Below, piece by piece: positions 1 to 64,000 of a stretch of DNA of 64,000 bases. Made by a program: the position numbers and the translations under genes. Each line of letters opens with the position of its first letter. Position 1 is the stretch's first letter. The notes under the pieces were generated by a model, which made no database searches, was not told the origin of the DNA, and was given only the letters and a program-made list of their open reading frames with translations. Origin of the DNA: Pirellulales bacterium (lineage in GTDB: Bacteria > Planctomycetota > Planctomycetia > Pirellulales > UBA1268); assembly GCA_029246985.1 (NCBI GenBank), contig JAQWMC010000033.1:4794-68793 (forward strand), read 5' to 3'.

Positions 1-169
1 CAGGCAATCAATCATCGTCGATTTTCCAAGAAAGGTGTTCTGAGGGCTTTTCATCGGAACTCTGTTTGAGGACCTGATATCCGACACGACAGGTTCTTGG
101 CAAGACTTCGTACGAGTACCAACAGAGAATTCCGTCGGTGCATAATATTCCTTATTTTTAACTGCAGCT

Positions 170-1963
170 ATGAACCTTAGCTTTTGGTACGAAAACTGGC
201 AGGGGATTCTTACCGCACTTGTGGTGGGCACGACACTGCTTGCACTTCTATTGGGTCGCCGTGCACCAGACATGGCCATGCTTGGTGCTGTGATTGTTTT
301 ACTAGCATCTGGAGTTCTTAGTCCTGCTGAAGCACTCTCAGGAATGAGTAACGAAGGAATGCTCACGGTAGCAGCATTGTTTGTCGTGGCAGCAGCTGTC
401 CATCGAACGGGAGCCCTTGCACTTGTCATCGATCGGGGGCTTGGCCGACCGCGTTCTCTCCATGAAGCCCAGGTGCGGACAATGACAATACCCGCAGTCC
501 TCTCTGGTTTTATGAACAACACCCCAGTGGTCGCTTTAATGGTGCCTGCCGTGCGAACCTGGGCTCACAAACACCAATTGAGTATTTCCAAAATCTTAAT
601 GCCTATGAATGATGCCGTCGTGCTTGGCGGCCTCTGCACGCTCATCGGGACAAGTACAAATATTGTTGTGAGTGGTTTACTGAATGAAAAAACCGGCGTG
701 TCACTTGGCATGTTTGATATCACATGGCTTGGTGTACCTCTCCTGATTGTTGGCTTCGCGTACATTCTTGTTGCCAGCAAAAGCCAATGGCTTCTAAAAG
801 ATCGCAGGCCAGCGGTAAGTGCGGGTGATGATCCTCGGGAATACTCACTTGAGATGGTCGTTGAATCCGGGAGCCCTCTTGCCGGACGAACAATTGAACA
901 AGCTGGTCTTCGTGGACTCCACGGGTTATTTCTTATGGAAGTCGATCGTGCTGGTCATGTACGAGCGGCAGTCGAACCAACAGAACGACTTGAAGAAGGC
1001 GATCGGCTAGTTTTTGTTGGCGTGGTCGACTCAGTCGTGGAGTTACAAAAGATACGTGGACTTCGGCCAGCTACAGACCAAGTATTCCAATTAGATGGAC
1101 CTCGATCTGAACGCACTCTTCTAGAAGCTGTTGTTTCCAATACGTGCCCTCTTGTTGGCCGGACAATTCGTGAGGGTCAATTTCGGTCGACTTACGATGC
1201 TGTTATTATTGCAGTCGCTCGAAATGGAGAGCGTTTAAGGAAAAAAATTGGCGATATCATTCTGCAACCAGGTGACACATTACTTCTTGAGGCAAGCCCA
1301 CGATTTCTGAAAAGACAAAAGACAAACCGTGATTTTTATCTTGTGAGTGAAGTGAAAGGGGCCAAGCCACCTCGGCACGACCTTGCGTGGATTGCATGCA
1401 CTATTTTGGTAGCTATGGTGTTGGCGGCAACACTCGAACTTGTTCCCATGGTTGCAGCAGCTCTTGTAGCAGCCGCGGCTATGGTCGCGACAGGGTGTAT
1501 TGGACCAAATGAAGCAAGAAAATCTATCGAATGGGAGACCCTGCTCCTCATTGCCGCTAGTTTCGGACTTGCCAGAGCCATTGAAAAAACAGGGCTTGAT
1601 GAACTCCTTGCTCAAAGCACTATTGGGGCTGCGGGTGATCGACCATACCTTGTCTTGGCAGCAATTTATTTTGTCACGATGATTTTTACTGAAACGATGA
1701 GTAACAACGCCGCGGCTGTGCTGATTTTTCCAATCGCATGGCAAACCGCTACTGATCTCGGCCTCAATCCAATGCCATTCATTATGGCGATTACCGTAGC
1801 CGCAAGTTGTGGATTCGCCAGTCCTCTTGGTTACCAGACAAATCTCATGGTGTATGGGCCGGGTGGCTACAAATTCAGTGATTACCTTCGTTTCGGCGGG
1901 CCATTAAACTTGATAGTAATGGTCATCACCATTATTTTAGCCCCTCTGATCTGGCCTTTCTAA
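170..1963 (+). CDS. SLC13/DASS-type permease with two internal TrkA-C (RCK C-terminal) domains
   Basis: 597-aa ORF with an ATG start. It has multi-pass hydrophobic N- and C-terminal halves. Two central soluble repeats have the TrkA-C pattern (..SPLAGRTIEQAGLRGLHGLFLMEVDRAG..EEGDRLVFVG and ..CPLVGRTIREGQFRSTYDAVIIAVARNGE..QPGDTLLLEAS). Confidence 0.75.
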   Translation: MNLSFWYENWQGILTALVVGTTLLALLLGRRAPDMAMLGAVIVLLASGVLSPAEALSGMSNEGMLTVAALFVVAAAVHRTGALALVIDRGLGRPRSLHEAQVRTMTIPAVLSGFMNNTPVVALMVPAVRTWAHKHQLSISKILMPMNDAVVLGGLCTLIGTSTNIVVSGLLNEKTGVSLGMFDITWLGVPLLIVGFAYILVASKSQWLLKDRRPAVSAGDDPREYSLEMVVESGSPLAGRTIEQAGLRGLHGLFLMEVDRAGHVRAAVEPTERLEEGDRLVFVGVVDSVVELQKIRGLRPATDQVFQLDGPRSERTLLEAVVSNTCPLVGRTIREGQFRSTYDAVIIAVARNGERLRKKIGDIILQPGDTLLLEASPRFLKRQKTNRDFYLVSEVKGAKPPRHDLAWIACTILVAMVLAATLELVPMVAAALVAAAAMVATGCIGPNEARKSIEWETLLLIAASFGLARAIEKTGLDELLAQSTIGAAGDRPYLVLAAIYFVTMIFTETMSNNAAAVLIFPIAWQTATDLGLNPMPFIMAITVAASCGFASPLGYQTNLMVYGPGGYKFSDYLRFGGPLNLIVMVITIILAPLIWPF

Positions 1964-2246
1964 AAGCACGCCGCACGGACCAGCGTCATTGAGGCACGGA
2001 CAACGTGCTTGAAAAAAACTTTTCTCCAAGACATCACGAGCTCAGTCGCTTCTGTTTCAGGATGTGGCCCAGAAGCCAGTACAACAATGATGCTGGCCAG
2101 ATTACTCAAGCGATTTCGCGAAAAAGTCAGATAAGTCAGCAGAGTAATCGTTACGACCGAACTAAACCGTCTTTTGTCTTTTCTTTGTGCTAGTCTGACG
2201 TCTTTCGTTCCTTTCTTGCGGACAGTAAGCGACGTAGTCTAATTGA

Positions 2247-3650
2247 TTGTCAACGTTTGTCCTAAACGCCACCTCCATCCTGCTGAGACGGATGAGCGAA
2301 ATACTCTTTCACTATTACCGTGTTAATCCAACGACCTGGTTTTACCTTGCGTCGCTTCTTTCGATTGCAGTTTTTTTCAAATTCAATCGAGCTTTGAGTA
2401 TTCGTAATGTTGATCTCGCCAGCCTGATTCTTTTCGCACCAGGCCTTCTGGCCGTTGAATACGGTGGCTTTAAAGCGAATATTGATGCACAACAACTTGG
2501 CTACGTATGGCTGTTTGTAGTAACCGGCTTATTTATTATCCGCATGCTCTGTGACTCACTCATGGTGCGAAGACCTATGCTTGAGCCCAACCTCAACAGT
2601 GGTGGCCTCATCTTTCTTGGGATATCACTCCTTGTTTTCCTTTTGGCAAATGTTCTCACCACGCGACCAGAAAGGGACGACCTTGCAGCAGCGACGACTG
2701 CAGCCAGACTCGAGACAGGTGATGCCGAGGTAAATGCCGATCAACTAGCCAGACTTGGGCCCGGATATCCACTCCTATTTCTGTTGCCACACATCTCAAC
2801 TCAACGCGTTTTCTCCTCGGAGGCAGTTTCCTCGGCAGGCGGCAAAACGAAAGAACCACCGCCACGAGTCGTTCACGAAACAACAGCTCGAGCAATGGCT
2901 ATTATTTCCCAACTACTGATCGTCAGCGGGATGATTTTTGTTGGGTGGAGACACTTTGAAAATATAAAACTCGGTATTGCTGCTGCGGTTCTTTATCTTC
3001 TTCTCCCATACACAGCCATGATGACCGGGAGAGTTGACCACGCCTTGCCCGGTGCGTTGATTGTTTGGGCGATTGGAGCATACCGGAGACCAGTAATTGC
3101 GGGAGGTCTCATAGGGTTAGCAATTGGCATCATTTACTACCCCGTATTCCTGCTTCCACTTTGGTGCAGTTTTTATTGGGAGCGCGGAGTCCGTCGATTC
3201 GCCACTGGTGTTGGAGCTGCTTTAGCAGCCCTTGTCATTGGACTTTGGTGTACTTCGCCAACACTCGCGATCTTTGCTGGCCAATTACGTCAGATGTTCG
3301 GTTGGATCTTTCCAAGTAGCGTAAGCCTCGAGGGATTCTGGGCATTCCCTTCTTACGACCCAGTTTTTCGGCTTCCTGTGCTCGCCGGCTTCTTGGTGAT
3401 GATGGCTACTATGGCAATCTGGCCTTCGCCAAAACATCTGGGGACACTCATGAGTTGTTCCGCCGCGATTCTCCTTGGAAGCCAATTCTGGAAAGCACAT
3501 AACGGCGGTCTTTTCTTAGCTTGGTTTCTCCCGATCCTTCTGCTCGTGATATTCCGACCAAACCTTGAAAACCGTGTTGCACTAAAGGCATTAGATACTG
3601 ATTGGTTCATTCGGCGCCGGAAACAAAGGCGTGCAATAGATGCCGCATAG
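2247..3650 (+). CDS. polytopic integral membrane protein of unknown function (GT-C-like topology is only a guess)
   Basis: 467-aa ORF with a TTG start; an alternative ATG lies at 2292. It has many predicted TM segments, one large Ala/Thr-rich loop and a basic C-terminal tail. I recognise no catalytic motif. Confidence 0.5.
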   Translation: MSTFVLNATSILLRRMSEILFHYYRVNPTTWFYLASLLSIAVFFKFNRALSIRNVDLASLILFAPGLLAVEYGGFKANIDAQQLGYVWLFVVTGLFIIRMLCDSLMVRRPMLEPNLNSGGLIFLGISLLVFLLANVLTTRPERDDLAAATTAARLETGDAEVNADQLARLGPGYPLLFLLPHISTQRVFSSEAVSSAGGKTKEPPPRVVHETTARAMAIISQLLIVSGMIFVGWRHFENIKLGIAAAVLYLLLPYTAMMTGRVDHALPGALIVWAIGAYRRPVIAGGLIGLAIGIIYYPVFLLPLWCSFYWERGVRRFATGVGAALAALVIGLWCTSPTLAIFAGQLRQMFGWIFPSSVSLEGFWAFPSYDPVFRLPVLAGFLVMMATMAIWPSPKHLGTLMSCSAAILLGSQFWKAHNGGLFLAWFLPILLLVIFRPNLENRVALKALDTDWFIRRRKQRRAIDAA

Positions 3651-3657
3651 GTACTAT

Positions 3658-4524
3658 TCACATGTCTCGACGTATATCAATAGTAGATGAGACACCTTGA
3701 TTTAAATACCAGAGATGCCAACGAGATTGATCCCAGCCATAGTTGACATTTGTCAGTGTTGTCAAAGCTTCAAGTACTTGCGCGTTCTGTAATGAAACGC
3801 CTTTCGTTTTCTGATTGCCTCCAAGGGCCAGGCCACCACCTGTTGGTGAAAATGTAACTGATGTTTTCCCTCCTGATTCAGCACCGGAAGAAACGACGTA
3901 CCGAGTAATTAAAACATTGATCAAGGGCTGAACAGCGGACTCATCACCAAGCGTTTTCAGTGCAAATGCAGCACGGTTGATGCGGTGACTATCGGTTCCT
4001 CTGAGCGAAGCAACAAGTGGCGGTACAATCTGTATCGACTCCTTATCTTTAAGTTGCTCGATGGCACTCCAACGCACCTCTGAATCAGAATGGTTAAGAA
4101 CCAGAGATAATAACGCTCCGATTGCATCTGTTGAATCTATATTCCCGAGAGCTTCAACATAGAGGAGTCGAACACGCGGAACAGGATCGGTATTGATCGC
4201 AGTGATGAGGGCCATTACCGCAAAAGGATCATTCGTTTGACGGATCTCGGTAGAAAAGTCCTCACTGACTCCTGGTTTATCAAGTTCTCGCCGCAACCTC
4301 TCTAGCCGCTGCCGTGCTTCAACCCTGCTCTTTGTTGCAGCTTCTGCCTGCTTATACAGATTAATTTCCTGCTGAGTTCTCCAGGACCCTCGATAGCGAT
4401 GATAGCCATGAGACTCCATCCGTTGTGTATGCGTACTGGTTGAATCTGAGATGGCAAAGTCTGGAACAACCAAGGCCCCGACCACCATCGCAGCAGCACA
4501 GATAGATCGCATTACGTTGTCCAT
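3658..4524 (-). CDS. secreted HEAT/PBS-lyase-type repeat protein
   Basis: 288 aa with a signal-like N-terminus (MRSICAAAMVVGALVV). Repeated HEAT-like units are present (VRLLYVEALGNI..DAIGALLSLVLNHSDSEVRWSAIEQL..PPLVASLRGTDSHRINRAAFALKTLGDESAVQPLINVL). The start lies 6 nt after the stop of the upstream GspF-like gene. Confidence 0.6.
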   Translation of the reverse strand: MDNVMRSICAAAMVVGALVVPDFAISDSTSTHTQRMESHGYHRYRGSWRTQQEINLYKQAEAATKSRVEARQRLERLRRELDKPGVSEDFSTEIRQTNDPFAVMALITAINTDPVPRVRLLYVEALGNIDSTDAIGALLSLVLNHSDSEVRWSAIEQLKDKESIQIVPPLVASLRGTDSHRINRAAFALKTLGDESAVQPLINVLITRYVVSSGAESGGKTSVTFSPTGGGLALGGNQKTKGVSLQNAQVLEALTTLTNVNYGWDQSRWHLWYLNQGVSSTIDIRRDM

Positions 4525-4530
4525 ATTGCC

Positions 4531-5592
4531 CTAAATTTGGCTGGCGGCGTCTTTAATCATTCCAACATAAACTGAAAACACCCTGAAAATCACAAGTATC
4601 ACGAGGCCGGCTACGAAAAGCCAGACACCACCGCCAGCCGCTTTTGCTGCCGCTTCAAACCCTTTTCTTGAATTATCGGCAAATTGTTCGCTCAGTCTTC
4701 CGAGAACCTCTGAAACTGTTCCGGATTCTTCACCAACTGCCAAACCTTCAACTAATTCAGGTGGAAAACGATGAGCAGCGTGAAGTGCTTCGGCTAGCGT
4801 ATCTCCAGAAACCAGCCTTTCATTTACCCAGTGTGGGTCAATTGCCAGACCCGGAGCTACCGAACCACCAAGCGCAACAAGTCTGCCTGCATCAAGTCCG
4901 GCACCTGCGGCCAACGATGCGGCCTGACTCCAGGCAGCTGCTTCCCCATCTCGAGCAGCTGGTCCAATAAGTGGTAAACGGGTAATGAATCCACGAATGA
5001 AACCATGTGATCTCCATCCGCTAAGGACTGATCGAGAGACACATACCAAAACAACGAACAGGGAAAACAGAAGTACACCGTACATCTTGAGACCTGACAT
5101 ACCAACAAGACCGAGACCAATAAAATCGAGTGATTTTCCTCGCTCCAATTCAATCATCCCACTAATGAGAATAAGTAGACCCACAACTGCCAGCGCGAGC
5201 ACGAATTGAACTGCCGGCAAAATGAGACTCGAACGAAGCCGCGATGTAGTTTCTACTCTATGATTGATTACGCGAGATAGCTCTTTCAGTGTCTCGACAT
5301 CTTTACCAGTTTGATCACCGACAGCTACCATCCCCACCACTAACGGAGGGAATAGCCCCGTATGAGCAAGCGCGTCAGAAAGCATTTCTCCATTATCAAG
5401 ACTACGCGTTCCAAGAGACAGGTGTGATCGCCAACGAGCAGGCATTCGCTTGACTTCACTTGCCCAGGCTTTCCGCAAATCAATACCTGCCCGAAGTGTT
5501 ATTGCCAATCGCCCAAGCAAATCTGCCTGCAACCGGGCTGGCAGTTGTCGGCTCACAAGTCGTCCTGTCGCTTTTTGGGGTAAACCACGCAT
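4531..5592 (-). CDS. type II secretion / type IV pilus platform protein F family (GspF/PilC/TadC-like)
   Basis: 353 aa with two T2SSF-like halves, each ending in TM segments. Motifs: ..LSDALAHTGLFPPLVVGMVAVGDQTGKDVETL.. and ..LAEALHAAHRFPPELVEGLAVGEESGTVSEVL.. Confidence 0.7.
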   Translation of the reverse strand: MRGLPQKATGRLVSRQLPARLQADLLGRLAITLRAGIDLRKAWASEVKRMPARWRSHLSLGTRSLDNGEMLSDALAHTGLFPPLVVGMVAVGDQTGKDVETLKELSRVINHRVETTSRLRSSLILPAVQFVLALAVVGLLILISGMIELERGKSLDFIGLGLVGMSGLKMYGVLLFSLFVVLVCVSRSVLSGWRSHGFIRGFITRLPLIGPAARDGEAAAWSQAASLAAGAGLDAGRLVALGGSVAPGLAIDPHWVNERLVSGDTLAEALHAAHRFPPELVEGLAVGEESGTVSEVLGRLSEQFADNSRKGFEAAAKAAGGGVWLFVAGLVILVIFRVFSVYVGMIKDAASQI

Positions 5593-5741
5593 GCTTTATT
5601 TTCGCCATAAGGGCTTAGAATGTCGATAAACAGGCGACCTCTGCTCACAAAGAGGTGCACATCTGGTAAAACCCATAGAACATTTACTGAGTAAGTGAAT
5701 TACTGCCCCCACGACATTTTTGCACAAATCTACATTTCATT

Positions 5742-6593
5742 ATGACTGCCCAATGGGACACGGTCACGATCGTCGGAGTTGGCCTTATTGGAGGATCAGC
5801 TGGTCTTGCTCTCGCCAAACGAGGAGCCGCAAACAAAATCATAGGTGTCGGTCGGTCCGACAGTTCTTTAGCGGCCGCTAAGGAACTTGGTGCCATAAGC
5901 GAAGGTACCACAAACATCCGTGATGGTGTGGCAGATGCTGACTTTGTTCTGGTAGCGACTCGGGTGAGTGTTATTGGAAATCAACTGGAAGAGATCGACG
6001 CATGTGTTCGCTCCGGCACACCCATCACGGATGCTGGCAGCACGAAACAGTCAATTGTTGACCGCTGGGAGCAGCATCGACCATCTCGCAAAGGCCGATT
6101 TGTCGGCAGCCATCCTCTTGCCGGAAGTCACCAACGTGGTCCACAAGCGGCAGACCCTAACCTTTTTGAAGGCAAACTAACGGTTCTTACTCCAGTGGAA
6201 TCTACGCCGAGAATAGATACTGAAACGATCTCTGCTTTTTGGCAACAGATTGGTGCCCAGGCGTGTCTCCTTTCGCCATCGGAACACGACCAGCTCCTTG
6301 CCTCCGCGAGCCACGCACCTCATATTGTTGCTGCTGCACTGGCTACGGCAACACCCCGTGAAGCTCATCGTTTCACTGCTGGAGGCTGGCGGGACACCAC
6401 CCGAATAGCAGCTGGTGATCCCGAACTATGGGCTGACATATTGCTCGATAACGCCAAGGCAGTCACCACACAAATAAAAAAAATCACCAAAGTATCTGAT
6501 CAATTGCGACACGCAATCGAAGAAGGCGACCGGTCCACACTCATCAAATTATTAACTCTCGCTAAGGAAAGCCGTGATGCTCTGGGAAGTTGA
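5742..6593 (+). CDS. tyrA: prephenate/arogenate dehydrogenase
   Basis: 283 aa with an N-terminal Rossmann motif (IVGVGLIGGS). It carries the ..FVGSHPLAGS.. signature and a C-terminal dimerisation domain pattern. Confidence 0.8.
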   Translation: MTAQWDTVTIVGVGLIGGSAGLALAKRGAANKIIGVGRSDSSLAAAKELGAISEGTTNIRDGVADADFVLVATRVSVIGNQLEEIDACVRSGTPITDAGSTKQSIVDRWEQHRPSRKGRFVGSHPLAGSHQRGPQAADPNLFEGKLTVLTPVESTPRIDTETISAFWQQIGAQACLLSPSEHDQLLASASHAPHIVAAALATATPREAHRFTAGGWRDTTRIAAGDPELWADILLDNAKAVTTQIKKITKVSDQLRHAIEEGDRSTLIKLLTLAKESRDALGS

Positions 6594-9543
6594 TGTACAC
6601 GACCGTCAGCATGATACTACTGCTCAAGACCTCGTTACTGCTGCAAACGATCTCGGTTTTGACGTTCACACCGCTCATGCCGCTACTGGCTGGCTTATTG
6701 AAGGTGACATGGACTTCGACGAGGTTCGAAGAATCGGGACACGGCTCTTCACAGATCCGGTAACAGAAGTCTGTAGGGTGGCGAAAGTTGGAGAAGCGGA
6801 ATTGGTTTCAATGCCGCCCGGCGCAGAAGAGACTCATAATCTTATTTTGCATGTCCTCCCAAAACCAGGTGTGACTGATCCCGCCGCAGAAAGTGCCAAA
6901 GAAGCGATGGCACTGCTTGGAGTAAATGCCACTGCAGTTCGAAGTCTTAAGAAATACTGGGTACCCGCGGAATGCATGACATCAGAACAAGTTGCAGAGA
7001 TTGCGTGGAAACGACTTGCCAGCGAAGCCATTCATGAAGTTATTATTGGCCCACTTACGCTTTCTAGGCTGAGTGGTGGCAGCAGGTGGGAACTGAAACG
7101 TGAGCATGTGCGACTCAATGGACTGAATGATTCCGAACTTGAAGAACTGAGCCGCCAACAGTGCCTCGCACTCACAGCAAAAGAATTACATGCAGTACGA
7201 GAGCACTTTAATAGCCTCGGGCGAGAACCATTCGAGATAGAACTCGAAACAATCGCCCAGACGTGGAGTGAGCATTGTTGCCACAAAACTCTTGGGAGTC
7301 CTATAGATCATATCGGACCTGACGGTGAGTCTCGCTATGACAACTTACTTAAAGAGACAGTTTTCGCATCAACGGAAACTGTCCGAGAGCAGCTTGGGCC
7401 AGACGACTGGTGTGTAAGTGTATTTAGTGATAATTCTGGCGTTGTTCGCTTTGATGGCGATCACGACATCTGTGTCAAAGTCGAGACCCATAATCATCCT
7501 TCTGCTATTGAACCATACGGAGGCGCCGCAACCGGTCTGGGAGGAGTGATCCGGGATGTGCTTGGCACCGGGCATGGTGCAAAGCCACTTGCAAATCTAG
7601 ATGTTTTCTGTGTAGCTCCATTGAACACACCGGCTAAAACAATTCCACCTGGTATTATTCCACCAGAAAAATTACTTCATGGAGTTGTTGCTGGTGTACG
7701 AGATTACGGCAACCGAATGGGCATCCCAACCATTGCTGGGGCTGTGGCATTTCACTCGGGTTACCTTGGGAATCCTCTCGTTTTTTGTGGCACAGTGGGG
7801 CTCATGCCCCGTGATTCTGCAGATGGTCGTGTTGAGCCTGGTGATCTCGTGGTTGTTGCTGGGGGAAGAACAGGCCGTGATGGCATCCACGGCGCAACGT
7901 TTTCCAGTATTGAGCTTTCGAGTGAGAGTGAAAATCAATCGGGCGGATCAGTGCAGATTGGGCATGCTATTCACGAAAAAACGGTCACTGATTTTGTGTT
8001 GGCGGCATCTGAAGAACAACTTTTTCATGCCATTACAGATTGTGGTGCAGGAGGACTGTCGAGTGCCGTTGGAGAAATGGGGGCTGAACTAGGTGCCGAA
8101 GTCGATCTGGAAAAGGTACCCTTGAAGTACGATGGTCTTTCAGCCACCGAAGTGTGGATTTCCGAAGCGCAAGAGCGAATGGTGCTTGCTGTCTCTCCTT
8201 CAGAATGGCCCCGTCTTGCGGAGGTTGCCCGACTAGAAGGCGTTGAAGCAACTCCTATCGGTACATTTACAGGAAATGGTCAGCTGGTGCTTCGTTGGAA
8301 CGGGGAAAGTGTTGGTGACCTCAATTGTCATTTTCTCCACGAGGGCAGGCCAAGAGAGCGTCTCCGATCCATATTTACACCACCACAACATCTTCCCGTT
8401 CGCTGGTCACTAGAAAACGAAAACTTTGAAACTGTTCTACTTGAATTACTTCGGTCCGAAGATGTAGCAAGTAAGGAATGGATCATTCGGCAGTACGATC
8501 ACGAAGTTCAGGGGAAAAGTGTTCTCAAGCCATTACTGGGACCAATGGGGGGGCCAGCTGACGCAACAGTAATACGCGGAGTATTGGGCCGACCAAGAGG
8601 CATTCTGATAGGCATTGGGCTTCGGCACCACCTTGGAACCATTGATCCGTTTGAGATGGCCGTTGGTGGTATCGTGGAAGCTGTTTCAAACTGTATTGCA
8701 TCCGGGGCTGACCCAGAGCGAATTGCGTTGCTTGATAATTTCTGTTGGGGTGACTGCCGTCGACCAGATTCACTCGGAACACTGGTGGAAGCATGTCGTG
8801 GTTGCTATGAAGCAGCAGTGACTCTTCAAGCTCCATTTGTCAGCGGTAAAGATAGCCTCAACAACGTCTTCACGTGGAAAGACGATGCGGGTGTCGTCAA
8901 AGAGCAATCAATACCACCAACATTACTTGCCACAGCAATCGGTCAGATAAATGATGTGAGTTTGTGTGTTTCCTCCGATTTTAAAAGAGCAGGTAATCGA
9001 ATTGCTGTTGTTGGTATTTCAACAACGGAACTTGGCGGGAGTCAACTTGGTGTTATCGGCCGAATAACGGGAGGTGACATTCCCAAAGTAGATTTGAAGA
9101 ATTGCCAGAACGCTTTCAAGAGCATCTACGAATTAAACCAGCAGCGACTCATCGCATCGTGTCACGATCTATCTGATGGAGGGCTTGGGGTAGCTCTTGC
9201 TGAAATGGCTATAGGCGGTGGCTTAGGCGCCGACATAAACCTGGCAAAGGTACCACTCGATGACACTGACGACTTAGCAAAACCCGACGAACTCATCAGT
9301 TTACTACGCGTTGCGTGTGCTGAAACTCCAGGGCGATTTTTGATAGAAGTCAAAGAAGAGAACACGTCTGAAGTGGACAGAATACTTCACGGGAGTACGT
9401 GGTCGTGGATTGGAACTGTCACCAACGACAGCTTGCTTACAATTCGCTGTGGTGAAGATTCAATTGTTACCCAAACATTAGTTCGCAAACTTGCAACCGC
9501 TTGGCGAGAGCCAAGTACTGCTCAAACACACGGCAAGTCCTAA
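6574..9543 (+). CDS. purL: phosphoribosylformylglycinamidine synthase subunit PurL with an N-terminal PurS-like extension
   Basis: 989 aa. AIR-synthase-like PurL motifs are present (..WSEHCCHKTL.., ..VETHNHPSAIEPYGGAATGLGGVIRD.., ..DCGAGGLSSAVGEM..). The first roughly 170 aa contain two PurS-like half-domains. The start overlaps the tyrA stop by 20 nt. Confidence 0.9.
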   Translation: MMLWEVDVHDRQHDTTAQDLVTAANDLGFDVHTAHAATGWLIEGDMDFDEVRRIGTRLFTDPVTEVCRVAKVGEAELVSMPPGAEETHNLILHVLPKPGVTDPAAESAKEAMALLGVNATAVRSLKKYWVPAECMTSEQVAEIAWKRLASEAIHEVIIGPLTLSRLSGGSRWELKREHVRLNGLNDSELEELSRQQCLALTAKELHAVREHFNSLGREPFEIELETIAQTWSEHCCHKTLGSPIDHIGPDGESRYDNLLKETVFASTETVREQLGPDDWCVSVFSDNSGVVRFDGDHDICVKVETHNHPSAIEPYGGAATGLGGVIRDVLGTGHGAKPLANLDVFCVAPLNTPAKTIPPGIIPPEKLLHGVVAGVRDYGNRMGIPTIAGAVAFHSGYLGNPLVFCGTVGLMPRDSADGRVEPGDLVVVAGGRTGRDGIHGATFSSIELSSESENQSGGSVQIGHAIHEKTVTDFVLAASEEQLFHAITDCGAGGLSSAVGEMGAELGAEVDLEKVPLKYDGLSATEVWISEAQERMVLAVSPSEWPRLAEVARLEGVEATPIGTFTGNGQLVLRWNGESVGDLNCHFLHEGRPRERLRSIFTPPQHLPVRWSLENENFETVLLELLRSEDVASKEWIIRQYDHEVQGKSVLKPLLGPMGGPADATVIRGVLGRPRGILIGIGLRHHLGTIDPFEMAVGGIVEAVSNCIASGADPERIALLDNFCWGDCRRPDSLGTLVEACRGCYEAAVTLQAPFVSGKDSLNNVFTWKDDAGVVKEQSIPPTLLATAIGQINDVSLCVSSDFKRAGNRIAVVGISTTELGGSQLGVIGRITGGDIPKVDLKNCQNAFKSIYELNQQRLIASCHDLSDGGLGVALAEMAIGGGLGADINLAKVPLDDTDDLAKPDELISLLRVACAETPGRFLIEVKEENTSEVDRILHGSTWSWIGTVTNDSLLTIRCGEDSIVTQTLVRKLATAWREPSTAQTHGKS

Positions 9544-9554
9544 GGAAAAACTGC

Positions 9555-10334
9555 ATGCTTTCCCCTCGCGCTCTCATTCTTCGTGGACCTGGCACGAATT
9601 GTGACCATGAAACGGCTTACGCCTTTGAACGTGCCGGCGGCCATACGAAACGCATACACGTTCAGGCACTCGCTCAATCCCCTTCTCTTCTCGATGATTT
9701 CCAAATCTTTTGTATCCCTGGTGGCTTTTCATATGGTGATGATATTGCCAGCGGACGAATATTGGCGATTGAATTAAGCGAACGTCTTGGTGATACACTC
9801 CGACGCTTTCATGAAAGAGGTGGACTAATTCTCGGAATTTGCAATGGATTCCAGGTACTCTTGCAAACGGGACTGCTCACCCCCGATTCTACCTCTGGCA
9901 AACAAGCCGCCACGCTTACACGAAATGTCTCCGGAAGATTCATTGATTGCTGGGTACGATTACAAGCCACCCCGGGAAACTGTGTCTTTCTTCGTGGCCT
10001 GGACCACTTTGAATTGCCTGTTGCCCATGCCGAGGGACGCTTCACCACTGCTGACAAAACATTCCTCCAACAACTCGGCTCGCATGGCCAATTTGTACTC
10101 CACTATGCCAAGAACAGAGATGGGCAGCAGACCAACCCGAATGGATCCGAGCAAAACGTAGCCGGCATGTGTGATCGGACAGGCCGAATCTTCGGCCTCA
10201 TGCCTCACCCAGAACGCTTCATCGAAGCGACACAGCACCCCGCCTGGGCGGGCCGACTAGACCCTCATGCTGATGGTGCTGGCTTAAGATTTTTCCGCAA
10301 TGCACTGCGTGTAATAGGAAAAGATTTAGGTTGA
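9555..10334 (+). CDS. purQ: phosphoribosylformylglycinamidine synthase glutaminase subunit PurQ
   Basis: Class-I glutamine amidotransferase motifs are present (..FCIPGGFSYGDD.., ..GICNGFQVL.., ..MPHPER..). I prefer the ATG at 9555 (MLSPRALILRGPG..), which lies just after the purL stop, over the longer track ORF from 9501. Confidence 0.85.
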   Translation: MLSPRALILRGPGTNCDHETAYAFERAGGHTKRIHVQALAQSPSLLDDFQIFCIPGGFSYGDDIASGRILAIELSERLGDTLRRFHERGGLILGICNGFQVLLQTGLLTPDSTSGKQAATLTRNVSGRFIDCWVRLQATPGNCVFLRGLDHFELPVAHAEGRFTTADKTFLQQLGSHGQFVLHYAKNRDGQQTNPNGSEQNVAGMCDRTGRIFGLMPHPERFIEATQHPAWAGRLDPHADGAGLRFFRNALRVIGKDLG

Positions 10335-10409
10335 CCTCGAACAGCTGTTCTTCCTACTCTCTTCTCCCCAACTGTTTCCTTCCCTCAATCTCCTGCTGTC
10401 GGATGCGTC

Positions 10410-11345
10410 ATGGATACTCGGAGTCACACTTCCGTTGTCTATCTACAACTTCTGACAATTTTCGTACTCATATTTCTAGTGAGTAGTGGTTGCCAAACAC
10501 CGTTTGTTAATAGTTTTCTCACAACAGTAACAACTGAAGATCTTGCGGAACAATTCAGTGGTGTTTCAGATCAGTCGGCTTCTAGCAGTCATCTTGAAAC
10601 TATCCCTCTCGAGTTCACCTTCTTGCGCTATGCTGAAGAAGATATCGAACTTGGTGATGAACTATGGCAAGTTATTGATGAACAATGTTTACCAACAAGT
10701 CTTCGCCATCGTCTCAATGGAAACGGTATACGTGCTGGTGTTATCCGCGGTGATATCCCTACCGCACTAGCTAAACGCTTTTCTACTACTTTTGACACTG
10801 CTCAAGGCGAAGCTGACGACAGTCCGTTAGCGGCGGACAGAACCGTTGTAAAACGTGTAATTCAAACACTTCCTGGTCGCACAAACGAAATCGTTTCAAC
10901 TCCACGCCTTGAGGAACTCATCCTCTTAGAACATGACAGTCGGTCAACTGTCGACACTGTGTCGGGCCAAACCTACAGAGACGCCAGCGCAATATTTGAT
11001 GTTCGTGCGACACCATCCGCTGACGGAGGGATCGAGATCGAACTCATACCGCTTATTCGTCACGGACCTATTGAACGCAACTGGACTGGAGACGACGGCG
11101 CGTTTCGTCTCGAAGCTGGTCAACGTAAAACCGTTATGAACAAGCTGGAATTAAAACTACACCTACCAGCAGACGGCACACTCGTTCTTTCATCTGCTGG
11201 CCCTCCCTTATCCGGACTGGGCGATGCTTTCTTTCGTGATCCTCAAGGTCGCCACGAAGGACGCCGGCTTCTAGCCATACGATCGATGACACGAACAGTT
11301 GACCCTATGTTCTCTGAAAGTTCAGTGCCCCAGTCTCCAAACTGA
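10410..11345 (+). CDS. putative lipoprotein of unknown function; the C-terminal half has a secretin-like strand pattern
   Basis: 311 aa. The hydrophobic N-terminus ends in LVSSGC, which is lipobox-like. The C-terminal half contains ..IFDVRATPSADGGIEIELIPLIRHG.. and ..KLELKLHLPADGTLVLSSAG.. Confidence 0.5.
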   Translation: MDTRSHTSVVYLQLLTIFVLIFLVSSGCQTPFVNSFLTTVTTEDLAEQFSGVSDQSASSSHLETIPLEFTFLRYAEEDIELGDELWQVIDEQCLPTSLRHRLNGNGIRAGVIRGDIPTALAKRFSTTFDTAQGEADDSPLAADRTVVKRVIQTLPGRTNEIVSTPRLEELILLEHDSRSTVDTVSGQTYRDASAIFDVRATPSADGGIEIELIPLIRHGPIERNWTGDDGAFRLEAGQRKTVMNKLELKLHLPADGTLVLSSAGPPLSGLGDAFFRDPQGRHEGRRLLAIRSMTRTVDPMFSESSVPQSPN

Positions 11346-11541
11346 CAAAATGGGCAGTTTTGGAGGTCCAAAGGGCTTTCTTTCTGGTGGATTGGTTCGA
11401 ACGTGACATTTATGCCGATGTCAATTCATAGGTAGCTTTTATTTCGTCAGTCAAAGACCTGTAAGAGAAGTGTCTCTCTGACTGACACTGTATTCCAAGA
11501 GTTCTGGTGAACAAAAACTCTACGGCCCACAAGGCAAAGCA

Positions 11542-13425
11542 ATGAGTAGCAACGGCATAAAAAAACCCACGAATAAAACGCTTCAGCGACCCAAAGCGAG
11601 TACCGTTTTTGCTGCTGCTTTCCTCGCTGGTGCAGCTGCTGCAGTTGGTGTCAATCGTGCTTTAGATGTCCACATTGCCCAAAACGTACCTCAGGTAGAA
11701 AGTGAATCTATTTTTGTTGCTCTTCGATCGCTGCCAAAAGGTTCGCCTGTCACAATCTATGACGTAGCCCTCCGTGATTGGCCGGTTGCCATGCTTCCCA
11801 CAACTGCATTACGGTCTGACGCAACGTTTGAAGGAATAGTGCTTCGTCACCCCCTCCGTGAAGGCCAGCCCGTGCTTTCTCTTCAACTTGTGAAAACCAC
11901 CTCCGAACAACAGCAGCAAATTGCGGCTGTAACACAAGCAACACAAAGAACAAACCAACCACAAAGAACAACTGCCCCTGCTTTTATTCCCTACAAAGCT
12001 GCACCACCAATTCCAGCGACACTAGCTTCTGCACAAAAGCAGATGACAGAACATGCTGCAAAAGATTTAAAAACGCAAGTGCCGGCAACGAAACAATCAA
12101 CGTCTGATAATCAACCAAAGGCTCAAAAAAATACGTCCGTGGAAGACGTTGTATCCGTCGACGCAACTCCGGATTTAGTGCAATCGAAAGATATTCAAGG
12201 CACGCTTCCTGAACCACTTCAAAAAGAAAAGGGTGACCGTATAGGAGACGATCTTGTACTCACCGAGCAAACAGTTCCAGACGAAGTGGCACACAACGTA
12301 AAACCACTCCATCAAGAGCTTCCATCAGCTTTCGAGGATATAGCCATGGAGTCGGCTGAGGTGGTCGATGAAAAAAGTGATGTCATTGAAAATCCAGTGG
12401 AAGACGTTCCTGCCGAAACGACAAAAGAGCAACTTGCTTCACAAACAGGCATTCGGGCTCATGACAGTCCCTTGATTCAAATGGCTGAGGTCGATGATAC
12501 AAAAGTCGAAGTTGTATCAGAAGTTGCGTTAACAGAGGCAGACCCTCTCTCGACACCGACTGAGGAAGATAATGCTGTCAAGCAAGAAGCAACTCCCGAG
12601 AAATCACTCGCAACAACTCCTGACACCACCGCTTCTCAACAACCTGACATTGTTTCAGCAAGTACAAATAGCGGAAATGTTTTAGACACTGAAGCCCCTA
12701 CTTCGAAGAAGCCGACTTTGGCTCCACCATCAGTAGAACCAGTAGACATAACACAGTCGATTCTTGCTGAAGCAGAAAATCGAAAGAACACCGCGCAAGA
12801 CGCTCCCCAAAAGACTTCTGTTGCCGCCTTACCACCAAAACTTGCACCAACAGTTGCACCAGATAGATCTACCGAGGGAAGGTCGGCAACAGCAAAAGTA
12901 AGCCCACAGACAATGAGATACCTCGTTGTTCCGGAGCGGATCGCCGTTCAGGTTGATCAGGCTTTCACTACCCCACAGCAAGTAACGCCACCTGCTCGTC
13001 CGGCCAAAGCAACCCGCCCCGTCCAAGGCAATAATGTTCAGCCACTTCCAAAGACGACAGCGGCACGAACGAGATCGTCGCAACAGACTGTTCTTCAAAA
13101 TCGCCAGCCTCCAAAAGCATCTGCTCCATCTCAAGCCCGGCAACTGCAAGCAACAACAGGAAATGCACCACGCTCGCAACGAAACCCAAATGGGGAACGT
13201 TCAAGCCAGGTAGCGTCTCGTGAATCGAACAAAGACACGTCAAAAGAGCCCCTTCTACGATCATTTTTTCCGAAAATTTCAGCTGGCCTTAGTGCCGTGG
13301 GGCAGGAATGGCGAGGGTTTCGAGATGGCACAGAAACCTCGGAAGAGAACGAAAATAGCCGACAGGCAAAGCAGAATGAGCCAAGACAGCAGCGATCTGC
13401 TTCACGCCCTCAACAGTCAAGATAA
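11542..13425 (+). CDS. membrane-anchored CpaB/SAF-domain-like protein with a roughly 480-aa low-complexity tail
   Basis: 627 aa with an N-terminal TM segment (VFAAAFLAGAAAAVGV). A SAF/CpaB-like segment follows (..IFVALRSLPKGSPVTIYDVALRDWPVAMLPTTAL..GIVLRHPLREGQPVLSLQLV). The rest is a Pro/Thr/Gln/Ala/Ser-rich region. Confidence 0.55.
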   Translation: MSSNGIKKPTNKTLQRPKASTVFAAAFLAGAAAAVGVNRALDVHIAQNVPQVESESIFVALRSLPKGSPVTIYDVALRDWPVAMLPTTALRSDATFEGIVLRHPLREGQPVLSLQLVKTTSEQQQQIAAVTQATQRTNQPQRTTAPAFIPYKAAPPIPATLASAQKQMTEHAAKDLKTQVPATKQSTSDNQPKAQKNTSVEDVVSVDATPDLVQSKDIQGTLPEPLQKEKGDRIGDDLVLTEQTVPDEVAHNVKPLHQELPSAFEDIAMESAEVVDEKSDVIENPVEDVPAETTKEQLASQTGIRAHDSPLIQMAEVDDTKVEVVSEVALTEADPLSTPTEEDNAVKQEATPEKSLATTPDTTASQQPDIVSASTNSGNVLDTEAPTSKKPTLAPPSVEPVDITQSILAEAENRKNTAQDAPQKTSVAALPPKLAPTVAPDRSTEGRSATAKVSPQTMRYLVVPERIAVQVDQAFTTPQQVTPPARPAKATRPVQGNNVQPLPKTTAARTRSSQQTVLQNRQPPKASAPSQARQLQATTGNAPRSQRNPNGERSSQVASRESNKDTSKEPLLRSFFPKISAGLSAVGQEWRGFRDGTETSEENENSRQAKQNEPRQQRSASRPQQSR

Positions 13426-13441
13426 TTAGGTGAGCTATCGT

Positions 13442-13951
13442 TCATTGGGATGAACGGACGAGTCCGGAAATACCGATAAGTCCGCAAACAGCTGCAACTC
13501 CGCTTAAGAGTAAAAGCACCCAGGAAGCCCCCTGCTTCAGATATGTCTGCTGAGCATATTGTTTTTCAACAACCCACTGGGGGCGCTCTACTGTTGCTTT
13601 GGAAAGATGGTTTTTCCACGCATCATAGATCTCAGCATTCGTTTTTTTGGTCATTTGCTCACGAATGGCTGCAGCTTGGACCGGTGATTGTGTTGGTAAA
13701 CGAAGCCAGACACCTGCTACCATAAATACGAGAAATCCCACGAATCCAAGAAGAACAAGGCCCTTCGAGCTATTCCACGCTGGATGACCACCAGCGTCAG
13801 GTTCTTCGGCCAGTGGAAGCCTTGATAGTACGCCAAATTTCGGTACTGCAAGGCGATTACCGCACCCACTGCATAGAATCTCCCCCCCGGCTTGCCCGGC
13901 ACGAACGGGTACCATTTCACCGCACTGACAGGTTAATTGATATTCTTTCAC
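13442..13951 (-). CDS. zinc-ribbon membrane protein of unknown function
   Basis: 169 aa. The N-terminus has a CxC..CxxC ribbon (CQCGEMVPVRAGQAGGEILCSGCG). There are two TM segments, one central and one C-terminal. Confidence 0.5.
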   Translation of the reverse strand: MKEYQLTCQCGEMVPVRAGQAGGEILCSGCGNRLAVPKFGVLSRLPLAEEPDAGGHPAWNSSKGLVLLGFVGFLVFMVAGVWLRLPTQSPVQAAAIREQMTKKTNAEIYDAWKNHLSKATVERPQWVVEKQYAQQTYLKQGASWVLLLLSGVAAVCGLIGISGLVRSSQ

Positions 13952-14645
13952 GGTTGAGAAACCTTTGAATTCGCCCGAAGATTCACCACTGTCCTACTGT
14001 TTTACCATCGCTCGTCGCACGACCGCTACTTTGTGCGCGGTTTGCCATGAGAAAAACTCGCTTTTCAATCTTTGGGACTGCATAATCAGTTGTCTACCGA
14101 GTCAATCAGGCCTCCGAAAACCTGTCTTGGCAACCCTTCACGTTCCTTATTCGAGAGCAACGAGACGCTCGCCAGCAAGATCAACCAACCCCCGAAAAAT
14201 AACACTTTGAACCAACCATTTCCCTCCAGATCTTGTTTTGACGCTTGATTCAGGCGTGAAACTGCCTTTCTTTTGCCCCATCCACCCAACTCTTCCAATC
14301 TTCAGAAAATTGAGTTTTTTTCCACACTGGACTTGTTCGCTACTTGAATCACACTGTCCACCACGCGAATGATGTTCAGGGAAGGTCAAAACAAAAGACG
14401 CGCCCATCGCATAATGCCCTCAAACCACGCTTAACACGATAAAATGTCTTCTGCAAACCTTCTGATTTTGACCTTACGACACCGCTATTTATCTCCCGCC
14501 GATTGTTGTTCCTTTCACCGTTTTATTCCCATTAGCCCATTCATTCCATCCGTTTCTTGAGCTACCGTCTGGTATCTCATGAAATGACAACTAGGATCTG
14601 GTTACCTTCCGTTTTTCAGTTGTTGGAAATTAAAGGAGTTCTGAC

Positions 14646-16271
14646 TTGTACGATTCGCTCTTGGACGAACTTGAAGATGATGTTGTTGCCCGCCCCAGAG
14701 AGGTTGAGGAACTTGGCGATAAAGTTGCTGAGGCTGAAGAAGCAGAAGCAATTCTCGACCATGGTACTACAGAATCGGATTTGAGTACTCCGGACGATAG
14801 CAATCAAATTAACGCTGCCGGCCAATCCACTTCACCAGCTAAAGTCAGTGGAACAGTCGATGAAAATGAGGCTGAAGATGCACTTGCCGATCAAATAGAA
14901 AATTGGTCAGACGATCCCGTCCGTATGTACCTGACACAAATGGGAGAAATCCCACTTCTTACCAGAGCTCAGGAAATCTATCTTGCTCGACAGATTGAAA
15001 CAACTCGAGCACAGTTTCGCGCAAAACTTCTTGAATGTGAATACGTATGCCTGAATGCCTATAAGGTGCTGAGTCGTGTCCACCGGGGTGAACTTCCTTT
15101 TGATCGCACGGTACAAGTTTCGGTAACGGATCGTTTAGAAAAAGAACAAATTCTTGGACGCCTCCCTCATAATCTTCAAACTCTTGAGGTATTGATTGGT
15201 CAGAATAAAGCAGATTACCGCATAGCTCTTTCGAAACGTTCCCGAACAACCGAGCGTCGGAAAGCATGGGGCCGATTAGGACGCCGACGCAAACGCTGTG
15301 TTCGCTTGATTGAAGAACTTGGCCTGCGTACCCAGCGCATAGAAACCATGATTCCAACTCTCAATGGATTTATCCGTCGTCTGAGAGAACTCAAAATCAA
15401 GATAGATGCCCACAAAAGAACCAAACAGCCAGCTTCGAACAGGCAAAACCTTGTCGACGAGTACCGAGCAATTCTTAAAGCATGCCAGGAAACACCACGT
15501 AGCCTGAAGCGTCGCATGAAAGAGATAAATGAGATTTTTGCTCGCTACCAACGGGCAAAAAGAGGGCTTTCCGAAGGTAATCTTCGGCTTGTTGTATCGA
15601 TTGCGAAAAAATATCGGAATCGTGGCCTTTCGTTTCTCGACTTGATTCAGGAAGGAAATGCTGGCTTGATGCGTGCCGTTGACAAGTTTGAATATCGGCG
15701 TGGGTTTAAGTTCTGTACATATGCCACGTGGTGGATCCGGCAGGCAATTACAAGAGCCGTCGCGGACCAGAGCCGTACCATTCGAATTCCTGTTCACATG
15801 GTTGAAACGATGAGCCGTGTCCGAAATGTGGCTCGTCAACTTCTGCAGGAATATGGTCGTGAACCAACCATTGAAGAAATAGCCGCTCGAGCAGGAACAC
15901 CGGTTGATGAGACTCGTCGTGTAACAGCAATGAGTCGTTACCCAATCAGTCTGGATCGGCCTGTTGGCAACAGTGAAGACAGTCACTTCGGCGATCTACT
16001 TCCTGACACTGGCGCAGAGAATCCCGCTGTTGGTGCTGCCCAAGAAATGCTTCGCAATCGTATCTCAAAAGTCCTCAAAAGCCTTTCCTATCGTGAGCGA
16101 GAAATCATTAAGCTCCGATATGGTCTCGGTGATGGCTATAGCTACACACTGGAAGAAGTTGGACATATCTTCAAGGTGACAAGAGAGCGTATCCGGCAAA
16201 TCGAAGCCAAGGCAGTTCGTAAACTTCAAGCACCTGCTCGCAGCGAAGAACTTTCGGGCTTCATAGACTAA
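14646..16271 (+). CDS. rpoD: RNA polymerase primary sigma-70 factor
   Basis: 541 aa with an acidic N-terminus. Region 1.2, 2, 3 and 4 signatures are present (..[11 protein letters not shown].., ..[51 protein letters not shown].., ..[20 protein letters not shown]..). The TTG start is preceded by AAGGAG (14631-14636). Confidence 0.9.
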
Positions 16272-16314
16272 AAACGTCTTGCTTATACCACTGGTATCCT
16301 GACAAAAGGGTTCC

Positions 16315-18003
16315 ATGATTTATCACGGTATCACGAGTACGAATTTCTTACATAGTCCCTTCGACTTGTATGGGATTGCAACAGTGCTTGTAACAGTGAG
16401 ATTTGTGATGCACGGGCCTGTCCAACGACTCTTAAAAACTCTTTTTTTGTTGGCTGGAATCATCGCGTTCGTGGGCGGTCCTCGACCGGTCATGGCGAAC
16501 CCCAAAGAACTGATTGCGAATAAGCCCACGCTCTCTACGAAGGACAAAAAAGAAGCCCTGCATGAAATCTGTGAAGCAACGGCGAGAAATGGTTACTTCT
16601 CCGGTGTAGTCCTCGTTGCTGAAAACGGTCAAGTAATCTATCGGAAAGCATTTGGCCTGGCAAACCGAGAATGGGAAATACCAAACTCAATCGAGACAAA
16701 ATTTCGTCTCGCGTCTGTAAGCAAACAGTTTTGCAGCATGATTGTCATGCAACTCATACAGGATGGAAAACTGAACCTAAATGACTCGATCACAAACTAT
16801 CTCCCCTCGTATCGGCAAGATACTGGAGAGCGAGTTACTATCCATCACCTATTGGCACATCAGTCCGGGATTCCTGATTTCACAAGTTCTTTTGACTATC
16901 GCAACACAACTGCTCGTCTTTTGTTTGAAAAAGATGAGTTTATCAAGCGGTTCTGCAGTGGTGACCTTACGCATAACCCTGGAGAACTTTACAGCTACAG
17001 TAACGCCGGGTATGTAATTCTTGGGCGCATTATTGAAAAAGTGACAAAAAAGTCTTACGACCACAACCTACGTGATCGGATCACACAACCACTCGGCATG
17101 GCAAACACCGGATATGACAGCCCTCACGAACTGCTTACCAAACGGGCCTGTGGATATACGCACGGGCCCTTTCGGGTTCAAAATGCACCCTATATCGAAA
17201 TGAATCCTGCTCCCGGTGCAGCAGGAGCTATCTATTCGACCGTCGATGATTTGTTCGCATGGGATCGAGCACTCGCTACGGACAAACTTCTTAAGGAGAA
17301 TCTCCGTGATCTGATGTTCACGCCAAATACATCAGTCCCCGAATGTCAGGCCGCAGGTGGAAGACAACACAGTAACTATGGCTACGGCTGGCGGATCTAC
17401 AACGTCATTCATCCAACGACTCAGGAAAAAACCCGTGTCATCAATCACGGTGGCGCAATCAGTGGTTTCCGCGCGCTCGTGAACAGAATACCTAGCAGAA
17501 ATGCTTTTGTAGCTCTTTTGTGCAACCAGGGTGATCCGCCGGGGTCGAACGCCGTGTGGCTTACTTTAAACCGCATGAACACAGAGATCATTCATGTTGT
17601 CACAGAGCAACCATATAAAATCCCTCAGAATCCACCGCGGTCGCAAGACCAGCGACTGTATCAACTGGTTTGCAGCAAGGGAGTTGATACTGCAATCTCA
17701 TGGTTTGAGGAGAAAGGAAAAAAGAATCCAAGGGGCGGATCATTTGCAACTGCTGCGAGTGAGTTGCTGCGATCTGGGAAACTCAAAGAGGCCATTCGTT
17801 TATACGAGTACGACATCCTTCAAACGCCAAATAAAGTGTGGCTTTACCGTAAACTTGCAGACACTTATATACAGAGCGGGCAGTTGGAAAAAGCAGCGAA
17901 TATAGTAGGTCAAGCGTTAACAATCAGACCAGGCGACGAACGTTTGATCGGCCTTCAAAATGAGATTCGTTACAGTTTTTCTCCGAAAAGTCCCCGGCCA
18001 TAA
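16315..18003 (+). CDS. serine hydrolase (beta-lactamase/PBP family) with a C-terminal TPR-like region
   Basis: 562 aa with an SxxK motif (SVSKQF), a YSN motif and an HGG-type motif (..INHGGAISGF..). An alternative start at 16408 (MHGPVQRLL..) would give a signal peptide. Confidence 0.8.
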   Translation: MIYHGITSTNFLHSPFDLYGIATVLVTVRFVMHGPVQRLLKTLFLLAGIIAFVGGPRPVMANPKELIANKPTLSTKDKKEALHEICEATARNGYFSGVVLVAENGQVIYRKAFGLANREWEIPNSIETKFRLASVSKQFCSMIVMQLIQDGKLNLNDSITNYLPSYRQDTGERVTIHHLLAHQSGIPDFTSSFDYRNTTARLLFEKDEFIKRFCSGDLTHNPGELYSYSNAGYVILGRIIEKVTKKSYDHNLRDRITQPLGMANTGYDSPHELLTKRACGYTHGPFRVQNAPYIEMNPAPGAAGAIYSTVDDLFAWDRALATDKLLKENLRDLMFTPNTSVPECQAAGGRQHSNYGYGWRIYNVIHPTTQEKTRVINHGGAISGFRALVNRIPSRNAFVALLCNQGDPPGSNAVWLTLNRMNTEIIHVVTEQPYKIPQNPPRSQDQRLYQLVCSKGVDTAISWFEEKGKKNPRGGSFATAASELLRSGKLKEAIRLYEYDILQTPNKVWLYRKLADTYIQSGQLEKAANIVGQALTIRPGDERLIGLQNEIRYSFSPKSPRP

Positions 18004-18058
18004 AGGTTGTACATTGAAAATTGCACGGTACGTTATATTGAAATATTTAGACACAACG

Positions 18059-18607
18059 ATGGAGTTTTCAATGTTTCGCATACTTGCTGCTTTCTTATTC
18101 GCTATCACTACCGGACTTGGGTTCACTGCTGAGCCTACTATTTCTTTTCCAAAAACAACGATCGACATCGGCATGGTGGTGAGCGACATTGATGCCTCTG
18201 TTGCGTTTTATACCAAAGGTATCGGCTTTCAGCAGGCAGAGGGTTTTCAGGTAGATTCTGATCTTGCCAAAGCCGCGGGTCTTACTGACAACAAACCGCT
18301 TGATGTCCGAGTGCTTGTTTTGGGAAATGACAAAGCAGCAACAAAGCTAAAGCTGATGCAGATTGCTGGAACATCACCGCGATCCGATGACACTGCCTTT
18401 ATTCACTCTCATACTGGATTTCGCTATCTTACGATCGTTGTTGCAGACACGTCGGTATTACTCAGTCGCCTAAAGCAGCTTGGTGTAGAACCTCTTGCAA
18501 AGTCTCCCGTCACACTTCCTGAGAATCTTGTTCCCGGAATGTCTCTGACGTGCGTGAAAGATCCAGATGGGAATATTGTTGAACTTATAGGTCCAACACC
18601 TGAGTGA
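18059..18607 (+). CDS. secreted VOC (glyoxalase/bleomycin-resistance fold) family protein
   Basis: I prefer the ATG at 18059 (MEFSMFRILAAFLFAITTG..), which gives a signal peptide. A VOC-like pattern runs from ..IDIGMVVSDIDASVAFY.. to ..CVKDPDGNIVELI. Confidence 0.65.
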   Translation: MEFSMFRILAAFLFAITTGLGFTAEPTISFPKTTIDIGMVVSDIDASVAFYTKGIGFQQAEGFQVDSDLAKAAGLTDNKPLDVRVLVLGNDKAATKLKLMQIAGTSPRSDDTAFIHSHTGFRYLTIVVADTSVLLSRLKQLGVEPLAKSPVTLPENLVPGMSLTCVKDPDGNIVELIGPTPE

Positions 18608-18619
18608 TAATGAATTTGG

Positions 18620-19321
18620 TTAACGTACTGGAATAACTTCAGCACGTTCGAGCCAAACAAGTACTTGTTGGGCGAGTACCTGTGGACTATTTGTAGTAGA
18701 TTCAACCGTGATTTCTGCACTTTCTGGCTCTTCATAAGGGTCATCGATTCCGGTGAATCCCTTAATTTCACCAGCACGGGCTTTTTTGTAGAGTCCTTTA
18801 GGATCACGACTCTCACAGATGTCTAAGGGCGCTTTGACATATACCTCGACAAAGTCTGTCTCTGGTAACATTTTTCGTACTGCTTCACGATCACTACGAT
18901 AGGGGCTAATAAATGCCGTGAGCGTAATGATTCCAGCCTGAGTAAAGAGTTCTGCAACTGCCCCGACCCGACGAATATTCTCCTTACGGTCTTCTGCTCC
19001 AAAGCCAAGGCCAAATCGCTTCGCGAACGGCTGACCGTGAATTGTTTCAAGAAGGTTGGGAGAAGCATTCAGACCATGACGCACATTATCTCCGTCGAGA
19101 ATGAAACTGCGATGACCACGAGCATGCAACTGCTTGTCAACTTCGTTAGCAAGAGTGCTTTTTCCCGATCCTGATAAGCCGGTAAACCAAATGACACAGC
19201 CCCGGTGGCCTGCACTACTTTCACGTTGATTCCGACTGATTGTAGCTACATGCCACCGAACATCGACCTCTTCGGTAGCGTCATTCTGTTTACCACGAGA
19301 GCCTTCTATTGGTTTATTCAA
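18620..19321 (-). CDS. cysC: adenylyl-sulfate (APS) kinase
   Basis: 233 aa. The P-loop and APS-kinase signature are present (..GCVIWFTGLSGSGKSTLA..ILDGDNVRHGLN..). Confidence 0.9.
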   Translation of the reverse strand: MNKPIEGSRGKQNDATEEVDVRWHVATISRNQRESSAGHRGCVIWFTGLSGSGKSTLANEVDKQLHARGHRSFILDGDNVRHGLNASPNLLETIHGQPFAKRFGLGFGAEDRKENIRRVGAVAELFTQAGIITLTAFISPYRSDREAVRKMLPETDFVEVYVKAPLDICESRDPKGLYKKARAGEIKGFTGIDDPYEEPESAEITVESTTNSPQVLAQQVLVWLERAEVIPVR

Positions 19322-19369
19322 TTCAATGTCCTCACCTGCTAAATCAATATTTTTGCTGAAGTTGGCTAC

Positions 19370-20326
19370 CTACCACCCTCCCAGCACGACAACCTTCCGA
19401 AATTGGCCCGCTGATCCGTCCGGTTTCATCCGTTCAATAACCACAGAAATTTCTTCACCTGGTTTATGTTCACCAATAATACGAGTACAGGCTCCAAAGT
19501 CACTGATTGCCGTTCCGTTGATTTCCGTAATGACATCTTGCGGCAACAATCCTGCTTTCTCTGCTGAAGAACCCGGTTGAATACCAGCAATGACGCACTG
19601 CCCCTGTAAAGGCATCCCGGCAATGCCTAACTTACCACCTTTTCGGACATCAATTTCAGTCTCTTTGAGCCGTTGCTTCAGCTGCTCGATCGCATCGTCT
19701 GAAAGACCGACACCGAATAGATCAAGACGCTCGATGCCCCGTAGCCTCCCCAGGGTTACGGCATCTCTTTGCATAAGTTGAAGACCGAACAAACTGACGT
19801 GAACCACTTTTTGTAGCCGTGTCACTAATTTCAACGAGCGACTGTCGCCCTTCCAGTCTTCAGCAATTTCAACACGCAGTCCGGAGGGACTAGCATCACT
19901 AAATATTGCTCCAAGTTCTTCAAGCTTCTTTCGCGCAGAAACAGCTTGCGCAGCATCAAAAAAATCAAGAGCTACTTCCGCCTGCTGAGCCACTGCCAGG
20001 CTCCCTTGCTCTGCGATTGATTCAAGGGATGCTTCGGCTTTATTTGATAACTGAGAATCATCCTGCCGAAGCATTGCTCGAAGAGCATCCACTGCTCGTG
20101 CAGCAACCTCAGAGTCATTTCCTCGGGCTGCATGCACCAGCTGATCGACAGCGATTTCACCCATTGCAACGAGCTGCCTCGAAGCAGCTTCTCTATCGGC
20201 ATATTGACTTGCACCGAGTTGAGCGATTGCTCGCGACACACGTTCGTCTTGCTCAGAACCATCAACTGCCTGCAGAACCAGTACTGTCAATAAAACAAGT
20301 ACAATTTGGGGAGCTAATCGAAGCAT
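19370..20326 (-). CDS. secreted HEAT/LRR-like repeat protein with a C-terminal PDZ domain
   Basis: The start at 20326 (MLRLAPQIVLVLLTVLVLQA) gives a signal peptide. The C-terminal PDZ pattern is ..GIQPGSSAEKAGLLPQDVITEINGTAI.. Confidence 0.6.
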   Translation of the reverse strand: MLRLAPQIVLVLLTVLVLQAVDGSEQDERVSRAIAQLGASQYADREAASRQLVAMGEIAVDQLVHAARGNDSEVAARAVDALRAMLRQDDSQLSNKAEASLESIAEQGSLAVAQQAEVALDFFDAAQAVSARKKLEELGAIFSDASPSGLRVEIAEDWKGDSRSLKLVTRLQKVVHVSLFGLQLMQRDAVTLGRLRGIERLDLFGVGLSDDAIEQLKQRLKETEIDVRKGGKLGIAGMPLQGQCVIAGIQPGSSAEKAGLLPQDVITEINGTAISDFGACTRIIGEHKPGEEISVVIERMKPDGSAGQFRKVVVLGGW

Positions 20327-20480
20327 GCAATCGTTCCACCCGTCAAAAAACACCTATGAGACAAAAACGCTTGCCTGACGTCTCTACGAATATATCAGTC
20401 TGAGACTGTCAAGCCTTATCCCGTTCTAGCAGGGTACACTTCAGTACAGCCAATCGACACCAACAAGGCTACCTGCATCA

Positions 20481-22475
20481 ATGAATTTACCAATTATTCA
20501 AACAAATACGCCAGCAGCTCCGCCATTACCGATGCACCCAAAAGATGTCATTGCCAGGGGGTGGGATAGCGTGGACATCGTTTTTGTTACAGGGGACGCC
20601 TACGTAGACCATCCTAGCTTTGCCAATGGCCTCCTTGCCAGACTCTTGGAATCAGAGGGATTTCGTATTGCCGTTCTCGCTCAACCAAACTGGCAAAATT
20701 GCCATGATTGGAGACAGTTCGGTCGACCGAATCTCTTCTTTGCCATCTCTGCTGGCAACATGGACTCCATGATTAATCATTACACCGCAAACCGTAAAGT
20801 CCGAAATGACGACGCCTACTCACCAGATGGTGAAATTGGACTACGCCCTGACCGAGCAACTTTAGCGTATTGTCAACGTTCAAGAGAGGCCTTCCCTGGG
20901 GTTCCAATTGTTGCCGGTGGAGTGGAAGCGAGCTTAAGGCGCATCGCTCATTATGATTACTGGAGCGACACGGTGCGTCGCTCGATTCTCCTCGATTCAA
21001 AAGCCGACTTGCTTGCCTTTGGTATGGGCGAACGCACAATCCTTGATATCGCAAAGGGTTTTGCCGCTGGAAAAACAGTTCAAGAGATGAGAACACTCCG
21101 AGGAGTCGCCTATCGCCTTGGAGCAAGTGAGTCATTTTCGATCGATGATAGTACTCGCGAACTTCCGGCGTATGAAGTAACCAAGGTTGATCATGACGCA
21201 TTTTGTGAGATGACTCGAATAAGTCATCTTGAGACGAATCCTCATAACGCCAAAAGGCTTGTACAGAGACATGGGCGAGAAGCAGTAGTCATTAATCCTC
21301 CGGCTTTGCCGCTTGAAGAACACGAGATGGATCGTGTCTACGCACTACCATTCACTCGTCGCCCTCATCCGCGATATGGCACAAAACGAATCCCAGCATT
21401 TGAAGTTGTTGAAAACAGCGTTCAAATCATGCGAGGCTGCTTTGGAGGCTGTACATTTTGCTCCATAACAGCCCACGAAGGTCGAATTATTCAGAGTCGT
21501 TCAAAGCAGTCAATTCTTTCTGAGGTCAAACAACTCGCAAACCAACCTGATTTCAAAGGCACGGTTTCCGACATTGGTGGCCCAACAGCCAACATGTACA
21601 AAATGCGTTGTATTCGACCAGATGTCGAGGCAAAGTGCCGTAGACTATCGTGTGTCCATCCCACAGTTTGCAAACTTCTTGGAACTGATCATGGGCCTCT
21701 GAAGGAGGTCATGCGGGAAACCCGATCGATTCCCGGCGTAAAACGTGTGCTTGTCGCAAGCGGTGTTCGAATGGATTTAGCACGTCGCGACCCAGAGTAT
21801 CTGCGGGAATTGGCCGAACACCATGTAGGCGGACATCTGAAAGTTGCACCTGAACACACCGACCCAGATGTACTCGACCTCATGAAAAAGCCTCCGGCAA
21901 CTGACTACATTGAGTTTGACAAGGCTTTCCGTGCTGCAAGTCGTCGAGTAGGCAAACGTCAATACACAGTTCCCTACTTTATTGCGAGTCATCCTGGGAG
22001 CGGGCTTAACGAAATGATTGACTTGGCACTGTTCTTGAAAAGGAATGGATACCGACCTGACCAGGTCCAGGATTTTATCCCCAGCCCTTTCGACATTGCA
22101 GCCTGCATGTATCACACAGGCCGTGATCCAATGACAGGAAAACCTGTCACTGTCACGAAAGGCCTGCGAAATCGAAGAATGCAAAAAGCGTTGCTTCAAT
22201 TTTTTAAACCAGAGAATTATTTTGAAGTGCGAAAAGCGCTTGAACACGTCGGGAGACAAGATCTGATTGGTTCTGGCTGCGACAGTTTAATCCCAGATCG
22301 ACCACCCCAAGAGGCTCTCAACAAAAAAAGGCGAGAGGCCAACCAATCATTCACAGAACAAAAGTCAGGGGATCACATTCGCGGACTAAGAAAAACAAAG
22401 AAAAAACAACGTGCCAGAGTGTCTAGGTCACAGAAAACTGTTGGATACAGGCCAAAGCGGTCAGGAAACGAATAA
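20481..22475 (+). CDS. ygiQ: YgiQ-family (UPF0313) radical SAM protein
   Basis: 664 aa with an N-terminal YgiQ-type domain (..DIVFVTGDAYVDHPSF..). The radical-SAM cluster motif CFGGCTFC is present, and the C-terminal tail is basic. Confidence 0.85.
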   Translation: MNLPIIQTNTPAAPPLPMHPKDVIARGWDSVDIVFVTGDAYVDHPSFANGLLARLLESEGFRIAVLAQPNWQNCHDWRQFGRPNLFFAISAGNMDSMINHYTANRKVRNDDAYSPDGEIGLRPDRATLAYCQRSREAFPGVPIVAGGVEASLRRIAHYDYWSDTVRRSILLDSKADLLAFGMGERTILDIAKGFAAGKTVQEMRTLRGVAYRLGASESFSIDDSTRELPAYEVTKVDHDAFCEMTRISHLETNPHNAKRLVQRHGREAVVINPPALPLEEHEMDRVYALPFTRRPHPRYGTKRIPAFEVVENSVQIMRGCFGGCTFCSITAHEGRIIQSRSKQSILSEVKQLANQPDFKGTVSDIGGPTANMYKMRCIRPDVEAKCRRLSCVHPTVCKLLGTDHGPLKEVMRETRSIPGVKRVLVASGVRMDLARRDPEYLRELAEHHVGGHLKVAPEHTDPDVLDLMKKPPATDYIEFDKAFRAASRRVGKRQYTVPYFIASHPGSGLNEMIDLALFLKRNGYRPDQVQDFIPSPFDIAACMYHTGRDPMTGKPVTVTKGLRNRRMQKALLQFFKPENYFEVRKALEHVGRQDLIGSGCDSLIPDRPPQEALNKKRREANQSFTEQKSGDHIRGLRKTKKKQRARVSRSQKTVGYRPKRSGNE

Positions 22476-22586
22476 TTCCTTCACATTTCTACCCTGCCCA
22501 ATAAAACAGCTTGATCTCCACATATCGCCTGCAATCATTCGTGCGTGCAATCCGACTGTCAGGACAAACAGAAAGAGGAACCTTAA

Positions 22587-22910
22587 GTGACACGGTCCAT
22601 ACTCCTCACCCTTATAACGGTATCGATCCTTGGCATGTCGGTGTGCTGTCGTTCCGCAGAAGCAATCAGCCCAAGAAATCCATACCGATCTTTTAATTTG
22701 GGTGGCGTGAACTATGGTTCAATGCGTTGGGAACGTACGCATCGCCAAGGACGAAGTAGCTGGCCGAAGAACAAGTCTGCTCGACGACCTCAGGCACGTG
22801 GAAACAGGACCACGATGATTGGCAGCATTTCCAGTGGCGTCTTCTTACAACGCAATGAATCCAGCAATCAGGTGAATCAGAGCGATGGAACAATAAAGTC
22901 ATCTCGCTGA
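22587..22910 (+). CDS. small secreted basic protein (hypothetical)
   Basis: 107 aa with a GTG start preceded by AGAGGAA. The N-terminus is signal-like (ILLTLITVSILGMSVCC). I recognise no homology. It overlaps the convergent downstream gene by 12 nt. Confidence 0.35.
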   Translation: MTRSILLTLITVSILGMSVCCRSAEAISPRNPYRSFNLGGVNYGSMRWERTHRQGRSSWPKNKSARRPQARGNRTTMIGSISSGVFLQRNESSNQVNQSDGTIKSSR

Positions 22911-24056
22911 TTCTGTTTCGCTTGCACAACTCGGTGAATCATCTTGGTAAATCCGATACTTCTTTGTTACGAGTGCGCCTCCTCGTTCAAGAGTTCGCTT
23001 CGAAAGATGATTGCTTTCTAAAACCCAAGAAAACTCCACCTCCTTCATGCCCCAGTTGTAAAGTCTCGGCACAAGGGCGGCGTGCAGAACCAAACCGACT
23101 CCCCAAGCTTGATACTCCGGAACGACATTCGTGCTGATTGCTCTCATTCTTTTGATAGCTGACTTATTCCATAGTAATTTTAAAAAGCCAAACGGGAAAA
23201 GTCGCCCATTCATAGCTTTGATACGTGGGTTGTAGTCGAGTAAGCAGAAAACAGTACCGATAGGCTTGCCGTCAACTTCAGCTACCAGGGAAAGTTCTGG
23301 GACGATCAGGTGCTTCAAATGAGCAGCCATGTGATTCACTTCCCCCTGTGAAAGAGGAACAAACCCCCACGTTCCCGCAAGACTCGTATTATAAATATCA
23401 AGAAACATTCGGACTTCGTCGGTAAACCGTGCTCGATCAAGAGATCGAACTGAAACTCCAAAACGCTCCTTAACGCCTTCGACCATTACGCCAAGTTTTG
23501 AATCAATGCCTTCGAGCATCGACATCTCACCCCAAAAAGCGTAGAGGTCTTCGATTTTTTTGAAACCATTCGCTTCAATAAGATCTGCATAATAAGGACG
23601 ATTATGTGTCATCATAAAAAATGGTGGAGTTGCAAATCCCTCAATCAATAAGCCGCACTCATAATTCAGAGATGGATTGACCGGGCCACGTATGGAAGTC
23701 ATGCCCTGATCCGATAACCACTTCTTTGCAGCATTGAATAATTGGGTAGTCGCCTCTAAATCATCCGCACATTCAAAGAAACCAAAGAAACCACGGTTTT
23801 CTTTGTAACGTTCTATATGACCAACATTAACAATTGCTGTAATACGGCCAACGTCTCGACCACCACGTGTTGCTAAAAAAGACTTCGTCTTATTGCGTTC
23901 GTAGAATGGATGTGGATGAAACCCTAGTAACTCTTCCTGAGCACGTCGCAGCGGAGGAATCCAGCAGGGGTCACTGGCATATATCTGCCAAGGCAGGTCT
24001 ATAAACCGGCGCTGCTGACGACGATGAACAACCGGTTCGATGCTGATGGCCGACAC
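22899..24056 (-). CDS. GNAT-fold acyltransferase-like protein (about 385-aa family)
   Basis: GTG start. The N-terminal pattern ..RRFIDLPWQIYASDPCWIPPL.. and the overall length resemble a long GNAT-family group. This assignment is from memory only. Confidence 0.5.
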   Translation of the reverse strand: MSAISIEPVVHRRQQRRFIDLPWQIYASDPCWIPPLRRAQEELLGFHPHPFYERNKTKSFLATRGGRDVGRITAIVNVGHIERYKENRGFFGFFECADDLEATTQLFNAAKKWLSDQGMTSIRGPVNPSLNYECGLLIEGFATPPFFMMTHNRPYYADLIEANGFKKIEDLYAFWGEMSMLEGIDSKLGVMVEGVKERFGVSVRSLDRARFTDEVRMFLDIYNTSLAGTWGFVPLSQGEVNHMAAHLKHLIVPELSLVAEVDGKPIGTVFCLLDYNPRIKAMNGRLFPFGFLKLLWNKSAIKRMRAISTNVVPEYQAWGVGLVLHAALVPRLYNWGMKEVEFSWVLESNHLSKRTLERGGALVTKKYRIYQDDSPSCASETESAR

Positions 24057-24326
24057 GCAAACCCCCTCTAAATAGTGGCTTTATCTGCTTTTGGAAATTC
24101 TCCAAAACATGTTCGTATTACCTGTAAATTCTCGACTAACACCGAGGAAAACGTCAATGTCAGCTTCCACCAGAACGAATCAAATTTTGTATAAGTTGCC
24201 TCAGAATTTTTTCCGATTTAACTCAAAAATACAGAATTTTCGCTGATTCACCGAATTTATTTACCGCAAAGCCTTCAAGCCGCATACATCGAATATCGAC
24301 GTAGTGAACACTTGATCTTGATAACC

Positions 24327-25442
24327 ATGTCAGATGTCCTCAACTCATACCGCGACGGCAGCAAAAGGTCCTGTCTTGTCACTGGCGCTACTGGTTTGGT
24401 TGGTAATAATGTTGTTAGAAAGTTTCTGGATACCGGCTGGAACGTCAGAGTGTTGGTTCGCCCTCGCCACAGTGGGACGACTGCAGCACTGGAAGGACTC
24501 CCGGTCCAAAAGATCTTTGGTCAACTCGAGGATACAAATAGTCTCCAAAGAGCTGTTGATGGAGTCGATCTCGTCATTCACTCAGCTGCAATGGTTCACT
24601 GTGGCTGGCGTTACTACGACGAGATGTATCGAGTCAATGTCGAGGGGACAACTCATCTTTCCAAGATTGCACGTATTGCAGGAGTTCGATTCATTCATGT
24701 CTCGAGTGTTGATGCTCTCGGCTTGCGCTCAGATGGCACCCCCGCGAATGAAGAAACTCCTCCCGGAGGTATGATTGAGTGTCCTTATGTATTAACAAAG
24801 AGAATGGCCGAGTCTGCTGTCTTAGATCAAGTTGAACGTGGTTTGGATGCTGTTATTGTGAACCCTGTTTACATGATTGGACCCTGGGACTGGAAGCCAT
24901 CGAGTGGCCGGATGCTTCTCGAGGTTGGTAGTGGGAAAGGTCTACTCGCTCCACCAGGCGCCAACGACTTTGCTGATGTCCGTGATGTTGTGAGTGGCAT
25001 TGAAGCTGCTAACGAACGAGGTCAAACAGGTCGTCGCTATATCCTAGGAGGCCATGCCCTCACATATTTTGATGCTTGGAAAATTTTTGCCAAAGTAACG
25101 AATCGTCGTCCTCCGATCGGAAATGCTCCACCACTAGCAGTGCGTGCAGCCGGACGGCTCGGAGACTTTGCCGGTCTATTCCTCAAACGAGAACCTCCCG
25201 TAAATTCAGCATCAGCGGCTATGTCAATGCTGCGTCACAACTTCTCATGCCAACGAGCATTCGATGAGTTAGGATACAAAATACGGCCATTAGAAGTTGC
25301 TGCTACTGATGCTTGGGCATGGTTTTGTGAAAATGGTTACGCCAAAAATCTTGGAGAGCGTTACACTCAATCAGAATCATGCCAAACATCTTACTCGTCG
25401 AAGACGAGGAACATCTCGCCATCGGCATCCGGTACAACCTGA
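24327..25442 (+). CDS. NAD(P)-dependent epimerase/dehydratase (extended SDR; dihydroflavonol-reductase-like)
   Basis: Rossmann motif VTGATGLVGNNVV and the YxxxK region (..CPYVLTKRMAE..) are present. I prefer the ATG at 24327. The 3' end overlaps the response-regulator start by 64 nt. Confidence 0.8.
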   Translation: MSDVLNSYRDGSKRSCLVTGATGLVGNNVVRKFLDTGWNVRVLVRPRHSGTTAALEGLPVQKIFGQLEDTNSLQRAVDGVDLVIHSAAMVHCGWRYYDEMYRVNVEGTTHLSKIARIAGVRFIHVSSVDALGLRSDGTPANEETPPGGMIECPYVLTKRMAESAVLDQVERGLDAVIVNPVYMIGPWDWKPSSGRMLLEVGSGKGLLAPPGANDFADVRDVVSGIEAANERGQTGRRYILGGHALTYFDAWKIFAKVTNRRPPIGNAPPLAVRAAGRLGDFAGLFLKREPPVNSASAAMSMLRHNFSCQRAFDELGYKIRPLEVAATDAWAWFCENGYAKNLGERYTQSESCQTSYSSKTRNISPSASGTT

Positions 25443-26119
25443 CATCCGAAGGCCTGACGGTAACGACCGCTGCTGATGGACAGGAAGCCTTGGCTATTCT
25501 CAATGAGCCAAATGCTGATATCGATCTTGTTGTACTCGACGTCATGTTGCCCGGTATGAGTGGATATGCAGTCTGTGAAGAACTCCGCTCTCGAGGCAGC
25601 CTTATACCAGTTGTCATGCTTACCGCTCGAACGTTAGTAGAAGACCGTATTCGAGGGTTTGATGCTGGAGCAGACGTTTACCTGCAGAAGCCCTTTGATC
25701 TTGATGAACTTCTCTCAGTCATCAGAAGTCTCCTCAGTCGACGTAAGAACAGCTCAGCATCTCCCCCGGAGGAACCTGCGACAAGTCGCTCTGAGAACAG
25801 CTTTTCATTTGGAAAAGCTCATATCAATTTCGACACGTGGGAAGCCTATTGCGACAGTCGCCAGATTCGGCTCACAGCGCTTGAAATGAAACTTCTTCGG
25901 TATCTTATCGAGCATGAAGGACTTGTATTGTCCAGAACCGAGTTGCTTATGAATGTCTGGGGAATGGATCGTGCGCCTGCAACACGGACTGTCGACACAT
26001 TCATGCTGAACTTGCGAAAGTCATTTGAAGAAAATCCTTCCCAGCCCCGTCACTTCATATCTGTACGCGGTGCCGGATATCGATTTATCAGCAACTCGAC
26101 AGAAAATCCTGAGACCTGA
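25379..26119 (+). CDS. OmpR/PhoB-family response regulator
   Basis: 246 aa. The receiver domain is ..ILLVEDEEHL..DLVVLDVMLPGMSGY..MLTA... The C-terminal winged-helix pattern is ..LTALEMKLLRYL..TVDTFMLNLRKS..VRGAGYRF. Confidence 0.85.
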   Translation: MPNILLVEDEEHLAIGIRYNLTSEGLTVTTAADGQEALAILNEPNADIDLVVLDVMLPGMSGYAVCEELRSRGSLIPVVMLTARTLVEDRIRGFDAGADVYLQKPFDLDELLSVIRSLLSRRKNSSASPPEEPATSRSENSFSFGKAHINFDTWEAYCDSRQIRLTALEMKLLRYLIEHEGLVLSRTELLMNVWGMDRAPATRTVDTFMLNLRKSFEENPSQPRHFISVRGAGYRFISNSTENPET

Positions 26120-26129
26120 ACGGCTTCAG

Positions 26130-26915
26130 CTACAGTTTCCCAAGAAGTGCAGCAGCAGCGTCTGATGGATCTGAACTGCTCAAAAGAGATTCACCAACGA
26201 GAATCGCCCCGACTCCAGCAGCCTCGAGTTGCTCAACATCTGCTCGTGTACGAATTCCACTTTCAGCCACGAGCACACATTCTGACGGTACTTTTTCTTG
26301 TAGCTTCAGGACATGATTAATATCAGTCTTCATTGTAATAAGGTCCCGATTATTAATCCCTATAAGCGTTGCACCTAGATCAAGCACTCGGGAAAGGTTT
26401 TCTTCACTATGCAATTCAACCAGTGGTGTCATTCCAAGATCAATTACTTCTCGATACAAGCTTCTTAAAAGACAGTCATCTAAACACTCCGCAATGAGAA
26501 GAACGGCATCGGCTCCATAGAGACGTGCCTCATTCACCTGGTAGGAATCAATAATGAATTCTTTTCTCAGGGTTGGTAGAGAGGATGCCTTCCTCGCAGC
26601 CCTGAGGTCATCCAGAGAACCACCAAAGTCTTCACCATCGGTTAAAATAGAAAGTGCAGCGGCTCCAGCTTTTTCATACCCACGAACTATCTCTGCAGGC
26701 TCAGCACCGGGACGAATTTCACCCGCTGAAGGACTACATCGCTTAAATTCGGCAATTAACCGTATTCCACCGGCTTCGGAAACAGCCGCAAAGAAGTCAC
26801 GTGGCCGATCAGAATCCTCAAGTTTTTCCTTGATGCTGGAAAGCGGACGTATTGCCTTCGACTCAGCGACTTCTTTTTGTTTTCGACTGATGATTCTGTC
26901 GAGTACTGACGACAT
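26130..26915 (-). CDS. trpC: indole-3-glycerol phosphate synthase
   Basis: 261 aa. IGPS motifs are present: ..LIAEFKRCSPSAG.., ..ALSILTD..FGGS.., ..LRKEFI.., ..IGINNRDL.. Confidence 0.9.
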   Translation of the reverse strand: MSSVLDRIISRKQKEVAESKAIRPLSSIKEKLEDSDRPRDFFAAVSEAGGIRLIAEFKRCSPSAGEIRPGAEPAEIVRGYEKAGAAALSILTDGEDFGGSLDDLRAARKASSLPTLRKEFIIDSYQVNEARLYGADAVLLIAECLDDCLLRSLYREVIDLGMTPLVELHSEENLSRVLDLGATLIGINNRDLITMKTDINHVLKLQEKVPSECVLVAESGIRTRADVEQLEAAGVGAILVGESLLSSSDPSDAAAALLGKL

Positions 26916-27062
26916 CGCTCACTCGCATTATTAGGGAAATGAAAACGGATTGGTTTTGGCACGTTCTTTTTCGTCACAAGCAGCAATTGGAATTCCCTAC
27001 CGCTCCAAACGACATCCACGGTATTGGTCCAAATATTCTGACTTCTGCGTACTTTGATTCTA

Positions 27063-28751
27063 CTAGTGTCTAAAGTGACGTCGCGATGTGAAGACCATCG
27101 GCAGCTTCGCAGCGTTTGCGGCGGCAATTACCTCTGGATCTCGCTTTGAACCTCCGGGCTGGATGATCGCCGCAACACCTGCTTGTCGAATGAAATCGAT
27201 GGAATCTGGAAATGGAAAAAATGCATCTGATGCGAGGACACTTCCTCTCGCCCGATCTCCGGCCTTTTCTAATGCTATTCGCACTGCGTCAACTCGGCTC
27301 GTTTGACCCACACCGGCTCCCACAAGACTTGTTCCCTGACAAACCGCAATGGCATTACTTGTGAGTCGTCGCACCATGGTGAAGGCAAAGTCGAGCGGCT
27401 GCGTCAAATCTTTTGCAGGTGCCTCGTGGGTTACAACCTGCCACGCAGCCGGGTCATCTGGTGTCTCGTCTGGTCGCTGTGCCAGCATTGCACCAGCCAC
27501 ACTTCGAAGCTCGAGACCAGCCGTAGGACCCCATGGATCACCCGGTGGCACCTCAACCAACCGCACACTTGCTTTCCATGGCGGACGTGTTTTGAGAGCC
27601 TCGACTGCCTCTGCAGTGAAAGCCGGTGCGGCGATTACCTCAACGAACATTCCCGGCTTGAGCAGACACTCCGCTGCCGCTGCATCGAAAACGCGATTGA
27701 CTGCAACTATTGAACCAAATGCACTTGTTGGATCTGCTGCCATAGCTGCTTCAAGCGCTTCATCGATAGTTGCTGCGCTGGCTGCACCACAGGGATTCGT
27801 GTGTTTGATAACTGCCGCTCCAGAATTCTGAATCAATCCAGCAATACGAACTGCGGCATCCAAGTCCAGTAGATTGTTATACGAGAGCTCCTTACCAGAG
27901 AGTTGCTTCAAACCAGCAAGACCGAAATGGGTGTCCGCTGGTGCATACATTGCAGCCGACTGGTGCGGATTTTCACCGTAACGCAAAGGCAACCTGCGCT
28001 CAAGGCTAAGCGTTAGCCGAGTTGGTAATGGCGGGGCGTCAGGATGATGTTCACTCGAAATCGGTTTTGCTTCGCCCGCAATCAACCCTGCGTGCCCTGC
28101 CATCCAGTGAGCAATGACGGCGTCGTATTCGGCAGTACGTTCAAAAGCTTGGGCCGCAAACAACCGTCTTTCTACGAGCGTCGTTCCACCACGGCTGATT
28201 GCGGCTGCCGCCGCGTCGTATTGATCGGGGTCTGTCACCACTGCACTAAAGGCATGATTCTTGGCAGCTGCACGAACCAAGCTTGGTCCACCGATATCAA
28301 TCAATTCGATTGCATCATCTGCCGTACACCCATCGCGGCTAATGACGCTTGCAAACGGATACAAATTCACAACGACAAGTTCAAACCGATCAATTCCGTG
28401 TTCAGCCAAAACTTCAAGATCATCTTCTCTATCGCCACGAGCCAAAATTCCAGCAAAAATATTTGGATGAAGTGTCTTCACTCGTCCATCAAGTATTTCA
28501 GGGAAACCTGTTACTGAAGACACATCCTCAACAGAGACACCATAGCCCTCAAGAGCCCGCGCCGTTCCACCGGTACTAACAGCTACTATTCCAGCGGCCT
28601 TCAATGCAGTAGCAAGCCGATCCAGTCCAGTTTTATCGTAGACACTTACCAACGCACGACGTATTGGCAACACTTCAGTGTCACCGTCGTATTTTTTGCT
28701 CTGGTCAGGATCGACATGTGATTTCGAAGAGGTCGAGGGAGAATGGGGCAT
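27063..28751 (-). CDS. purH: bifunctional AICAR transformylase / IMP cyclohydrolase
   Basis: 562 aa. An MGS-like N-domain (..RALVSVYDKTGL..GGTA..VKTLHP.I..GIL) is followed by an AICARFT domain (..YGENPHQ.., ..SYNNLLD.., ..KHTNPCG.., ..VASDAFFPF..). Confidence 0.9.
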   Translation of the reverse strand: MPHSPSTSSKSHVDPDQSKKYDGDTEVLPIRRALVSVYDKTGLDRLATALKAAGIVAVSTGGTARALEGYGVSVEDVSSVTGFPEILDGRVKTLHPNIFAGILARGDREDDLEVLAEHGIDRFELVVVNLYPFASVISRDGCTADDAIELIDIGGPSLVRAAAKNHAFSAVVTDPDQYDAAAAAISRGGTTLVERRLFAAQAFERTAEYDAVIAHWMAGHAGLIAGEAKPISSEHHPDAPPLPTRLTLSLERRLPLRYGENPHQSAAMYAPADTHFGLAGLKQLSGKELSYNNLLDLDAAVRIAGLIQNSGAAVIKHTNPCGAASAATIDEALEAAMAADPTSAFGSIVAVNRVFDAAAAECLLKPGMFVEVIAAPAFTAEAVEALKTRPPWKASVRLVEVPPGDPWGPTAGLELRSVAGAMLAQRPDETPDDPAAWQVVTHEAPAKDLTQPLDFAFTMVRRLTSNAIAVCQGTSLVGAGVGQTSRVDAVRIALEKAGDRARGSVLASDAFFPFPDSIDFIRQAGVAAIIQPGGSKRDPEVIAAANAAKLPMVFTSRRHFRH

Positions 28752-28851
28752 GGTAATTCAAATCGGAGGGGATAGAGGGACGGCATGATTGCCTGAATTC
28801 ATGATTAGAACCGGCAACACGGTTTACTCAAAGGGTTCCGCATAGCTCCGG

Positions 28852-29796
28852 TCAATGAGGCATGTCTTCGGCAGAGTTTACCTTCTGCAGATCGACTTCA
28901 ATGATGGTGCCTCGTTTGGTCAAGCGACCTTTCACAAAAACACGACCCCTTAACTGTTTGACGATTGATTTAACAAGATACAGCCCCAGCCCAGTTCCAG
29001 GCGTAGCCCGTTCCAGTTCACTTCCTAATCGAACAAAACGTCGAAACACCTGCCCACGATCTGCTATCGGAATCCCGGGGCCATTATCTGCCACCCGAAC
29101 CAGTACGCGACTTTTCTTCGTGACTTCAACTGTCGCATCGACGTGTGGTTCAGGAAGCGAGTACTTCACTGCATTATCGATAAGGTTTCGAAATACTATT
29201 TCAATGTCCGCTTCCCTGCCCTGTACAAAAACATCCTCTAGCTCTTTCTCTACATTGATCACAATACAATCGTGCTGAACGTTATGACGATCAGCAACCC
29301 GTACGGCTGCCTCCTTAAGGACTGGAACAATCTTGGTCGCTTCAGCAATTGATAATGCTGGACGATGCATCGTTTTTGCCGCATCGAGAAGATGGTCGAT
29401 CAGAGTGTCGAGCCGCTCTACATCCTGCAGCATGAATCGATGGAAATCTGATTGTTCTGCGGGTGGTACTGGTCGACGGATCAGGGTTTGCAGATAGAGC
29501 TTCAGCGACGCAAGCGGACTTTTGAGTTCGTGAGTCACGCTATCAATAAAGTTACTTTGCCGCTGTGAGAGAGCAATTGCCTTGACTGCCAGAGCAAAGT
29601 AGATGATGACGCCAACGAGTACAAGAATAAGAAGCGACACGCCAACAGCGAGTAACGCCCAATAGAACGCAGCGTTTTGAGAGCCCAGTGCAGCAGAGAT
29701 ACTGACAAGAACCCATCCAACTCCAAGCGTGATAATGGAACTAATTAAGACCACACCAAGCGTGATTGGCCAACCAAGTGATCGCCGCGGTTCCAC
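28852..29796 (-). CDS. sensor histidine kinase with two N-terminal TM segments and almost no periplasmic loop
   Basis: 314 aa with a GTG start. The H-box is ..FIDSVTHELKSPL... The N, G1 and G2 boxes are ..NLIDNAVKYS.., ..DNGPGI.., ..GTGLGL.. Confidence 0.85.
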   Translation of the reverse strand: MEPRRSLGWPITLGVVLISSIITLGVGWVLVSISAALGSQNAAFYWALLAVGVSLLILVLVGVIIYFALAVKAIALSQRQSNFIDSVTHELKSPLASLKLYLQTLIRRPVPPAEQSDFHRFMLQDVERLDTLIDHLLDAAKTMHRPALSIAEATKIVPVLKEAAVRVADRHNVQHDCIVINVEKELEDVFVQGREADIEIVFRNLIDNAVKYSLPEPHVDATVEVTKKSRVLVRVADNGPGIPIADRGQVFRRFVRLGSELERATPGTGLGLYLVKSIVKQLRGRVFVKGRLTKRGTIIEVDLQKVNSAEDMPH

Positions 29797-29887
29797 AAGA
29801 TCTCCTCATTTCGGGTAATCTCAACCTACCGTGCTACGCACGTGATGTGAAATCTGCCTTCATGAACCCCGTCTAGTTCGTACAAAT

Positions 29888-30460
29888 ATGCCTGATCTAC
29901 CAACCAGACAAAGTAAGTCACGGGTCCCAATTCATCTGGAAGTTGGGCGAATACGCGTTGAGTTCTTGTGGAGCAACGATCGGTGGCGCCATCTTTTTCG
30001 CATAGATCAGGAGGACTGCCTGCAATCGGTCGAAGGAGACCAAATCCCAACAGTCAACGACATTCTGCCCATCCCTACGGGCATCTCGGAGAGGTGGCCA
30101 GCCTCACCCGTTATCACAGAGGTCACGCCAACCGAAGCAATGGGACATGGAGCCCTCGTCGCAGTCGGGCTGGCTGGACGTTCACATTTTTCAGCCAGTT
30201 TGACAGCCTCTAAAGCCAAAAAAGATACCATTCTTGTGGAGGTGGCCTGCAGGGTCTTCGAGGCACCAGAATGGCTTGGTTCTACCTATTCCTGTGATGG
30301 ACAAGAATCTCCAGACGATCTCATTACAATCAAGCCTGGGCCACTTGAACCATTTGATCGGCCTTTGACCGTTCTTTGGTCGTATTGTGTTTCAGTGGGC
30401 GGTATTGAGGCGGTTCACCCTGCATCTTGCGGCAGACTGCTCTTTCCGTCAAATTGTTGA
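29888..30460 (+). CDS. hypothetical protein
   Basis: 190-aa ORF, divergent from the kinase gene with a 91-nt spacer. No recognisable motif. Called on length and coding-like composition only. Confidence 0.45.
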   Translation: MPDLPTRQSKSRVPIHLEVGRIRVEFLWSNDRWRHLFRIDQEDCLQSVEGDQIPTVNDILPIPTGISERWPASPVITEVTPTEAMGHGALVAVGLAGRSHFSASLTASKAKKDTILVEVACRVFEAPEWLGSTYSCDGQESPDDLITIKPGPLEPFDRPLTVLWSYCVSVGGIEAVHPASCGRLLFPSNC

Positions 30461-30523
30461 AGGGAAAGCGGTCATCTGGCGGTCGCCCCGTAGTAACGTC
30501 GAAAGAGTTGATGGAAGGTTCTG

Positions 30524-31120
30524 ATGTTTGATGTTATCGAACGGCTCAAAGCCGAATGGACTGACAAATATGTGGTAATCGACTCACCAGCACCGGAACT
30601 CAGTCGGTTCGCAAAAACCACCGGCACTGTGCGGGCTGTCAATATGAATGGTCGATGCCTCGTAGAGTTTGATCAGTTCAACAACATTGCCTGGTACGAC
30701 ATTGATCCTTCGCATCTCAAGGTCGTGACAGAACCACTGCCAAAGCCAGAAAAACAGGCGAAGGCCAAAGCAGCCCCTGCGACCAAAACCTCATCTTCAA
30801 AAGCATCTTCGCCACAGAAAAAATCAACTGCTGACATTCTTGCTGCGGCGCGAGGTAGCGGTTCAAAGCCGGCCGCAAAGCCAGCTGGCAAACTTTCTAC
30901 TGCTGATATCTTAGCGAAGGCTCGAGGGGCTAAAACGCCCCCCTCTCCTGCGGCTGCCGATTCAACGCCCGATGAATCGGCATTACCTGAAGAAACAATA
31001 ACCTCGGATGAATCGCCTGAGCAGGATGAAACACCTCAAGTCAAAAAGTCTCCAGCGGGTGATCTGCCAACAACAACGGCAGAAAAAGTTGCCTGGTGCA
31101 GGCAACACGATGCACAGTAA
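30524..31120 (+). CDS. hypothetical protein: a compact N-terminal domain plus an Ala/Lys/Pro/Ser-rich tail with a repeated STADILAxARG motif
   Basis: 198 aa. The motif STADILAAARG is at nt 30824-30856 and STADILAKARG at nt 30896-30928. A related TTAEKVAWCRQHD sits at the C-terminus. Confidence 0.5.
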   Translation: MFDVIERLKAEWTDKYVVIDSPAPELSRFAKTTGTVRAVNMNGRCLVEFDQFNNIAWYDIDPSHLKVVTEPLPKPEKQAKAKAAPATKTSSSKASSPQKKSTADILAAARGSGSKPAAKPAGKLSTADILAKARGAKTPPSPAAADSTPDESALPEETITSDESPEQDETPQVKKSPAGDLPTTTAEKVAWCRQHDAQ

Positions 31121-31174
31121 CTCAATCACAACAGCAACCGTCTGGCAATAAAAACTGCTCAAGGAGGAACAAAC

Positions 31175-31666
31175 ATGCTTCCACGTCAGATATACAAAAA
31201 ATTATTTGCCCCAGTTCTTTTTCTTTGCATACCTTTTGTTCTTTCCGGCTGCGGACGCATTGCAAATCATCCGCTGGTAAATATGGCAAAAGAAGAAGTT
31301 GCGATAAATAATCGATCTCAGACATTCTTGGGTGAACCAATCACCTGGAAAGGAACGGTTACTGGCCGAGCCAATGAAGTCGATGGGATTGCCGCCATGC
31401 AAATTCCCGTTGTTGGCCCAAAAGCAGCGGCAACAGTCATCGTTGAAGGAAAGAAGTTCGGTGATGAGTGGGGCGTGACGCTTCTGGAAATTCGCCCGAA
31501 GAATGGGGATGAGAAACTCTCACTGACTGCCGATCTTGCTACACGAAGCGGAGTTGAGACACCGAAATTTGATCCGAATGCGACCCAACCAACTTCTCCT
31601 AAAACTGCTCCGCCTCCAGCCGAAATAACAATTGAACTGCCACCCGGACTACCCGGGCAAGAGTAA
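31175..31666 (+). CDS. lipoprotein of unknown function
   Basis: 163 aa with a clear lipobox (FVLSGCG), a globular middle and a Pro-rich tail. The middle part vaguely recalls Coa1/Tim21-like bacterial domains; this is low certainty. Confidence 0.5.
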   Translation: MLPRQIYKKLFAPVLFLCIPFVLSGCGRIANHPLVNMAKEEVAINNRSQTFLGEPITWKGTVTGRANEVDGIAAMQIPVVGPKAAATVIVEGKKFGDEWGVTLLEIRPKNGDEKLSLTADLATRSGVETPKFDPNATQPTSPKTAPPPAEITIELPPGLPGQE

Positions 31667-31674
31667 GTGCTTTT

Positions 31675-32346
31675 TCACGTCATCTCGCGAAGGCGGGCAA
31701 GTTCTTCTTCACGGCCAATGACGAGTAAGATCTGATCCTGAATGAGTTTTGTCCGCCCTTCAGGAAACATTTGAAAGCGTCCTTGCATCACATCCCGTAA
31801 CCCCAATACGAAGACGCCGACTGAATTACGAAGGTCTGCCTCAGCGAGTGTCTTCCCTTCGAGTGATTCCGGTACAGTGATTTCGACTACACTGTACTCA
31901 GGATCAATTGGTAAGAAATCAAGTACGTTTGGCCAACTTGACTTGTCAGCGAGTTCTTTCGCAACCTCCTCTTCTGGAAACACCACTCGATTTGCACCGA
32001 GGTGCGACAAAATCTTCCCGTGTTCTTTTGTCACACCCTTCACAACTACATCTCGAGCACCAAGTTCTTTGACGTGCAACGTGGCCAGAAGTGATCGAGA
32101 GATTGTTTCGCCAAGCGATATGAAAACTGACGTCGAATCTTTAATCGGCAAATTTTCGAGCAACTCTCGATCAGTTGCATCACCGATAATTGCCTCCTGA
32201 ATTACATTCTTGACAGCATCCAATCGGTCACGCCGCTGATCCACGCCGGTCACCCGACAGCCGTTTGCTGCGAGTTGAGTCGCGAGTGCAGAGCCGAAAG
32301 AACCCATTCCAAGCATGATAAAACGTTTGCTACTGGTTGAAGGCAT
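31675..32346 (-). CDS. trkA: TrkA/KtrA-family potassium-uptake regulatory subunit (RCK)
   Basis: 223 aa with the TrkA-N Rossmann motif (IMLGMGSFGSALA) followed by a TrkA-C domain. It lies 6 nt downstream of the transporter subunit gene. Confidence 0.85.
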   Translation of the reverse strand: MPSTSSKRFIMLGMGSFGSALATQLAANGCRVTGVDQRRDRLDAVKNVIQEAIIGDATDRELLENLPIKDSTSVFISLGETISRSLLATLHVKELGARDVVVKGVTKEHGKILSHLGANRVVFPEEEVAKELADKSSWPNVLDFLPIDPEYSVVEITVPESLEGKTLAEADLRNSVGVFVLGLRDVMQGRFQMFPEGRTKLIQDQILLVIGREEELARLREMT

Positions 32347-32352
32347 CGCACG

Positions 32353-33723
32353 TTAGCCGACAAGCGGCTCCTCCTCAGGGTAGTTGGGCTGGTACGCAGG
32401 CCGCTGCCGAGACAACGCTACTGCGACAGTAATGGGACCAAGACGGCCCAGAAGCATCAAGACAGCCAAAATGAACTTTCCAGGAATTGTGAGCGACGCA
32501 GTAATGCCAGTCGACAGCCCGACTGTCCCCAGTGCTGAAATGCATTCAAAAGAAGCATCGAGAAACCAGCGTGGTCGCTCAGCTGCCTTTCCTCCACTTT
32601 CGACACCCAGGAGTGCTACGAGTGCAACAAATGCAATTGCCACGAAAACTAATGCTGTAGCGGTTGCTCGTTCCACTGCACGCTCTGGAATAGTTCGTTT
32701 TGCAAAATTAGCGCGTTCCTGTCCACGAAAGCTCGCTCCAGCTCGAGTAAGTAGTGTCATGAAAGTACTGACTTTAAATCCACCGCCTGTAGAACCTGGG
32801 CCTGCGCCTATCGCCATGAGAAGTATCGTGAGAAAGAGTGTCGCACTCGATAGACTTCCATACTCGACTGTATGAAAACCCGCGGTACGGCATGTCGTCG
32901 TATGAAACAGGCCTAACAAAATACGGTTTGACAACGGCTGGCCTGCCAAAACACCATCTGACTCGAACACCCAGAAACTTACAGCGCCAAAAGCGAGCAG
33001 AGCAGCTGTTCCTAATAACATCAACTTCGAATGCATATGGAGTCTATCCCAGAGGGATTGACGATTCCAAAGACGTGACGTGATGTCAAAAAGTACAGGA
33101 AAACCAAGTCCTCCGATAATAACGAGGCCACAAATAATCAGGTTCACGGGAATATCACTGTTGTAGGCCACGAGACTATCGTCTCCCAAAGAAAACCCCG
33201 CATTGCAAAACGCAGATACAGAATGAAAAGCCGCTCTCCAAATGACCTCGAGAGGCTCACGACTGCCCCACGTCGCAGCGGTCAATAACAAAAAGCCAAT
33301 TAATTCTGCTGAAAGAACAACTACGAAAACCATCAAAGCCAACTGGCGAAGACCTCGTGCGGATTTAATTCCGAGTGTTTCGGCGATCACCGCCCGCTGC
33401 CTGACCGTTGCTTCTCCACCGATTTGAAAGATAAGCAGCGTTGTGATCGTCATAATTCCGAGACCGCCAAGCTGAATGAGAACCAGAATGACCCCCTGTC
33501 CGAAGGGTGAAAAATCTTCAACGGTGGATCGCACTGTCAGGCCTGTTACGCAGCAGGCACTGGTTGCAGTGAATGCGGCGTCAACAAGGGTTAACGGTGG
33601 CTTCGCTGGCGCACGTGCTGCCGGAAGAGCCAGCAAGCCGGTCCCAATTGCAATTGCTCCCAGGTACGTAAAAAACGACCAGCGAGCGGAATAACTGGCG
33701 AGAGATCCTGTGAATTCAGCCAT
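32353..33723 (-). CDS. trkH: TrkH/KtrB-family potassium transporter
   Basis: 456 aa, polytopic. Repeated pore-loop-like segments are present (..TSACCVTGL.., ..SAFCNAGFS.., ..TTCRTAGF.., ..ISALGTVGLS..). Confidence 0.85.
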   Translation of the reverse strand: MAEFTGSLASYSARWSFFTYLGAIAIGTGLLALPAARAPAKPPLTLVDAAFTATSACCVTGLTVRSTVEDFSPFGQGVILVLIQLGGLGIMTITTLLIFQIGGEATVRQRAVIAETLGIKSARGLRQLALMVFVVVLSAELIGFLLLTAATWGSREPLEVIWRAAFHSVSAFCNAGFSLGDDSLVAYNSDIPVNLIICGLVIIGGLGFPVLFDITSRLWNRQSLWDRLHMHSKLMLLGTAALLAFGAVSFWVFESDGVLAGQPLSNRILLGLFHTTTCRTAGFHTVEYGSLSSATLFLTILLMAIGAGPGSTGGGFKVSTFMTLLTRAGASFRGQERANFAKRTIPERAVERATATALVFVAIAFVALVALLGVESGGKAAERPRWFLDASFECISALGTVGLSTGITASLTIPGKFILAVLMLLGRLGPITVAVALSRQRPAYQPNYPEEEPLVG

Positions 33724-34121
33724 CTGATGCGGCGACTTGGGGTTGTAAACCCTGATCCACCACCCAAAACTCGTCCCAAAGCGTACGACGACGATCGCGT
33801 ACTGACCTCGGAACCCGATTCAACATGATACTTTCCAGACCTCGAGTCAGGCAAACCGTCATGCCGAGAGCCCCGCACGAACGAAAAAATCAAAACCTTT
33901 TCCCAAATGTTTGACTCTGGCTGTAAGACGTACATAATGCAGAGGTTCACCTCGGTACTTGCAACCTGCCACGGCATTCATGCCGTCCCCGCCGCAGCGT
34001 TCGGGAGCCTTCAGGCTGCCGCGTAAACAACCGTTTGAGCACAAAAGTTTGAGGTTCGGGTTTGCCCGTTTCTCTGTAGTCTGATCACAATGGTTTTATC
34101 TGTAAGGAGTGGTTTGTTTCC

Positions 34122-34343
34122 ATGGCCAGAATTCGAAATGTATTCGAGATTATCGAACTGTACGGGCACGATGAAAACTTTGTTCCTCACGTCAGTGAAG
34201 AATTTACACCGACGACGGCACCTGCTGGTTCTCGTCAGAAAATAGATGTTCTTGCTGAAAGAATTCAGCGTGGCATGCCCCTTTGGCATCCCGAAGATTC
34301 AACTGATTCAACTGATCTTGTCACGGCTGGTAATACTGCCTGA
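34122..34343 (+). CDS. small hypothetical protein
   Basis: 73-aa ORF with AAGGAG 12 nt upstream of the ATG and a strong hairpin terminator after the stop. No recognised family. Confidence 0.4.
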   Translation: MARIRNVFEIIELYGHDENFVPHVSEEFTPTTAPAGSRQKIDVLAERIQRGMPLWHPEDSTDSTDLVTAGNTA

Positions 34344-34371
34344 GTTTGAATCAAAAAATTATCTAACGGTC

Positions 34372-34415
34372 AAAATAAGCCAGTCTCTTCAAGTTGAAGA
34401 ACTGGCTTATTTTTG
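34372..34415. terminator. bidirectional intrinsic terminator between convergent genes (small ORF and smpB)
   Basis: Hairpin AAGCCAGT-C-TCTTCAA-G-TTGAAGA-ACTGGCTT (34377-34408). It is followed by ATTTTTG on the + strand and preceded by the complement of a T-rich run for the - strand. Confidence 0.7.
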
Positions 34416-34440
34416 TACCCGAGAAAATAATTCAAGGCGA

Positions 34441-34962
34441 TCAATGACTTCCACGACCTCGGAGAGCAACTGCAATATCTCGTTTCGCTGTCTGTTCCTT
34501 AAGTTTCTGTCGCTTGTCATGAACCTTTCGACCTCGACCAATTCCGAGAAGAACTTTCACTCGCCCTTCTTTGAAGTACGCCTTCAAAGGAACTAGTGTC
34601 AGGCTTTTCTCGTAGGCGAGACTTGCAAATCGGATAATTTCTCGGCGATGGAGCAAGAGTTTGCGAGGTCGTTTGGGCTGATGATTCAGCTGGTTTGCCT
34701 TCACGTACTCCGGAATATCACATCCAATAAGCCAGACTTCGTTCTCTTTGACTCTGCCATATGCCTCGTCCAGTGATATTTTTCCAGATCGGAGACTTTT
34801 CACTTCGCTTCCAACAAGGGCAATACCGCATTCGAGGGTGTCAAGAATTTCGTAGTGATGCCTGGCTTTCCTATTTTCTGCGACGACACGTTCAGCAGGA
34901 TTATCCTTAGCAGATGCACCTTTTCTCGATTTTCCGCTGTTTGTCGGTTTTGGTGTCACCAT
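34441..34962 (-). CDS. smpB: SsrA-binding protein
   Basis: 173 aa. SmpB signature: ..NRKARHHYEI....GIALVGSEVKSLR.G..SL.EAY.. plus the basic C-terminal tail. Confidence 0.9.
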   Translation of the reverse strand: MVTPKPTNSGKSRKGASAKDNPAERVVAENRKARHHYEILDTLECGIALVGSEVKSLRSGKISLDEAYGRVKENEVWLIGCDIPEYVKANQLNHQPKRPRKLLLHRREIIRFASLAYEKSLTLVPLKAYFKEGRVKVLLGIGRGRKVHDKRQKLKEQTAKRDIAVALRGRGSH

Positions 34963-35102
34963 CTGGTTTGTCCGAGAAAAATTGAGTTGATGTAAGACAA
35001 CCCTCGTTCATGCGATCTTTCTTCCATGAAGGTACACTACGAATCGGTTCATCAGACAGAATTACCTTATTTTGTCATCATTTGAGCAAAACAGGATACG
35101 AC

Positions 35103-37475
35103 ATGATTCATTCTTTTTTTCCAAGTAGAGCTCCGGCATATCAAGCCTTCAGACTTTTTGCTGCCAGTCTCATTTCAATAGTCTCTCTAAATGGCATCTC
35201 TGCTGCAGATTGGACTGACTGGCGAGGCCCTCAGCAGAACCGTCACACAACTGAAAAACAACTCGTCACATCATTTGATCCTGATTCAGGTGAAAACATT
35301 CTTTGGAGTCATGACGGAGCCGGTGGAATTTCAACACCTGTCATCATGAATGGGCGTCTTTATACACTCGTTCGTCATGAACCTGGCACTTCAGAGGAGG
35401 CTGAAAAAGTTATTTGCATTGATGCAAAGACGGGAGAAACGCTCTGGGAGAATATCTTCAATGTGTATCTTTCTGATGTGCCTGCAGAACGAGTTGGGTG
35501 GTCATGTGTGATCGCTGACCCAAACACAAATCAAGTGTTTGCTCACGGAGTATGTGGGGTATTCACTGCTATGGATGCGGTCTCGGGGGAGACCAACTGG
35601 CAGCGATCCTTGCATGAAGAATTTGGTTTTCTTTCGACGTATGGCGGCCGAACGAACAGGCCACTTGTTTTTGAGGATCTCGTAATAGCCAGCGCTGTTG
35701 TAACCGGATGGGGAAGGACAGCAAAACCCGCACATCGTTTTTTGGGTATGGATGTCAACACGGGTGAGGTTCAATGGATGAATGGAACCCGTGAACTTCC
35801 GGCAGACACTACCTATTCAACTCCTATGTTTGCTGCGATTGATGGCGCCGCAGCAATGGTCTTTGGCTCAAGTGATGGAAGTATCTGGAATCTCCAGCCA
35901 AGAACTGGAAGGCCAATCTGGAACTTCCGCTTTTCACGTCGTGGCCTGAACGTAGCCCCACTTGTTACAAAAGAAGGCATTTATGTCTCGCAGGCTGAAG
36001 AAAACCTTGATAGCACATCAATGGGTGCTGTTGCGAAACTCAAACTCACCGGTGACGGAGACGTAACCGAAACAAATCTTCTTTGGCAACATAAAGCCGT
36101 GACAGCCGGGAAATCGATGCCGGTCGTCGTCGAAAATCGAGTCTACTTCGTCGAAGATGGCGCTAAAGTTCATGTTTTTGATCGGACCACTGGCGAACCA
36201 ATCGGACGGCCTACGCGACTTTTGGGCACAATTGTTCGGGCTAGTCCACTTGTTTCAAACGGCCTGCTTTATGTGTGTTCCACAAGTGGTTGGCATGTCC
36301 TGAAGCCAACAGATAGTGGACTGTCATTCGTCCATCGCATGAGACTTGCAGAAGAAGATGAAGTAACCGCTTCACCAATCGCTTGGAATGGCAGGCTTTA
36401 TCTGACAACGGGTGAACGGCTATATTGCTTAGGTAATGCAGAAACTCTTGCTGCTTCGTCGGAGGGTCGTGTTGATTCGCTTGGTGTCTCTCGTTCAGAA
36501 CGCATATCAAACATCACTAAGACGCCGGCCGGTCCACCCGCATGGGTTCAAATTGTGCCAGCTGAGTCGTTAATTGGTGCTGGAGAGTCAGTTGACCTAA
36601 GAGTTTATTTATTCGACGCAAAGGGTCGCTTTATTAAAGAGACACCAGCAACTTTTGATTCTGATTCAGGAACTATCACCAAAACAGGCCGGTATACAGC
36701 TCCAGAAAATGCACATGCAGGCGCGACCGTCACAGCCAGTATTGGTGAGTTGTCTGGCACAGCACGCATTCGTTCAATGCCACCTCTACCATGGAAATTC
36801 ACTTTCGATGACATTGATCTAGAGCCGGACCCAAAGGGTGGGTTTCCAAAAGGCGCACCTCCACTTCCGTGGGTTGGCATGCGATATCGAAATGTTGTTC
36901 GAGAAGTCGATGGCTCAAAATCTATGGTAAAGATTACAACTATTCCAAAGGGAACTCGAAGCCAAGGATGGATTGGACCGACTAATCTCAATAATTATTC
37001 TATCGCGGCTGACCTTCGTGCAGGAGAAACTGGAACACCAAATGCTCCTCTGAATAGTAACGGAACAAATCAGTCTCAAGGATTGACACAAGCAACTGGC
37101 AGCACTGATCTTCAAACATCTCGATTACCCGACATGGGGTTAATTGCTCAACGTTATACGCTTGATTTGATGGGGGCGAGCCAGCAACTTCAGGTCCGCA
37201 GTTGGCCTCCACAAGTCGCCACACACTTTTCAAAGACGGTGCCTTTTCAGTGGAAGGCTGGGACCTGGTACCGAGTCGTCTTTAAGACCACAACACAAGG
37301 AAATGATGCCGTTCTGCGGGGCAAGGTATGGCCCCGAGGCATGCCAGAACCCGACGCCTGGACCGTTCAGGCGGTCCACAAAGATGGTAACCTGCGAGGC
37401 AGTCCGGGGTTCTTTGGAAACTCAAAAATGTCCGAGATTTATGTTGACAACGTCATGGTGGAGGCCGCTCAGTGA
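35103..37475 (+). CDS. secreted PQQ-like (BamB-type) beta-propeller protein with a C-terminal Ig-like and concanavalin/LamG-like extension
   Basis: The start at 35103 gives a signal peptide (..LISIVSLNGISA) followed by ADWTDWRGP. Propeller blades are repeated. The C-terminal roughly 300 aa end in ..GTWYRVVFKT..GKVWPRG..GSPGFFGN..IYVDNVMV. Confidence 0.75.
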   Translation: MIHSFFPSRAPAYQAFRLFAASLISIVSLNGISAADWTDWRGPQQNRHTTEKQLVTSFDPDSGENILWSHDGAGGISTPVIMNGRLYTLVRHEPGTSEEAEKVICIDAKTGETLWENIFNVYLSDVPAERVGWSCVIADPNTNQVFAHGVCGVFTAMDAVSGETNWQRSLHEEFGFLSTYGGRTNRPLVFEDLVIASAVVTGWGRTAKPAHRFLGMDVNTGEVQWMNGTRELPADTTYSTPMFAAIDGAAAMVFGSSDGSIWNLQPRTGRPIWNFRFSRRGLNVAPLVTKEGIYVSQAEENLDSTSMGAVAKLKLTGDGDVTETNLLWQHKAVTAGKSMPVVVENRVYFVEDGAKVHVFDRTTGEPIGRPTRLLGTIVRASPLVSNGLLYVCSTSGWHVLKPTDSGLSFVHRMRLAEEDEVTASPIAWNGRLYLTTGERLYCLGNAETLAASSEGRVDSLGVSRSERISNITKTPAGPPAWVQIVPAESLIGAGESVDLRVYLFDAKGRFIKETPATFDSDSGTITKTGRYTAPENAHAGATVTASIGELSGTARIRSMPPLPWKFTFDDIDLEPDPKGGFPKGAPPLPWVGMRYRNVVREVDGSKSMVKITTIPKGTRSQGWIGPTNLNNYSIAADLRAGETGTPNAPLNSNGTNQSQGLTQATGSTDLQTSRLPDMGLIAQRYTLDLMGASQQLQVRSWPPQVATHFSKTVPFQWKAGTWYRVVFKTTTQGNDAVLRGKVWPRGMPEPDAWTVQAVHKDGNLRGSPGFFGNSKMSEIYVDNVMVEAAQ

Positions 37476-39130
37476 GATATTTGAATATCACCGTTTTTGT
37501 AGTAGCGATACTTGTAAGTTCTTCAGCCCATCTGGCTTCGGCCGATGATTGGAACCAATGGGGCGGCTCACCTCATCGGAATAATGTATCCGAAGCTACT
37601 GGAGTACCGACCGAGTGGGAACCTGGTGAGTTTGACTATGAAACGGGAAAGTGGAAAGCAGATACGAGTCAAAACATTGCATGGGTAGCCGCACTCGGAA
37701 GCCAGAGTTATGGCAATCCAGTTATCTCGGGCGGAAAAGTTTTTGTAGGCACCAACAACGGTAATGGATGGATCGAGCGATATCCGGCAAAAGTAGACCT
37801 TGGGTGTCTCATTGCTTTTGATGTTACGGATGGGGCGTTCCTCTGGCAGGATTCAAGTGAAAAACTTCCAACGGGCCGAGTACATGACTGGCCCCTTCAA
37901 GGAATTTGTTGTGCGCCTTTGGTTGAAGGTGACCGACTCTGGTATGTGAGCAGCCGCGGCGAGGTCAAATGCCTCGACACCGAGGGCTTCCGAGACGGAG
38001 AAAATGATGGCCCGTTCACTGAAGAGAGTACAGAAGCTGAAACTGAAGCCGATGTCGTGTGGGTATTGAACATGATGACCGCCCTAGGCGTATCGCAACA
38101 CAATATGTGTTCCTGCAGTGTCACAGCAGCAGGTGACCTTCTTTTTGTAAATACCAGCAATGGGGTCGATGAGGGTCATATAAATTTACCGAATCCAAAC
38201 GCGCCAAGCTTTATCTGTGTTGATAAAAGAGATGGAAACGTTTTATGGACAGACGCCTCACCGGGCCCAAATGTCCTTCATGGGCAATGGTCGAGCCCTG
38301 GATATGCTGAAGTTGATGGCGTCCCACAGGTCTTTTTTGGCGGTGGTGACGGTTGGGTCTACAGCTTTGATGCACGCGGAGACGGAAAAGGTGGCCCAAA
38401 ACTCCTTTGGCAATTTGATTGCAACCCAAAGGAGTCCAAATATTCACTCGGTGGACGTGCAGACAGAAATCATATCATCGGCACACCTGTATTTCACGAG
38501 GGCCTTGTTTACATAGCGGTTGGTGAAGACCCTGAACATGGTGAAGGCGTTGGTCATCTTTGGTGTATCGACCCAACAAAACGAGGTGACACGAGCCCTG
38601 AAATTGCAATCAGCCTTGAGGACCCCGATACTCCGCTGCCCCATCGTCGCTTGCAGGCAATTAACAAGGAAAAAGGAGAAGTCGCACGCCCCAACTCAAA
38701 CTCTGCAGCCGTCTGGCATTACCCAGGGTTTGATGCCGATGGAAATGGCAAGCTTAGTTTTGAAGAAACAATGCACAGAACCTGCGGAACGGTTGCAATC
38801 AAAGATGGCTTACTTTTTATTGCGGACTTTAGTGGACTTTTTCATTGCCTTGATGTCTCAACTGGAAAACCATATTGGACATACGACATGCTGGCAGCGA
38901 GTTGGGGATCTCCTCTCATTGTTGATGGCAAGGTCTACATTGGTGATGAAGACGGCGACGTTTGCATTTTTAAACTGTCGAAGGAAATGGACCTTGTTGC
39001 AGAGATTAACATGGGCAACAGCGTGTATACGACGCCAATCATAGCGAATGGAACGCTTTACATCGCAAACCGCAGCCATCTTTTCGCAATCAAAGAGGGT
39101 GCTAAGCCAGTCCAGAAAGTAGCTGACTAA
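37472..39130 (+). CDS. secreted PQQ-like beta-propeller repeat protein
   Basis: 552 aa. The GTG start overlaps the previous stop (GTGA). A signal peptide is followed by ADDWNQWGG, then repeated blade motifs (..G.VYIG..DG.V..). Confidence 0.8.
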   Translation: MRYLNITVFVVAILVSSSAHLASADDWNQWGGSPHRNNVSEATGVPTEWEPGEFDYETGKWKADTSQNIAWVAALGSQSYGNPVISGGKVFVGTNNGNGWIERYPAKVDLGCLIAFDVTDGAFLWQDSSEKLPTGRVHDWPLQGICCAPLVEGDRLWYVSSRGEVKCLDTEGFRDGENDGPFTEESTEAETEADVVWVLNMMTALGVSQHNMCSCSVTAAGDLLFVNTSNGVDEGHINLPNPNAPSFICVDKRDGNVLWTDASPGPNVLHGQWSSPGYAEVDGVPQVFFGGGDGWVYSFDARGDGKGGPKLLWQFDCNPKESKYSLGGRADRNHIIGTPVFHEGLVYIAVGEDPEHGEGVGHLWCIDPTKRGDTSPEIAISLEDPDTPLPHRRLQAINKEKGEVARPNSNSAAVWHYPGFDADGNGKLSFEETMHRTCGTVAIKDGLLFIADFSGLFHCLDVSTGKPYWTYDMLAASWGSPLIVDGKVYIGDEDGDVCIFKLSKEMDLVAEINMGNSVYTTPIIANGTLYIANRSHLFAIKEGAKPVQKVAD

Positions 39131-39143
39131 GGCGGAGTCATTT

Positions 39144-40100
39144 GTGGAGATGAAAAGAAGTTTATGGCCAGTTGTATTGAGCGTTTTCGCTTATGGCTGG
39201 CTCGTTATAGTCGCTCCCACTGGCCTACGTGCTGCCAGCCCTGACAAAACTGAGTCAACTCTACACCAACTGCTTATCGAATCCGATCGAGTTCTTATCC
39301 TTGGAGACTCCATCACATTCAGTGGTCGCTGGGTTTCGTATCTCACATGCTGGATGGAAACAGCAGGTACTTCTGCCCGAGTGATCAATATGGCACTCCC
39401 AAGTGAAACCGTTTCCGGACTCTCAGAAACCGGGCACGCTGGTGGAAAATTTCTGCGTCCAGATTTGCACGAACGCCTGGATCGGGTACTACGGGTCAGT
39501 CGCCCCGATGTCGTGCTAGCCTGTTATGGCATGAACTGCGGTATCTACCAGCCTTTTGAGGCTGAACGATTTAGCAAGTTTCAAGAAGGCAGTATTCGCC
39601 TTCATGAAAAAGTAGAGGGTATTGGGGCAAAGATCATCCATCTCACCCCACCTGTCTACGATCAACGCCCAGACAAGCGCGGCCCGGCGGGTTCAACCAA
39701 CTATGAAGATGTTCTTAAACAATACTCCGAATGGTTGCTTTCAAAGCGACAAAACGGCTGGATGGTTATAGATGTTCACGGCCCGATGAAAGACTTACTG
39801 GAACTAAATCGTGTTTCGAATCCTTCATTTGTTTTTGCTCCAGACACAGTACACCCTGGACATGAAGGGCACTGGGCAATTTGCCGAGCCGTTCTGGATG
39901 ACGTGGGTGTCCCTAGAACGTGGAGTACGAAAAACACTGAACCGCTCTTGCCACGTGTCACACAAAGGCTCGAGATACTTCGCAACGCGTATATTTCAGC
40001 CGCCGGCCACAGTCGGCCTGGCGTTGCTCAGGGACTTCCAATTGATGAAGCAATTACCGAAGCCAACCGACTCACGGCACTGATTCGCTTGGATAAGTAA
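39144..40100 (+). CDS. secreted SGNH/GDSL-family hydrolase
   Basis: 318 aa with a signal peptide. Block I is ..VLILGDSITFSG.. and block V is ..DTVHPGHEGH... The gene begins 13 nt after the propeller gene. Confidence 0.75.
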   Translation: MEMKRSLWPVVLSVFAYGWLVIVAPTGLRAASPDKTESTLHQLLIESDRVLILGDSITFSGRWVSYLTCWMETAGTSARVINMALPSETVSGLSETGHAGGKFLRPDLHERLDRVLRVSRPDVVLACYGMNCGIYQPFEAERFSKFQEGSIRLHEKVEGIGAKIIHLTPPVYDQRPDKRGPAGSTNYEDVLKQYSEWLLSKRQNGWMVIDVHGPMKDLLELNRVSNPSFVFAPDTVHPGHEGHWAICRAVLDDVGVPRTWSTKNTEPLLPRVTQRLEILRNAYISAAGHSRPGVAQGLPIDEAITEANRLTALIRLDK

Positions 40101-40139
40101 GCGACCTTACTGTTGACCAAACGATGCAAAATCATGCAT

Positions 40140-42053
40140 CTACAGGCGACTTCCAAACTGACTTGGTGCTTCCAGTCCTGCTACTGATTCGTTATTTCCC
40201 GTTGATTTCTCATCTTTTTCTCGCCACCCAATCGCCATCCATCCGTCTTTGCGGGCTTCGAGTTGTTCCATCGGCAATGGGCCAGCAGCCGCAAGTTGAT
40301 CAGGGAGTTCAAGCGACTCAATATCAACAACCTCTTTGAAAACTTTTCCGAAACGTTTTTGAAGAATTCTGCGTAATGAGGTCTCAGAAACGCTCAGCTT
40401 TTTATCACCACCCGGAACAAACCCCGGAGGATAAATCTGGACATCGCCATCTCGAACAAGGCGAATGCTGTCAGCTCCCGCATCAATTTTATATGCAACC
40501 CAGATATCCATTGCTGGGAACGATCGATCGCCTGATGTATACCGACTACCGCGAATTGTAAGCCTGAAACTTCCATCGTTTGAATTAATTTCCACAGGCC
40601 TTTTTTTTGCAAACGTGATAGACCATGGTGGCTGATCAGGATCACTCGTCAATGATTCCGGCAATTCACCATCCCGTTCTTTTAATTGCTCTTCGACAAA
40701 TTCTTGGGTGATTGTTCGGCCTGCAAGCGTAATCTCACTAGCATTGTTAACGAGTGTCTCATGCACGCGAACTGAAAGAATTGCATCGTCATCTACTTTG
40801 GGAGGATCCGTGAATGCTGCAATTTGATCACGAAGTGCTTTTCGACCAACCACAGTCAGCTTTTCATTTGTCGTGCTCATCCGAAGTAATTCCGGATACC
40901 AACCACGAGCCTTTAAGGGTCGACGGAACTTATGCTCGTAATCTTGTGAAGCCTGACCAATTGCCTCTGCCGTCTCAACCTCAAATTCCCGACGGACCCT
41001 TTCCTGAGCCCGTTTTTCACTAATTGCTTCAATTTTTGGTTTCATCTGAGACACCTTCTTTGACGCAATACGACGAATAAAGTTCTTTCCGAATCGGCTT
41101 TTGACACCGATTCCTGTCATGCGTGTTTTTGTCGAGGCAGACGCAATAGTCGGATCGGCCCACACACGCTCATCGTCGATATAAATTCGCTTCTGGGCCG
41201 ATAATTCAGTCACTCCTTCGGAGCAAACCGTAACCGGCCCCTTCGTACTCCGGGTATTCGCCAGATTTGTCGCCTGAAACGACAACTGTGTCACCGCTCG
41301 CTGCGAAGAAGGAAGGAAATCAAGGAGTACCGTTCCACTTGTGTGACCGGTTCCACGAACTGGTGTTCCAAGCACGACTTCATTGACAGGAGACGTGCGA
41401 TCCACGACACGATTGACAGCTGATGACAGAAGACTTTCGTTCACACTCATATAAAGATTTGGACGGTCAACTGCACTCCGTATCTTGGTGACAAGACCAG
41501 ACGCCTGTCGAGACTCCACTAACCGAGCGAGGAGAGGGCCGACGCCGTCAAGGGACTTCGGTGTTTTGTCCTTCGCTGCTTTCCTGACCAAGTCGCCAAG
41601 TTTCTGAATTCTTTTTGTGTACGTTTCAGCAGCTTGATCATTGGTCGCCGCTACAGCAACTTCAATAGCTGCAGCAAGTGCTCGACGCACTGTGACAAAT
41701 TGATACATCTCCAGCCCATTTTCATTCGCATTGAATCGGCGATAAAGCTTAAGCAAAATGCTCACGTCGAGGTTCTGTCCTGCGGCTGCTTGGGCCTCAA
41801 GCGATGACCAATCAAGATAGGCCCGCCAATCAACACCACTTTTGCTTTCAGCTAACAGTTCATTTAATGGTTTAAGTGCCTTACGAAGATGAGCGGATGC
41901 TTCGACAAGAGCATCTTCATCCGGTTTTTGAAATGGTGGCACTTCGCCAAGTGGCTGTTTACGAAAGTCAGCGATATCTGCTCCTTTGCAGAACCCAAGA
42001 ATGCTGACACAGGAAAAGAGGACAACAAAAAGTACGGCAACGTGACGGAGCAT
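40140..42053 (-). CDS. large secreted hypothetical protein
   Basis: 637 aa with a signal-like N-terminus (VAVLFVVLFSCVSILGFC). I recognise no catalytic motif. Confidence 0.55.
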   Translation of the reverse strand: MLRHVAVLFVVLFSCVSILGFCKGADIADFRKQPLGEVPPFQKPDEDALVEASAHLRKALKPLNELLAESKSGVDWRAYLDWSSLEAQAAAGQNLDVSILLKLYRRFNANENGLEMYQFVTVRRALAAAIEVAVAATNDQAAETYTKRIQKLGDLVRKAAKDKTPKSLDGVGPLLARLVESRQASGLVTKIRSAVDRPNLYMSVNESLLSSAVNRVVDRTSPVNEVVLGTPVRGTGHTSGTVLLDFLPSSQRAVTQLSFQATNLANTRSTKGPVTVCSEGVTELSAQKRIYIDDERVWADPTIASASTKTRMTGIGVKSRFGKNFIRRIASKKVSQMKPKIEAISEKRAQERVRREFEVETAEAIGQASQDYEHKFRRPLKARGWYPELLRMSTTNEKLTVVGRKALRDQIAAFTDPPKVDDDAILSVRVHETLVNNASEITLAGRTITQEFVEEQLKERDGELPESLTSDPDQPPWSITFAKKRPVEINSNDGSFRLTIRGSRYTSGDRSFPAMDIWVAYKIDAGADSIRLVRDGDVQIYPPGFVPGGDKKLSVSETSLRRILQKRFGKVFKEVVDIESLELPDQLAAAGPLPMEQLEARKDGWMAIGWREKDEKSTGNNESVAGLEAPSQFGSRL

Positions 42054-42333
42054 TGCATTGACCTGACTACAAAGGTGCGGAAACAGAAACGATTACGCGA
42101 AGTCTAACGATTTTAGTGGCTGTAACTCCACAGCAGCCTCGATTAATCAATCCGCGGCCCTGAGGCCGGATTCTTCCTCGTTAGGTCAAAATCGTCAAGT
42201 TTCACGCTATTTTCTTGATTTTAAGGGTACGGCTGTTGCCGGATTCTCAGCGGGGAGATTCAATAATATCTCAAGCAGAGACGTGAATTTTATTCATCTG
42301 CACGACTTCTTCACCTATCGACCACAACGCGCT

Positions 42334-43224
42334 ATGCCAAGACACGTTCATTCTCGTCCGCTCCTCACCACCATGATACTTCTTGTATGTGTGGTAAACG
42401 GGAAGTGTTTTGCAGATAAAAACCAAAGCAATCCTTTATATTTCTCGCGGCGTCAAAAGATCATTGATGTATCGAACTACACCGATGCCACACGAATTGC
42501 CGCAAAGAACTCGGCGCTGCTTTTAATATCAATTCGTGCTGAAAATACAACTGCTGGGGACGATGAAGCGACTCAACAACTCCAGAAGCCCTCCGTCAGA
42601 AAGCTTTTTACAGAGTCGGGTACTCCATGGGTATTTTGCCAACTTGATTTCGATGAACGTTCGAACCTGCTGATTTCGTCAACTTCTCTGGAAGAAATTC
42701 GTGGAGGGCCCGGCATAATTGTTATTGATTACGCCCACGAACGACTGAAAGGGCACGTGGTTTCAGTCTTACCGAGACGGGCTGGAAAGTACTATCAATT
42801 TAGCCGACACGACCTCTCTTTGATTGCACGATTACCCACCGGCTCATTAACACAACGATCGATGATTTTTGCAGTGCGACGACATGCCGATGCTCCAAAA
42901 AGTACTGATGGGAGTTGCGATAGAGTGCTATGTGAAGCGGCGGCTGCACATTCCGCTCATCAGGCACAACTGCAAAAACAAGGTCATCATGGATGGGGGC
43001 AGCGATCACAACGACTTAGCCAACATCGTGGACCAGCAACTGAGGTCTGTGCGGAAAGCTGGCCGGACCAAGACTTACTTGATTCCTGCATCGACTGCGT
43101 TTCTTGCTGGCGGCAATCACCAGGCCATTGGCGGGCAGTCTCAACCGAGCACTCCGCATTTGGCTATGACATACAACGAGGCAAAAATAGCATCTGGTAT
43201 GCGACAGGCATCTTCATTCACTAA
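42334..43224 (+). CDS. secreted hypothetical protein with a C-terminal CAP/SCP (YkwD-like) pattern
   Basis: I prefer the ATG at 42334 (MPRHVHSRPLLTTMILLVCVV..); the track ORF begins at GTG 42283. The C-terminus ..CWRQSPGHWRAV....FGYDIQRGKNSIWYATGIF resembles bacterial CAP-domain ends. Confidence 0.45.
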   Translation: MPRHVHSRPLLTTMILLVCVVNGKCFADKNQSNPLYFSRRQKIIDVSNYTDATRIAAKNSALLLISIRAENTTAGDDEATQQLQKPSVRKLFTESGTPWVFCQLDFDERSNLLISSTSLEEIRGGPGIIVIDYAHERLKGHVVSVLPRRAGKYYQFSRHDLSLIARLPTGSLTQRSMIFAVRRHADAPKSTDGSCDRVLCEAAAAHSAHQAQLQKQGHHGWGQRSQRLSQHRGPATEVCAESWPDQDLLDSCIDCVSCWRQSPGHWRAVSTEHSAFGYDIQRGKNSIWYATGIFIH

Positions 43225-43519
43225 TTTGGGAAACAGGAAGAATAAACAGTTTTCCGTCACCTATTCTTCCTGTTCGTGCAACCTGACTCACCTTATCAAC
43301 GAAGTGATCAATCTGAGAGTCTTCGACCCAGCACTGAATTTCAACCTTTGGAAGAAAGGCGAGTGATCGATCCTGTTCAGTCGTCGCGTCGAGATAACTT
43401 TTCTGACGCCCGTACCCTTTCACCTCATGCACAGCGAGAGCGTCTACTTCCAGTTCGGCTACAGTTTCAAGAACACGCTCTGCCAGAAATGGCTTCACAA
43501 TGACAACAACCTGTTTCAT
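43214..43519 (-). CDS. P-II (GlnB-like) family signal-transduction protein, stand-alone
   Basis: 101 aa. MKQVVVIVKPF....VHEVKGYGRQK.. matches the P-II N-terminus and T-loop base. The C-terminal ..RTGRIGDGKLFILPV.. matches the P-II B-loop/C-terminus. Confidence 0.7.
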   Translation of the reverse strand: MKQVVVIVKPFLAERVLETVAELEVDALAVHEVKGYGRQKSYLDATTEQDRSLAFLPKVEIQCWVEDSQIDHFVDKVSQVARTGRIGDGKLFILPVSQISE

Positions 43520-43651
43520 GGGAGCACCATCTATTAAGAATAGGCGTAAGGAATCGCTATGCCATTTGTAACCGAAATCGAATCGAATAGAAAAAATCGA
43601 TTTCTTTTCCTGAAATATCTCCTGCTCAACGACCAGCTTATTCTTGAGGAT

Positions 43652-43906
43652 TTAACCCCATAATTCTTGCAGGAGTGTCGCTAGTTGCTGCGCATCATCA
43701 GAGGCAACAACTCGATCAATTCTTGATTTGGGAACCTCAAGTTTCTCAAGGGATTTTTCAATGGATGCCCACAGTTTTGTTCGTTTTTTACCCTCAGCAA
43801 GATAAAGGTCTGTGACCTGCTCGCCAAGTCGCTGCACAAGTGCTGTATCGAGGTTCTCATAATAGTTTTTGACGACTTGACGCTGATATCGTGATAATTC
43901 GGCCAT
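43652..43906 (-). CDS. small hypothetical protein
   Basis: 84-aa ORF with helical-looking composition and no recognised motif. Confidence 0.45.
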   Translation of the reverse strand: MAELSRYQRQVVKNYYENLDTALVQRLGEQVTDLYLAEGKKRTKLWASIEKSLEKLEVPKSRIDRVVASDDAQQLATLLQELWG

Positions 43907-44004
43907 TCACCCATTCCTCCGGGATTAGTTTAGCCGCGCTGGAAGCAAACGGCCCAGATGACTACAGTATCGGGAAACCAAGGCCTTCCTATCGAGAGAA
44001 TCCT

Positions 44005-44352
44005 ATGCCAACAATTACCTTTGCTACAGAGAAAAAAGAAATTCAAGTTCCTGAAGGTGCCAACCTTCGCAAGGAGGCACTCGCTGCGGGAGTCTCACTG
44101 TACCCCGGGGTTCACAAAGTCCTCAATTGCCACGGCATGGCATCTTGTGGAAGTTGTCGAGTGCTCATCACCAAAGGAATGGAGAATACAAGCCCAAGAG
44201 GACTCCTCGAGAAAGCACGCATGGGTGTTTCTATGGCCTACATCGGGAACGAAGAGACCATGCGACTTGCGTGTCAAACACGAGTCAATGGCGATATAAC
44301 TGTTACGACCTGTCCGCAAACAAACCTTTATGGCGAGAACTTCTTTAGTTGA
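44005..44352 (+). CDS. 2Fe-2S ferredoxin-like protein
   Basis: ATG at 44005 (MPTITFATEKKEIQV..). The cluster-ligand pattern is ..NCHGMASCGSCRV...LACQT.. Confidence 0.7.
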   Translation: MPTITFATEKKEIQVPEGANLRKEALAAGVSLYPGVHKVLNCHGMASCGSCRVLITKGMENTSPRGLLEKARMGVSMAYIGNEETMRLACQTRVNGDITVTTCPQTNLYGENFFS

Positions 44353-44462
44353 AATAATATTCCAGAATGGCGTGATTGACTTGCAACACGACCAACGGTT
44401 GCAGTGATCACCGGATAAGTTCATTCTGTACACAAATTCATTCGTTGCATTGAGGAAATTTC

Positions 44463-45377
44463 ATGCCATCCGCCCCATCCGCAGTACAAGACTCTCCCTC
44501 GCTAGACAGCCTTCGGTGGAAAAAATTCCCTGTTCTTGATGACGGATTTGTGACGGTGGTTGATGTCATGGGAAACGATGCGTCGGTCGTACAAGCTGCG
44601 AGAGTGAGTTACGGTGAAGGCACGAGGAAAGTCAGTGACGACCGGCAACTGATCCGTTATCTTTTGAGACATGCCCACACAACACCCTTTGAGATGGCCG
44701 AGGTGAAATTTCTTGTACGGGTACCAATGGATTGCTGGCGACAGTGGGTTCGGCACCGGACAGCAAATATCAACGAATACTCAACTCGATACTCCCTCGC
44801 AATCGATTCAATGCAATCAACGGGAAACGATGGCTGGAGAAGCCAGGCATCAACGAACCGACAGGGGTCGGACGGATTCCTCACGAACAATGACGGGCAT
44901 CCTCTGACTCAATCTGAACAAGAATTACAAAGCCTTGCTCGGCGGGTTTACGAGGAAAGACTGCAAGCTGGCATAGCCCGTGAGCAAGCACGTAAAGATT
45001 TACCACTTTCAACGTATACAGAAGCGTACTGGAAAATTGATCTGCATAATCTGCTGCATTTCCTAGCGTTGCGAATGGATAGTCACGCACAACTTGAAAT
45101 TCGACGGTATGCCGAAACTATTGGAAACGAAATCATTGCAAAACTTTTCCCTCTTTGTTGGGAAGCATTTCTGGACTATCGAGTTGACGCGATGCGACTC
45201 ACTCGTCTTGACCGTGGCGTTATTCAGCGTTTGGCATCCGGTGCTACGGCATTGCCGGCTTCTCGTGAAGATTTTAAAGCAGCTCAAGATGAATCATGGG
45301 TCTCTTTGGAGCGATGTCGGGAGCGGGATGAGTGCTTTGCGAAACTCGCGTCACTCGGACTCGTGACGGAATCGTGA
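44463..45377 (+). CDS. thyX: FAD-dependent thymidylate synthase
   Basis: 304 aa with a ThyX motif variant (RHRTANINEYSTRYS) and conserved flanks (..HTTPFEMAEVKF.., ..YTEAYWKIDLHNLLHFL.LR..). Confidence 0.85.
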   Translation: MPSAPSAVQDSPSLDSLRWKKFPVLDDGFVTVVDVMGNDASVVQAARVSYGEGTRKVSDDRQLIRYLLRHAHTTPFEMAEVKFLVRVPMDCWRQWVRHRTANINEYSTRYSLAIDSMQSTGNDGWRSQASTNRQGSDGFLTNNDGHPLTQSEQELQSLARRVYEERLQAGIAREQARKDLPLSTYTEAYWKIDLHNLLHFLALRMDSHAQLEIRRYAETIGNEIIAKLFPLCWEAFLDYRVDAMRLTRLDRGVIQRLASGATALPASREDFKAAQDESWVSLERCRERDECFAKLASLGLVTES

Positions 45378-46625
45378 TACAAGGGGAATGACTTCTACCA
45401 CGTCTCCTTCCTGATAATCTCCACCGTTTTTCGGTATCACGAGAAGCCCATTTGCGTGAGAAAGCCCGAGCAAGTCGGCAGAGCCACCCCACTGCAACGC
45501 TTCAACAAAGAGACTGCCATCAGATAATTCGAGACGACAGGGATGATATACAGGCCGGTCACCACTACCTTTCACCGAACCGACCAATCTCGCCGTGAGA
45601 TGAGGGCCACTCTTCATATCGATCGATCGGCCTGTTACAAGACCTAATGCTGGTCGAACAAATAGTTCAAAACAAATCAGGGCGCTTACAGGATTCCCAG
45701 GAAGACCAAAGACAAGTGTTGATGATGCCGCCAGTCGTTGGAAAACCCCAAACCAGATTGGCTTTCCAGGCTTCAGACAAACTTTATGAAAAATGCATTC
45801 GACGCCCATCTTTTCAAGCGTTCTCGGCACAATGTCGTAATCTCCAGCAGAGACGCCGCCCGAAAGAAGAAGGATATCAGCCGCAAGCCCTTGAGCTATT
45901 AATGCCCTTAGTGACTCTCCATGATCTCTGGCTATACCCATTGGGATTGGCTCTGCACCGCAACGTGCCACTGCAGCGGAAAGCATAGGTTCATTCGTAT
46001 TACGAATTTGTCCTTTTCCCGGAATTTGACATTCGGAAATAAGTTCATTTCCAGTTGTAATAATTGACACACGAGGAGGTGCATTCACTGTTACATGAGA
46101 GGCACCTACCTCAGCAGCAAGTCCGATATGAACTGGCTCTAACTCAACACTACTGTTGATAACCGTCTGCCCAGCCTGAAAAAAACTTGCCTTTTTGCTT
46201 ACGTGCTGGCCAAACCGAAAGTGAGGATCATGTAAAGAAACGCGCTCGCCGACGTGACCTTCCGAACTTCCTGTAACAACTCGCTCAATTGGAATAACAG
46301 CGTCTGCCCCTGAGGGCATTGGAGCGCCTGTCATGATTCGAACGCACTGCCCCTCCTTGAGAATAATTGCCGTTGTTTCACCGGCACCAATTTCAGCAAC
46401 AACATCAAGGGGCACAACTGCCTTATCATCTTCGGCGAGAACAAAGTCATTAGAAATGACTGCAAATCCATCCATCATCGAGCGGTGCCACGGTGGTGAA
46501 TCCGTATCTGAAATCACATCTTCCCGTAATTGCAGCCCAACAGCGTTTTCGATACGAACACGACGTGGCTGACTAACAACCGCTGCCTTTTCTATTCGTC
46601 GCAGCGCTTCTACGACATCAATCAT
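45351..46625 (-). CDS. moeA: molybdopterin molybdotransferase
   Basis: 424 aa. MoeA patterns: ..MDGFAV.., ..RIMTGAPMP.GADAV.., ..TGNEL...G.......I...N.., ..SGGVS.GD.D.., ..V..KPGKP..FG.., ..GLPGNPVS. Confidence 0.85.
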   Translation of the reverse strand: MIDVVEALRRIEKAAVVSQPRRVRIENAVGLQLREDVISDTDSPPWHRSMMDGFAVISNDFVLAEDDKAVVPLDVVAEIGAGETTAIILKEGQCVRIMTGAPMPSGADAVIPIERVVTGSSEGHVGERVSLHDPHFRFGQHVSKKASFFQAGQTVINSSVELEPVHIGLAAEVGASHVTVNAPPRVSIITTGNELISECQIPGKGQIRNTNEPMLSAAVARCGAEPIPMGIARDHGESLRALIAQGLAADILLLSGGVSAGDYDIVPRTLEKMGVECIFHKVCLKPGKPIWFGVFQRLAASSTLVFGLPGNPVSALICFELFVRPALGLVTGRSIDMKSGPHLTARLVGSVKGSGDRPVYHPCRLELSDGSLFVEALQWGGSADLLGLSHANGLLVIPKNGGDYQEGDVVEVIPLVSRFRHESE

Positions 46626-47230
46626 GAGACTAAACCACTGTTTGTAGTCCCAAGGAAAGACCGCAGCATTTCATGCCCATTCACTGTAAGAAAACTTTCT
46701 GGATGAAATTGCACACCGTAGACAGGCATTTCACGGTGACGAATAGCCATGATTTCTCTACTGCCATCGGGTGCAAAAGCCCAGGCATCGACCTCAAAAA
46801 CATCTGGCACTGATGCTGGATCAATCACCAAGCTGTGGTAACGAGTGGCTTCTATTGGTGAAGAGAGCCCCGCAAACAAGCCCCTGCCGGCATGCTCGAT
46901 CTGATCAACCTTGCCATGCATCAGTTGCTTTGCTGCGACAATCTTTCCACCAAAAACCTGTCCCACTGCCTGATGGCCGAGGCAGACCCCCAGAATTGGC
47001 ATGCGACCGGCAAAACGGCGGACAACATCACAGGAAATACCCGCTTTGTCTGGAGTGCATGGACCAGGTGAAATGAGCAGGTGGCTGGGCTGCTTTGCAG
47101 CAATTGCGTCACCATCGATGGAATCATTCCGATAGACCTCAACGTTTAAGCGTGGCTCTATTTCTCCAAGTCTTTGAACGAGATTCCATGTAAACGAATC
47201 ATAGTTATCAATGAGAAGCAACATAGACAA
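46622..47230 (-). CDS. trpG: anthranilate / aminodeoxychorismate synthase component II (glutamine amidotransferase)
   Basis: 202 aa. Motifs: LLIDNYDSFTWNLVQ.., ..ISPGPCTP.., ..GVCLGHQ.., ..GVQFHPES... The stop overlaps the moeA start (ATGA). Confidence 0.85.
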   Translation of the reverse strand: MSMLLLIDNYDSFTWNLVQRLGEIEPRLNVEVYRNDSIDGDAIAAKQPSHLLISPGPCTPDKAGISCDVVRRFAGRMPILGVCLGHQAVGQVFGGKIVAAKQLMHGKVDQIEHAGRGLFAGLSSPIEATRYHSLVIDPASVPDVFEVDAWAFAPDGSREIMAIRHREMPVYGVQFHPESFLTVNGHEMLRSFLGTTNSGLVS

Positions 47231-47261
47231 AATGAAATCTATTTATTTGATAGATCCAGCA

Positions 47262-47549
47262 TTACTCCAAAAGCGTCACTGGATGACCAACACGCTCAAC
47301 GAGTGGGATCACTTGGGGCTTATAAATTGTTGTATACGCTTCAGCCTGACGATGGGCATCAAGAGCCTCTTGGGAAGACCAATGCTCAACCATAGTAAAT
47401 CGTTTCGCCTCTGATTGCGAGTGATAGACATCAAATCGCTCACAACCTGACTCATTCCTACTCTTTCTCATCGCCTGACAGAGCAAGTCACGCACGGCTT
47501 CAATATCGCGTTCTTCTTTTACCGTCAGAATAATATTCATACAAATCAT
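47262..47549 (-). CDS. ABM (antibiotic biosynthesis monooxygenase-like) domain protein
   Basis: 95 aa with the single ferredoxin-like ABM pattern (..F.VY.S......F..VE.W.SQEALDAH..). Confidence 0.7.
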   Translation of the reverse strand: MICMNIILTVKEERDIEAVRDLLCQAMRKSRNESGCERFDVYHSQSEAKRFTMVEHWSSQEALDAHRQAEAYTTIYKPQVIPLVERVGHPVTLLE

Positions 47550-47579
47550 TTGATTGCATCCTTACAGCAGTACAAGTCT

Positions 47580-48446
47580 TTACTGTACCACGACAGGTTG
47601 CAAAGTTGCTCCCTGCCCAATTTTCCGGGCAAGGATACGAATATACGGTGGCAGAAAAGCTGCTCGATGAGCAAATGAGCCGCGAGCGGCTTCTCGATCA
47701 CCCTCACTTGGCTCAAAAAAATCTTCGATACAAAAGCCCGCATGGCATATCCCACCAACAATATCTGTTAGGGAATGGATGAATTCATCTGTCCCAACTT
47801 CCCTCAAACGAGAAGGTGGTGCCGGTGGAAGTGCTTTTGAGTCATCCACCGAACGAACCTCTGGATAAACAAGTTCATACCGACCATTGGAATTTGGTTG
47901 CAACGAAGATTGTAAATTTCTTGGAGACTTGTGCTGACTCATGTAGGATCCACCTGGCCGACAAATACGAAAAATTTCAACAAAAAGTTTGGCCAGAGAA
48001 GGCAGATAGCAACTGCTCACAGGGTGAATAACAAGGTCGAAACGACCGTCTTTCAACATTCTAAGATCATCCATGGAACTCTGTATCAGCTCAAGATGAA
48101 GTTTCCGTTCTCTGGCAACCTGTCGATCAAGGTCAAGCATTGACGCTGACAGGTCGACAACCGTCACTCTCGCACCGGCTGCTGCATAGAGTGGTCCATG
48201 CTTCCCTCCACCTGCGGCAAGACAAAGAACTTCCAGCCCGTTTAGGCTCGAAGGAAGCCACGGGCGATCAGCAGGACCACCTGTGCCAAGCCAGTTCCTT
48301 GGATCTACAAATGCCTCGTCACATGCAGGACTTGCCAAAGCGTCGTGCGCTTTGGCAAGTCGATCCCATGCTGCAGTATTTTTACACAGTGTCGCTTTCG
48401 AAACGGAAGAATCGGAACTATTTTCCATAACGAAAATTTTAGTCAC
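47580..48446 (-). CDS. class I SAM-dependent methyltransferase
   Basis: 288 aa with motif I (..VLCLAAGGGKHG..) and post-I (..VTVVDLS..). The GTG start overlaps the upstream stop (GTGACTAA). An alternative ATG lies at 48428. Confidence 0.75.
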   Translation of the reverse strand: MTKIFVMENSSDSSVSKATLCKNTAAWDRLAKAHDALASPACDEAFVDPRNWLGTGGPADRPWLPSSLNGLEVLCLAAGGGKHGPLYAAAGARVTVVDLSASMLDLDRQVARERKLHLELIQSSMDDLRMLKDGRFDLVIHPVSSCYLPSLAKLFVEIFRICRPGGSYMSQHKSPRNLQSSLQPNSNGRYELVYPEVRSVDDSKALPPAPPSRLREVGTDEFIHSLTDIVGGICHAGFCIEDFFEPSEGDREAARGSFAHRAAFLPPYIRILARKIGQGATLQPVVVQ

Positions 48447-48750
48447 GTGGGACTGATGAAAGCAGCCCCATTTGTCTCATTTCCGCAAGTGGTGGCCCTG
48501 GCCGCCACTTTTTTCGACGAGCGTCGTAGACTGCTGGAACAAGTGTCTGACGACCAGTTTCAGGATGCACACAACATTCTCCAGCGAGAGGAAGCTCAAA
48601 GACTTTGCCACTTTCTCGACAAACGTAGTGAATGACAATCACATCATCGTTCTCAACAGCGGGGGGTCTCTTTGCAAATACGGACGGGTAGAGAAGCCAT
48701 GAGGCAAGAACCAGACCGAATATCGCACCCCAGAGACGCATATCTTTCAT
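48439..48750 (-). CDS. small signal-anchored hypothetical protein
   Basis: I prefer the ATG at 48750 (MKDMRLWGAIFGLVLASWLL..), which is preceded by AGGAG with a 7-nt spacer. The longer track ORF would overlap the DUF1559 gene. Confidence 0.5.
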   Translation of the reverse strand: MKDMRLWGAIFGLVLASWLLYPSVFAKRPPAVENDDVIVIHYVCRESGKVFELPLAGECCVHPETGRQTLVPAVYDARRKKWRPGPPLAEMRQMGLLSSVPRD

Positions 48751-48775
48751 AAAGAATCTCCTACGAGTGAACAGT

Positions 48776-49726
48776 TTAGTTTCGGTCCCACAACGCATCT
48801 ACTTCTGCGTCATCTAAAGGATCTCCACCGTTCGATGTAGCTAATGGACTGATGATGTCTCCATTGCAGATTGCCCCAATATTATGGAACTCCATCTGAG
48901 CCTCTTGACCAGGGCTCGTCCACGGTCCGTTTCGAAACTTTCGGCTAAAGCCTTCAACATGCCCGTCAACAAAGACCGCATTGGCAAACCCACCACCATG
49001 ACGAAAATGAACTACTGGGTCTGCCGTCGAGGGCTTACTAAAACCACCAAGCTGTTCTCTCAGACCATACGGTGCTGCAAAATAAATCATTGCGGTCTCT
49101 GCAAATGCAATTGTCCGAGAGGTCTCAGGGACATCTCTGATTCTGTATGCTTTATCTTGATACGGTCCTGCAGCGTCGTAATAACCTCCTGAACCAGGTC
49201 CGAGCTGCGAGTTGTACCCAAACGCGGTGGCGATACGATCACCAAACTTGACTTCTTCAAGCATTGATTCTGAAAAGTTTGGACACTGTAAAACAGAAGC
49301 GTTTGATTCAAAATATGGCTGCAGCGGCCCGGCTGTGACATCAAGTGTGCCATTGGAGTCAGTCGTGTAATCAACTTCACCAAACCAAAAAAGAGCTTTT
49401 CCACCAGGCGTCCAGCTTCCAGCAACAGACGCTGCATAGCGAGTATCATCATCAATCTTCTGACAAGGAAACTTTTTATTTGCAGACATGTAACTGTGCA
49501 TCGCGACGCCTAGCTGCCGCACGTTGCTTGAACAGCTTATGCGACGGGCTGACTCACGAGCTTGCTGCACTGCAGGCAGCAATAAACCAACGAGAACACC
49601 AATAATTGCTATGACAACAAGCAGTTCAATCAGCGTGAAGCCTGCTTTTTTTTCACCACATGCCTGTACCGTTCCGCTACCTTGCAACGACACATTTTCC
49701 CCGTGGAAATAGAAATCTCGAGTCAT
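48776..49726 (-). CDS. DUF1559-type protein with an N-terminal prepilin cleavage/methylation motif
   Basis: ..[37 protein letters not shown].. is the classical G/FTLIE type IV pilin-like N-terminus, followed by the DUF1559-style body. I prefer the ATG at 49726, preceded by GAGAGGA; the track ORF extends to 49771. Confidence 0.85.
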
Positions 49727-50555
49727 AAGAAAATCCTCTCGGCCACAGCAGAATGCACCCGCTGTGACCATGAATGTAAATCTGTCTACGGACCACTCGC
49801 GCGGCCCGTGCTCGTGAAACCGCCCTCGCAGTCACACGTGCTCTCAATGCGTAGTGGTAGGTCTTCTGACTCTCAGACGTGCTTGGACAATACCTTCTCG
49901 CAATCAAGCCTGATTGCAATGGTCGTGATTGTTGTCCAAGCCAAGTAATTGAAGTGATTCGAGTTACTTATCTGATTACAGCGGCGGGGCCGTCCCGGAA
50001 TTACACCGGTGTTCCCTGAATGCTCCTCAATGCCAACTGGCCTGAGGAGCCACCAAACGCTAAGGCCGAAGCATATTGATATGAAACGCAATGTCAACTG
50101 CTGGTCCTATGCTCCGTATGCACATTCGGAAAACTCCACTTGGCCGGAAAAGCCTTCCAAATGACAGCCTCGAAGTGCTGAAGTTTTACGGTCAGGTAAT
50201 TTTTAACACTCGGGAATACCGGTAATAGGACGCCAGTCCTCACAGTCAGCACGACAGTCAAAAGCACCATCTTTTTCCCGACTGATACAGCTAAGTCGTT
50301 ACTGAAAAAAAACTTAGAGCCAACTCAAGCCTGTTTCCCTTGTCCGCCGATAGCCCCTGTGTCCCCCGGGGCATCACTGTGCCCGTCGGGTAACGAAACG
50401 GGGGCGGTAGTAACCTGATTTTTCTCGAGTCACGGATTGGCTTGGGCAGGCCTACCGCAGAAATTAGTTCGTAGATCACACCCTCGGGGTGACAAGACCG
50501 CGCGGTCGGGATGAACCATTCAGGCGTGATCTACAAGCAAAGGAGATGTGGCTCG

Positions 50556-51365
50556 ATGAAGCGTATGATGTTTCTCGGTGCACTAGTTTTAGGTGTTACC
50601 GTCTGTAGTCAGTCTTATGGATTTGAGCTTCTTGATAGAATGCTCGGCCATGGCTGTTGCGATTCGTGTTGTGATTCATGTGAGCCGGCTTGCGGATGTG
50701 AGCCAGCTTGCGGTTGTGAGCCAGCTTGCGGTTGTGAGCCAGCTTGCGGATGTGAGCCAGCTTGCGGTTGTGAGCCAGCTTGCGGATGTGACGATGGATG
50801 CTGCGACAGTTGCTGCGATAGCGGTTGCTGTGGTCGCAGGAAATGTGATTTATTCGGTGGCTTGAAAGGTCTTTTCGAGCGATGCCACCATCGTGGTTGC
50901 TGTGATAGCTGCTGCGACAGTGGTTGTGAGCCAGCTTGTGGTTGTGAGCCAGCTTGTGGTTGCGAGCCAGCTTGTGGTTGCGAGCCAGCTTGTGGTTGTG
51001 ACAATGGTTGTGACAGCGGATGCTGCGACAGCTGCTGTGGAACTCGCAAGCGATGCTGCAAGCACCCACTTCGCGACTTGCTCCGTGATCTTCACGAAGC
51101 CAAGAAGCGTTGCTTTGCTCGACATCATCGCGGATGCTGCGACAGCTGCTGCGACAGTGGATGTGAGCCAGCCTGTGGATGTGAGCCAGCCTGTGGTTGT
51201 GAGCCAGCTTGCGGTTGCGAGCCAGCTTGCGGTTGCGAGCCAGCTTGTGGATGCGAACCAGCTTGTGGAATTGAGGCAGCTGTTGCCCCAACTCCGGACG
51301 CTTCCGCATCAGCCACAAGGGCTACCAAGGTAATTGCGGTCAGTCGTACCGTAAGCACCAAATAG
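50556..51365 (+). CDS. secreted, extremely Cys-rich modular repeat protein: three modules of CCDSCCDS followed by (CEPACG)n; function unknown
   Basis: AGGAG (50541-50545) lies 10 nt upstream of the ATG at 50556. The N-terminus is signal-like (MKRMMFLGALVLGVTVCSQSYG). There are 16 perfect CEPACG units. By hand count, 63 of 269 residues are Cys. A strong terminator follows about 50 nt after the stop. Confidence 0.75.
   Translation: MKRMMFLGALVLGVTVCSQSYGFELLDRMLGHGCCDSCCDSCEPACGCEPACGCEPACGCEPACGCEPACGCEPACGCDDGCCDSCCDSGCCGRRKCDLFGGLKGLFERCHHRGCCDSCCDSGCEPACGCEPACGCEPACGCEPACGCDNGCDSGCCDSCCGTRKRCCKHPLRDLLRDLHEAKKRCFARHHRGCCDSCCDSGCEPACGCEPACGCEPACGCEPACGCEPACGCEPACGIEAAVAPTPDASASATRATKVIAVSRTVSTK
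50679..50786 (+). repeat. tandem 18-bp coding repeat, 6 copies (TGTGAGCCAGCTTGCGGN = CEPACG)
   Basis: Read directly from the sequence. The repeat is in frame with the CDS, and the copies differ only at third codon positions. Confidence 0.95.
50925..50996 (+). repeat. tandem 18-bp coding repeat, 4 copies (TGYGAGCCAGCTTGTGGT = CEPACG)
   Basis: Read directly from the sequence. This block uses TGT rather than TGC for the second Cys codon in every copy. Confidence 0.95.
51162..51269 (+). repeat. tandem 18-bp coding repeat, 6 copies (CEPACG)
   Basis: Read directly from the sequence. Copies vary by GCC/GCT, TGT/TGC, GGA/GGT and one GAA for GAG; every difference is synonymous. Confidence 0.95.
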
Positions 51366-51415
51366 TGTAAACGTTCGGTCGAACGGAAATCCGTTGCCCG
51401 ACTTCGGCCAGTGAT

Positions 51416-51454
51416 CTCCGCTCGGGGTACCTACCCCGGGCGGAGTTTTTTATT
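51416..51454 (+). terminator. rho-independent terminator of the Cys-rich gene
   Basis: CTCCGCTCGGGGTA..TACCCCGGGCGGAG forms a roughly 12-bp GC-rich stem. It is followed by TTTTTTATTT. Confidence 0.8.
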
Positions 51455-51925
51455 TGCCGGATTATAAAACTTAATGTCTTTTCCAGCCCTCAGAATACAC
51501 ACGATCAAATATGACATCCGCATCTCAACTGCACCTTACTGCAAGCCTTTGTACATGAGATGTATCTCATTCCTTTGGTGTTGAGAAATGTTTGCGAACA
51601 ACGCCCACTTCCAGACAAAAAAGTATTCTCGTTTCGGGCATCCAGCAAGTAAGGATCCGTTTTGCATACAGGGTGAATTAAGAGTTGAAAACCCCGCACA
51701 AATCAGACTGACCGTCCCGATAGGACCCGTTCGCCTCGACTTTTCAGAATACACCCATACTCTGGCTCAAAATGGAGCGGCTCAGCCCCCCAGAGCACTT
51801 CTTTCGATTGTCGAGTGCGTCCGTTAGCCCTACAATAGTTAGCAGTGGGTTCAGCGAGTTCTGGCAAGTAGCTTCGAACTCTAGGATCCTGACATGAATA
51901 ACGCCCTTTCGCCAGACACTTTACA

Positions 51926-52726
51926 ATGCTTGAACGTCGGCCACTTTTCCCAGGTGTCATTGAAATTAACCATCAAGCTGGATGGCGAATTGGATGCAGC
52001 GTCTACCTTCTCTTCGATGAAAATGAGTGGATTCTCATAGACATTGGATATGAGGAAAATGTCGATGAGATTGTTGAACTCATTCGTCAAATCGATTTCC
52101 CAATTTCTCAATGCCTTGGAATTATCGCCACCCACGCAGATGTTGATCACATTCAAGGACTCGCCAAGGCAAAGAGTCTTTTAAAAGCACCTGCGTTTGC
52201 GCATCCAAAAGCGGTGCAGTCACTTGAGCTGGGTGACCGGATCAAAACATTTGCTGAGATTTCAGCTCAAAATGTGCATCTTGAAATGCCCGTTGTAAAA
52301 ATTGAAAAGCCTATTTCAGACGGAGATAGAATCAAAATTGGCAACCGAGAATTGGAAGTCTGGCATACACCCGGTCATACGGACAGCCAACTTGCGTTCC
52401 GCTTCGGTGATCTCCTTCTTTCCGGTGACAACATCTACAGAGATGGGTCTGTGGGAGCAATTGACGCACATCACGGCAGCGATATTCCTTCATTTATTTC
52501 ATCGCTGGAGCGAATTGCCGCCAGTGACATTGAATGGCTTTTACCGAGCCATGGACCTGTTTTCCGAAAGAATGATGAGTTGCTCGAAAAAACAATTACC
52601 CGACTGAAGGGCTATCTCACACTGGCTGACTTCGGAACTTGTGCCACCCATTGGCCGCTTATGGATGAATGGGATAAGGAATTGGCAGAAGGACGTTTGC
52701 CTTCTGAGCGGACGCAGACAGCATGA
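51926..52726 (+). CDS. MBL-fold metallo-hydrolase
   Basis: 266 aa. Motifs: ..ILIDIG.., the metal motif THADVDH (a variant of HxHxDH), ..WHTPGHT.., ..GD.. and ..PSHGP.. Confidence 0.8.
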
Positions 52727-52853
52727 TTTCTTAAATTATGCCGAAAATACCACTTTTTCCGTGAAGTCTGATCGTCCTGCTTGCCGATAATTTTCCTGAT
52801 GTGCGGAAGAACCGTTCGCGGACTTACCGAATCAGTACACGGGGGGAAATAGA

Positions 52854-53198
52854 ATGAAGTGGCATATGTATGCACTGGCACTAATTGTTGCCAGTGCTGT
52901 TCTGGGGTATTCGTTACCTGCACGCGCCCAACAGCCACCAACGGCTGGCCAACAGGCTTATGGTTATCAGTGGGCAAACTCGTACAACACCCACGACTGG
53001 AATCGTCTCTACCACTATCCGTATGTCTGGTATCCCCAAAACTATTACGCTGATGGCTATATGAAAAGCGCTAATGATCTCTACCATCGCTATCCACAGG
53101 AAATGCGCGTACCCGTTTACAATCGATCATGGCAAAATTACTATCCAAAATCTCGTCGGTACTATCAGGGCCATCATTTTCAACTCGACGTATTCTGA
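52854..53198 (+). CDS. small secreted Tyr/Trp-rich protein (hypothetical)
   Basis: 114 aa with a signal peptide ending ..LPARA. The mature 89 aa contain 17 Tyr and 4 Trp by hand count, with recurring YP and NYY motifs. Confidence 0.55.
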   Translation: MKWHMYALALIVASAVLGYSLPARAQQPPTAGQQAYGYQWANSYNTHDWNRLYHYPYVWYPQNYYADGYMKSANDLYHRYPQEMRVPVYNRSWQNYYPKSRRYYQGHHFQLDVF

Positions 53199-53257
53199 TG
53201 CGGCGATACCTTAAGCGAAATTGACTGAATCTACAGATGCCGTAACGCAGCTTCTTA

Positions 53258-54025
53258 TCAAGATCCACTTTGTACACAACTAGAAATTGCATCCCGCCAG
53301 CACATCCAGAGAGATGTTTCTGGAACGGGAGCATGTGCAGCAACTCTCTGCTTGGTTTCCGGATCGTCATACTCAATAGACCATGCATGTAAAGCAATTG
53401 GCTGATGACGAATGCTTTCAATGTCTTCCCTCTGTGCACTCCCATACAGTGCGTCATTAACTATTGGTACGCCACGACAAGCTGCTTGAATTCTCAATTG
53501 GTGCATACGGCCTGTTTCTGGATGCAGTTTCAATAGATAACGACCCTCACTAGATGCCAACACAAAGCCTGTTGTTTGAGCGAACTTTGCTTGACTGTCA
53601 TGTAAAGTCATCACCTCGACACGAGGCTCTCCTGAAACTTTACGTAGTGAGTCTTGCCACATAAATGGTTCTTCGCTTATTGGTATCGCACCTGTTGGCT
53701 CAACAATCGCGACATATGTTTTTTGGATTTGTCGACGTTCAAATTGGCGGGAAAGCTGTCTGGCTGCTCTCGGGGTTAATGCTAGAAGCATGACACCAGA
53801 AACTGCGCGATCAAGACGATGTGGTACTCCAAGGAATCCTCCAGGATGACGAGTTTCTCCTGACGCGAGTGCTTCCTCAAACCACCGATGAAAATTCCGC
53901 CGCCTTATTCGGCACTCAACAGATTCAATGTCCCATGGCGCCTGCGTTGGCAGGCCAGCAGGCTTATTAATAGCCAAAACCCCATTCCTCTCAAACAGTA
54001 CCTCAACTTTTTGGAGATTATTCAT
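53258..54025 (-). CDS. RluA-family pseudouridine synthase
   Basis: 255 aa with the catalytic motif ..PHRLDRAVSGVMLLA.. and the ..HQLR.. motif. Confidence 0.85.
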   Translation of the reverse strand: MNNLQKVEVLFERNGVLAINKPAGLPTQAPWDIESVECRIRRRNFHRWFEEALASGETRHPGGFLGVPHRLDRAVSGVMLLALTPRAARQLSRQFERRQIQKTYVAIVEPTGAIPISEEPFMWQDSLRKVSGEPRVEVMTLHDSQAKFAQTTGFVLASSEGRYLLKLHPETGRMHQLRIQAACRGVPIVNDALYGSAQREDIESIRHQPIALHAWSIEYDDPETKQRVAAHAPVPETSLWMCWRDAISSCVQSGS

Positions 54026-54167
54026 ACGATACTAGTGGTTTGAGACATTGGTTTATTGAACATCGATTTGAAGGACTTGTTTTCGTAGCGAAATGACTGA
54101 AATGGTGTTGTTTAATTCATAGTAATGCTGCCAGGCCGAAATCAAGCACAAGGACATCCCAAGAGAT

Positions 54168-57100
54168 ATGACCATACAAAGAATCGTCACTTCATGCTTT
54201 GTACTATTTTTTTTGATTCCGAGCAGTTCTCTCAAGGCAGAGCATATCCCTGCTCATGAATTTGATATAGCTGATGGTTTCGAGGCAACAGTATGGGCAA
54301 CGACTCCGCAGCTTTTTAATCCAACCAACTTCGATATTGATGCTGACGGCCGCATCTGGGTTACCGAAGCTGTAAACTACCGTAACTTTCGAAACAACGG
54401 TCTCGGCCTCACCAATGAAGAAGGTGATCGAATTGTTGTTTTACAAGACACCAATGGTGATGGAAAAGCAGATTCATCTCACACATTTGTTAGAGACATC
54501 GATCTCGTTGCACCTCTTGGAATAGCTGTCTTGGGAAACCAGGTCATTGTTTCATGTGCACCAAACCTCCTGATTTACACCGACGTAGATGGCGACACTT
54601 ATTTTGATAAAGATATCGATAAGAAGGAAATATTTCTGACCGGATTTAGTGGCCTTGACCATGACCACAGCCTACACAGCGTCACCGTTGGACCCGACGG
54701 CTATTGGTACTTTAACACTGGGAATGGAGGTCCTCATACGGTCACAGACAAATCTGGCTGGACACTTCGAGCTGGCAGTTCATACGCTGGCGGCAGCCCC
54801 CATCTGAAGGAAAATTTTCCAGGTCGAAAAAGTGATGATGGGCGCATATGGGTCGGTGGTGTTGCAATGCGAATACGACCCGATGGCACCGGCCTTGAAC
54901 CAATTGGTCATAATTTTCGGAATGTATATGAAGAGAGCCTGTCCTCTTTCGGTGACGTCTTTCACGCTGACAACGACGATCCCCCTGCCTGCAGAACTAC
55001 TTGGTTGATGGAATACGGCAACGCTGGATTCTCTTCAGCAGATGGCTCACGGAAATGGAAACTAGATCAACGACCAGGGCAGCCAACCAGAATTGCCGAG
55101 TGGCGTCAGGAAGACCCTGGCACAATTCCTGCCGGTGATGTGTACGGTTTTGGCGCACCAACTGGCGTTGTCTTTGGAGAGAATGGATGCTTTGAGAAGA
55201 CGTATTCCGACGGGCTTCTTCTCGTATGCGAGTCTGCACGAGGAGAAGTCTTTCAATACTCACCAAAATCACAAGGAGCAGGGTTCTCCTTACAGCGTTC
55301 TTTATTCATGAAACTACGTTCTGGCAGTACACATTCCGGCATGTTCAGGCCATCTGATGTTGCTATCGGTCCAGATGGTGCCATCTACGTTAGTGACTGG
55401 TACGATCCTGGAGTGGGTGGACACAGAATGCAGGATTCTCAAGGAAGTGGGACCATCTACCGGGTGGCACCAAAAGATTTTGTTCCAACGATAGATAAAC
55501 TTGATCTTTCGACAATTCCCGGAATGATCCGCGCATTGAAAAGCCCCGCGGTTCATGTTCGAGCTCTCGGATTCCGATCTCTTCGGGCCATCGGAGAAGA
55601 TGCGGCATCAGAGATTATTGCGATCTCACGATCTGAGCAACCGTTCTTCGTTGCTCGAGCCGTGTGGCTTTTACCAAACTGTGGACAGAAAGGTTTAGAT
55701 CGCCTGGCTGAATTGCTACATCATGAGAATCAACAGATACGTGTTACTGCTTTTCGATCATTACGTCGTGCAATGTCTGAACCAGATGCGTCGAACGAGA
55801 TTCATGACTTTTGGCTACAAGCCCAAGAGCAAGCATGTCGTGATTCAGCCCCTTCTGTTCGCCGAGAGGTAGCGATATCTCTTCGGGACGAACCTTTTGA
55901 AACCTGCCGTGAACTACTTAAGGAGCTTGCCGATGGTTTTGATGGCTGGGACCGATGGTATTTGGAAGCCTTGGGAACAGCATGTGAAGGGAAAGAGCGG
56001 GAAGCATTTGAGCTTATTGTGAGTCATTCGGAAGACCCGCTTGTATGGGATCACCGTCTCTCGGGAATAGCGTGGCGACTGCACCCTGATGCTGCAGTTG
56101 GTTCCCTCAAAACCCGAGCCATGGCTAAAACATTACCGCTTGTCGATCGAAAAAAAATGGTCGATGCCATTGCATTTAATTCAAGCTTCCAAGCAGCTTC
56201 AGCAATGCTGGATATTGCTCAACATGGCCCGAAAGACCTTCGTGGATACGCCGCCTGGTGGGGACAGCACCGCTTACAAAATGACTGGAAAGACATACAA
56301 CTAAGCGAGATATTTCCAAAACCACCACCGATTAAAAAGATTGAACCAAAGACGAGACTCGACACATCGTTTATCCCACCGGGGCAGCCCAGCTACACAA
56401 CTAGCGGCGAGGCCGCAATCAGCATTGATATCCGTGGCACAAAACGCCTTTATCTTGTTGTTGACTCGACCCACAACAAGCCAGAAGACGCTCTCTGGGT
56501 TGCTCCCATCCTTACAACAACGGAATCAACCGTCGACCTAACACAGATTCCCTGGACAATGGCTTTCTCTGGAGGAACTCCGAGCGGACCACCACCAAGT
56601 CAAACTGAGGTCACAGCACGTCGCAAGAAGAAACCTGCACGACCATCACTAACTGTTTCTCCTAGATTGACACACGTAGACAATACGAAGCCAGCAATAC
56701 AGGTAACAGGCCGATCTGTAATTGCATATGATGTAAGTGCTCTCACTCCACTTCAATTACAAGTTACTTGCAGAACTTTATCGGAAGCGACAGACACCGC
56801 AAACCATATATCTTTTTCGATATTCGTTGATCAATCCATCGCAGGAAAAGACCTTCTGCAAGCCGGCATACTTTCAGACGCCAACGGTAGTTCGTCACTC
56901 GGCAGAGCCGTATTTCATTCCGAACGTATAGGATGTGCCAAATGCCATATCGTTGAAGGCTATGGTGGTGAAATAGGTCCTGATTTGACTCAGATCGCTC
57001 GCAAGCACTCAATTGTTGCACTACAAGAAGACATTCTGAAACCACACGCAGCAATAGCTGCTGGTTTTGAAACAATGACCGTTCTTACAACCAAAGGCAC

Positions 57101-57305
57101 AGTCACTAGTGGGCTGCAAGTGTCTGCTGGAGATCCTATTGTACTGAAAGATGCTTCGGGAACAGTTCATACCATCTCTCGAAAGAAGATTGATGAAATA
57201 TTTCCCGCAACAACATCTCTGATGCCAGAACTTGCAAATCTGCTCACTGCCGAAGAAGTGTCCTCGATTATTTCATTCCTTCAATCTTCAGCCAGTGAAA
57301 ATTGA
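54168..57305 (+). CDS. PVC-type heme-binding protein: membrane-bound-dehydrogenase-like beta-propeller, HEAT repeats, a carbohydrate-binding-like module and C-terminal cytochrome c
   Basis: 1045 aa with a signal peptide. The N-terminal domain is typical of the Pirellula/Verrucomicrobium dehydrogenase-like domain (..FDIDADGRIWVTEA.NYR..). HEAT repeats fall at roughly aa 460-600. The segment ..ISIDIRGTKRLYLVVDST....DALWVAP.. looks like an NPCBM-type module, which is uncertain. The CxxCH motif CAKCH is at nt 56934-56948. Confidence 0.8.
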   Translation: MTIQRIVTSCFVLFFLIPSSSLKAEHIPAHEFDIADGFEATVWATTPQLFNPTNFDIDADGRIWVTEAVNYRNFRNNGLGLTNEEGDRIVVLQDTNGDGKADSSHTFVRDIDLVAPLGIAVLGNQVIVSCAPNLLIYTDVDGDTYFDKDIDKKEIFLTGFSGLDHDHSLHSVTVGPDGYWYFNTGNGGPHTVTDKSGWTLRAGSSYAGGSPHLKENFPGRKSDDGRIWVGGVAMRIRPDGTGLEPIGHNFRNVYEESLSSFGDVFHADNDDPPACRTTWLMEYGNAGFSSADGSRKWKLDQRPGQPTRIAEWRQEDPGTIPAGDVYGFGAPTGVVFGENGCFEKTYSDGLLLVCESARGEVFQYSPKSQGAGFSLQRSLFMKLRSGSTHSGMFRPSDVAIGPDGAIYVSDWYDPGVGGHRMQDSQGSGTIYRVAPKDFVPTIDKLDLSTIPGMIRALKSPAVHVRALGFRSLRAIGEDAASEIIAISRSEQPFFVARAVWLLPNCGQKGLDRLAELLHHENQQIRVTAFRSLRRAMSEPDASNEIHDFWLQAQEQACRDSAPSVRREVAISLRDEPFETCRELLKELADGFDGWDRWYLEALGTACEGKEREAFELIVSHSEDPLVWDHRLSGIAWRLHPDAAVGSLKTRAMAKTLPLVDRKKMVDAIAFNSSFQAASAMLDIAQHGPKDLRGYAAWWGQHRLQNDWKDIQLSEIFPKPPPIKKIEPKTRLDTSFIPPGQPSYTTSGEAAISIDIRGTKRLYLVVDSTHNKPEDALWVAPILTTTESTVDLTQIPWTMAFSGGTPSGPPPSQTEVTARRKKKPARPSLTVSPRLTHVDNTKPAIQVTGRSVIAYDVSALTPLQLQVTCRTLSEATDTANHISFSIFVDQSIAGKDLLQAGILSDANGSSSLGRAVFHSERIGCAKCHIVEGYGGEIGPDLTQIARKHSIVALQEDILKPHAAIAAGFETMTVLTTKGTVTSGLQVSAGDPIVLKDASGTVHTISRKKIDEIFPATTSLMPELANLLTAEEVSSIISFLQSSASEN

Positions 57306-57402
57306 GTGATGTGAATGTCCCGTAAGCAACAACTCCTCAGCAAAGGCGTCTGATTCAATTTCCGTTTCCAATAAGAAACACAAGGAAACGAACATCATCA
57401 GA

Positions 57403-58899
57403 CTAACGAATCAACTCCAAGGCATAACCCAATTCTTTTGATTCAATCTCAGGCAGGTCAACTTCAATCGCATCAAATTCCTTCCTCCAGCTGATCTTTT
57501 TTGCTGAACCAAGAAGTTTTATGTCTGTGAATGTATAGTCATTCAGTGATCGAACTATAGCAGTGCCACTTTCTGGCCACACCATCCCAATCACATACAG
57601 CTTGTCACCTTTTTTCGTAAACCAAAAGTCTTCGCTTGTAACATTGAGCTGAAACCCATGCTTGCTGCGGTGTTCGGTTCCCTTGATTGAAATTCCGGCT
57701 GGACCTTCATGGGTTATCGCCCATGGTTTTGTTCCGTATATTGCGGCACCATTGATCTTGAGCCATTGGCCTACTGCTAGCAAATTGTCGACAGATTGCT
57801 TCGGAATAAGACCTGACCCATCAGGGCCAACATTAAGTAAAAAATTGCCTCCTTTGCTGACATTTTCAAGAAGCCAGAATAATGTTTCCTGTGGCGACTT
57901 CCAGTCTTTATCGTACGACTTAAATCCCCATGAATTATTTGTTGTCGCTATGCCTTCCCACGTATTTTCACTAGCTTCATCAGGAATAACATTGTCTCCT
58001 GGAGTTCCAATGTCACCGAACTCATTCCCAATGCGCTGGCTCACAAGAATCTCCGGGTTTGCGTCATAAATCGTTGTATAAAATCTGAAGCTAAAATCTG
58101 GAGGAGTATAGATCGGCGTGTCGAGCCAGATTTCAGAAAGCTTGTAATTTGAAACTAATTCTTTAACCTGAGGCAACGACTTCTGAATGATGTAGTCGCT
58201 AAATGTTACAGCAGCAGGATCAAAATCATTTACGAACATGGACTGCTTCGGTTTCTCGTCATAGCAAAAGTCTTTCATTCCAGAGTCACCGCCATCCCGC
58301 CAGTCAAGGGCGTGTGAATAGTAGACACCGAAAGCAATTCCGCCTCGCTCACACGCTTGCTCAAGTTCACGAATAACATCTCTTCTGAACGGCGTTGCTT
58401 TCACAACATTAAAGTCACTCACTTCTGAATCAAATAACGCAAACCCATCATGGTGCTTTGATGTAATGACCATATATTTCATGCCGGCTGCCTTCGCAAT
58501 TGAAACCCAATCATCCGCATCGAACTTTACTGGATTGAACGTATTAGCAAGCGTTGCATACTCTGCTCGTGGAATTTCTTTTCGTCGCATAATCCATTCG
58601 GCCACCTTCGGTCCAGTGCCACCATCTTCCATTCGCTCCCCTTTCCAAACGCCGCCACATTGAGAATACAGCCCCCAGTGAATGAACATGCCGTACTTGT
58701 TTTCATTAAATCTATCTCGCCCTCTCTGCTTTGCTGGAGAAGCATTCATCGGCTTCCATAGTTTGTGCAGCCTAATCATCTCTGGTGAACCAGGAATGCC
58801 CGACCCGTTTACGCCAGCAGCGGGTAAAGAATATGTTGAATAAATCAAAAAAAGAATCGCTACGCATCTACTTGGAACGACAAAAAAATAACGCTTCAT
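57403..58899 (-). CDS. alpha-L-fucosidase (GH29)
   Basis: ..YGMFIHWGLYS.., ..KYMVITSKHHDGFALFDS.. and ..EIWLD.. are GH29 hallmarks. I prefer the ATG at 58899 (MKRYFFVVPS..), which gives a signal peptide; the track ORF extends to 58935. Confidence 0.85.
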   Translation of the reverse strand: MKRYFFVVPSRCVAILFLIYSTYSLPAAGVNGSGIPGSPEMIRLHKLWKPMNASPAKQRGRDRFNENKYGMFIHWGLYSQCGGVWKGERMEDGGTGPKVAEWIMRRKEIPRAEYATLANTFNPVKFDADDWVSIAKAAGMKYMVITSKHHDGFALFDSEVSDFNVVKATPFRRDVIRELEQACERGGIAFGVYYSHALDWRDGGDSGMKDFCYDEKPKQSMFVNDFDPAAVTFSDYIIQKSLPQVKELVSNYKLSEIWLDTPIYTPPDFSFRFYTTIYDANPEILVSQRIGNEFGDIGTPGDNVIPDEASENTWEGIATTNNSWGFKSYDKDWKSPQETLFWLLENVSKGGNFLLNVGPDGSGLIPKQSVDNLLAVGQWLKINGAAIYGTKPWAITHEGPAGISIKGTEHRSKHGFQLNVTSEDFWFTKKGDKLYVIGMVWPESGTAIVRSLNDYTFTDIKLLGSAKKISWRKEFDAIEVDLPEIESKELGYALELIR

Positions 58900-59114
58900 T
58901 ACTTTCCTAACTACGTATTTGTGGAACGTCTTCAAAGCAATCGGTTCTTATAGAAGCCTTCCCCTATACATACCTTATTTTGCAAACTCTCTAAGGACAG
59001 TTTATTGTCAAGAAATTCTTCCTTCACTCTGGTTTACTTGCGTGGCCACAAGGCAGCACTTACACTCCAAACGACTTGAGGAAAGCATAACCCTAATTCT
59101 AACGAGGTACGATA

Positions 59115-59414
59115 ATGCGTTCAGTTCGATTCATAGCATGGCTTGCACTTGTAGCCCTCACTGCCCTTGGTATTGCTGAAACACGCGGTGAAGAAGGTGA
59201 AAAAAAACCAGCGAGTGCTGAAAAACAATTTAAACAGCGAGACAAGGATGAGGATGGGTTTCTCTCACTTGAAGAATTCAAAAGTGCGATTAAAAAAGAA
59301 GAGATGAAGGAACAGGCTGACAAATGGTTTAAAAATCGTGACAAAGATGACGACGGAAAGCTTTCATTCGAAGAATTTGAAGCTGGAAGAAATCAGAAGA
59401 AAAAGACTGGCTAA
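59115..59414 (+). CDS. small secreted protein with two EF-hand Ca-binding loops
   Basis: 99 aa with a signal peptide (..LTALGIAE). Two canonical 12-residue loops are present: DKDEDGFLSLEE and DKDDDGKLSFEE. Confidence 0.7.
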   Translation: MRSVRFIAWLALVALTALGIAETRGEEGEKKPASAEKQFKQRDKDEDGFLSLEEFKSAIKKEEMKEQADKWFKNRDKDDDGKLSFEEFEAGRNQKKKTG

Positions 59415-59425
59415 GCTTTTTGGTT

Positions 59426-59475
59426 AAAAAGAACCTCCTGCCGGTCCATAACGGAGAACGGTAGGAGGTTTTTAA
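59426..59475. terminator. bidirectional intrinsic terminator between the EF-hand gene and the desaturase gene
   Basis: AACCTCCTGCCG (59432-59443) pairs with CGGTAGGAGGTT (59459-59470). It is flanked by AAAAAG on the 5' side and TTTTTAA on the 3' side, so either strand reads hairpin plus U-tract. Confidence 0.75.
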
Positions 59476-59480
59476 TCTTG

Positions 59481-60422
59481 TCATCGCTTCTGACGAGCGT
59501 GGCGTGGCTGAATGACATCTGTTGCAATCCCAAGTGACTTCAGCATGAGAATGACGTAATACGTAATATCAAATTCCCACCACTTGTGCTGGGTGCTGGC
59601 ACTCGCTGGATCATGGTGATGATTGTTATGCCACCCTTCTCCCATTGCTAATATGGCTACCAGCCAATTATTTCTACTATCTTCTCCCGTAGAGTAGGTG
59701 CGGTATCCAAAGAGATGCGTAAGTGAATTCACACTCCACGTGATATGCCAAACAAGAACGGTTCGTAAAAAGACACCCCAGACAACTAAACTCACAGCAA
59801 GTTGAGTGCCCGCCGCCCAATCACCTGAAATCCAGCGACCAAGTAGTAAACCAAAAATCCCAAATACGAACGCGTGCGCAATATATATCCAAAGAGCTGC
59901 CGTTGGGTGTTGTTCGAGTGCACGATAGTAAGGATCAACGAGAACATCGCGAGCATACTTATCAAGAAAATTAAGTGATTTTCGGTGCGGGACGTGACGA
60001 AAAAGCCACCCCATGTGTGACCATGCGACACCATCACGAGGCGAATGGGGATCTGGGTCGTCATCGGAATGGCAGTGATGAAGACGGTGGTTTGCAACCC
60101 AGCGAGAAGGCGTGTCTTCGAGAGAGCAGACTGCAAGAGTTGCCAGCGTACGCTCGAGCCATAGTGGAACTGACAAGCTACGGTGGCTCAGAAGTCGATG
60201 ATAGCCGAGATTAATACCGAAGGTACCAAATACTATCGTGCCAAGACCGGCAGTGATGACTCCAAACCAACTGAAGCACCAAGGTAAAATAGCAAGACAA
60301 GCAAGGAGATGAATCGTCGCGATAGGTACAGCGTACTCCCAGTGCATAACGTGCTTGGGAGTCTCAGTCGCTTGGGCGGAAATTGGCACGTAACGGCTTC
60401 TGTTAGGGGCGCCTTCGCCCAA
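59481..60422 (-). CDS. membrane fatty-acid (acyl-lipid/acyl-CoA, delta-9-type) desaturase
   Basis: 313 aa with three His boxes (HRLLSH, HRLHHCHSD, HNNHHH) and four TM segments. An alternative start lies at 60347. Confidence 0.85.
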   Translation of the reverse strand: MGEGAPNRSRYVPISAQATETPKHVMHWEYAVPIATIHLLACLAILPWCFSWFGVITAGLGTIVFGTFGINLGYHRLLSHRSLSVPLWLERTLATLAVCSLEDTPSRWVANHRLHHCHSDDDPDPHSPRDGVAWSHMGWLFRHVPHRKSLNFLDKYARDVLVDPYYRALEQHPTAALWIYIAHAFVFGIFGLLLGRWISGDWAAGTQLAVSLVVWGVFLRTVLVWHITWSVNSLTHLFGYRTYSTGEDSRNNWLVAILAMGEGWHNNHHHDPASASTQHKWWEFDITYYVILMLKSLGIATDVIQPRHARQKR

Positions 60423-60598
60423 ATGTACGACTTTAGTTTATCTAGTATCACTCAGTTCACCAAAAACTACAAGAAGGCCAGTGTCCTCGTAGCATGAAAG
60501 AGCAATGAAACTTACCGAACTGGAAGTCACGAATACTTTTCAGATCACACATGCTTGCCAGTAGAGCGTTACTATGCACTTGCTCAAGCCGTCATCTC

Positions 60599-61549
60599 TT
60601 ACCTTATCCCTACTGCTTTACCATCAAGTTGCCATGCTGAATCAATTGGAACACCAAGATGCGTAAGTGCGATTATTGGGACATCAACAATGTAAGATGG
60701 CTCTTCGATTACACCTTTTTTTGATTGAACACCACTGACTACCAGAAAAGTAGTGACTATTTCTGGGACGTCATGACCTCCACGGTGTTTCCTACCGCGA
60801 CCTCCATGATCCGTGGAAATAACAATGAGCCAATTCTCTTCAAGGTATTCCGGACGCAACTGAATTGCTTGCACAAGGCTCGCAACATGGGCATCCACAG
60901 TCTGTAGGGCCTGCAGATAGCTAGGCACACTTGGATGAAATCCATCCTGATGGCCTATTTCGTCAACCTGACCAAAATAGACAAAGACAGCATGAGGATT
61001 CTGCTGGGTCAAGAAATTAGCTGCCTTGTTGGCTAGCTTTTCATCCTTCTGCAGCAAACTATCTTCGCTTGATGCCGGACAGACTTCTCGTACATCTGCA
61101 TCACGAAGAATAAACGTATCAATCGGTTCCCAATCAACAAATGATCCGGTAATTGCTTTGGGGAATGCTCGCTTCAAATACACGAAAAAATGAGGATACT
61201 CATCATAGTTTTGCCCACGAAACGTATTGTCGTTGACACCATGTTTATCTGCCCAGACTCCCGTAAGAAAACTTGACCAACCCGGCCCGCTAATCGTTTC
61301 ATTTTCGCGATAGCGTTCACCAAGAATTTTTGTGTTATTTGTAAATGCACCTTCTGAGATAAGCTCGTCAATAGCCGGTGTATCTGCAATTCGAAGTGCA
61401 TCAGGTCGAACACCATCTATTCCAATTACCAGAACACGGCCCTCAGGAATATTTGGTTCCGAACCCAGGCATCTGCACTGGTCGTACAGATACATTGCAT
61501 TCCAAAAGACCAGAACAATTCCGGTAGTCCTAACATATGAATTCACCAC
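60599..61549 (-). CDS. alkaline-phosphatase-superfamily phosphodiesterase / nucleotide pyrophosphatase-like protein
   Basis: 316 aa. Motifs typical of type I phosphodiesterase family members: ..VIGIDGVRPDAL.., ..G.VDE.GH.. and ..STDHGG...GGHD.. Confidence 0.75.
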   Translation of the reverse strand: MVNSYVRTTGIVLVFWNAMYLYDQCRCLGSEPNIPEGRVLVIGIDGVRPDALRIADTPAIDELISEGAFTNNTKILGERYRENETISGPGWSSFLTGVWADKHGVNDNTFRGQNYDEYPHFFVYLKRAFPKAITGSFVDWEPIDTFILRDADVREVCPASSEDSLLQKDEKLANKAANFLTQQNPHAVFVYFGQVDEIGHQDGFHPSVPSYLQALQTVDAHVASLVQAIQLRPEYLEENWLIVISTDHGGRGRKHRGGHDVPEIVTTFLVVSGVQSKKGVIEEPSYIVDVPIIALTHLGVPIDSAWQLDGKAVGIR

Positions 61550-61605
61550 CTTTGGTCCCCCCTGCCACTTTTGAACGCACCTAACAGTAAGCGTGGTACG
61601 CCTAA

Positions 61606-62376
61606 CTATTGCCCACGACTAAGACCATTCGAAGACTGGATCAGTTGAATGGCTTCCTTTGCAAATCGTTTGCCCAATTCGACATACCCGGGTGCCGAGT
61701 AATGTAAGTCATCCTTAATTTCTTTTCCACGACGATTGACTCCATCATTGAGATCATCTGTATTGACTAAAGTGCGTCGTGGACCATCCTGCACAAAGGC
61801 GGCCTGCTGTTCACGAATCAGGGTCCAATGGTGATATTTTTTATCTTCCATATCAAAATCGCTGAGACGGCCGATTACAACGTTGATATCGTCTCGTTTC
61901 AAATCACTAGACAACTGCTGAAGCAAGCCCTCAAGGCTTTTTTTGTAGACGTCTCCGTGCTTTTCCGCTGCATCTCGCTCGCCCTGCATCCAAATAAACG
62001 TAACCGTTTGGATTTCTTTACCAACTGTTGCCGCCTGAACTTTTTCCATAAGACGTTGGTACAGGTCTCCTGTTGACTCCGGCCGACTTCCATCCGCAGC
62101 CTTCCAATCGGTGTACCATCTTCGAATAGGCTGCCCACCCAGTGCGTCTTTCACAACGAGGACATGGTCTTTCCCGAATGCTTCTTCCACATCAGGAATG
62201 AAGGACTCTTCTGGCCTCAGGCCAGCCATATTGGACTGCCCAGACAAAATAAAGAGATGGTATGCAGAATTGCTTTCGTTGGCAAAACCAACATGCGGAG
62301 CAGAAAGACCGCCGACGAACACTACGCAAAAGATGAATAAGCACTTACGCACGTTGGCATACTCGACTAATTTCAT
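61606..62376 (-). CDS. sialate O-acetylesterase-like SGNH esterase (DUF303 type)
   Basis: Motifs ..FILSGQSNMAG.., ..WMQGERD.. and ..DDLHYS... I prefer the ATG at 62376 (MKLVEYANVRKCLFIFCVV..), preceded by GAGG; the track ORF extends to 62397. Confidence 0.75.
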   Translation of the reverse strand: MKLVEYANVRKCLFIFCVVFVGGLSAPHVGFANESNSAYHLFILSGQSNMAGLRPEESFIPDVEEAFGKDHVLVVKDALGGQPIRRWYTDWKAADGSRPESTGDLYQRLMEKVQAATVGKEIQTVTFIWMQGERDAAEKHGDVYKKSLEGLLQQLSSDLKRDDINVVIGRLSDFDMEDKKYHHWTLIREQQAAFVQDGPRRTLVNTDDLNDGVNRRGKEIKDDLHYSAPGYVELGKRFAKEAIQLIQSSNGLSRGQ

Positions 62377-62469
62377 GAGAAAAAACCTCACAACCATATA
62401 AGAAAGTTATCCACACTCGGAAAAACCATCACGAATCCACACAAGACATTTTTATGCAACTCGTTCTCA

Positions 62470-63687
62470 TTAAGACATTGCAGACTGAAGATTCTTATCA
62501 ATTGCATCCAGAAACTCTTGCGTCTGAAGATATGGCTGGTCTTTTCCAACGAGTAAGGCAAGATCTTTTGTCATCTTGCCTTGTTCAACTGTTCCGATAC
62601 AAACTTTTTCAAGTGTTTCTGCAAAGGCAGTCACGTCTGGTGTCTGATCAAGCTTACCTCGGTGTGCGAGACCTCGTGTCCACGCAAAGATTGACGCAAT
62701 CGGATTGGTACTCGTAGGTTTTCCCTGCTGATGCTGGCGGTAATGCCTCGTGACCGTTCCATGGGCTGCTTCAGCCTCAACCGTCTTGCCATCAGGCGTC
62801 ATCAATACACTCGTCATGAGTCCTAATGACCCAAATCCCTGGGCTACAATATCGCTTTGCACGTCACCATCGTAGTTTTTACATGCCCAAACATATCCAC
62901 CTTCCCACTTCATGGCACATGCCACCATATCGTCAATAAGACGATGTTCGTAGGTTATTCCTTTCGCGGTGAATTCGGCTTTGAATTCAGCATCAAACAC
63001 TTCTTGAAACAGGTCTTTGAAACGGCCGTCGTATGCTTTTAGGATCGTGTTTTTAGTTGAAAGATAGACAGGATAATTTCGGGCCAAACCATACCTAAAG
63101 CTTGCACGAGCAAAGTCGCGTATCGAGTCATCTCGGTTGTACATTGCCAGCGCTACACCGCTGGAAGGAAAGTCATAAACGTTCATCTCCATAGGCGCAG
63201 ATCCATCAGATGGAGCATACGTCAAAGTAAGCTTCCCAGGACCTGGAATCTTCAAATCCGTCGCACGATACTGGTCTCCAAATGCGTGCCGACCAACAAC
63301 AATTGGTTTTGTCCACCCAGGAACTAACCGCGGTATGTTTCCAATAATTATTGGTTCTCGGAATATTACCCCTCCGAGGATGTTGCGAATCGTACCGTTC
63401 GGACTTCGCCACATCTTCTTCAAAGCAAACTCTTCTACTCTCGCTTCATCCGGGGTGATCGTGGCGCATTTTACACCGACGCCACACTCTTGAATTGCAT
63501 GAGCTGCATCGATCGTAATCTGGTCATCGGTTGCGTCTCGACTTTGCACCGACAGATCGAAGTAACGGAGATCTACATCGACATACTGAAGGATCAGTTT
63601 CTCCTTAATGAACTCCCAGATAATTCTGGTCATTTCATCCCCATCGAGCTCAACGACTGGTCCTTCTGCTTTGATCTTTTTTGCCAT
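62470..63687 (-). CDS. icd: NADP-dependent isocitrate dehydrogenase (eukaryote-like homodimeric subfamily)
   Basis: [27 protein letters not shown].. and ..[26 protein letters not shown].. are near-diagnostic. I prefer the ATG at 63687. Confidence 0.9.
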
Positions 63688-64000
63688 ACCCTGATTCACT
63701 CCTCATTACTTTCCGTCAGTCTGATGCGATCTTCATGTGCGCTCATGGTGCCCACGGCTATCTGTTGTACCAAGACACCGGCTCCCTTCCACAGGCGGTC
63801 CCGATCTCGGGTGAATTACCATAGAAAAAATTGAGTACATGATTCCATATCTTCCGAGCTCCCCGCAAAGAACACTCCTGAGCAATGGCACGTATTCGTT
63901 GCCTTTTTACGGGTGATGCTAAAGGATCTAGATATCGAACTACTGAAGTACTTCATCTAACTCTCGACGAATCAATATTGACCATTTCTTGTACCCATCA

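Follow-up and report, generated by a model that had tools for sequence, protein, structure and literature searches.

The window, the whole stretch of 64,000 nucleotides that was analysed, carries at positions 50556-51365 of the plus strand a gene for a Cys-rich protein that belongs to no described family, preceded by a new, undescribed structured RNA that is under strong constraint and has this gene as its only, dedicated target. The protein, which is predicted from its N-terminus to be exported by the Sec pathway, is interpreted here as a disulfide-crosslinked structural protein of the cell envelope (matrix), with a probability of about 0.4, in preference to a metal sink. Rather tentatively, the locus may pair a new class of sensory RNA with a new bacterial extracytoplasmic Cys-array protein, either an envelope matrix or an exported metal sponge. 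The RNA class, about 230 nt long, may be a riboswitch or a protein-binding leader, and the protein might represent the cystine-rich matrix so far missing from accounts of the Pirellulales envelope, or the first Sec-exported, high-capacity sponge of the metallothionein type, in which case the leader could set its synthesis according to the redox or metal status of the envelope. Since the 1980s, an unusually high content of protein, cystine and proline has been ascribed to planctomycete envelopes, and the molecules responsible are only partly known (YTV proteins). The Cys-rich family is a concrete and testable candidate for such an envelope component, being conserved across Pirellulales, present in cultured strains and probably invisible to trypsin-based proteomics. 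If it binds metal, it would be an unprecedented exported store of the metallothionein type in abundant freshwater bacteria. The leader is a good entry point to a new regulator or ligand, independently of the function of the protein.

The Cys-rich gene and its genomic context

The open reading frame starts with an ATG at 50556, and the stop codon after its 269 codons ends at 51365. The original prediction described a well-signalled gene, and this was borne out: the Shine-Dalgarno sequence AGGAG (50541-50545, plus strand) lies 10 nt before the ATG, within an invariant block CAAGCAAAGGAGAUGUGGCUCGAUG, and is identical across nearly all of the 78 loci compared, while an intrinsic terminator (51416-51455, plus strand) follows the stop codon. 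The terminator consists of a hairpin at 51416-51445, with a 13-bp stem including 10 G-C pairs, and the T-run TTTTTTATTT directly after it, so that the transcript is considered monocistronic. A longer open reading frame, starting at 50511, was rejected as the true gene start, since homologues share the MKRM start at 50556 together with its Shine-Dalgarno site.

Cysteine accounts for 63 of the 269 residues (23.4%), compared with 1.3% in 16 neighbouring genes. These counts agree with those made originally, as do the 16 perfect CEPACG units, arranged in blocks of 6, 4 and 6 at aa 42-77, 124-147 and 203-238; Tandem Repeats Finder gave a period of 18 for the array. Three copies of CCDSCCDS had been reported, but there are four (aa 34, 82, 115 and 194), the extra one closing module 1.

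The open reading frame is a real gene under protein-level selection. Tandem repeats of 18 bp also give long open reading frames in other frames and on the opposite strand, and a non-coding satellite could be open in one frame by chance, although the likelihood of this is negligible here: the 16 repeat units differ from each other exclusively at synonymous positions, and conservation extends to the non-repetitive parts (N-terminus, linkers and tail). The frame is kept to the conserved C-terminal tail in 77/77 related loci lying wholly within their contigs, despite shifts of repeat copy number (6/4/6 here, and 6/5/8, 4/6/6 or 4/10/7 in relatives, in frame throughout), so that the frame-disrupting changes named in the original prediction as a sign of non-coding satellite were not encountered in homologues. 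A Shine-Dalgarno site and a conserved leader before the gene, and a terminator behind it, also speak against a satellite. The satellite is already refuted by the synonymous differences and the intact orthologues. Codon usage is uninformative as a proxy of expression, because the repeats homogenise the codons, and the short (about 1 kb) contigs considered as putative transcripts gave no expression support, the two examined sharing no 5' end.

The gene is near-universal in its clade, where its position is syntenic and housekeeping-like and where it usually occurs only once. No metal regulator, transporter, sensor, efflux pump or chaperone was found nearby in 80 or more loci representing two synteny types, and together with the near-universal, syntenic occurrence this context leans against an inducible gene of metal detoxification. 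A functional link with the adjacent operon of the B12 riboswitch and DUF1559 was rejected, since cultured Pirellulaceae have genes of a cupin and a PQQ-propeller protein in its place.

Protein architecture and family

The protein comprises a Sec-type signal, three modules, each made of an amphipathic helix, a basic/His patch and a variable set of Cys repeats, and a tail. The signal-peptide-like N-terminus noticed originally corresponds to a conserved, putative Sec-type signal peptide (aa 1-21, 50556-50618, plus strand), consisting of MKR, a 13-residue hydrophobic core MMFLGALVLGVTV (aa 4-16, mean Kyte-Doolittle value 2.4) and CSQSYG, with small residues at -3/-1 (S-Q-S or S-Y-G, by inspection). 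It has the positively charged n-region, hydrophobic h-region and small -3/-1 residues of a Sec signal peptidase I substrate. Export via Tat was rejected because there is no twin arginine, the N-terminus being KR or, in some relatives, KW or IR. A lipoprotein was rejected as well: there is no lipobox, the V-T-V in front of Cys17 does not fit one, and Cys17 itself varies among relatives.

The mature N-terminus, FELLDRMLGHG (50619-50654), forms amphipathic helix 1, which is conserved family-wide as F/G-F-E/D-L-L-D-R-M-L-G and falls in an AlphaFold2 helix over aa 3-29. Module 1 (aa 34-97, 50655-50846) is composed of CCDSCCDS, six CEPACG units and CDDGCCDSCCDSGCCGRRKC. It is followed by linker 1 (aa 98-114, 50847-50897), DLFGGLKGLFERCHHRG, an amphipathic helix with a basic/His patch, which is kept in all clades as HDLFGGLKGLF or GGLLSKLF and was modelled as helical over aa 101-111. 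Module 2 (aa 115-169, 50898-51062) consists of CCDSCCDSG, four CEPACG units and CDNGCDSGCCDSCCGTRKRCCK. Linker 2 (aa 170-193, 51063-51134), HPLRDLLRDLHEAKKRCFARHHRG, carries the strongest amphipathic helix, with a hydrophobic moment of 0.83 and an AlphaFold2 helix over aa 171-193 (pLDDT 86-88). Module 3 (aa 194-238, 51135-51269) has CCDSCCDSG and six CEPACG units. The conserved C-terminal tail of 31 residues, rich in Ala, Ser and Thr as had been described (aa 239-269, 51270-51362; ..APTPDASA..KVIAVSRTVSTK), contains the motif K-V-V/I-A-V-S-R-T-V-x-x-K in most of the 77 complete orthologues, and reads APMPPAPIVDPSA..RRVIQASxxYVR in a distant clade. All these features lie on the plus strand.

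The mature protein has 25 kDa and is acidic. Its Cys modules are acidic and free of aromatic residues, with CC, CxC and CxxxC spacings and flanking His/Arg/Lys patches, and every repeat carries E or D. Outside the signal peptide the mean Kyte-Doolittle value does not exceed 0.71 in any 19-residue window, in line with the earlier remark on the near-absence of a hydrophobic core. The AlphaFold2 model (overall pLDDT 51.7, pTM 0.29) is too poor for meaningful fold matches; its Cys modules have a pLDDT of about 40 and lack helices, and confident helices occur only in the linkers. According to this model, the protein is predicted to be largely unstructured and modular. Its predicted tryptic peptides are 66, 63 and 51 residues long, which would hide the protein from standard proteomics.

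The original prediction placed the protein in no named family, and searches led to the same result: there was no match in Pfam for the protein (E<=10) or for 53 family members (E<=1), and none for the protein in NCBIfam or among PDB sequences. In the literature search, neither the motif nor the family was mentioned. Two family searches gave 485 and 347 hits. The taxonomic spread and synteny of homologues, to which the original prediction had pointed, proved Pirellulales-specific and syntenic in two types: the family is limited to this order, with 314 species genomes and 438 clusters at 50% identity. Cultured carriers belong to Novipirellula, Rubripirellula and Rosistilla (Poly41_12050, K227x_06970, CA51_05110), and all members are annotated as "hypothetical". 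A chimeric query composed of the N- and C-termini alone recovered only this family, indicating no sorting motif shared with other proteins.

The repeat core across the family is C-E/D-P-x-C, and Cys content reaches 24%. The length of the repeat unit (6, 9 or 11 aa) and the copy number vary freely, unlike the conserved signal peptide, helices and tail, and this suggests that the repeats act via their bulk composition rather than via a fixed fold. Orthologues contain from 36 to 71 cysteines, an even number in 37/77, and this range and parity argue against a defined, fully paired disulfide fold.

The conserved leader RNA

The leader (50324-50555, plus strand) extends over about 230 nt from an invariant CUCAAG box to the start codon, and is nearly invariant in 78 genome loci and about 108 metagenome loci. 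It is the most conserved DNA of the locus, with a median nucleotide identity of 80% versus 69% for the well-conserved GATase gene; for MoeA, the methyltransferase gene and the B12 riboswitch, blastn alignment over half their length was impossible. Even in lineages with housekeeping proteins only about 50% identical, the leader is almost invariant. Rfam gave no plus-strand match to it at E<=10, and the minus-strand matches were the upstream cobalamin riboswitch and two weak chance hits; the asX3 match on that strand (E = 0.37) was dismissed as chance. A leader on the minus strand was rejected, since many G-U pairs would turn into A-C mismatches. A small open reading frame was also rejected, because the sequence shows indels of 1-2 nt and its candidate start is not constant (A/G/C/U-UG); extended gene calls through the leader use different frames in different MAGs.

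The 5' domain (50344-50403, plus strand; CCGCCGAUAGCCCC..UGUCCCCCGGGGCAUCACUGUGCCCGUCGGGYAAC..GGGGG) is G+C-rich and almost invariant, and its predicted helices never vary, so that the predicted structure is neither supported nor refuted. The pattern of this domain matched 120 metagenome loci, 119 of which contain the leader, and the Cys-rich gene lies 177-192 nt downstream in every matched locus that is long enough. Thus, the leader is found only with the Cys-rich family.

Two further elements of the plus strand are supported by sequence variation. The long hairpin (50404-50458) is built of three helices: an outer helix GCGGUAG (50404-50410) with CUACCGC (50452-50458), a middle helix CCUG (50414-50417) with CAGG (50447-50450), and an apical stem UCGAGUC (50425-50431) with GGCUUGG (50439-50445), closed by the GGA-containing loop ACGGAUU (50432-50438). 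Compensatory changes occur in the outer and middle helices (pair 98/148 is GC in 47 cases, GU in 18 and AU in 10), and the G-U pairs are compatible with the plus strand only. A distant relative (L083) has the same hairpin architecture with a wholly different outer helix, GCAUCAGC/GCUGAUGC, and the loop AGGAG. The long-range helix (50471-50534) is formed by GUAGAUCAC (50471-50479) and GUGAUCUAC (50526-50534) and surrounds two hairpins, one small and conserved, the other variable. It covaries between GUGGAUCAC/GUGAUCCAC, GUAGAUCAC/GUGAUCUAC and GUGAAUCAC/GUGAUUCAC, with seven double changes at pair 170/242 and eight at pair 171/241. In total, compensatory changes in three leader helices filled 41 cells versus 10.7 in shuffles, and 0/500 shuffles reached 41.

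A putative anti-Shine-Dalgarno pairing of AAGCCGCUUUCC with GGAGAUGUGGCU appears in minimum-free-energy folds and is paired in 82% of cells, with covariation not above that of shuffles, and the same lack of covariation above shuffles was found for an alternative helix GCCGCC/GGCGGC. An alternate pairing of UCGAGUC with the GGCUCGA copy at the start codon was set aside as speculation, both sides being invariant and the pairing not conserved in L083.

Most likely, the leader sets the stability and/or translation of the mRNA. Long 5' leaders with a stabilising role precede the genes of abundant envelope proteins, for example OmpA and S-layer proteins. The leaders of ompA, S-layer genes and the CsrA-controlled flagellin gene hag, as well as riboswitches, are likewise long, conserved and folded and end at the Shine-Dalgarno site; unlike these, the present leader has no Rfam match and is exclusive to one gene family. 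As in hag-type leaders, one GGA is placed in a hairpin loop (ACGGA, 50432-50436) and the second A-N-GGA motif is the Shine-Dalgarno site itself (AAGGA, 50540-50544), which together give the layout of mRNAs repressed by proteins of the CsrA/RsmA type. Repression of this kind may be suggested from the two GGA motifs, and a ligand-sensing riboswitch is an alternative. No other feature of the locus is as unusual as the leader, which had been overlooked in the original prediction.

Possible functions of the protein

Export would bring the repeat modules, rich in Cys, Pro, Gly and acidic residues, into the oxidising periplasm, where the three modules might form intra- and intermolecular disulfides, with one another as well as with further Cys-rich proteins of the wall. 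The three conserved helices FELLDRML, DLFGGLKGLF and LRDLLRDL, which are amphipathic and basic, and a conserved C-terminal strand may dock the protein to the membrane surface or to a partner, a suggestion drawn solely from the sequence pattern. The protein would then be a candidate for the cystine- and proline-rich envelope classically described for Pirellula, and would function analogously to the Cys-rich envelope proteins of chlamydiae or to keratin-associated proteins. The variable repeats, unstructured Cys modules, housekeeping-like synteny and dedicated leader were counted in favour of an envelope protein. The periplasm is oxidising, and metal sites there usually employ Met or His rather than Cys.

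Planctomycete walls have been described as protein-rich, and Cys-rich YTV proteins (PF07639), which are specific to planctomycetes, were found in wall preparations (PMC8567305). The present family differs from them in architecture, and 0/53 members match the YTV domain. Wall proteomes reported YTV proteins and not the Cys-rich family, which speaks against an envelope function.

A possible although less probable function is that of a periplasmic, high-capacity thiolate sink for Cu(I), Zn, Cd or Hg, similar to metallothioneins or phytochelatins, with the leader as a metal or redox switch. The acidic, aromatic-free modules with their CC, CxC and CxxxC arrays, the His/Arg/Lys patches beside each module and the E or D of all repeats suit such a protein equally well, and the low pLDDT of the modules would fit apo-metallothioneins. 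C-E-P-A-C-G resembles the C-P-x-C-G metal 'knuckle' plus one residue, which we take to be a lead in this direction. Binding of Cu by CxxxC is known from Sec-exported proteins, e.g. CutF (PMC9973294). The leader is conserved at the level of riboswitches, and a metal- or redox-sensing riboswitch would show an equally extreme conservation; however, most metal riboswitches also control transporters, whereas this leader accompanies the Cys-rich gene only. The gene is not accessory, metal genes are missing from its vicinity, and the protein would be exported unfolded into an oxidising compartment. Metallothioneins (SmtA/BmtA, MymT, PmtA and eukaryotic ones) and phytochelatin-like (Glu-Cys)n share the Cys density, the CC and CxC spacings and, in the case of metallothioneins, the absence of aromatic residues and a disordered metal-free state, but metallothioneins are small and mostly cytoplasmic, with fixed Cys positions, and no metallothionein family was among the Pfam results at the thresholds given above. 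The copper storage proteins Csp1 and Csp3 are also high-capacity, Cys-lined metal stores, and Csp1 is exported; these are four-helix bundles, Csp1 being exported via Tat, in contrast to the Pro-containing, non-helical repeats of the present protein.

Less probable still is a sacrificial periplasmic thiol or redox buffer, acting as a scavenger of oxidants (H2O2, HOCl, electrophiles) or as a carrier of sulfane sulfur. The very high thiol density of an exported unstructured protein and the freely varying number of cysteines would agree with it, but there is no linked gene for a thiol reductase or a Dsb-type partner, reduced thiols outside the cytoplasm are unsupported, and the argument is purely compositional. 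It is highly improbable that the protein is a multi-core precursor, cut at its basic linkers into three secreted Cys-rich peptides with antimicrobial or signalling roles. K/R-rich linkers do lie between the three similar modules, and single-module versions of 90-136 aa are present in metagenomes, but the latter may reflect the collapse of repeats during assembly, the gene has no linked maturase, protease or ABC exporter, and the linkers and tail are the best-conserved parts, the opposite of what is expected of spacers.

For a disulfide-crosslinked envelope protein, the closest analogues of the putative mode of action are chlamydial OmcA and OmcB, which are exported, very Cys-rich proteins of the PVC superphylum, form a disulfide-crosslinked outer membrane complex and are thought to stiffen the envelope in this way. 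There is no sequence relationship, the Chlam_OMP3 and OMP6 profiles being unmatched in the Pfam search; moreover, OmcA is a lipoprotein, and the chlamydial proteins are not hexapeptide arrays. Mammalian keratin-associated (high-sulfur) proteins, which are of unrelated origin, with no Keratin_B2 match found here, offer a convergent likeness: they consist of short repeats of the C-C-x-P-x-C type in variable copy number and serve as a crosslinking matrix. Some relatives of the protein studied here, such as P0099 with CCQPKCGCEP, look strikingly similar to them.

Coding evidence and architecture of the Cys-rich protein

The Cys-rich ORF occupies positions 50556-51365 of the plus strand, from the ATG through the stop codon, and specifies a protein of 269 aa. 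A Shine-Dalgarno site, AGGAG (50541-50545, +), lies 10 nt ahead of the ATG, and a G+C-rich terminator hairpin of 13 bp followed by a T-run is found at 51416-51445 (+), both as described in the original prediction. Script counts returned the 63 Cys (23.4%, versus a mean of 1.3% across 16 neighbouring genes) and the 16 exact CEPACG units (aa 42-77, 124-147 and 203-238) claimed there, and Tandem Repeats Finder detected three period-18 arrays in the gene. The proposed three modules, each opened by CCDSCCDS, are present, but this motif occurs four times (aa 34, 82, 115 and 194), once more than the scheme requires.

The ORF is a genuine gene. Its 16 repeat units vary solely at synonymous sites (TGT/TGC, GGA/GGT, GCT/GCC, CCG/CCA, GAG/GAA), and the reading frame is open across the repeats into the conserved tail K-V-V-A-V-S-R-T-V-x-x-K in all 77 loci that no contig end truncates; disrupted frames in homologues, which would have pointed to a non-coding satellite, are thus not observed. 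Repeat copy number shifts among close relatives, in frame every time: 6/4/6 in the window and 6/5/8, 4/6/6 and 4/10/7 in the related loci L001, L002 and L003. A longer ORF starting at 50511 was rejected, since homologues keep the Shine-Dalgarno site and the start MKRM. An out-of-frame AUG (50546-50548), located within the invariant block GGAGAUGUGGCUCGAUG immediately 3' of the Shine-Dalgarno site, is itself invariant and would start an overlapping ORF of 20 codons; it is probably not used for translation because it has zero spacing from that site.

The N-terminus, MKRMxFLGALVLGVTVCSQSFGF(E/D)LLDRMLG, combines a signal-type stretch with the first mature residues; it is near-invariant within the main clade and recognisable in every clade, in agreement with the signal peptide suggested at first. 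Tat export was rejected, as the twin arginine is absent (KW or IR stands at the site in some relatives), and so was a lipoprotein, as Cys17 is not invariant and a lipobox is absent. For these reasons Sec export with cleavage by signal peptidase I is, on inspection of the sequence, the best reading. Conserved linkers, HDLFGGLKGLF..KRKHH (or GGLLSKLF) and TPIxDLLRAIHxAKK, and a tail, APTPDASA..KVVAVSRTV..K (in the distant clade APMPPAPIVDPSA..RRVIQASxxYVR), accompany Cys modules that keep the core C-(E/D)-P-x-C, with a unit of 6, 9 or 11 aa in variable copy number.

Orthologues contain 13%-24% Cys (36-71 residues), and the count is variable and even in only 37 of 77, which makes a defined, fully paired disulfide fold unlikely. 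AlphaFold2, run on an alignment of 53 sequences, gave a model with a mean pLDDT of 51.7 and a pTM of 0.29, confident (up to 88) only for helices at aa 3-29, 101-111 and 171-193, with the Cys modules at about 40. The hydrophobic moment of linker 2 is 0.83. Acidic residues outnumber basic ones in the mature protein (38 D+E versus 22 K+R, with 7 His), which has four aromatic residues, none of them within the Cys modules. Trypsin would produce peptides of 66, 63 and 51 residues, so these modules would be missed by standard proteomics.

Distribution of the family

A protein search found 485 relatives, none of them named. When each species was represented by a single genome, a scan found a relative encoded in 314 genomes, and 80 loci were fetched. 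The members belong to MAGs of Pirellulales, for the most part from freshwater; a few of the bins carry a wrong label. With a distant member as its seed, a second search extended the family to cultured Pirellulaceae: Novipirellula artificiosorum (Poly41_12050), Rubripirellula lacrimiformis (K227x_06970), Rosistilla oblonga (CA51_05110), Ca. Laterigemmans baculatus and Allorhodopirellula solitaria. Fragments of members were also found in Rhodopirellula rubra, N. galeiformis and Roseiconus. An exhaustive profile search yielded 438 clusters (50% identity) at E<=1e-3 and 241 at E<=1e-10, nearly all of 200-300 aa and aligned end to end.

Pfam gave no family match for the window protein or 52 relatives, which excludes YTV, metallothionein, keratin-B2 and chlamydial OMPs as families; nothing in NCBIfam and no PDB sequence matched the protein either, so that, as originally stated, it falls in no named family. 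Literature searches found nothing on either the motif or the family, and both the family and its leader are present in public data as unannotated sequence only. The family is Pirellulales-specific and without described relatives. A query reduced to the motifs of the two termini retrieved this family only, including short versions of 90-136 aa. Seven metagenomic proteins (P0231-P0235, P0237 and P0239; 90-161 aa) have one or two modules and retain the signal, first helix and tail. Such versions may be true minimal or single-module members, or may reflect collapse of the repeats in short-read assembly.

The leader RNA

The first hint of a leader was a conserved "translation" 5' of the start codon in over-extended MAG gene calls. 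In an alignment of 78 upstream regions, positions 50324-50555 (+) are near-invariant, including the last 25 nt before the ATG, and the proteins encoded alongside are far more diverged (identities of 45-55% for MoeA, about 62% for the methyltransferase and about 78% for GATase). Median blastn identity was 80% for the leader (76 loci), with the GATase gene at 69%; for MoeA, the methyltransferase gene and the neighbouring B12 riboswitch no alignment over half the length was possible. A small ORF was rejected because the NTG varies and indels are 1-2 nt long, and frequent G-U pairs place the RNA on the plus strand, the only one they suit. On the plus strand, Rfam had nothing to match it at E<=10. 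A core pattern of 23 bases, scanned against metagenomes, returned 120 loci, of which 119 carry the leader and one is a chance match, and a Cys-rich gene follows 177-192 nt downstream in every sufficiently long locus. The leader is thus specific to this gene family and represents a new candidate cis-regulatory RNA.

Among 75 non-redundant leaders, the proposed structure gave 41 compensatory cells versus 10.7 in shuffles (0/500 as high) and at most 10 when pairing partners were slid. Covariation supports the plus-strand helices GCGGCAG/CUGCCGC (50404-50410 with 50452-50458), CCUG/CAGG (50414-50417 with 50447-50450) and GUGGAUCAC/GUGAUCCAC (50471-50479 with 50526-50534). No variation occurs in the apical hairpin, UCGAGUC[ACGGAAU]GGCUCGA, or in the G+C-rich 5' domain, so that covariation speaks neither for nor against their predicted folds. 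Minimum-free-energy folds also pair the 5' box to the Shine-Dalgarno region, a putative contact for which no covariation was found. The distant locus L083 has the same long hairpin with a wholly different outer helix (GCAUCAGC/GCUGAUGC) and the loop AGGAG; in other leaders from Pirellulaceae, CCGAUA and GGAGAYGUGGCUC are retained and a long helix peculiar to them is present. In six loci of cultured Pirellulaceae (L081, L082, L206-L208 and L210) the leader, about 100-230 nt 5' of the gene, carries a common long-range helix, GAACGAAGUCGSCGG with CCGGCGACUUCGUYC, and Shine-Dalgarno-like GAGG/GGAG boxes. These leaders are a diverged version of the one in the window and would add covariation power.

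Two A-N-GGA motifs, in a hairpin loop and at the Shine-Dalgarno site, would fit control by a CsrA-type protein; it is also possible that the leader is a riboswitch. Just 5' of the leader, at 50293-50317, are conserved boxes, namely AAGUCGU and an A-run with ACUU after it. The promoter scan gave no plus-strand hit of the sigma-70 type, and transcription of the gene may depend on a non-canonical promoter, possibly of the ECF type.

Genomic neighbourhood and possible function

The Cys-rich gene stands single, bounded by leader and terminator. Upstream and divergent from it lies a cobalamin riboswitch (RF00174, 73 bits; 49839-50069, -) with a sigma-70-like promoter ahead of it (50097-50070, -) and, behind it, genes of a DUF1559/prepilin-like protein (48776-49771), a small exported protein (48439-48798) and a SAM methyltransferase (47580-48446), all on the minus strand. 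The riboswitch/DUF1559 arrangement is repeated in many main-clade loci, and the B12 regulation of the operon is a hint of a possible role in cobalamin uptake for some of the very numerous DUF1559 proteins of planctomycetes. In cultured Pirellulaceae a small cupin gene and a pair of BamB-like PQQ propeller genes lie directly upstream and divergent, and LpxB is often 3' of the Cys-rich gene. The window has the same pair, two large BamB-like PQQ_2 beta-propeller genes, at 35010-37475 and 37472-39130 (+), a remnant of an older gene neighbourhood.

The gene encodes an exported, mostly unstructured, modular Cys-array protein with a dedicated structured leader in front. The protein is alike in kind to Cys-rich envelope and metal-binding proteins but related to none. 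A disulfide-crosslinking matrix protein of the envelope is the favoured reading, with a probability of roughly 0.4, because Sec export would lead to an oxidising compartment, the repeats behave as a bulk property with unconstrained Cys parity, and conservation and synteny are housekeeping-like, with no metal sensor, chaperone or efflux gene near the Cys-rich gene in either arrangement. Long leaders, known on the mRNAs of abundant envelope proteins, also favour it, as does the Cys-rich nature of planctomycete cell walls (PMC8567305). The main rival, a thiolate metal sink, is a somewhat less probable reading; the metallothionein-like composition speaks for it, as does the occurrence of CxxxC as a Cu motif in CutF, an exported protein (PMC9973294). 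As an envelope matrix, the protein would be tethered via its amphipathic helices and tail.

An ORF for an SmpB-like tmRNA-binding protein occupies 34441-34962 (-), and no tmRNA or tRNA gene was found across the window. A small exported protein of 114 aa (52854-53198, +), without a Pfam match, is rich in Tyr, Asn, Gln and Trp; its gene is located 3' of a metallo-beta-lactamase-fold gene and is conserved in the closest relative, L001, only.
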